Source: Amoebidium appalachense (Eukaryota; Protista; Ichthyosporea). From it: a DNA stretch of 64,000 bases. Positions 1 through 64,000 of this stretch are shown in pieces. Both the position numbers and the translations under genes were made by a program. The first letter of the stretch is position 1. Each line of letters opens with the position of its first letter. Below the pieces are notes generated by a model. That model was not told the origin of the DNA. It saw only the letters and a program-made list of their open reading frames with translations, and did no database searches. The stretch lies in NCBI GenBank assembly GCA_963693365.1, contig CAVNZM010000008.1:10503172-10567171 (forward strand), written 5' to 3'.

Positions 1-283
1 CCTTTCCCTTCTCTCCTCCTTACCTAACACCAAGCAGACAACCCTGTCCCCTCCCCCAGCCTCCCCACTTTCCTTCGCTTCCCCCCCCCCCTCCCCCCTC
101 CCCCCTCCCCCCTCCCCCCTCCGCCCATCCCTTCCGGGCCCCCTCCCCTTCCCCCTCTCCTCCTGCAGGTCTTCTCCTCCTCTGCCCCACCCCCCCCTGC
201 CCCCCCCCCTCCCCCCCTCCCGCCCCCGCCCCCTCCAAGAAGAAAGGAAAAAGAAACAACCCCTTCCATCCCATCCCACGCAC

Positions 284-916
284 CTTGTACAAATGCTGCA
301 TAGATCCCCCCATCAGAGGCCTTCTACCCACCACCACCGTGACCAGATAGGTGAAGCAGTGCAACACCATGTTGAGATACACAGTCTCCTCCCAGTTCAC
401 TGAAACATCTCCGAGATCGGGAAGACGGCTGGAAGAGTGCCGCGCAACAAAGATTGGTTCCTCATTCTTCATAGGTCGTGTGGGTTGAAAAAGGAGTGGG
501 GAATAAGAGAGAGGTTTAGGGGGAGCAGAGGGGGTGGCGGTGGTAGAGAGGGGGATGGGAAGGAGAGATGGGGGAAGACAGGAGGAGAGAACAATACGGC
601 TTAGAGGAGTAGAGAGCCAGTGTGTGTGTGTGTATGGATGGGGGGGAGGGGAGGGGGGAGGGGGAGGGGGGAGGCGGGGGTTAGAATGTGCTGCACAAAA
701 TGGAGTACAATATTGACTCTAACTGAACATTGATTTGCAGCGAGGGAGGCAAAACGAAGGCAAAGGTTAAACGATGATAAGAGATCCTCACATAGCATAG
801 AAGAAATGTGGGAGGAAGCAGCAACTCTTGCGAGTTAGAGAATAGAAGGAAGTAAGTGAAGAAGAGAAAAAGTATCAGAGGGGGGAAGGGGGGGGGGGAG
901 GGGGAAGGGTCAGGAG

Positions 917-949
<33 letters not shown>

Positions 950-1277
950 GTTAAAATGCAGACGCAAGGACAACCACGTTGCAATGCTTCTGGACCATCG
1001 ACAAGACACAGTAAAACAACATTTAAGTTACTTAATTGGGGACACTTACTTGTTCCCTCGAAGCACGCACGAAGAACAAAAGGTCGTCGTGAGTGTCGTC
1101 GAAGTTATCGACAAACAGCAACCTATACACGTCCACCCAGAAACTCAGATCCACAGATGGAACTCGCACAAACCCGTTCTCCTCTGCTTCTTGGCTTTCT
1201 GCTTTTGCTTTTGCTTGTCGTAGAATCAAATGCTCTCTAATAAGCTCAATTCCCTTTTCAAGCGCTGAACCTGCCAT
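284..1277 (-). CDS. KIAA0930/C22orf9-like (DUF2045) protein, first two exons; gene continues past the left window edge
   Basis: Exon 1277-1050 (MAGSALEK...FWVDVYRLLFVDNFDDTHDDLLFFVR, donor GTAAGT) and exon ~466-284 (PIFVARHSSSRLPDLGDVSVNWEETVYLNMVLH, donor GTGCGT) match recalled DUF2045 motifs (FW...DD(M/L)LF(Y/F)VR; LP.LGD...WEE.V.LN). The exon-2 acceptor is uncertain (466 or 460). Confidence 0.8.
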
Positions 1278-1815
1278 CTTGTTAAGTTATCCGGCTTATT
1301 ACGAGTTCGTTTGAGCATTCGTTGTTTGTACTTCCCGTGTCTACAACACAAAACGTAAAGTTGTTGAAACTAGACAGCAAGCCATCGACCAGAAAAGATG
1401 CTGCTAAAACTACACCAGCCAAACGCAACCACCAAACTCTCAGGGGTTCTGGTGCGGAAGCTATAAACCTTCGAACCAGTATCTTAGTTTTGACGCTTTA
1501 AAAAAAAAAACGCATGCAGCGGAAACGAGATAGTGGTTTAGAAGTTGTGAGTTGCGAAGTCCAGAGATCCAAGCCGGGTGTGCTTGCTAAAAGGAAGGTT
1601 CGAAGCGTAAATATGAGACCCGTTATGGTCACTTCTTGACGATTATGTGTCCGGCTCTCTTTCTGCGTGCACCTCGTTCAAAACAGCACGCCCACTCACA
1701 TAAGGCCCTCTTGTGTCCTCAAAGTATCATAGGCATTAACGTCATCATCATCTATACATCTTAAAAATTCTACCACACTGTACAAGCTATTCGAATTTTC
1801 CTGTTCATGTTTCTG

Positions 1816-1960
1816 CACGTGAACAACGGATAACACGATGGGGCGGAGGGGAAGGGGGGGGGGGGAAGGAGAGGAATGTGTCGTGGAGAACGAAGGTGAA
1901 GTACACGTGCTTTCGATCATAAGGGACAACACGATGCACAGTGCAAACCACACAAAGAGC
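1816..1960 (-). repeat. Degenerate fragments of the dispersed poly-C-bounded repeat family
   Basis: Reverse complement contains TGTGTGGTTTGCACTGTGCATCGTGTTGTCC and CATCGTGTTATCCGTTGTTC, matching the copies at ~55150-55180 and ~34325-34345. Confidence 0.55.
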
Positions 1961-3202
1961 CGGGAATAGCACCGATAAGCAAGAAGGGCGAACGGGGGGC
2001 AGGGGGGGGGGGGGGGGGGGGGGGGTTAGAATAGCGTACGCATGCATGTGAGAGTACGAAACACTCATTTACAACGGACAACACTCCGGATTCTGCAGGG
2101 GGAAGGGGGGGGGGGGGGAGGGGGGGGGGGGGGGGGGGAGGTTGAATTTTTTTGTATGTAGCAAACAAGAATATATTTGGGTAGATACCAGCCACCACTC
2201 TTTATTTGGCCCCATTAAAGTCGCCCCTCATCCAAGTTCGTGCAGACACCGACACTACTCCTTATTTAGGTATCGTAAGGAAAAAAAAGCATCTCTCATC
2301 ATACTTGTGAGTGACCGACACCAGTATTCAGTTAGTTAGAAGTATAAACTTCACAACGTCTATCTCAACAACAAATCTGCTTAGATATAAAAAGACACCT
2401 CGTTATACCACTACGTAATAGATGAAACCACCGTAAAAACCAACATCAACCCATTTCAAAACCTTTGCTTTCGTGTCTGTATGGCAACCTGGCGCCGCAA
2501 GATATTTGGAGACCACGGCTACTTCAGCCTGTGACTTGTGTAAATAAAAAGTCCAAGAAATACCCCTGAAGAAACCCCTCACAACTTAATCGGTAAGAAT
2601 AAATCACCTGAGCAATTTGTGACATGCTGCAATGCACATCATTTTGTTTACACGTAGGCTGGCAAATGCCTTCAGACAGTGTCGTATCTTGCTCCTAGAT
2701 GGGCGAGTACGTTGTGCAGCGCCGAGGCAGACCGGATTTTCAAAAAAAGGTAATCAAATGCACTATAAAAGAATTACAAAACCATACATACACCAAACGC
2801 TTGCACTTATGACAACCCTTCTTTTCAAAAGAGGTAGTGCTATATTTCTATACCACCACCAATTTGATCAATACCTCTACTTATATAGCCTACTGAGTTT
2901 GATACAAGCTGTTCAGCTTTACAGTGCATTAGTAGCCAACCCAATGTGGTTGCTTAGCGGATCACTGAAAATCATTTTGTCGCTGTGTGATTGCCATCAC
3001 AAGGCTTATAATCATAGTTAACTCCGAAGTTTTTCATGCACTGCGTTGTACTCGAGCAAGTTTGGTCCACACATGTGCACATGCAAGCAAGCAGGAAGGT
3101 TTTTCCCTCGACATCGGGCCTAGGTGAGGGTGGGTGGATGGGAAGTGGTGGTGGGGCGCGGTGGTGGTGGTCCGGGGGGGGGGGGGAGGGGGGGGGGGGG
3201 GG

Positions 3203-3377
3203 TTTGAATGCGTCAAAAAGTACGAAGTACACAAGAACAAACGGATAACACGATGCAGAATGCAAGCCATACATAAAGAGTATGCATAATAAGCAGAGCC
3301 CATCCTCAGGGGGGGCCCACGTCATCCACAGTACCCGAGTTTCGACCTATTCCCCTCGTTAACGAAACCCAACTCAG
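3203..3377 (-). repeat. Dispersed repeat copy (SINE/MITE-like), apparently identical to 34203-34377
   Basis: 175 bp read identically to the copy at 34203 (CTGAGTTGGGTTTCGTTAACG...GACGCATTCAAA). The ORF track shows the same 41-aa peptide at both loci. G tracts on + flank both sides. Confidence 0.9.
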
Positions 3378-3818
3378 GGGGAGAGGGGCGGAGGGAGGGG
3401 GGGGGCCAACCAACATACCACATTCAACAGATAGCTTCTTGAACACCTTTCTTCCCAGTGTGGCTGCAGGTACTTTTTGCATCCACGAGAGTGCACTTGC
3501 GCCGAGTTCTCCGCTGGTTAGGCTGTATTTTATTTGTACAACACATCAGTTTTGCACGGTCCCAAACGAAGACTCGTGTACGGGCTCGTCAACTTACGAC
3601 CATCAGCTTGCATTTGGTCGTTTCGCTGATCAACCAGTCCACTCGTTTGATGAAGAACTCACTCAGACCAGCCCTGTAGAAAATGGGGGGGTGAGAAGAA
3701 AGCACACGAAAAAGGGATGAAGGAAGAAAAACGTGAAACGACCAACGGGCGTTGGGGTTGTTACGGAGGGGGGTGGGAGGGAGGGGGGGGGGAGGGGGGA
3801 GGGGGGATGGAGGTAGGC

Positions 3819-4361
3819 GAGGGCACGCTACAAGGGCCTTGGTACCGTACCCTTTGGCCGTTACACAAAGTGCTCGGCGCTGGGTGGTTTTCGCCGCCAC
3901 AAAGGCCTTGGCAAATTTAACCACAGCAACAAGAACTTGGTAAAGCAGAGGAGGAAGGGAGGGTGAAAGGGGGGAAAGGAGAGGGGGAGGGGAAGGAGGA
4001 GGAGGGGAGCGGAGAGGGGGGAGGGGGGGGGGGGGGGGGAGGGCAACGCTACAAAAGCCTTGGTACCCTGCCCGTTGGCCGCTAAGCCAGGTGTTTGGTG
4101 CTGTGGGGGTTTCGCCGCCACAAAGGCCTTGGCAAGATTTACCACAGCACCAAAAGCTCGGCAATACGGAGGGAAAAAAGAGGTCGGGGGAAGAGGGGAG
4201 GGGGGGGAAGGTGAGGGCACCGCTACAAGAGCCTTGGTACCCTACCGATTGGCCGTTACACAAAGTGCTCGGGCTGGGTGGTTTTCGCCGCCACAAAGGC
4301 CTTGGCAAAATGTACCACAGCACCAAGAACTTGATAACGCAGAGAGCCAAAAGGAGGCCCC

Positions 4362-4400
<39 letters not shown>

Positions 4401-4930
4401 ACCGCTGCAAGAGCCTTGGTACCCTACCCGTTGGTCGCCAAGCCAAGTGCTCGGTATTGCCGGGTTTTTGCCGCCCCAAAAGCCTTGGCAAAAACATACC
4501 ACAGCACCAAATACTTGGTAATGCGGAGGAAGAAAGACGGGAGAAGGTGGGGAAGGGAGGATTAGGGGGGGGGGGGGGGGGGGGAGGGGAGAGGGGAGAG
4601 AAGGGGAAGGTGAGAGGGCACCGCTACAAGAGCCTTTGTACCCTACCCATCAGCAGCTACACAAATTGCTTGGTGCTATGTGGTCTTCGCCGCCACAAAG
4701 GCCTTGGCAAAACTGACCACAATGCCAAGAACTTGGTATCGCGGAAGAGCTACAAGGAGGCCCCGGAGGCTGGAGGGGGGGAGGAGGGAGAGGAGAGGGC
4801 GAGGGCACCGCTACAAGAGCCTTGGTACCCTGCCTAGTGACCGCTAAGCCATGTTTTTGGTGCTGCGGGGTTCTCGCCGCCACAAAGGCCTTGGCAAAAA
4901 ATATACCGCAAACCCCAAGAACTGGGTAAG
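3819..4930. repeat. Tandem array of six ~125-bp units separated by variable G/A-rich spacers
   Basis: Units start at ~3819, 4039, 4213, 4397, 4614 and 4801 (GAGGGCACCGCTACAAGAGCCTTGGTACC...CGCCGCCACAAAGGCCTTGGCAAA...CCAAGAACTTGGTAA). Confidence 0.9.
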
Positions 4931-5589
4931 GCAGAAAAAAGGAAGAAGCCAAGCAGAACAGCCAGTGCACAGGCGTCTTACAAACGTACTAAGCAAGACC
5001 TATTCACACAATGCCTCTTTTCACCCTCACCCACCTTTTTTCTCGACGTTGATGGCAAGCCGACGTAGGCGTTCAAAAACATCGCAATGCTTCACTTAAA
5101 GTTTGAGGACTCGATCTTCCGTGACGACCCAACTCCGGGTTCCATGCCTCCATGCCACAGCGTCGGACACTTGCATCTGCGTTTATGCGTGTGGTAAAAA
5201 TAGACCAACCACGAAGCCTGTACTGACGAAGGTCATGATTTAGATAGCTTATGTCGAGGTTGTATATACGTAATTTGATTTAAGTATCTGTCATGTTTGC
5301 AAGCTCTTGAGATTTAACGCCAAAATTGTTGCTCCCAGGAAGAGGCGAGAGCCGAAACATTGGTCAGGCTACGTGGAGGTTTATGATGTGTATGTACACG
5401 CGTCATAGTTCTGGTCGCCATCATGCTGGTCGATGCGTGATCTGTTTTCATAGGCGGCGTGGCTGACTTTTAGAGGTTCTTGGCCTATGACAACGGAGAA
5501 GAAAAAGCAGCAGACGGAGAAGAAAAAGCAACAGATCTAGAACAGCCTGACCTTTGAGGTCTCAGTGAAGTTTCGAGTTACAGTAGCAC

Positions 5590-5721
5590 AGTAGATAGAC
5601 ATGGGGCAATGCGCCCCACTTTTATCGGGTGAGCCTGGGCCCGGGCTGGGATCGTCCGATCGACCCATGACACCCGACCCGACCCGACCCGACCGGGCAA
5701 GCACGTCACCGACCCGAACCT
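5590..5721 (+). repeat. Left TIR core (132 bp)
   Basis: Matches the reverse complement of 16427-16557 except for one extra G (CAATGCGCCCC vs CAATGCCCCC). Contains (GACCC)n pentamers. Confidence 0.97.
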
Positions 5722-5894
5722 GGAAGGTGCAATCTGAAAAAGACCCATCCATCTGGCCCGACTCGAACCGAACTGACCCGATCATCGGATCGTCGACCCG
5801 AATGTTCATTACCCCGGCCCTGTAGGCAAGCGCGTTTTTTTTTTGCCACCCCAACCTGGATGCGCGTCATAGGGTGACCCCCCAACCACAAGTC

Positions 5895-5923
5895 AAAAAA
5901 AAAAAAAAAAAAAAAAAAAATAA

Positions 5924-5986
<63 letters not shown>

Positions 5987-5988
5987 AA
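5895..5988 (+). repeat. Poly-A plus (TAAA)n microsatellite within the left subterminal region of the element
   Basis: Read directly from the sequence; it lies between the second and third degenerate inverted-repeat blocks. Confidence 0.9.
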
Positions 5989-6047
5989 TACAATTCCGGG
6001 ACCCCAATGGCATAGTAAAACAGACACGAGGCCCGAAAGTCAAAATC

Positions 6048-6427
6048 ATGTCTGCCCCGGAGAATCACGACGATAACACCCAACATGTTAACGTTGGTGA
6101 TCAAGAAGAAATCAACATGCATGACGACTCAGATGTTGGTGATGAGTACGACTATGATCATGATGAGTGGGCCCTCTATGATGCTATGCGTGAGGAAGCA
6201 CTTGAAAATGCTGTTGATCAGCTGGTGGAGGATTATGAAATGGGAGCGGAAGAGATCTGTTACAAATCGGAATACCAATCAGTATTTGCCATCTGATGGG
6301 AATGCACGCAATTTGCTACACATTCGAAGTGGATGCCCTTGAAGCGTTGAATTTAGCGGGCCGGATGTCCCGTGAGGAATTTGAAGGCTACGTGCAGATG
6401 GCACAGCAGGCCGAGCCAGCGAGATAA
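6048..6427 (+). CDS. Small acidic hypothetical protein of the element: 82-aa ORF plus an overlapping 43-aa ORF, possibly one frameshifted gene
   Basis: ATG in AAAATCATG context at 6048; D/E-rich ORF to TGA at 6296. A TGATG overlap starts MGMHAICYTFEVDALEALNLAGRMSREEFEGYVQMAQQAEPAR* (6296-6427). Confidence 0.55.
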
Positions 6428-6659
6428 CACTACATCATGATCAGATTCTAACCTTGTAGGGTGGGTGATGCCTCCACTTCCCTACCGGACCACTGGCACT
6501 GGCAGGTCAGCCGACCGCCCGGACCAGCCCAAAGTATTTCTGACCTGGACCTCACTGGCAGACTTGTTCATGTCGGGACTGCCCGATGATCCTTTATTTT
6601 TTTAGCTCCGCCAATCAAACGACACCAGCCAACTTGAACTAACTGGGTTTTGTCACATT

Positions 6660-7913
6660 ATGACATCGACTCCATTAACCACACACTGTTTCGCACCCGG
6701 TACGCTCTATGCTGACATCTTGTCGTTGACATCATGGGTTTACACCCCAAAGGTTGTTGAGATTCAGTCCATGGGACCCAAAACGGTAGGCATTCCTTCA
6801 GTTCGTCGCAGACGCCCTGTGGTGTTTGACCTCACCGCACATAACGGTGGTTACGGCTACTTCTTAACTCTCATAGACCCTTCGTCGAAACGTGGTGTAT
6901 GGCAGCCAATACCGTCCAAATCATCCGCAGACACCTCGCAAGGATTCAGCAGATGCCTGAGAAGATTATACCATCTGCAAAGGCAAGCATACAGACCCGA
7001 AAATGAAACTGTGTTCCCAGGCTTCCGGTCAAAACAATCCGACTATGACACAGGAGGTCAAAACCATCTATATAATCAGCTATTCACCGATGGAGGATTA
7101 GAGTTCCGAGGTGTCTTTGCGGTGGAGCTAGACGCATGGGGAATACGACACAATGTGGTAACACCAGGTGACAAATGGAAAATGAGCCCGGTGGAATCAT
7201 TCAACAAAACTCTCCGCAAGATGATTTCTCGACACTTCATGAATGCAGGTACAACTGGATTTGACTTGGTCACAACGCAAAGGTGGTTGCAGTTGGAACA
7301 GGAATACAATATCAGCAGACCTCACAAGTTGCATGGTAAGCCGCCCGCCTTTGTTACAAGACATGACGAGCGCACTTTACGTATAAAGCTGTTCCACAAA
7401 CGCATGAGTGACTATCGCAAGCACTACACCTTCAAACCAGGTGACCATGTTCAGATACGCAACGCAATCTTTTTGTATAAGTCATCTAGTTTTGGCGACC
7501 AGCATGGCCGTGGCGGTAACGTACTCTACAAGGCCAGCATGGATCCTAACCGCCCCGATCCAGAGTGGGACCATCGAACCTACGTTGTAGACAGTTTAGC
7601 AGGTTTCAAATACGCACTGAATCTTGTGACCCTTGATCCCAGGGAGGCGTACACTCAAACCAAAACCTACAGGCATCCCCGGGATATAAGAAAGGTACAA
7701 TTCACTGAACAGTCATTGACAAGCTCATCCAATGTCCACATGGACAAAATAGATTTGGACGCCATGTCTGAACTGGACAAGGAGCTGTATGCAGCAGACA
7801 TCCTTACAGGTATGAAGCAGAGCAGGAAGCGTACCACTGATGAAACATATCAACCACCCGATCGACGCTTCTACAAAGTACAGAAAAGGCAAAGTCGCAA
7901 CACCAACTCATAG
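6660..7913 (+). CDS. Retroviral-type (rve) DDE integrase, Polinton-like
   Basis: LYADIL ... YFLTLIDPSSK ... LFTDGGLEF ... PVESFNKTLR (34 residues between D2 and E) ... EYN..RPH..HGKPP ... FKPGDHVQI. Uninterrupted 417-aa ORF; no HHCC finger or chromodomain seen. Confidence 0.93.
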   Translation: MTSTPLTTHCFAPGTLYADILSLTSWVYTPKVVEIQSMGPKTVGIPSVRRRRPVVFDLTAHNGGYGYFLTLIDPSSKRGVWQPIPSKSSADTSQGFSRCLRRLYHLQRQAYRPENETVFPGFRSKQSDYDTGGQNHLYNQLFTDGGLEFRGVFAVELDAWGIRHNVVTPGDKWKMSPVESFNKTLRKMISRHFMNAGTTGFDLVTTQRWLQLEQEYNISRPHKLHGKPPAFVTRHDERTLRIKLFHKRMSDYRKHYTFKPGDHVQIRNAIFLYKSSSFGDQHGRGGNVLYKASMDPNRPDPEWDHRTYVVDSLAGFKYALNLVTLDPREAYTQTKTYRHPRDIRKVQFTEQSLTSSSNVHMDKIDLDAMSELDKELYAADILTGMKQSRKRTTDETYQPPDRRFYKVQKRQSRNTNS

Positions 7914-8055
7914 AGCCACCCGCCTACTTGGTCACATTGACTCAAGTCACTGGTCGCGGCGCGGCGACCGATGTCACGTCATGACATCTGGGTCATTTTT
8001 TTTTTCTGTGGTCACCATCAAATCCTACTGCTCAGGTGACCCAAGGTCCAAAACC

Positions 8056-8559
8056 ATGGCTTCAAGTCGGCTTAGCAATGACGACCTGTACATGTCGATC
8101 CGGTCCGTAGTTGACGATTTTACAGCCATCAGCAGCAATCCAGCCAAAGAGCTGACAAAGAAGCAAACATTACTCAAAAAGAGACTTGGATCAAGAATCA
8201 TTCAAGCCATGCGCACCGCACAGGTCTCACAGCTCTTCACCTCATCACACATCATCTTACTCAACAGAGTTGAAGGACGTAGTGTCCTACCAATGAAGTC
8301 CCTCACTGCTGTGGTGGAAGAATACTTCAACACCACAAAGGAGGTAACGGCAAGTGGCCTTCTGACACAGCTACGCAACGCTCGTCCATGCACGGTAGCC
8401 TGGCGATTATCCGTTAGGTCCAGAGTGGCAGACCCCAATTGGTGTCGGGTATCCATGAATCCAATCCCCAACAAAACGGCCATGGCACCAACACCGGCCA
8501 CCGTGACCCACCGCGACAAAGTGACTCTCGTGCCAGCAAGCGGCGAGCTCAAGGCCTGA
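8056..8559 (+). CDS. Hypothetical protein, N-terminal ~120 aa resembling the giant-virus (NCLDV) DUF5760 family
   Basis: ATG in AAAACCATGG context. KELTKKQTLLKKRLGSRIIQAM...LPMKSLTAVVEEYF...ASGLLTQLRNAR...RLS fits the recalled DUF5760 pattern. The family call is by eye only. Confidence 0.55.
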   Translation: MASSRLSNDDLYMSIRSVVDDFTAISSNPAKELTKKQTLLKKRLGSRIIQAMRTAQVSQLFTSSHIILLNRVEGRSVLPMKSLTAVVEEYFNTTKEVTASGLLTQLRNARPCTVAWRLSVRSRVADPNWCRVSMNPIPNKTAMAPTPATVTHRDKVTLVPASGELKA

Positions 8560-9608
8560 AAAAAAAAAATGCCAACTCCTCAGGAAACAAGGTTAACACT
8601 TCAGCTGTCAACGAAATCACAGAGATGTCAAGGTCCACAGACTCGATGCTGGTAGATGACATCACGATGGATCAGAGTCTTCACCAAAGCAAGGAAGACA
8701 ACACCTCCACATTAACACCAATTGTACCAACTGGTCCAAGCTTGTTCTCACTTGACGCCGACAACAAAATAACAGCATCTAACAAATCCTACCAGTACAC
8801 GGGTGTGCTCAAATCCATCCCAGCAGCAGAGCTCGTGGATGCCATGCAGTTGGCATTCCCCACACAAGTTTCACAAATTGTCACACGGTTGACGGATGTC
8901 TATGGCAGCAAAGTTTCCAAGAACAGCATCAAACAAGTCCTGCTGCGGAACCCAGGTCTCGTCAAGCAGATCCACAAATCCACAGATCCGAGAATCGCAC
9001 AACTCCGTCAAGTAACCGAAAACAAGTTCAATGCAAAGTTGGAACGTTTTCGCGCGGAAGCCCCAGTCAAGGCTTCCATCAACAGATTGGTCAACCCACA
9101 CGTCCGCGGCTACAAGGGTTGCCTTCTCACCAAACTGCAGCCCCAGGATTACGAGGACTGTGCAAAAATGGGGAGTCTGGGGAACCCCACATACCAACTA
9201 CTCGGCAAGGGTGACGGCGCACCACGCAAGTCGATACGAGACGTAGTCGTCACCGAAAAAGCAGACACACATATTGGTGGCGAACTGGCCAAGCGTGCCA
9301 AGGACATGGTTTCACTTACTCCGGCCGTTCAAAGCTATTTCCCAAACACGGTCCGCAAAGCCATTGTCCAGCAGGGCACATACCGCCCCAACGACGACGG
9401 AAGTCAAATGAAAGAAATCAGAGCCACCCTGATGGCTGAAGAATTAAGAACAAGAGAGAAGCTCAGCGCCATACGCCTTGCTCAGGCCCAAACGTCCATG
9501 GCGTCAGCAGGCTTTGCACCTCGATACTCCTTATCGGCCGATAGGAGTGTACTCAGTCAGGATTTCGATTCGAGAACACCATCACAGACACCCAACCAGA
9601 CCTACTAG
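8439..9608 (+). CDS. Hypothetical protein (probably helical); may be the frameshifted C-terminal continuation of the 8056 ORF
   Basis: 389-codon open frame with first in-frame ATG at 8625. It overlaps the upstream ORF, and a 1-nt loss near GACCCCAATT (8431-8440) would fuse the two into ~516 aa. No jelly-roll, Walker A or protease motif seen. Confidence 0.7.
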   Translation: MVSGIHESNPQQNGHGTNTGHRDPPRQSDSRASKRRAQGLKKKNANSSGNKVNTSAVNEITEMSRSTDSMLVDDITMDQSLHQSKEDNTSTLTPIVPTGPSLFSLDADNKITASNKSYQYTGVLKSIPAAELVDAMQLAFPTQVSQIVTRLTDVYGSKVSKNSIKQVLLRNPGLVKQIHKSTDPRIAQLRQVTENKFNAKLERFRAEAPVKASINRLVNPHVRGYKGCLLTKLQPQDYEDCAKMGSLGNPTYQLLGKGDGAPRKSIRDVVVTEKADTHIGGELAKRAKDMVSLTPAVQSYFPNTVRKAIVQQGTYRPNDDGSQMKEIRATLMAEELRTREKLSAIRLAQAQTSMASAGFAPRYSLSADRSVLSQDFDSRTPSQTPNQTY

Positions 9609-9699
9609 TACTAGTAGGCACATACAGCGCTTTGGGAACGCCACACCCACCAACATCGACCAACCCCGGTCGCCCCCCAAACACCACTCGCCCCCCTAA

Positions 9700-10250
9700 A
9701 CTGTCATACGCCTCGCCCGCCCTGTCCGTACCATCCGCCACATCCGTACCGTCCACCCCTGTCCGTATACATCCCCGTCCATACTGTCTGCCCCCCATCT
9801 TCACAGTCCACCTCGTCCACACCGTCCGCCCCGTCCATACCGTCCGCCCCGTCTGTACCATCCGCCCCCGTCTGTACCGCCCGCCCCGTCTGCACCGTCC
9901 GTACCGTCCGTACTGTACGCCCCGCCCCGTCTGTCACGGTGCTCAGGTACCACCCGTCCTGGACCGTCCGCCCCGTCTGTACCGTCGACGTCCGCCCTCC
10001 GTCCGTACCGTCTGCCCCATCCGTACCGTCCGCCCCACCCGCCCTGGACCGCCTGCCCTTGACCACCCGCCCCGTCCGTCCCACCCGCCCCTTCGACGTC
10101 CGTCCCAACCGACCCGTCCGTCCTACCCGCCCAATGCGTCTCACCCACCCCGTCCGTACCATCTGCCCCTGCCGTACCATCAGTCCCGTCCGTACCATCA
10201 ACCCCGTCCGTACCATCCGTCCCGTCCGTACCTGGGCCGTCCGACCCACC
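9700..10250. repeat. Degenerate 9/18-bp C-rich tandem repeat between the convergent genes of the element
   Basis: Repeated CCGTCCGTAC / CCGCCCCGTCTGTAC units; the minus strand reads as Gly-Thr/Ala/Val-Asp triplets. Confidence 0.85.
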
Positions 10251-10254
10251 CGCC

Positions 10255-13200
10255 TTAGGGTTGCACGTAGCCGTACGGCACAGAGTCCACATTGAGGACC
10301 TCCGAGTCATCTCCATCCTCCGCATACCTTGCCTTGTATACTCGCTTGTTGAGGTTCACCCTGATGCCGACACTCCTGTGGGCGACGTTCACATCTCCCG
10401 CACGTGTCCGCGACCAACGGTTCTGGTGCACAAACACTCTATCTGTGCCCACGCAGGCTCGGGTTCTGTCGAGTGACTCGGGTTCTGCAGGTGCTTCACT
10501 GAAGAACTTGTTCAGCATACCCGTGAACGTAGGCACCCCTACAGGTGTCGACATCTCCAACAACCTTGTTTGGTGGATGCCCTTACACTTGACGTGCTGG
10601 ACCGCCGGCCCGCTGGCATCGCTTACGGTGACGCCGTATGACTTGGGCCCCGTGCTCCGGAACTGGGTGATGGCTGCCAACCCGGTGTCGCTGTCGAAGA
10701 AGTCTTTTTCTTTTGTCATCCGACCCAGACCGACGCCCGTAGCCAAAGGCACCTCGCCGTCCAGTGTCTCAAACATGACGATGTCCGTGTCGCCGTACAC
10801 GACGCGGTCGGCCCCGCCTTCGTTGGCATACCGCCACCACATGCTGCGGCCGTAGGCGGTCGTGAACACCCCCATAGGTGTGCTGATGTTCTCGCCACAG
10901 CCCGGCTCCGCAGACCGGTAGGTGGCCTCCACCATGCTCTCTGTCTTTACCACCAGGCTCACATCCTTGACCTCACCGTTCAGCATCCTCTTTTTCAGCT
11001 CGACTAGCGACGCAAAGTCGGAGATGTACTCTGACCTGGGCTTGTCGGGATCCATGGCGAACCTGCGGTACGACGAGTTCATAATGAGCTTCCACACAGT
11101 TCGCACTGCGTTGTTGGGGCTGCACTGCTCAGGCAGCAGGCGTCCCTCGTCGTCCGGCCCGTAACCCAGCGACCGGTTTATTCTCTCCACGAATGCCGCG
11201 AGCGCCTCGGGGTTGCCGCCAGCCCCCGCATCCGCGGCCGTCTTGAGCTTGAACACCGTCCGCACAAACTTCCGGAACAACATGTCGTCCTTTCCTTCGT
11301 AAACCTCGGCCCAGAAGACCTTGGTGATACGCACCTCCCCCGCCCGGACGGCCTGCGCCAGCGCCTGCACTGTGTACACCCCCTCCATCTCCCGCTCCTC
11401 GTCCTGGTGGGTGCAGGACGTAGATTTGGTCACGGCACATACACCGCACAGCGCAAACACCAGCCGTGTCTGTGGGGTTGAGTCTTGCGACAGCACGGGG
11501 CACCAGCTCTTCCCGTCAACGCACCCGCCACCACATCCGCCGGCGCAGCCACGGACGCCCCGCGCATCGTCCCTCTCAGCGATACGACAGTGCAGGAGTG
11601 GCACCTTGGTATGTGGTGCCGCCACATACGGGACGTGCGCGATGGCCAGTCGTCCCCGGGTCATCTCCAACAGCCGCGCCTCCTCTTCCCACAACGGCTC
11701 GTCTGTGGCCTCGTGCTGTGGAGCGGCACGGTCAGGCGGTACGTACTCGACATCGTCCATGGCCGGTTCGCCGGGTAGGCTGCAGAGGGCAAACAGGCGT
11801 GCCTGGGGGAAGTGCTCTCCTCAGCCGCGCCATCTGTCAGGCTACCCATGATGGTTGGTGAAGGCACACCCGCCGCAGCCACCTCAAACCACTGGCGTCC
11901 ATAGTACACGCAGCCGCCCGTGGGATAGGCTAAGGTCATCATGGCAGGGTACATGGAGGCCACGTCCACGTACGCCACACGGGTGCCGTCGACGGTCCGG
12001 GGTTTGAAGACCTCCACACGGCCGCCCGAGTATGCCAGCCTTGGACGGTAGGCACGCACGTTGGCTTTGGTGGCGGCCACCATGGCGTTCACGTCTGCGT
12101 AGCCAGCACGGCGGACAGCTGCCTCGTACTCCGCAACGTCGCCGTTGCTAATGACCATGGTTGGCATCCATCTCCCGTCGATCAGCTGTTCGGTGACACC
12201 GCACTCCCAGCGTACCACCACCTCCACCTGTGCTGTCGCCTGCATCGCCTGTGCCTTGTGGACCGTAGCCACGTACCTCTGCAAAACCTGTGGGTTCTCA
12301 TGTTCCGACGATGTCTTGGGCGCCAGGAAGCAAGAGCCTGAAGCTGCGTGTCCGTGGGCATAGCACCCGTTGTACTCGAACACACGGATACACCTCGTGA
12401 CCTTGCGTCCAACGGCGGAGGTCTCGCTCACCTCCGCCATGTCCGGCACCCATGAGGCACGCGGGCCCGGGAGGGATGCGTTGCAGTTGCCATAGTACAG
12501 GAAGGGGCCCGCGGCAGTGTTCAGGAGTGCCTGGTGGGCTGCGTCAGCACCGTACTTGTCACGGATCATCTTCCAACGCACCATGGACACCCAGGCACAC
12601 TCGCCGCGCGACGAGTTGTTGTTCCTGGTCATGGCCTTGGCAGCTGCATCGTACACGTGGGGCTTGGGGCGCAGGTCATCCCTGGGAAGGCCGCCGGGGT
12701 AGCCAGTGGACAGCACGACGCGCTGTGCCAGCCCTGCCAGCGTCACATTCTGGTGGGGGTCGAGCTTGCCCCACTTTTGATTGTCCCTCTGCTCCTTCGT
12801 AAGCCCGAGGGAAGCCAGCGTCCTCACGGCCTTTCGGATGTTGACAGTGTGGTGTACGAGCGCAAGCATCAGCACCTCCACGTCCCGGCGACAGTACTGC
12901 ACGCGCTTCGCGGGGTTGTCAAAGGCCAGCCCCGCCGGACCATGAGTGGCAAGGACCGCCGACATGAGCTTCAGGGCCACCTTGAGCGTCAACCTGCAAG
13001 CCAGGGCGGCCTGATCCTCTGCAGATGTGACGCCCATCCTAACCACAAAGGCGGCAATGATGTCACACTGCTTCGTGTACCCCTTTTGTACCACTTCCTC
13101 CACCATGGCCTGGCGGAAGACACTGTCTCGCAGGAGGGTGTGGAACCACACGCGTTGCTCGAAGATTCGGTCAAGCGGGTCGAGGATGTGGCCAAATCGC

Positions 13201-16200
13201 TTTGAATTTTTGAGCTTGGAGGTCGAGGAGGGTACAAGCGGCTGCGTCTCGGACGTTGTAGACGCGTATTTTGCCCATGTCTCCTTCATGTCCATCTTGC
13301 CACGGGTCTTGTGCTCGTCAAAATTGTAGTAGTTGAGACCTGGGACGGCGCCGACATAGTCGACGTTGGCTGCGACGTTGAAGGTTACCGGGTAGGACGA
13401 CTTGCCGGTGAGGTGCTCAAACCCATACATTTTGGGGATGTCCGCCAGCGGTGCAGGAATGTGCTTGAGTGTATCCCTGAACGTGACCCCCCTGCTGTAG
13501 GGGTCCATGCCTTTCTGAGGGCTGACTGTAACCTGGAAGACGCCACTGCCGTTGGGTATCTTGCTGAACTTGAGATTGTGAGCCTCCAGATACTTGATCA
13601 CGAACAGCGTGTCGAAGTTTCCTCCATTGTGAGCCATGAACACGTAGCCCTCGTGCACAAAGCTTTTGCTTGTCTTGGTGACGGTGGTGCAGCCGATTTT
13701 CTGTTCCTTGGTGGTGTTCTGCGTTGCAAGGACCCACTTCATGAACCGGTCCATGGCATTGCTACCCGTGAAGGCGTATGTGTACTTGCCGGGTTGGAAC
13801 TTTGCCTCATTTTCCATGATTTCTGTGGAGCACAGGTCCTCTAGGTGCCGTAAGACAGGGACTGGTATGGCCTGCGGGATCCCGCCTTCCCCGAGCGCAG
13901 CCTTCTCCCCACCTTCCGGGACCGTGCAGTATGCTCCCACGACGTCGCACACCTGCATGGGTTTGCCCTCATCTGTGGTGGTTTCAATGTCCCACACCAC
14001 AACCTTGACAGTCTCTGCCTTCAAGTTGCTGTTGGTGCAGGGCTTTCTCTTGGTCGTTTTCCCGAGACCATCCTTCAGTGTAAGGGGTTGCACCGAGCAT
14101 GTGTGGGTGCCGCGTACCGTCACTGCACCACATCCGAAGCACTTGGCCATTATGCAGAGGGCGGGGGAAAGGTTCACGTGAAGCCGCCCCCAGTTGACGT
14201 CCGAGACGGGTTTCCCGGTTTGAATCACGCTGGCGGTGTAGAAGTCCTTCAATGCCTTAAGCATGTGCGCACCTGTCGCCGGAGGATGGTCAAGCTTCAG
14301 CTCGCCAATGTCACAGTTCGCAATGACATTTTCCAAGACCTGGGACTGGTGAGGGTTCTTATCGCTGAGCCCCTGTTTCAGAAGGTCCTTGGTGTACCCT
14401 GCCTCGTGGGAGGACTGGCACGTGTGACACCAGAAGACAGCCTTCGATTCTCCCGTGCGGGCCTTTGCCCTATGCATGGGTCTGAGCTGCTTCTCGTACC
14501 GTAACATGCATCGCGGTTCGTGTTGCTTGGCGCACTCTGTAGGCAGCCACACAGCGCAGTAGTTACACTGGCCACATGTGATGCCTGTGGCCAGAGGGTC
14601 AGTCGGAGTGTGTAGGTGCCGGTCTCCAGACTGAAGGCCACACCAAACACAGGAGCATTGCCCGGCAAGGACCTCACATGGGTGGTCGTCAGTTTTCCAC
14701 AAACCACACACAGAGCAGAATCGCATGTTGTTGGTTTTTGAGGTTGCCTTGTGGAGACGCCCTAGTAAGGTGGGTGTTGGCGATCCAAACTGTGTGGAAC
14801 TGAGATCGTGGCGTAGGTTGCGGCTGCTCTGGTGACATGTCCTCCTCGTCGCTGCTCTCACACTCTGAGGATGATGTGTCGTCGGACAGGTCGTCCAGCT
14901 CCACCATCTCTGCATCTTGGGCAGCGTCCCCGGTAGCTTCACCACCCTGGTCGTCCATATCGGGATCGAGCCTGATAGCGGTGGTGGCCACGCCCAAATA
15001 CACTGTTTTGGCATCCGGGTCGTACTCCTCTTTAGGATCTGGGAATGTGGCCATGTGACATACACTTGTGTAATGGTCTGCCAGGATGGGGTCGAGATCG
15101 TAAAGCTGGACCCGGAGTGTGGTGTAGAAGCCAGGGATCACGAGAGGTTCGTCCAGAACGAGGCTGGGGTCTGTGATGTCAAGTCCCTGCGCCACGGCAG
15201 CGGCTCTTGCGCCACGGACACGTGCATTGATCAGATCCACACACCTGCCAATGTTCTCGAACCGTACCCCGTTGTTCTGGCTCCACAATCCGGCGCTCTG
15301 TAGCACACTGACACATTGCTTAACATCTTGGCTGAACAGCTCCTGTTCCTTGCGAGTCTGTAGAGGTGGCTTTTTGGCAGACTTGCGCCACCTGGATGGA
15401 TCGCCACGGCAGGTGTCCATCTCTACTTGATCCTCTTCGTCATTACTGTGACCGGTGGCTTGGTTTTTGACGTTGCTTTGCATGTGAGCTGCCAGAACCA
15501 ATGAAGTGGGTAGACAATCGTTTGCGCCGGCACTCCCTGAGAAGTCCACAACGAGTCGCTGTTGTCCGGTACCGGAAAGCAGGGTGGTCCATTTGTTACC
15601 CAGTTCGCTCTCACCTACATTGGGAGACCAGGGCAGGCCTGTGCGTGCACGCGCTCCAAAGCGAGTGTTGTCAACATTGATGAAGGTGATGTACATCCGT
15701 ACATTGGCAATCTCGTGGACCTCATACTGACCAGTGATGGCTTCAATGAGGCTGCCTGGTGCATACTCGACAAACTCACGCCAACGCATCAGAGTCCCAT
15801 TGGCGCTGTTGTCAATGCTGTTGACGGGACGAGCAAATACCTGTTCGCCCGGACGTTCCGGAGATGTACATGTTATGTGGACGGTTGCCAGGACATGTGA
15901 ATCGGGAGGGATTTCGGAGCGAAGCCTCACTACCTCCATCATGCGTTGCATGTGAGTGTGTAGGTCTTCAACATGTAGGTTGTTGGTGACGTCCGCAGAG
16001 CTGTAGCGAACATTGTAACCATTGACTGCGTTGCCCAGAGCAGTCTGTCTCATGATGTTGTAGGCGCTCTCCATGGCCTGGACATCGTTGGCGAACAGGT
16101 CTCTCCTAACATGTTCATGGATGGTCGGCACCTCCGAGGCTACGTGCAAGACGCAGGTCGTCCTCAACGACATCCTCCGGGCCATGATTGTTCATGACAC

Positions 16201-16273
16201 GTTCAATCTCATTGACCCAGTTGTCATAGACGTGGCCAACGTTGGCACTTTGAAAGTTGCGAGGGGCAGACAT
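10255..16273 (-). pseudogene. Protein-primed family B DNA polymerase (putative terminal protein-vOTU-Zn fingers-Exo-VSR-like insert-Pol), ~2005 aa reconstructed, three frameshifts
   Basis: ExoI VVWDIET, ExoII AHNGGNFD, FRDTLKHIPAPL, ExoIII YCRRDV. VSR-like FEYNGCYAHGH...RWECG. YSGGRVE, motif A DVASMYP, motif B KLIMNSSYRRF, motif C YGDTDI, GPKSY, KCKGI. N-terminal NDCL...FHTVWI plus CxxC clusters. Joins ATG 16273 to ORFs 16185-14689, 15065-11661 and 11760-10255 via shifts at ~16134, ~14775 and ~11815. Confidence 0.92.
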
Positions 16274-16426
16274 GATTTTTGACTTTGGGGTTTCGTGTCT
16301 GTTTTACTATGGGGGTCGGAAAAAAAAAAAAATTTGGGTTCACGCTCCGACATGGACTGCCGGGTTGGGGGACCAAAAAACGCGCTTGCCAACAGGGGGG
16401 TTATGAACATTCGGGTCGCGATTTCT

Positions 16427-16557
16427 AGGTTCGGGTCGGTGACGTGCTTGCCCGGTCGGGTCGGGTCGGGTCGGGTGTCATGGGTCGATCGGACGATCCC
16501 AGCCCGGGCCCAGGCTCACCCGATAAAAGTGGGGGCATTGCCCCATGTCTATCTACT
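16427..16557 (-). repeat. Right TIR core (131 bp)
   Basis: Reverse complement of 5590-5721; followed by GCAC. Confidence 0.97.
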
Positions 16558-16955
16558 GCACTTTATATACCTGCAGGTCTGCAGTGTTCACCAATGATAA
16601 GAGGCTATCTCTTCTATCCAATTACAATGACGTTGCTAAGCAAACGATTACATTATCGTCTTTTAATTGGTCAAAGCCATGCATCAGTGGATCCCCCAAA
16701 AAGGCTGTCACTTGCTGGGCGAGTCACGATTGCTTTCGTGTATCCTACTGTTTGTATTGAGAAGCCAAGGTAAGAAAACCCCCAAAGACATCGCACACAT
16801 TTTTTTTTGGCTCTTTACTATGTAAATTAAGGAGCTTATTTCTATGTCTGTCAGACCGTAAGTGACTTAGAGTTAGAATAGCATCTATTTCGATCGCTAT
16901 AACATGTGTACATCTATTTCGATCGCAATATTAATAACGTGTACACGTGTGCGTG

Positions 16956-17061
<106 letters not shown>

Positions 17062-17736
17062 CGTATGGCAATGGTACGGCCACACGGTGGTCACGGTGGC
17101 ACTGGGCCCGGCACGTCGACCATTAGTAGGCCCGGGAGCCCGAGGGAGTCATGATAAAGTTTACGGTCTAAACCTGGAACGGCTAGCGCTTAGGCTAGAA
17201 AGATACCCATGCTGGCCAACGTCATATAAAGTTGTCATATTTGAAGTCAACTATGAGTCCGACTCCATTTGTCGTCTTATTGGTGGTGAGGGGGGGGGGG
17301 GGGGGGGGGGGGGGGGAGAAGGAGGGGGGAAAGAGGGGAGGATATGCTGTATACAGTTTCACAGTATCGACGTGCATGTGAGCTGCCGGAACCAGCTGTG
17401 CCGACCAACAGCACCGACCGTCGATATATATGTAACAACACTGTATGATACACGTCAGAACAAACGTATTATATACAGCCTCAGTTTAACTTATGTTTTG
17501 TAACTATGTTTTTCTCGCCGCGTGTCCAGGTCATCCGTGCGCATACATAAAAAAACGCAGTTGATTCTATGGGTTTTTAAAGTGCTCTGTGCCCCGTCCC
17601 CAGGCCTCCCCCTTCCCCCCTTCTTCAGACTTGTCCTCCTCTCCTCCCTCCCTCCATCTCAAAAATGCTCCTTACCCTCGTCCTGCTTGCTCGCCAGCTC
17701 CATTGAGAGTTCAGTATCTGAATCTGTAAGTGTGCC

Positions 17737-17767
<31 letters not shown>

Positions 17768-19425
17768 ACCACCACCACCACCACCACCACCACCACCACC
17801 ACCACCACCACCACCACCACCACCACCACCGCCTTGCCCAAAAAAAAACTTACATGAAAAAAAAAATTAAAAAATTTTGGGGGGAAAAAAATAAAAAAAA
17901 AAATAAAAAAAATGAAAGCAGTCTGAGGGACTCCGAGAAGAAAAAGAAAAAAATGAGCATGTGGCATGTACAGAAAAGTTTCTGGAGCAACCCAGAAAAA
18001 ACAGCAGTACACAATTTGTCCAACACTTCACACGATGGCTAGCTGGCGGCAAGTATTTTTCGGCTAATCTACCTAAACATCAGGCCGGTTGTCTATGCCA
18101 CCTCTGGTTCGATGACACATACACATCATGATTATCATACTGGTGCTTAAACTCGGCAACAAACTCATCTTTATTCATGCCTTAATTGTAGGCCACATGA
18201 GGTAGTCACATAACTATTTTGTTTTATCGGTTTAGCGCTCGGCTTCAAGCCCATTGCGCGACAACCGCCCCGTCGGCGAGTCTACAAGTCGGATGTACAG
18301 AATGTGAACGCCGCGGTACAACTCCTACACTCTGCTTATCGGACCCTGGTCCCGCCATAACAGACATGTACAGTACTAACTCCAGGGGGAGGTAATCACA
18401 TAACGGACATATCTTTTTTTCGACATACCCCTATCCCGGTTCAAATTTGCTTTCGAGTCCCGCGGGGGGGTGGGGGGGGGGGGGGGGGGGGGGGGGTAAG
18501 GGGGCGAGGGGGGCTTTCGGGTCCCTCATGGGAACTACCGTTGTCCGCAAAGCACCGACTGTACCTTAGCTAGGGTGTTCATGGTGCATTTAGCTTTGTA
18601 AGCTAACACACCTTTACCATTCATAACTGCTAGTTCACACCTAGCCCATGGCTTTGCCGGCAGTCTCACTAGTGGGGATTCGACATATGCAGGTGCGCTC
18701 TTTTATTTTGTGGTGGTACCATACGGGGGAAGGGGATGGTTGGGGGGGGGTGCTGAAGGAGTTCGAAGTGGGAGGGCCCATTTCGGACACATAATCATTC
18801 TCTTACTGACCCAATCTACAGCACAGAGCCTATAATACAGATCGTCTACGACACGGTGTGTACAACTACCACGTGCGCGCGTGCGCGCGCGTGTGTATGA
18901 AACCTTTTTTTTTTTGACAGTGTGTGCACATCAGGGTGAGTGTGTGGCGTGCGTGTGTTTGTTCGTGTGTCTGTGTGTCACGGTGTGCGTGTGTATGCAC
19001 GTGTGTGTGTGCGTGTGTGCGTGTGCGTGCGTGCGTGTGTACATGTGTGCGTGTGTGTGCACGCGTTTGCGTTAACTCTTGTGGGGCTTAAAACGTTTTC
19101 TTATGTACGCGCTGTGTGTGTGCACTAGCGCGTGGTGCTGGGCATGGCAGTACCTTCACTGAAAAGAGAGGCATTGCCTAGCCCACCCGGCCCTAATTAA
19201 GGGGCGTTGAAGAGAGACAGGTTCCAGTGCTCCTAAGACATTCTCAGGCTAGGACATACATTGAATGACATAATATTCCTGCCAACTGTTTGGGATGGCC
19301 ATGTCTGGAGTACGTGAGGCTCTGCCTCAGTGAGGATATACCAAATGCTCTCCTCAGGACGACATGTCTGACTGACAGCCAGACGCCCCCCCTCCCCCCC
19401 TCCCCCCTCCCTCCCGCCCCCTCCC

Positions 19426-19456
<31 letters not shown>

Positions 19457-19592
19457 ACACGCGTGTATGTACAGGTCCACACACCGTGGCCGCTTGCACC
19501 CCTTGCATTGTCAGATGAAGGCCTCCTATGGCCAGGCCGTGGCCGGCCGCAGTTCAGAAAGCTTCCCCCCCCCCCCCCCCTCCCGGACCCCC

Positions 19593-19637
<45 letters not shown>

Positions 19638-21083
19638 CGCCCTCCCCCCCCCTGCCCCCCTGCCCCCTCCTCCCCTCGGCACAACAGATTACGGTGCAAT
19701 CATGACTTCCTGTCACTGCATGACTGCGGGGAACCGTTCCTTTTATAGCTGTAGGGATTTTCTCGGCAGCCAATCAAATGTCCCAACCGAAATACACATG
19801 CAAAACTTTTCATAAAAGTCATGAAAAGGCCCATTTGTCGAGAAGCCACAAGAAAGACATACAAAAAACATATATAATAGTTAAAAGATGCATTTAGTCT
19901 TTTGTTCTATTTGTTACAGTAATCCCTGGACTTTTTTCTTCAAGGCAAGCGAATCTTTAACGGGAGTTGGTTGCATGGCGTTGTATGATGTGATTGGCTA
20001 CCAGGGAGTCGATGCGCCAATCAGTGAGCCGGATGTTTATCCAAACCAATCAAACCAAGCACCCCAATTATAAATACGTAATTTTAGTAAAATCCCGTAG
20101 ATTGCCCTTGTGAAGAAATGGTGAGAACCAAAAAACATAGCTGTAAATGTATATACGCGAGCAATCTTAAGTCGTTTCTATATAAATATATGAAAAAATC
20201 CAACTATTAAAACTCTATTTTTTCTGATTTGCACGTCATAGTTACAGCTTCCTGAATGTAGCTATGTTTTCCGACTCGAAAAGAAGCACTCCAACGGGTA
20301 AAGTTTAGATCCCCCCAAAAATCTCAAATTACCGGAATATCTTACCCTTTGTCTGGGCACTGTTTTTGTGATGACCATTTTGCAGTTCGGCCTGCAGCGA
20401 AGCGCTTGTAGACTTCGACTAAGGCTTGCTACGCGTGTGACTGACATGAGACAGAGAGTCACCACTCGCAATTGCACTTGAACATATAGAACATCGTTTT
20501 GAAGTTTTTCTCTCCTTCAACTTAGAAAAAGGTGACTAGGACAACTGTGTGGTTGATAAAATATACTTTGCGCCTCGCAATAACGTGCGAGACGCGGGTG
20601 GCTTGACGCAGCTGTTGACTTACAAACTTGAAAACGAGGGAACACAGGTACTCACTCCACTTGCAAAGTTCAGGGATGTTGGGTGCTAGCGAGCAGGGAA
20701 TAACGCAACCACGGTTTCTTGTACAATTTTCTGTGCGTCGAGGACAAGATTTTGCGACAAGTTCAAAACTAAATGCCACGGGCTTAGTGATAGAGCAGTT
20801 GAGGTACCAAGCTCTCCAGGATCACTTCACTTTTCACTTCAGAAAGGGAAAGCTTTGCTCGTGGCTTCTTTGAATGGGAGTGTGAAGTATTTATCTGTAG
20901 ATGTGGTGTTATAATGTGCAAAGATAGCTGAAATCGTTGGGAAGGCTGTTTGTGGGTTTTTGACAGCCGGAGACGAGCTGTTTGTGCACGTTGCAGACAA
21001 CAGGGAAGCAGTTGTTAGCTCAGGCAAGTATTTGTTATGGCTGACGTTTTTTTGGTTTGGGGGTCACGTTTAGGGTCACCATC

Positions 21084-25655
<4,572 letters not shown>

Positions 25656-26454
25656 AAAGTATATGTACATGCATACTGATATATATTTATATGTTAATAC
25701 CAAGAGAGATATGCGGCGGTGTTTTTGTGTCTGGTAGTGGGCAAACTATCTACATGCACGAACAGCAAAATTTGCCAAGACAAGGGGTACGAGTTTACCT
25801 AGTTTGGTTTTGTGTTTTTTTTGGGTTAAATGAAACTGCGCACCATATGGTGCGAGTGCCACATAGAATTCTTAGACTTGGGGCAATATGACTCCTGGTC
25901 TGACCCGAAACAGCACTCCTTTGATGGTCTTTCCTGGTCATACATATTCACTTTTTCATGGGGGTATATATACACATTAGGCGGTGCTGTGTCCGTGCGT
26001 GTGGGGGTGTTTTGGTTTTATTGGTTTTTCCCTCAGACGAAACAATGCGCAATGAGGATCGTTTGGTAACCCGTGAAGTCTTATTTCTGCATTAACGTGT
26101 TTCTGTGTGTACTCTGCGTGCTCGCACAAGGCGTTTGCTCGGGGCATGGTAATATCTCAAATACATAGTGCAAATGTGGAATTCATTCGTTTCAGCAGCT
26201 GTTAGGTCACGGGTAATGTTAGGATTCCATTTCCATTGTTTATATGTGGTGAGTAGGTGTGAGTGTGTGTAAGACAATGTGGCCATAATAAGGCTGGGTC
26301 CCGTGCATGGCTGATTGGTTGCATCCAATTGGCCCGCGATGGTGGTGTCACCCGCAGCAGTGCCGGCACCGTGGCAAGTGGTGGAAGTAAAAATGCTATT
26401 TCGTGGCCAGATTTATTGTATTTCGCCTGCAGCCCCGGAGTTCAGAGAGAGGCA

Positions 26455-26486
<32 letters not shown>

Positions 26487-28095
26487 TGGAATTCGATCCC
26501 TCGCTCTATATCTAGAGGGGGGCTTGGTGGTTGGAGGGCGGCTTGCCGCGTGCGGGGGTGGGTTTGGGGGGTAAGCAGGTGTGCATGTGGGCAAATGCAC
26601 AGCCGCTATCCCCGTTGGAAGGAGGAACGTTGTGGGTTTTGCACCGAGGCGCCTCTCCCCCCTCCTGACGAGGCCTCCAACCAAACGTTACTAAGTATAA
26701 AAAAATCTGCACTCGCAGCTCCTCTCAAATTGAAAACTATCCCGCGGTGGTGAGGGGATGTCGTGCACGTGTGGCAACCCCAACTGGCCTTCCTACCGTG
26801 CACATGACATCCCTCAACGATCTACTATCAGTACTACGTTTGACAAACTTTGGTGTGACCCCAGGGTGACGAGACGGGGCTGGCGGGGGACCAACGTTCC
26901 CCGGCCCGTGAATCGATCGATCGGCAGCCACGTACGCATTCAAACACATGCATTCAATTGAAAGCAGTAAAGCTGTCACATTTGCATATCCAAAGAAGCT
27001 CCATATCTATACGGGCAAAACAAAAATAAAACATTTTCTCACATGGTTACACTCAACGTTACGTTCACGCCAAGCAGGTATAAAATGTGCGGGAAACCCG
27101 ACTCCAGGAAACTGTAGCTTCGTGCTGATGCGTGATCGACCAATCAAACAAATCGGCAAATGAGCGATGATTTTTATGCGCAGGGGGGCAAATTGGCTAA
27201 ATTTGAGCCTCGAAGTGGCTTCCAACATGTACAAGCGGAATCGGTAAGCCCTCAAGAAAATACACTAATAAAGAGTCTAGGCAGAAAAAAAATGGCTTAG
27301 AATATAAAAAAATTGCAAAGTATACATTTATAGGTATTGCTTGTAATTGGTTGTTAAATATTTTCGTAGTAGCCAGCCATATGTGGCTCTCACCCTGTAG
27401 CTGTTCTGCCGTGGCCGAGCCATGATTTACCCTCCTCTCGTGGAGCGCTAACAACCAATCACCAGAGGGCTCAATGAGGATTACAAACGTGACTCGTACC
27501 GGCCAAGTTGCCTACCTTCCACAGAAGTTGAAGGAGGGGAAAGACACTCCACTCTAAGACTTTACCCATACCATAGAGGGAGCAGTGTTTGGGCAAGACG
27601 TGTGGAAAACCCTTTTCAGCTATATTGTATTGTAGCTACGGTTCTTTTGTGCTGAAAGATAGAAAGGAGGTGTGAAGTAGGGTGAATCCGGAGGAAAAGA
27701 GGCTGGTTTACATTTAGAGAGAGAGGTGAGTACCTAATAATGGTTGTGTACATGGTTGTGTGTCCACAGATTGCTCGCCCGCTTGGCAGTTCGTATGTGT
27801 TGCTCTGACCATGAAACGCCACTATACAATACTAAGAAAGTCAAGCCTAACATTTACCATTCAATGTAGTAAAAGAGAACAAAAGACCGAGAAAGTAAAT
27901 TGTTGTGAATTTCGAGTCAGTTTTTGTTGCCGTCGTTATTCTCTCCATACTAGGCGGCAAGCATTACCCTGAGTCTGTGGGGCATTAGGAGCGTCAAATC
28001 CCACAGAAATCAAGTTACCTTTTCCTACAACTACAGAATTGTCAAACAGGCAGTGGCATCACAACTGTAGTGCCCAAAACATCCCCCCCCCCCCC

Positions 28096-28127
<32 letters not shown>

Positions 28128-28285
28128 AAAAAAAAAAAAAAGCAATGGCTAACACATATGCCCCCCATCCCCCCCCCTCCCCCCCCCCCCCCCCCCCCCC
28201 TCCCCCTCTTACCCCTCTCCCCGCCTCTCTCTTCCCCCAGGAAACAGCAGCGCTCATAATAACAAATTCATCACAATTCAACGCT

Positions 28286-29088
28286 ATGTGGGGACAAAGG
28301 TGCCCGTTAGCAGCGGCCGTATGGCTAGCACTCTCCACCCCAATCTTTGCGGCAGACACCAAATTCGTCACAGTATTAGGCCAGCGGTTTGCCACACTAG
28401 ACAACACAGACCCAAGTACACCCACATCAGGAAGTTGCAGCGAAACCTCAAACTTTTTCCCCATACCGAACGGATGGACTCTTGCCACGGACGACGATTA
28501 CGCTCGCCTAGCCGCAAAATTGTTTCCATTTGGCGCTGATGCCGTTGTATTTAGCTCCGGAACAGCTTTTGTCACCGTTGCTTCTGCCGAGTTTGGCCGT
28601 CCGACAGAATGGGATACATTAACCACACACGGGCTCGCGTCGAAAAATGTACACGGAGAAGCACACCATGCAGTTGACTATTCCTCGTTGAAAAGACAAA
28701 CGTGCATGCGCGTTTTAATAACACAACCAGGTGGTTTGGGTGATACGGATGCTGTAAAAGAAGTAAGCGATGTGGAGAAATACGCAGAGACGATTGGTGA
28801 GTTGCAGTATGCGGCGTTGGATGGTGTGGACGTGGGGATGGCGTGCTGCCGAGAGGGGGAGGACAGGCAGGTGTGTGATATATAACTCTATGGCATTAGT
28901 TTGTTTGTACATTTCTGCTCTATTATGCCTAATTACATTTTGAACTGGGGATGAGTGGTCCAATCTAACTTTGCGAGACAACACATTCAACTGCTCAATC
29001 TCACTCGCACAATCTCACATGCACCTGGCAGGCGAGGGCAAACTTTACACGCACACTTACATACACACGCACGCACGTACGCGCACAC

Positions 29089-29121
<33 letters not shown>

Positions 29122-29380
29122 TGCACACACATGCGCGCATAGAGACACGCACACGCAGACACACACACACACACACGTACACACACACACACACACACAC
29201 ATACACAATACAGCAAGTAGACACCGCACACACAACATACTTGTCCACACGCATTACAGACGCACAGACTGCCACGAGCGATCCGTGCCCGACAATTGCT
29301 CACACACAGACAGACGCACACAAAAACATGTATATATGCACACACCCCCATCAACACTTGCACAGGCTTTTCGGCACATG

Positions 29381-29424
<44 letters not shown>

Positions 29425-29663
29425 CATGCACGCACGCATGTACGCATGAACGCACATCCGCACGCACGCACGCACACACACACACACAAACACACAAACA
29501 AACACACACCGTCACACACACACAAAAACACACCATCATACACAAACACACACACATACACACACACACAGACACACACATAACACACACACACGCACAC
29601 ACACACACACACACACACGCACGCACACACACATACGCATGCACACATACACACATACACAGA

Positions 29664-29760
<97 letters not shown>

Positions 29761-29826
29761 GCATGCACACACACACACACACACACACAGAGACATACCC
29801 ACCAAATCCCCTGGACAATGCTCGCG

Positions 29827-29869
<43 letters not shown>

Positions 29870-31721
29870 CTGAGCAACACCCTCTCTTTGTTCATGCCCT
29901 CTGGCTCTGTGGTGCTGTGTGTCCATATCTGCATGTTCTTCTATGTGCTGCGCTGGTCTCTTCGTTGAATGTTTCCTGCTATGTTTTGTGTCACACAATC
30001 GAAACCTGCCTTCCCCTCTACCCCCAACCGCCTCACCCCCCGCCCCCCCCCCCCCCCATCCCTTCATTATGATATTATTTATGTATGCTTCACTCTGGTT
30101 TATGTTGGTGGTCATGAGCGTGTACGTCGTACTCTATAACACCCTCGAAACCCCCCGCCCCCTTCACCCCCCCACCTCCTTACGCCCACCCCACCCCTCT
30201 TCGACCCAGACCCCACCCCACCACAACCCGTAGTGTTCAAGTGAACAGTATTTGAGTTGGATTTCGTTGACGTGGTGAATGGGTCGAAGCTCGGGTGCTG
30301 TGGATGGCATACCCCCCCTCCCCCCTCCCCCCCCCCCCCCTCCCCCCCCCCCCCCCCCCCCCCCGATGGGCTCTGGTTGTTATACACCCTATTTTGTGTG
30401 ATTCGCTCCGCTTTATTTTATTCGGTATGAATAACTTTATACTTTATAACACCCAAATCCTCCAAACAATCATCGTGTTAGTTTTCCTCACCACGAGAAC
30501 GGGTCTTATACCCGGACTATGCACTGATGATGGGGGGATTTCCGTTGGTGCTGAGTAATCTCTGTGTGCTCGCATTCTGTTACTCACCATATGCACTGCC
30601 ACGGGTACTTCTCATGTCCGAGTGCAAAGTGTATCGGGAACCGCATCCTCCTCCTCCGCCCCTTCCCCTCCTCCCCATCCTTCGCCTCTTTGCATGTTGT
30701 TTTCTTCAGTCTCTCCCTAACACAATTATTACGCAATCCTATCCCCCTCCCCCCCCCCCCCCCCTTCCCCCCCCCCCCCCCCCCCGCGCACTCCTCACCC
30801 ACCCTACCACCCACCCATCCACCCCCCCCCACCCCTCAACATACACCCCCGCACACACATACCTACATACACACGCGCACGCTCGCTGCACACACACATA
30901 TACCTTTCAGGTCGACGCATACAAGGTGCCTGAGGGTTGGATGCTCGCAGGCCGTGAGGAGGTCGTGGGCACAAATTTCGGACAGATGGGTGCAGGGTGT
31001 CTGGTTGCTTCCGACGGGCACGCATACCAGAGCAATACCAAAGACCCGTGCTACAAAAATGTCTTCCCCGTTCCCATTGTTCTTCTAGGGCATTCCGGAA
31101 AGGAATGGAGCGTGTGGTGGCCAAATTTGGACGCTGGGGCTCTTAGGTTACCTATAATTAGGCCGGTGATTAGCGAGAAAGCCGGTGCGATGGCGTTGAA
31201 TAGTGAAATGAGTACGTTGTTATTGACGACTTATGACGCGGAAACGCAGCCGGAAAAAGCAAACGGAGACACGTCACTCAGCTATGCACGAAAAGTGCTA
31301 CAGGATGCGGGGGTGAAAATTACAGAGGTTGGAATTATCGGAGAGGGAAATCAACCCACCACAGATTTCCAGAAAATTCAATTTTACTCTGGAGACGGAC
31401 AAAAACCCCCACTTTTCCACTCTGTCGTGCTGACGACAAGCAAACTTTCATACCAAAGGAATGACGGCGAATGGGCAAGCGCCCTTTCAACCACCCAATG
31501 GGATTTGTTGTATCGATACTGCGGGAAAAACGGGGTTCGTTCATGGTCGGTGTATACCTTTCCGGGATCAGACATTGGATACAGCCCCAAAGATGGAGTC
31601 CCCCCGGCGAGTAATACCGACACGGGGTTTATGTGGTTTGTGCAGGCGAATTTGGCCAAAAAGACCTACGATCTACAGGGCCCACTAAAGTATGCTTAAT
31701 CATCCCCCCCCCCCCCCCCCC

Positions 31722-31752
<31 letters not shown>

Positions 31753-32318
31753 TACGCCCCTTTCTCCCCTCACCCCAAACAGGCCCCCTACACCTCTCCC
31801 GTTATTTGCTTCCCTGCTCAAGTTCCGCTACTGAGCCGGTGTCTATTCCCCCTTTTCCATGCATTCATTCACATGGTTTCTCCGATTACCCACTCCCCCT
31901 TCCTCACAACCCACCCCTCCCCCTCTCGGGTGACCTGCCGGGTCACTCACTGGCTGCACTTTGCTGAACTTCATGCTGCATCCGGACCCCTCCCCCCTCT
32001 CCCCCTCCCCTTCCATGCCTCCCCACCTTGGTGGGTCAAATCTCGGGTGCTGTAGTTGATCTTCTCTCCACACCGCCCCCCGACCTCCCTCCTGCCACCC
32101 CCACCTCACCCCCACCCAGCCCCACACGGTTGATGGGTACCATTAATGCTGCATTTAAATTGGATCCTACTGTGCTCCCCCGCCCCCTCCCCTCCCCCCC
32201 ACCTTTCCCCTCCTTCCCCCCTCCCCTCTTTCGCCCCTCCCCCCTCTCCCCTCATTCGCCCTACACCTGACGAGTTGTCTTCCCCCCCCCCCCCTCCCCC
32301 CCCCTCCCCCCCCCCCCC

Positions 32319-32360
<42 letters not shown>

Positions 32361-33162
32361 CCTCCCACCCCCCTCCCCCCTCCTCCGTCAAAAAAAATAA
32401 AAATAAAAATAAGATAAAAAAACACACGAAGCCAAACCTAATGCCTGCACACACCTCATTATGTACTAAGAGCCATCAGTTTAGGAAGACAGAATCAAGA
32501 CTTGAAACTGAAAGAAAAGTCTTAAAACATCACACGGAAAAGACAAAAGAAGCAAACGAATAACTTCAACAAACCACCTGTTAGTGATATTTAACACTGA
32601 CGACCCTACTTCATTCACACACAGGATGGAAGACAAATCTGTATTCCGCTATCCTGTCCTCCGTCGCGATTTCAATCGTTACGGCGTATCGCCCGCCGTC
32701 TATTTCTCAAAGACGGAAACACCGTTTGCACTCGACAACATGGCAAATTCCAACGATGACAATACACCTATCGGAGGGATCTACCTCGCGCACACCACCG
32801 CCACCCGCGGGGAGGAATTGCATTTCTTTTTCGCTTCTAGTTATGATGTTCCGCACGGCCAACCAATGGGAAAGCACGCAACCTCGTGGCTTTTGGCTAA
32901 GGTGGAGGGTTTTTCATCCGAAAACGGTGTCGGGGGTTTGTCGTTGGCGCAGATCGGAGGTGTAATCGGAGGTGCGGTGGGTGCCGGTGCGATCTTGATC
33001 CTTGGGGTTACGGCGATTAGGAGAAAAATAAAAGACAGAAGAGATAATAGTGATGTGTACAGGGGGCAGGAAACGTCGGATGTGTGGGCCGTAAGAGGGG
33101 CGGATGAGACGAATATTCAGCAGAGTTCGGCACCATATATGGATGAGGTTATGGTGGCGTGA
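28286..33162 (+). CDS. Type I membrane protein: signal peptide, two tandem PxGWxLA domains, Agd3-like CBM87 domain, TM helix, cytoplasmic tail; 3 exons
   Basis: Exons 28286-28870, 30911-31689 and 32625-33162 (phases 0 and 2 match). Signal MWGQRCPLAAAVWLALSTPIFA. WASALSTTQWDLLYRYCGKNGVRSWSVYTFPG resembles the recalled Agd3 SALT..QW..L..Y....GVR.V....YP motif. TM IGGVIGGAVGAGAILILGVTAI followed by RRK. Confidence 0.8.
29046..29866. repeat. Long imperfect (CA)n microsatellite in intron 1 of the CBM87-like gene
   Basis: Read directly; representative of dozens of similar tracts in the window. Confidence 0.9.
30234..30390 (+). repeat. Diverged partial copy of the dispersed repeat, with its internal C7 expanded to a ~50-nt C tract
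   Basis: TGTTCAAGTGAACAGTATTTGAGTTGGATTTCGTTGACG...CTCGGGTGCTGTGGATG[C tract]GATGGGCTCT aligns with 34184-34286. Confidence 0.75.
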
Positions 33163-33685
33163 TCGCGATCGCGATCGTGGCGTTGAATCGGGCCCATCGG
33201 GTGAATGATTTTAGATTATATCATGATATTTTAGTGTTGCCAATCACCACCGGCTGGTTAAATTTGGTGATCAAATATGGGTATAATCATATGCAATGCA
33301 ATATATACAGGTAGTCGAAGTTGCACACCTTATGAGATAGCCTAGGTGTAACGTTTTTTTTAGCACCATTTTCCCATTTGGACACTGCAGCAAATTTTTA
33401 CGTATTTAGGCTAAGTTACGTTGCATTTCCCACTCGAGTTCCCACAGAGTTAGCAATGGGTATTGTTGGAGTGGGTTTGTAGGAAAATAATTTGGATACT
33501 CGGAATGTACATAGCGGTAAAGAACGAGACAGTCAAATGCTTGCATGTGTTTTCTCCTTCGAGATAGTTTGAAATTTCAACAATTAATTCCAAAGCAACC
33601 ATTCTGAGCCTGGTTGTTACAAATACCAAATTATTTGGGGAGCAAGCATGATCTGCGGCCATGGAACAATCAGTGTGCTTTCTTA

Positions 33686-33726
<41 letters not shown>

Positions 33727-34074
33727 ACTACTTCCCTCTGTCTCTCACTCCCTCTAAGCTGCCTCCCTCCGCCCCTCCCCCTCTCACCCCCTCCCCTTTC
33801 CCTCCCCACCCACCCCCCCACTCCCCCTCCCCTCCCAACCAACCTTCCACCTTCCCTCTCCCCCTCTTCGCAACTCTCACTTCCCACACATCCCCAGCGT
33901 GTTACTACCCTGCGGCGTGGGTCAAATCTCATATTTTCCCCTCTGATTACGAATTCTGTGGCCTTCGGGACTTAATTCTTTTCAGCTGGTGTAGTATGTT
34001 AGCCAGGGAAGTATCGACTTAGGTATCGACGGGGGAGCTTCCTAGAAGCCCCGTCTCCTGAGTTCCTATCTATA

Positions 34075-34378
34075 TTTTTCTTGCTTCTGCTTACTGCTGC
34101 AACTTTAACCCCCGGCCTTTCCCACTGCCCTTGCCTGCATAAGCAACCCTGCTCGTCTCTGATCAAGACGGGTGACCTACTCATGTTCAAGTGAAACAGT
34201 ATCTGAGTTGGGTTTCGTTAACGAGGGGAATAGGTCGAAACTCGGGTACTGTGGATGACGTGGGCCCCCCCTGAGGATGGGCTCTGCTTATTATGCATAC
34301 TCTTTATGTATGGCTTGCATTCTGCATCGTGTTATCCGTTTGTTCTTGTGTACTTCGTACTTTTTGACGCATTCAAAA
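34075..34378 (+). repeat. Dispersed repeat, long copy (~300 bp), ending in GCATTCAAA-poly(C)
   Basis: Aligns over its full length with 54900-55217; its 3' 175 bp match 3203-3377 (-). Confidence 0.9.
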
Positions 34379-34794
34379 CCCCCCCCCCCCCCCCCCTCCA
34401 AACACACATGTACACACACACACTCTTTCTCTCTCTGTCCCCCCTTTCCTCCCCCTCCCCTTTTTTCTTTCCCTCTCCCTCTCCCTTTCCCTCCTCCTCC
34501 GTAAATGCTCGTGCAAATTAAATTTCGTCCCTATCTACCGGCCCTGCCTAGTTTTTCTAGCTTCCACCCGTCTCTCTATGTTTTAAACTCCATATCATAT
34601 GATATTACTATTAACACACGTACGTGCTCGTCGTGTGGTCAAATCCATTGTGGTGTTAGGTACAGTGCCCCAGTATGCATCCGTGTGTTCGTGCATCTAC
34701 GTGCATATAGGCAACAATAACACTGGCATGCACTGGTGAGCAGTAGCACGTTGTGTGTGTCCACGTATGTTCTGTAGATAGAACCCCCCCCCCC

Positions 34795-34825
<31 letters not shown>

Positions 34826-34845
34826 ACACACCCTTCCCCTAGTTA

Positions 34846-35047
34846 GGCCCTTGCAAAAATATCCCAAGTATCAAATATCCCAAAAAAATATCCCGTGACC
34901 CGCAATTTTTTTAATATTCAGAGGTACAACAGATATTTAGGCGACTATTTGGGATATTTTGTGATATTCTGGCCCATTTTACGGGATCTTTCGGAATATT
35001 TCCATTTGATACTCAGGGGCCATTTTTGGGATATTTTTGCAAAGGCC
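34846..35047. mobile_element. 202-bp MITE with 22-bp TIRs and TA flanks (Tc1/mariner-type TSD)
   Basis: TA|GGCCCTTGCAAAAATATCCCAA ... TTGGGATATTTTTGCAAAGGCC|TA (21/22 inverted match). Internal AAATATCCC/GGGATATTT motifs are repeated. AT-rich and non-coding. Confidence 0.75.
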
Positions 35048-35052
35048 TATCC

Positions 35053-35085
<33 letters not shown>

Positions 35086-35425
35086 ACCCACCCACACACA
35101 CACACACACCCCCCACCACCACCACCACCACCACCAAAAAAAAAAAAAGAAAAGAAAAAAAAAGAAAAAGAAAGAAGAAAAGAAAAAGACACCAGCCAGC
35201 CACTCCCGCAATGTCCCCCCATTCGAGCCATATGCTATTATACGAGTCCAGACTCATGTGCACATGTGTTAACGTCTTTGGGTACGTGTCCGACTCTGTA
35301 TGCACACGAGTGGAAGCGTGTACACGCACTCGGTACTATAATTATTCCGGGCCTGCAGGCAAGGCCGAAGCCGGTGATGGGGGCTCTGTGGGGGTACTAT
35401 TATCTAAATGCAATAGTCTCAAAAA

Positions 35426-35456
<31 letters not shown>

Positions 35457-36419
35457 TGTGTGTGTACGGATGTGTCACAGCGTGTGCGCGCGTGTTATAC
35501 GTGGCGAATTGAGGGGTATCGGAATCGGGGTAGGCAGCTGCCGCTGATAATTAATCATTCCATACTCTCTAGATATCCCGGACTTCAGTTAGTTGATAAG
35601 ACCCGGGTGCATGGAGGCCCACGTGCAGAGTCTCATAGGAGGGGGGGGGGAGGGGGGGAGGGGGGGGGAGGGGACGGGAGGGGGAGGGGGGAGGGGAAGG
35701 AGGAGGAGGGCTGTGGGCAAATCACATTCATTCACTTTATCCATGCACACGTGCAGGGATGGGTCTCCTCATAATTTTCCGCCGGTCACTTCATTTATGG
35801 AAAGAAAAAAAAGACCCCAGGACCTGCCTGTAGGGCCCACAACACAATGGACCAATCAAATAACATAATATGTACCCACCCACATGCGTGGATCAGATGC
35901 TCAGAGGCCCCCCCTCCCCCCCCCCCCCTCCCCCTCCCCCTCCCCCCCCCTCCCCCCCCCCCAAACCAAAAAAAAAAAAAAAGACACCCTCGCCCATACA
36001 CACCCACAACAACCCTTTCCGTTCTGCAAAACTGAAAGGATGAGTCGGTTAGTTGGGGGCAATGTGACACAGAAAGGTACCTGTCCTTTAGGCTGGGCCA
36101 CTCATCAGAAATGTTTCGTTCCAAGGCTCATGTACATCATATCTATGTACCTAGGCCTAAAAGTGAGCTTAAGTGTTAGCAATTCTCATTACCCAGCATT
36201 AACTGTTCGAACACAGCAATCTGATGGGGAATCTCAAGAGCTGGTAAGTAATCACTATACCGGTATAAACTCAGATAAATCACCACGTAAAATAAAGGCC
36301 CGAAGGAGCAACAGTTTACAACCAGGGAGAAAAGATACTCTCGGAATGAGTGGAGGGGTAGGTGGGTGTGCATGTGCGCGCCAGGAGCCCAAAGGTATAG
36401 GGTGTGAGTTGTCTACCCA

Positions 36420-36454
<35 letters not shown>

Positions 36455-36707
36455 AGCACACACAAACAACCTAATTTTTTCGCGTGAAAGCATCCACACA
36501 CCTGCAACCGGCATTTTCATCTGTGCCAGCACATACACACTCAGACGCACAGAACCACACACAAATGAAATTTTGTCTGTGTTTGTGGTACGTACAACAC
36601 ACCCTCTAACATACTCAAGTAACTGTGTGTATGTGTTTGGTAAGGCTTTGCATTATGCATTATGTGTGTGTGTTTGTGTTGGTGTTTGGAATTGGACATG
36701 TTTTGCG

Positions 36708-41371
<4,664 letters not shown>

Positions 41372-42341
41372 CTGCAATAGAAGGAAACAACATGAATCCA
41401 CCATAAGATCCCTCTCATCCCGACTCCCCCCCCCCCCCCCCCCCCCCTTCCCCAAACACTCATCCTCTCTCCTCGGTCCTCTCTGGCCCCAGAACCCAGA
41501 AACACACGCACGCACACACACGTGAGCGAGGGCCTGTCGTCCCGTGTTCAACACCCTTACCTCATTACATGTCTCTCCTGTAGAAGGGTGCCTAATCTGC
41601 CATGATCCATCCCCCCCCCCCCCCCCCCCCCCAACCCTTCTCCCCCTCACCCCAACCCCCTCTCACACACACCATCACCACCACCACCACTGTCTAGTCC
41701 CGGCCTTTTCTTATATATAGCTGAAATTAAGTCACAGAAGAGAGAAGTTCAAGCATCGACCCCACGATCAAGTTTCCTTCCACACAGTCCACACAGGCAC
41801 CTGCGATCGACCCACAACACAAAAACATGCGAATTGTCGCCTCACACACTTGAATATAGCTATTTTTCTCAGCCTAAACATACCATTTTTTTAGTTGAAT
41901 GTATCACCCTGGGCACATAAACTCCACACGAGTGCACTACACGCTTGTTCTAGATTTCTGTTCGCTTTGTGCTCTTTGAACTGCCGGCGGGGCTGGGTTC
42001 ATATGAACACGGCGTGGGCGCGGGAACTTCAAAGGTCTCGCGCCAAAAATATAAACCCCATTTATTCGATATTCTGTTGGTCGTCATGTCACTGGCTGCA
42101 TTTGATTGGCTGTGCTGGAAAACGCAGTAGGCCGTCGAATGTGGCTGGGCCTCCGGCAATGTCCACGCAATAAAAAGTGTGTAAACCCCCTTGAGTATTT
42201 ATATGATTTTCACACAGTGTTCAGGTATCTCAGTCTGCACTTGTTACTGGATAACTCGTGAAGTTTTTATTGTCTTCTCAGTATGCCGTGCATACTTGCA
42301 TATCTTTCCGTCGAATAAATCCAGTCAAAAGAAAATTTTAC

Positions 42342-43724
42342 TGTAGCCCCTTTTTGTTTAACCTATTTATAGATGATTTGGCTGTCAAGATTTACGCCGA
42401 AAACGATGACCCTATTAATAACTTTCCGCCTGCACTTCTCTATGCTGATGATCTGTCCCTCCTTGCCCGTACCCCTAGACGCCTGCAAAGATTGTTCGAT
42501 GTAGTGTCAGAGTGGTGCAAGGCAAACCTTATGATCCTTAACATAGACAAATGTGGTGTTCTTGTACCTGATATAGCTAACAATTTACACACATTTACAT
42601 TATCATCTAAACCTGTACCTATAGTTCCAGAATACAAATATCTTGGTGTTCCGGTTGATTCTGTTGGTGTTATGTTTCCCCATATGGTCGAAAAGAGGGT
42701 AGAGTTGGCTCGTAAGCGGTTAGCTTTCTTCTCGGCTAATATTTTTAAAGACACACCCCTCCATCCTTCTATTAGACTTACATTTATTCGCACTTTTGTC
42801 TTCCCGGCATGTGAATATGGTTTACCCCTTCTCGCCGCTTGGATCAAGAAAGAGAGAACTAGAGCGCTTAAACCCTTGGCAAATTTCCTTGAAGCAGAAG
42901 TTGCCTCCTTTCTATCTAACAACTGTTGTAAACCTGGGCCTGTAACGCTCTCGATATATGGTCTGGTCCCAATAGCTGCTAGAGTATCCTATCTCGCGCT
43001 GAAATTCAATAAGCACATAAGCCGCTTAAAGAAGTATTTGCCCTCCCACCCTCTCTTCTCTATCCGACCTGTCCCCTCCTCACCTCTCCCCTCTTTCCTC
43101 CCCTCTCTCTCCCCTTCTCCCCTGGGCACAAATACAAATAAACCCCGCAATAGTGTGTGTGTGACTTTGGACTGCCACTTACTTATTAAACATGTACACA
43201 ATCACAAGATAATCACGCAATATAACAAATGGAAAAAGATACCAAACGACACTAGACCCGATGAAAGCATACACCTTGAAAAACTAAGCCTTATGTCTCG
43301 TTTTATATATACTGACCGCCTCAACCATATTGCCAAATATGGCACTCGCAAGTGTATAACACCTAAATACATATTACCTCCCTGTAGAACTGGTCTTTCT
43401 CTAGCTGATGGTATTATTGATCAATTACCACGCTTTTACTGTACACGTGCTATACAGTGGAGATCTAATAAGTATAAGGTGGCATCATTTGCATGCCCAA
43501 ACAACACACACACACACCAGTTTAACCGGTCATGTATCGCCAAATGTAGTTTGATAGACCACATAATACCGCAACACACACACGTCACATTCACAACAGA
43601 CACCCAGAAAGATAGCCTACCTGTAAATTACAACATCCTTGATTTTATACTAAACACGCGTAACTACGACCTGTTTATTAGATGTATTGATTGGCTTGAG
43701 AAACACATCACTACAAAATTATAG
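42342..43724 (+). CDS. Reverse transcriptase (non-LTR), N-terminally truncated, no endonuclease present
   Basis: YADD catalytic motif and thumb motifs; C-terminal Cys/His cluster CPNNTHTHQFNRSCIAKC. Confidence 0.88.
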   Translation, partial: CSPFLFNLFIDDLAVKIYAENDDPINNFPPALLYADDLSLLARTPRRLQRLFDVVSEWCKANLMILNIDKCGVLVPDIANNLHTFTLSSKPVPIVPEYKYLGVPVDSVGVMFPHMVEKRVELARKRLAFFSANIFKDTPLHPSIRLTFIRTFVFPACEYGLPLLAAWIKKERTRALKPLANFLEAEVASFLSNNCCKPGPVTLSIYGLVPIAARVSYLALKFNKHISRLKKYLPSHPLFSIRPVPSSPLPSFLPSLSPSPLGTNTNKPRNSVCVTLDCHLLIKHVHNHKIITQYNKWKKIPNDTRPDESIHLEKLSLMSRFIYTDRLNHIAKYGTRKCITPKYILPPCRTGLSLADGIIDQLPRFYCTRAIQWRSNKYKVASFACPNNTHTHQFNRSCIAKCSLIDHIIPQHTHVTFTTDTQKDSLPVNYNILDFILNTRNYDLFIRCIDWLEKHITTKL

Positions 43725-43744
43725 CGCACGCGCACACACACACA

Positions 43745-43797
<53 letters not shown>

Positions 43798-43829
43798 CCA
43801 GCTGATACCGAGTGTCCCGAGGGGAGCCC

Positions 43830-43861
<32 letters not shown>
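42342..43861 (+). mobile_element. 5'-truncated non-LTR retrotransposon (LINE): RT C-terminal half, (CA)n-containing 3' UTR, poly-A tail
   Basis: Homology starts abruptly at SPFLFNLFIDDL (the QG of the RT motif is missing), then LYADDL, NIDKC, YKYLGV. ORF ends at 43724 and an A tract covers 43834-43861. No TSD found. Confidence 0.9.
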
Positions 43862-43862
<1 letters not shown>

Positions 43863-44371
43863 GGGGAACCCCAACTAATTGATTTCTCCTTGTAGTCTTT
43901 ATGGTGTCTCGTAGAGAAAGTAAACCCTGATATATAGTCACCACCCGACATCTATGTACGTGATCATGATATACCGCTGAGGGGATATTCCGAGCAAAAC
44001 CCCCCCCCCCATACCTGAGACTGGTTCTCTTTGCCTCGAGTAAACAGCGTAAACCCCTACTGTAGTTCGCTCATTGGAATCAAGTGTCATGTAACCTGAA
44101 ATTTGTAATATCTCTTAGGGGTGTTTTATAAAATTACAAATAATGAGCCACTGAGCTGAGCCTCACAAAAAAGGGCGAAAACTTATGTAGAGAGATCACT
44201 TGTTTCAATGTCTTATCCCCTTTTCTAGTGATTACTTTATCCCGGTCTCTTATGATATTGCAGAGCATCGTTTGTTTTACATCGTACAGGCTTCGCTTTT
44301 GTGTCGAATCCAAAGTGATCCTTTGTCAGCCGAGAGAGGATCTCGCTGGATCGTTTTGCTTGGCCCGAACC

Positions 44372-55857
<11,486 letters not shown>

Positions 55858-55899
55858 ATGCGTCTAGTAGTTATGCGTGTCTGTTTGCTTTTCTTTCAT

Positions 55900-55951
<52 letters not shown>

Positions 55952-57245
55952 TGTCTGTGATATGGGTTTACACCTGGTTTTTCCTGGTAGGTGTGTGTGT
56001 TTACACACGAGTGCTTCAAACTGGGCATGTGGATTTGTGCATTCCTTTATTTACGTGCCTGTTTATACTTTGTGTGTATTCTTTTTGTTGAGGGATGGTG
56101 CTGTAACACAAATTACAGATTGTTTATTGGTTGATATTTAAGTGTGGGAATTTTTGCACGTAATTACGCACCCACACCACCACACCAAGAAGGCTTAGCT
56201 TGCACATGTTGTGTAGCAAATATATTTGGCACCCTCGTAGACGGTTTACAGCAGATACAATCCCACCCCCTGTATCACTCACGTGTAGCAGCATCACATG
56301 TTTCGGTGTTTATTTCGCTGTGTATGTTTGTGTGGTCGTGTGGGGGTGTCCATTATAGCTATATGTATTGATAGTGTCAGTGACTACACGATTGACAAAT
56401 ATTGGTTGGTGCTAAAGCCATGTTGAGGATGAGATAAATATATAGTATACATCCATGGTTACATATGGTGCCATGTGGATGTATGGCCAGGCACATGCTC
56501 GAAACGTTTATACGCATATATAACGGAAAATAAATATAAAACTTTTGTGTGCACGCACGGCTGCCTGGTACACAGGTTTCAGGGTACCGGTTTACAGGCG
56601 CTCGAACATGTCTACATTATAATCTATTTTTATAATTTTGGCATTATAATCTGTTTTGTTTTTGGCTGTGTTGCGTGGGTGTCATGTATATGCTATATGT
56701 GTGTCTGTGTTATTATTTCTTCACGGATAAAGATGCATGGTGTACATATGGTGTACGCAAGGGTAGCAAGGCTGGGTCACGACCTGCTATGCCGTCGGAT
56801 TTCGTTTGTTTAATTTTGAAATTTAAATTTTGATATGGAATTAAAAATTTAAATAGGCCTTAGCATGGGAAACACTTTGGTTCGCAGCTGATGTCTCATA
56901 AAATCATGAATTGATGTACCCACACAAGCAGTGAACATTATGCATGACACCACCTTTGTGTGTAATGGCCATTGACATGATTAACGCATCAGGCTCTAAG
57001 TGTATAAAAAAAGAATTCACACAATGGTCGTTAAGGTCACCATAATTATGATTTGAATTATAAGTTGAACATGCCAAATCAAAGAATTAGCATAAATGCA
57101 CACGTCCGCACAGTTATGGCACCACAACACAAATGTTGGATCATCTCTTTGCAGGTGAAGCGTTTGTTCGGTGGTGGTGGATCTAGATGCGTGTGTGTTG
57201 ATGAGAGTGTGTGTCCCTCTGTGTACGTGTACCGGGGCCGGGAAA

Positions 57246-57288
<43 letters not shown>

Positions 57289-57618
57289 CTGTTCAATTTT
57301 AGATGAGGAGGTTAACGTTATTTATTCGTGTATGAATTTGGCAGTCAGCTCTTACAGCAGCTAGGCCTATGGTACCACGATCACTGATCACTGCTTGCAC
57401 ATCCCATTGTCAAGCAGAGTGTAAAGATTGCATGCAGAAATGCCAGGCAGTGTTAAGACATATTGGTCAATCCAAACTGTTCATAGACTCATATCCTACT
57501 ATAATGCCCAACGGACGCGCTCGTGGATGCGCATTTTCCTATAAGCGCTCATACAAACATGATAAAACTGTAAGCTAGACATCATCTGTATGATCGAACC
57601 ACCCCTTATCACGAAACC

Positions 57619-57656
<38 letters not shown>

Positions 57657-58345
57657 ACACAAACAACCAAGCAAAACAAGCCAAACCAAACCCAACCCAA
57701 AAGACAACAAAACAAACGAACAAACCGTTAAGTCTTAGAGCAATCGGGCAATAACTACACAGCGCGCATGCGCACCACCTTAGAGAAAAGCCACAAGCAG
57801 CAGATCTTCGAACAATCTACACCAACACACTATCCGACTGAAACAGGACTTTGATATAACAAACATACTATCAAACAGGAGCGGGATATACCATCCCGAA
57901 TCATTTAAACTTCAAGCAATTTGTACGGCCAATCTATTTTCATCAATCAAATCGAACTTTTCACTAACTTCAGTGCCATTATCACACCCACATCCCATCT
58001 CTCCACCCACCTCAGGGCCTTCTCAGGCACCCTACGTGCTCACCACTTCACTCATCAATTTTGCACATACACGCGTGGATATACTCGGAGGTATACTCAA
58101 CGGAATTCAAACACACACAAAAAAAAAAAAAACAGCAACGAACACCTTTTCAGGGTTCATGTCAGCATCTCACGGCCTGGCATCAATACACCACAACCAT
58201 GACGCCAGAAAATGATTAGAATCCATACTTGGGTTTACCTTTAAGTGGCGCCATCTCCTTTTCTAGCCATACGGAAATTACCATATAAAGGAGATCCCGG
58301 GAATTTGCAGATATTGTTGTTTTTTCCCCGCTAATATCCAAAACA

Positions 58346-63408
<5,063 letters not shown>

Positions 63409-63738
63409 CTGAAATTACAGGGGGATATATATGGTGTGTTAGTTACAGTTTTGCATGTGCTGCATGCATTAAGATATCTGGAATTTCGCGGCAATGTTTG
63501 ATACGTTATGGTTATTTTCCACCATTGCTATACTGCTTCTATCAGTGTAAGTAAGGGGGAAGATGTGATTTTTTGGGGTATAGCAATCAGTGAACCGGTT
63601 GCGTTGTATGCTGCACTGTATTATCAGACGTGTATTATACATACACACAAAAGGTGGTGGTGGTGGTGGTGGTGGGGGGGGGGGGGGGGGGGGGGGGGGG
63701 AGGTGTATTTTACATAGACACGGGGAGGGGAGCAGCAG

Positions 63739-63947
<209 letters not shown>

Positions 63948-64000
63948 GGGGGGGGGGGGGGGGGGGAGCATAAAAAGCACAAAATCGGGTGACACTATAT

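Follow-up and report, generated by a model that had tools for sequence, protein, structure and literature searches.

A mobile element of about 11 kb with intact, Polinton-like termini occupies positions 5590-16557 of the window, the 64-kb stretch of Amoebidium appalachense DNA that was analysed. It encodes an integrase and a protein-primed polymerase (pPolB) and has no detectable capsid, penton, ATPase or protease gene, as an earlier reading made from the sequence alone (the sequence-only reading) had proposed. We give about even chances to the explanation that a Polinton had lost its virion genes before it inserted here, and that this reduced form now survives as a broken copy.

Ends and layout of the element

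The two terminal inverted repeats (TIRs) are identical at 134 of 136 aligned columns, with one mismatch and one gap, and the ends read AGTAG...CTACT. When target-site duplications (TSDs) of 3-8 bp were tested between the flanks only the 4-bp GCAC matched, a length read from a single insertion. Both termini and a TSD, claimed earlier, are thus present. The span 5586..16561 given at that time is correct for the insertion with its TSD, since the GCAC copies lie at 5586-5589 and 16558-16561, but not for the element itself. A 22-mer from the TIR had no match among the viral contigs searched.

An ATG opening Met-Ser-Ala-Pro occurs in both copies of the inner sub-terminal block (Table 1), which judged by its sequence is likely to be a shared promoter or start cassette. 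About 91% of the element could be assigned and the largest unassigned gap is 322 bp, in agreement with the earlier statement that nearly all internal space is accounted for. The small acidic ORF described there was also recovered.

Table 1. Features of the element and its insertion site in window coordinates.
Feature	Position	Strand	Basis
Left TSD, GCAC	5586..5589	.	Flank comparison
Left TIR, AGTAG start	5590..5725	+	Repeat alignment
Sub-terminal block	5789..5840	+	Inverted partner 16375-16422, 88%
Sub-terminal block	6011..6058	+	Inverted partner 16263-16311, 92%
Acidic ORF, 82 aa, 32% D+E, no family match	6048..6296	+	ORF, Pfam
43-aa ORF after acidic ORF	6299-6427	+	ORF list
Polinton-type DDE (rve) integrase, first ATG 6660	6606..7913	+	rve_3 E 0.0013; profile E 3e-19
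Orphan ORF 8056, 167 aa, N-terminal 110 aa predicted helical	8056..8559	+	Single-sequence model
Orphan ORF 8625, 327 aa, predicted all-helical	8625..9608	+	Model; kept in sister element
Decayed collagen-like (Gly-Thr/Ala-Asp)n coding relic, 9-bp repeat	9660..10250	-	Triplet count vs shuffles
pPolB C-terminal piece: TPR1, motifs B and C, TPR2, thumb	10255..11820	-	Pfam, relatives' profile
pPolB middle piece: Cys-rich region, exonuclease I-III, VSR-like insert, motif A	11661..15137	-	Pfam, relatives' profile
pPolB N-terminal piece, likely terminal protein and vOTU protease domain	14689..16191	-	Weak profile match
Short frame opening at shared start cassette, putative first pPolB piece (third frameshift)	16115..16273	-	Inference
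Right TIR, CTACT end	16423..16557	-	Repeat alignment
Right TSD, GCAC	16558..16561	.	Flank comparison

Integrase and polymerase

To judge by its sequence the element is a Polinton: the integrase matches a profile of nine integrases from pPolB loci (E 3e-19) over both core and C-terminus, three pieces of the polymerase align, in the right order, with a profile built from 45 relatives, and the ends are of the AGT type described for Polintons (PMC8097293). The integrase, already recognized in the sequence-only reading, gave E 4e-16 in a cluster-profile search and a weak match in one further search; the word-based protein search found no relative and the locus search no confirmed one. Directly upstream of its frame lies an in-frame stop (6603-6605), and the stretch just after this stop resembles, by eye, the N-terminal part of Polinton integrases. 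No chromodomain match was obtained and no H2C2 zinc finger was seen before the DDE core.

The element resembles Polintons/Mavericks with an Alpha-class (Group 2) pPolB and VSR insert (PMC8502044; bioRxiv 10.1101/2023.08.22.554363) in its rve integrase, TIRs and AGT-type ends, and in a PF03175-type pPolB with N-terminal extension, Cys-rich region and VSR-like insert. It differs from them in the lack of a recognizable MCP, penton, A32 ATPase and maturation protease, in length (11 kb versus typically 13-25 kb), in a polymerase identity of at most 29%, in an integrase without chromodomain match, and in the TSD. Polinton TSDs measure 5-8 bp, mostly 6 bp (bioRxiv 10.1101/2023.08.22.554363), whereas only a 4-bp duplication fits here, which hints at a distinct integrase subgroup.

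A 4-bp TSD and short TIRs are features of Ginger transposons (PMC2836005); the paper describing these was the sole return of a literature search for Polintons with a 4-bp TSD in protists, which leaves prior reports possible. Ginger1 and Ginger2 also share an rve-type integrase and TIRs of similar length with the element, as expected if it were a Ginger-type cut-and-paste transposon that captured a pPolB and was never viral. Such a chimera is extremely improbable in our view. Gingers, which were compared by description only, have TGT ends (Ginger1), an N-terminal H2C2 zinc finger and no polymerase, whereas this element has AGT-type ends, no visible zinc finger, an integrase matching those of Polinton loci and the collagen-like relic discussed below. 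Cytoplasmic linear plasmids, transpovirons and casposons are likewise capsid-less, with TIRs and a pPolB or derivative; the first two are not known to carry an rve integrase, and casposons use Cas1. PMC11161782 provides an overview of these replicons.

The polymerase is very divergent: compared with 49 relatives it never exceeds 29% identity, and its best match has E 3e-13. PF03175 was above cut-off in two of its pieces, a word-based search of longer proteins with the middle piece revealed no relative, and the locus search gave no confirmed relative of the C-terminal piece. The N-terminal piece matched the N-terminus of the 45-relative profile weakly (E 1e-4), Cys motif included, and had no PDB match; the domain names terminal protein and vOTU were adopted from PMC11161782. 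A FastTree phylogeny (50 rows, 629 columns, midpoint root) placed the element next to P0023 on a branch of 2.0 substitutions per site and points to no donor. An informative name was attached to two of the 20 polymerase matches looked up.

The pPolB named earlier is not one ORF. Its pieces 16191-14689, 15137-11661 (coding from about 14717) and 11820-10255 lie in different frames, with a putative first piece starting at 16273, and other residues stand in place of the Gly of motif B and the Ser of motif C. Since contigs from the sequencing runs carry the same letters at the frameshifts and in motifs B and C, the breaks are real and sequencing error is ruled out as their cause; a programmed frameshift or an intron is unsupported because motifs B and C are changed as well. 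With a broken polymerase this copy cannot now be the self-synthesizing transposon that was proposed, and its frameshifts, altered motifs and near single-copy depth set it apart from an autonomous transposon.

Virion genes, orphan ORFs and the collagen-like relic

No capsid match was found in the element with Pfam, PHROG or a profile of two sequences, and no A32/FtsK-like ATPase, for which a four-sequence profile gave a best E of 0.12; the sole Walker A pattern in six frames sits within the polymerase frame. Penton and adenain/Ulp1 protease gave no Pfam, tblastn or cluster-profile match in the element, and capsid or ATPase matches were absent from the entire window. The reported lack of a packaging ATPase and an adenain-type protease was thereby borne out, as was, on low-confidence fold models, that of a beta-rich jelly-roll ORF. 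No unassigned ORF is left to house a penton or protease, and the only orphan ORF above 170 aa, ORF 8625, is predicted helical by a low-confidence model; there is no room left in the element for a jelly-roll gene.

ORF 8625 had been given as 8439-9608, but whether the stretch upstream of its ATG at 8625 is open hinges on an A-run at 8559, and all three DNA runs compared show this A-run with one or two letters fewer. Single-sequence models of ORFs 8056 and 8625 (mean pLDDT 47-49, low confidence) are helical, in line with the one or two helical-looking ORFs noted before, and show no jelly-roll. For ORF 8625 the model has 12 predicted helices and no strand of three or more residues, with residues 61-130 averaging pLDDT 76-83. 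Fold searches gave nothing significant for ORF 8625 (Foldseek best E 0.02, best Z 4.6) or ORF 8056 (Foldseek best E 0.2, best Z 6.5). For ORF 8625 the word-based protein search found no relative and the locus search no confirmed one. A death-domain-like fold for its residues 51-140 was rejected, the matches being at background level, and so was DUF4211 (Atlas lead 0.86, low recognition, no Pfam support). ORF 8056 had no Atlas lead, and its match to DUF5760, a family from giant viruses, was weak and below cut-off (E 0.0011, 19.5 bits versus a cut-off of 27). The name DUF5760 turned up in one listed paper, itself about a giant virus. Both helical orphans are likely to be non-structural accessory proteins.

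Other Polintons without capsid genes, about 11-12 kb long, have been listed before. Table S1 of PMC4028283 scores all four virion genes absent in nine of 72 Polintons, including Polinton-1_GI / P_Gi1.1 of Rhizophagus (11,954 bp), Polinton-2N1_DR (11,092 bp) and Polinton-1_EI; judged from the table entries, the present element is like these in its Polinton ends, size and missing virion genes. The Trichomonas Polintons, one of the nine, were later shown to have a capsid (PMC10120064). This precedent, the strong divergence of the whole element, the low confidence of the fold models and the two-sequence capsid profile would fit an ordinary virus whose capsid, encoded by ORF 8625 or by ORFs 8056 and 8625 together, is too divergent to recognize. 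We consider this very unlikely, since ORF 8625 is predicted to be strandless and helical and candidates for ATPase, penton and protease are lacking as well.

What was previously called simply a repeat is minus-strand coding sequence of collagen-like type that has decayed, possibly a virion-gene relic. Its minus strand holds 29 G[TAVM]D triplets (shuffle mean 0.9, maximum 6) and its plus strand none. At least five frame switches occur in about 500 bp, compared with three in about 6 kb of polymerase, a contrast that may overstate the age of the relic because G/C-rich tandem repeats accumulate indels faster than ordinary coding DNA. The relic has no start codon after the polymerase stop and no Pfam collagen match. 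Collagen repeats were found in four of 94 loci, three of these four being one giant-virus region, and are present in fibres of Polinton-like viruses (PMC12220804). In those viruses, as here, a Gly-X-Y repeat gene lies within a TIR-bounded element; theirs encodes an intact fibre beside capsid genes, whereas here it is frame-shifted and alone. By analogy the relic is likely the remnant of a fibre gene, and because such repeats occur in those fibres we infer that the ancestor made virions. The relic argues for reduction from a virion-forming virus, and against the primary non-viral lineage considered in the sequence-only reading.

Origin of the element and its significance

A sister element, about 78% identical and seen as short matches only, is present in the same sequencing runs. 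The two have integrase, polymerase and ORF 8625 in common with mostly silent differences: 19 of 38 listed differences fall at third codon positions and six at second (p 0.025), and in the AGFAPRY stretch of ORF 8625 six of seven codons are silently changed (by eye). All three genes thus appear to have stayed under selection. Depth over the element equals flank depth in runs X2 and X6, i.e. near single copy, so capsid-less copies have not multiplied in a burst. The end regions occur in variant forms, and among the contigs listed none joins the ends to other genes. In runs X13 and X14 neither ORF 8625 nor the polymerase was covered by a contig, which carries no weight on expression. There is one full copy only and the sister may carry a full virion module, which speaks against the preferred reading.

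In that reading, reduction before insertion, the ancestor would have been a virion-making Polinton virus with a collagen-like fibre. Its virion module would have been lost and the fibre gene left to decay, with integrase, polymerase and ORF 8625 kept by selection, and the reduced form would have moved as a capsid-less transposon using integrase and polymerase. In Polintons, as described in PMC11161782, the terminal protein is made as part of the polymerase polyprotein. Once a linear copy has been excised, this protein primes synthesis at its AGT-type ends; a vOTU domain releases the terminal protein from the polyprotein, and the newly made DNA is integrated by the DDE integrase. One copy of the reduced form would have landed near a host transcript, about 50 bp away from where it starts, and its polymerase would have died afterwards. 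Virion loss is placed before insertion because of the excess of frame switches in the relic over the polymerase, the near-identical TIRs and the clean TSD.

Alternatively, a full-length Polinton virus may have inserted, lost its virion block by one deletion and then decayed, which is possible but clearly less probable. The copy is dead and near single-copy, and the startless relic directly after the polymerase stop looks like a deletion scar. Relatives of this polymerase class mostly have virion genes: among eight loci of at least 10 kb that combine such a polymerase with an integrase, seven also encode an A32 ATPase, and in the remaining one, L047, ORFs resembling capsid, penton and protease genes were picked out by eye. 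These loci equally support the viral ancestry assumed in the preferred reading. Most vertebrate Mavericks are likewise degraded fossils (PMC8097293). However, frameshifts are far denser in the relic than in the polymerase although the TIRs are nearly identical, and the remaining genes are tightly packed. It seems unlikely to us that the element is a satellite, or belongs to a split genome as one of its two halves, in which case it would replicate and integrate by itself but be packaged by a helper Polinton, a partner segment or a giant virus. The related element in the same runs, the fibre-like relic, suggestive of a recent particle stage, and the DUF5760 match would fit. Nothing positive supports the helper-packaged satellite suggested earlier, however: the window lacks capsid and ATPase matches, no listed contig links the element ends to other genes, and the fibre-like gene has decayed instead of being kept.

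It is disputed whether there are Polintons that live as pure transposons, given the nine without virion genes in PMC4028283 on the one hand and on the other PMC10120064, where all Maverick-Polintons were suggested to be endogenous viruses. It is a tentative possibility that the element belongs to a stable capsid-less lineage of at least two diverged (about 78% identical) elements in this host, which would need nothing beyond pPolB, integrase and two orphan helical proteins for replication and integration, and would have 4-bp TSDs and a fibre-gene fossil. With one dead copy as the evidence so far, this amounts to a lead and not yet to a result. A compact element without room for a capsid, with a fibre relic and a sister under selection, would be a clean test case. 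If true, such a stable lineage would represent a transition from virus to pure transposon caught midway, and would contradict the published view that Maverick-Polintons may be endogenous viruses without exception.

Element boundaries and gene content

The element is bounded by terminal inverted repeats whose 136-column alignment shows a single mismatch and a single gap, and GCAC occurs on both flanks, as expected from the sequence-only reading of two termini and a target-site duplication. The 22-base terminal sequence occurs only twice in the window, at the two element ends, and GCAC (4 bp) was the only flank match among duplication lengths of 3-8 bp. Because a 4-base match at fixed ends has a chance of about 1 in 256 and no empty site was seen, the duplication was treated as single-insertion evidence. 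It is shorter than the 5-8 bp reported for Polintons in the available text of bioRxiv 10.1101/2023.08.22.554363, with 6 bp and AG/AGT-type ends for vertebrate Polintons (PMC8097293), and has the length given as typical of Ginger transposons (PMC2836005). That the element is a Ginger chimera is nonetheless scarcely credible to us. The two genes that define Polintons, pPolB and integrase (PMC5499653), are both present.

Two additional inverted blocks lie inside the terminal repeats. One holds, on both sides of the element, an ATG opening Met-Ser-Ala-Pro, which we read as a putative start cassette common to the two outermost genes. The right sub-terminal variant contigs (X2, X4 and X6, all DNA sequencing runs; 5-6 differences, small insertions) are possibly another family member's end, or an allele.

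Features of the element and its surroundings
Feature	Position	Strand	Remarks
Host intron	5034-3674	-	GT-AG
Tandem array	3800-4940		within host intron; ~175-190-bp units, G-runs between
Host transcript	3673-5582	-	starts ~10-50 bp from element's left end
Element	5590 (AGTAG)-16557 (CTACT)		10,968 bp
Acidic ORF	6048	+	82 aa
TGATG	6297-6301		acidic-ORF stop overlaps 43-aa ORF start, as in coupled translation
Small ORF	after acidic ORF	+	43 aa
Integrase	6606-7913	+	rve_3 and profile match
Orphan ORF 8056	8056	+	167 aa
Orphan ORF 8625	8625	+	327 aa
Palindrome	9601-9618		perfect, 18 bp, over ORF 8625 stop
Polymerase and 9-bp repeat		-	
Sub-terminal variant region	16243-16485		
ORF with Agd3-type CBM87 domain	30482-31696		E 3e-8
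LINE-type reverse transcriptase fragment	42255-43721		RVT_1, E 7e-10
Neighbouring host genes			DUF2045, GOLPH3, Agd3-type CBM87 protein, PQ-loop protein, LINE-type reverse transcriptase

The integrase matched Pfam weakly (rve_3, E 0.0013) and a profile of nine integrases from loci with related polymerases at E 3e-19. Its DDE core is intact; a stop at 6603-6605 interrupts the frame, and just past it lies sequence that, by eye, looks like the N-terminal part of a Polinton integrase. The start at 8439 proposed earlier for the longer orphan ORF had to be abandoned, as all three DNA runs have a shorter A-run at 8559 and the supporting open stretch is gone. The palindrome (chance expectation ~0.04 in 11 kb) lies at the convergence of the two gene blocks and includes CTACT and AGTAG, the motifs found at the element's ends; it may be a terminator hairpin shared by both blocks, or a junction.

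The region of the acidic ORF and integrase is apparently transcribed: contigs from X13, an RNA run, and from X14, a run of the same study, partly covered 5996-8163 (depth 5-24). An X13 RNA contig joins 5035 to 3673, and host transcript contigs extend to 5540 (X13) and 5582 (X14), which places the element at the 5′ end of this transcript, where it may sit in, or supply, the promoter. Elsewhere in the window, the GOLPH3 exon scored 88 bits against the human protein and 62 bits against the yeast protein. The host is a eukaryote rich in introns and may be related to animals. The Agd3-type CBM87 family is known mainly from fungi.

Search for virion genes

About 91% of the element could be assigned, with a largest gap of 322 bp, in line with the nearly full internal space described before. 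No packaging ATPase, adenain-type protease or jelly-roll ORF was detected here either. The sole Walker A pattern sits within the polymerase frame, and queries from the fetched loci (small profiles of four ATPases and two capsid proteins, and one protease) gave a best E of 0.12 among 150 reading frames, the ATPase profile included. Pfam and PHROGs searches returned no structural-protein match, and Pfam no protease match. Among 45 protein-family profiles from 94 loci, the one strong match was to the integrase family; four further matches (E 0.005-0.03) all fell in short frames that overlap other genes. ORFs 8625 and 8056 gave helical but weak single-sequence models (mean pLDDT 49 and 47), and a fold search with both gave nothing significant.

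In Table S1 of PMC4028283, nine of 72 elements have no capsid, penton, ATPase or protease. Examples without virion genes given there, Polinton-1_GI (11,954 bp; apparently entered twice) and zebrafish Polinton-2N1_DR (11,092 bp), resemble the present element in size (~11-12 kb) and in this lack, and the authors inferred that virion genes were lost in concert. One of the nine was later found to carry a divergent capsid in PMC10120064, where all Maverick-Polintons are suggested to be viruses. A capsid hidden in the present element is very improbable; ORF 8625 alone has the length to be a candidate.

Polymerase and collagen-like relic

A profile of 45 full-length relatives matched the polymerase pieces in collinear order: the N-terminal extension at E 1e-4, the section from the Cys-rich region through exonuclease and VSR-like insert to motif A at E 3e-67, and the C-terminal palm at E 1e-48. 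Judged by sequence, the enzyme is of the OTU-containing PF03175 'Alpha' class (described in PMC8502044), of the VSR-bearing type (bioRxiv 10.1101/2023.08.22.554363); the terminal-protein and vOTU roles, putative here, are taken from PMC11161782. It is very divergent, with a best match of E 2.9e-13 in 1.84 billion representatives and at most 28.7% identity to 49 relatives over 629 columns. Of 20 matches looked up, one is annotated as from Nematostella and another as a very-short-patch-repair nuclease.

While integrase and pPolB are thus both present as first described, the polymerase is split over three long frames, and we infer an additional short first piece. In motif B, Arg replaces the Gly found in 48 of 49 relatives (one gap); in motif C, Ile stands in place of the Ser of 43 of the 49 (four gaps). 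A single 10,311-bp contig in X2 and X4 spans 5996-16272 with no differing letters and one gap (the A-run at 8559), which confirms the letters but not an independent occurrence because these runs may be the assembly's source. This copy is inactive.

The repeat noted earlier is present, but it reads as a decayed coding relic: directly behind the polymerase stop it gives GTDGTDGTDGVDGTDGTDGTAGADGTDG and similar runs. The minus strand holds 29 G[TAVM]D triplets (shuffle mean 0.9, maximum 6 in 1000) and the plus strand none; since any 9-bp repeat yields a tripeptide repeat, the count indicates periodicity, not function. The Gly-first, stop-free reading of the coding strand suggests collagen, while a Pfam search of the repeat gave no collagen match. 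Fibre proteins of both Polinton-like viruses and virophages are reported to carry collagen repeats (PMC12220804), and in viral contig L012 (5638-12460) a VLTF3-like gene, a collagen-repeat gene and a Polinton-class pPolB are consecutive, the collagen-repeat gene just upstream of pPolB. The relic is probably a decayed fibre gene, which would imply a virion-forming ancestor. It contains at least 5 frame switches in ~500 bp, ~20 times more per base than the polymerase; this hints that decay began while the polymerase was functional, but repeats are indel-prone and the contrast is no more than suggestive.

Relatives and probable loss of virion genes

Short matches on other contigs in X2, X4 and X6, collinear with the element, probably belong to one sister element. 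They cover the integrase (7332-7357 and 7750-7783, listed for X4), ORF 8625 (8909-8974 and 9454-9504) and several pieces of the polymerase (at 11234-11558, 71 differing letters and 3 gaps, ~78% identity). Of 72 differences 40 were listed, and 38 of these, leaving out two in ORF 8625, fell at 19 third, 13 first and 6 second codon positions (binomial p 0.025); one hits the altered motif B codon. The indels listed within the polymerase all have lengths divisible by three. By eye, the sister contig ends keep AGFAPRY of ORF 8625 with six of seven codons silently changed, and V..L..VYG farther upstream, which argues that ORF 8625 is a real gene under selection in the family. The sister contig over 8844-9596 had about threefold depth in X4 (466 versus 151-181) and no excess in X2 (40 versus 37-44).

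Depth of the element was 44 in X2 (flanks 36 and 48), 9-11 in X6 (flanks 6-10) and 151 in X4 (flanks 107 and 79; a sister contig 166), which we read as about one copy, although contig depth itself is no copy number. An alignment of 20 distant polymerases fetched 94 loci, 37 of at least 10 kb; of these, 16 had an A32-type ATPase, eight an integrase and seven both. The eighth integrase locus, L047 (14.4 of 18.3 kb covered), has ORFs that by eye look like capsid, penton and protease, so this polymerase class is normally accompanied by virion genes. Homologues of ORFs 6048, 8056 and 8625 were absent from the 94 loci. That the element is a satellite or part of a split genome is rather unlikely.

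The ancestor would have made virions, fibre gene included. We give roughly even weight to loss of the virion genes before the present insertion, with the fibre gene decaying while the polymerase still functioned; deletion of the virion block in place, after insertion, is possible but doubtful. Truncated, degenerating adintovirus insertions are described in protist relatives of animals (PMC11244446). The available portions of PMC7805220, PMC13215967, bioRxiv 10.64898/2026.10.13.758929 and 10.64898/2026.06.19.733378 contain no comparable element. As it stands, the element lies outside the virion-forming polintoviruses and works like a Polinton reduced to transposition and replication genes; its particular features are the 4-bp duplication, the orphan genes and the putative fibre relic.
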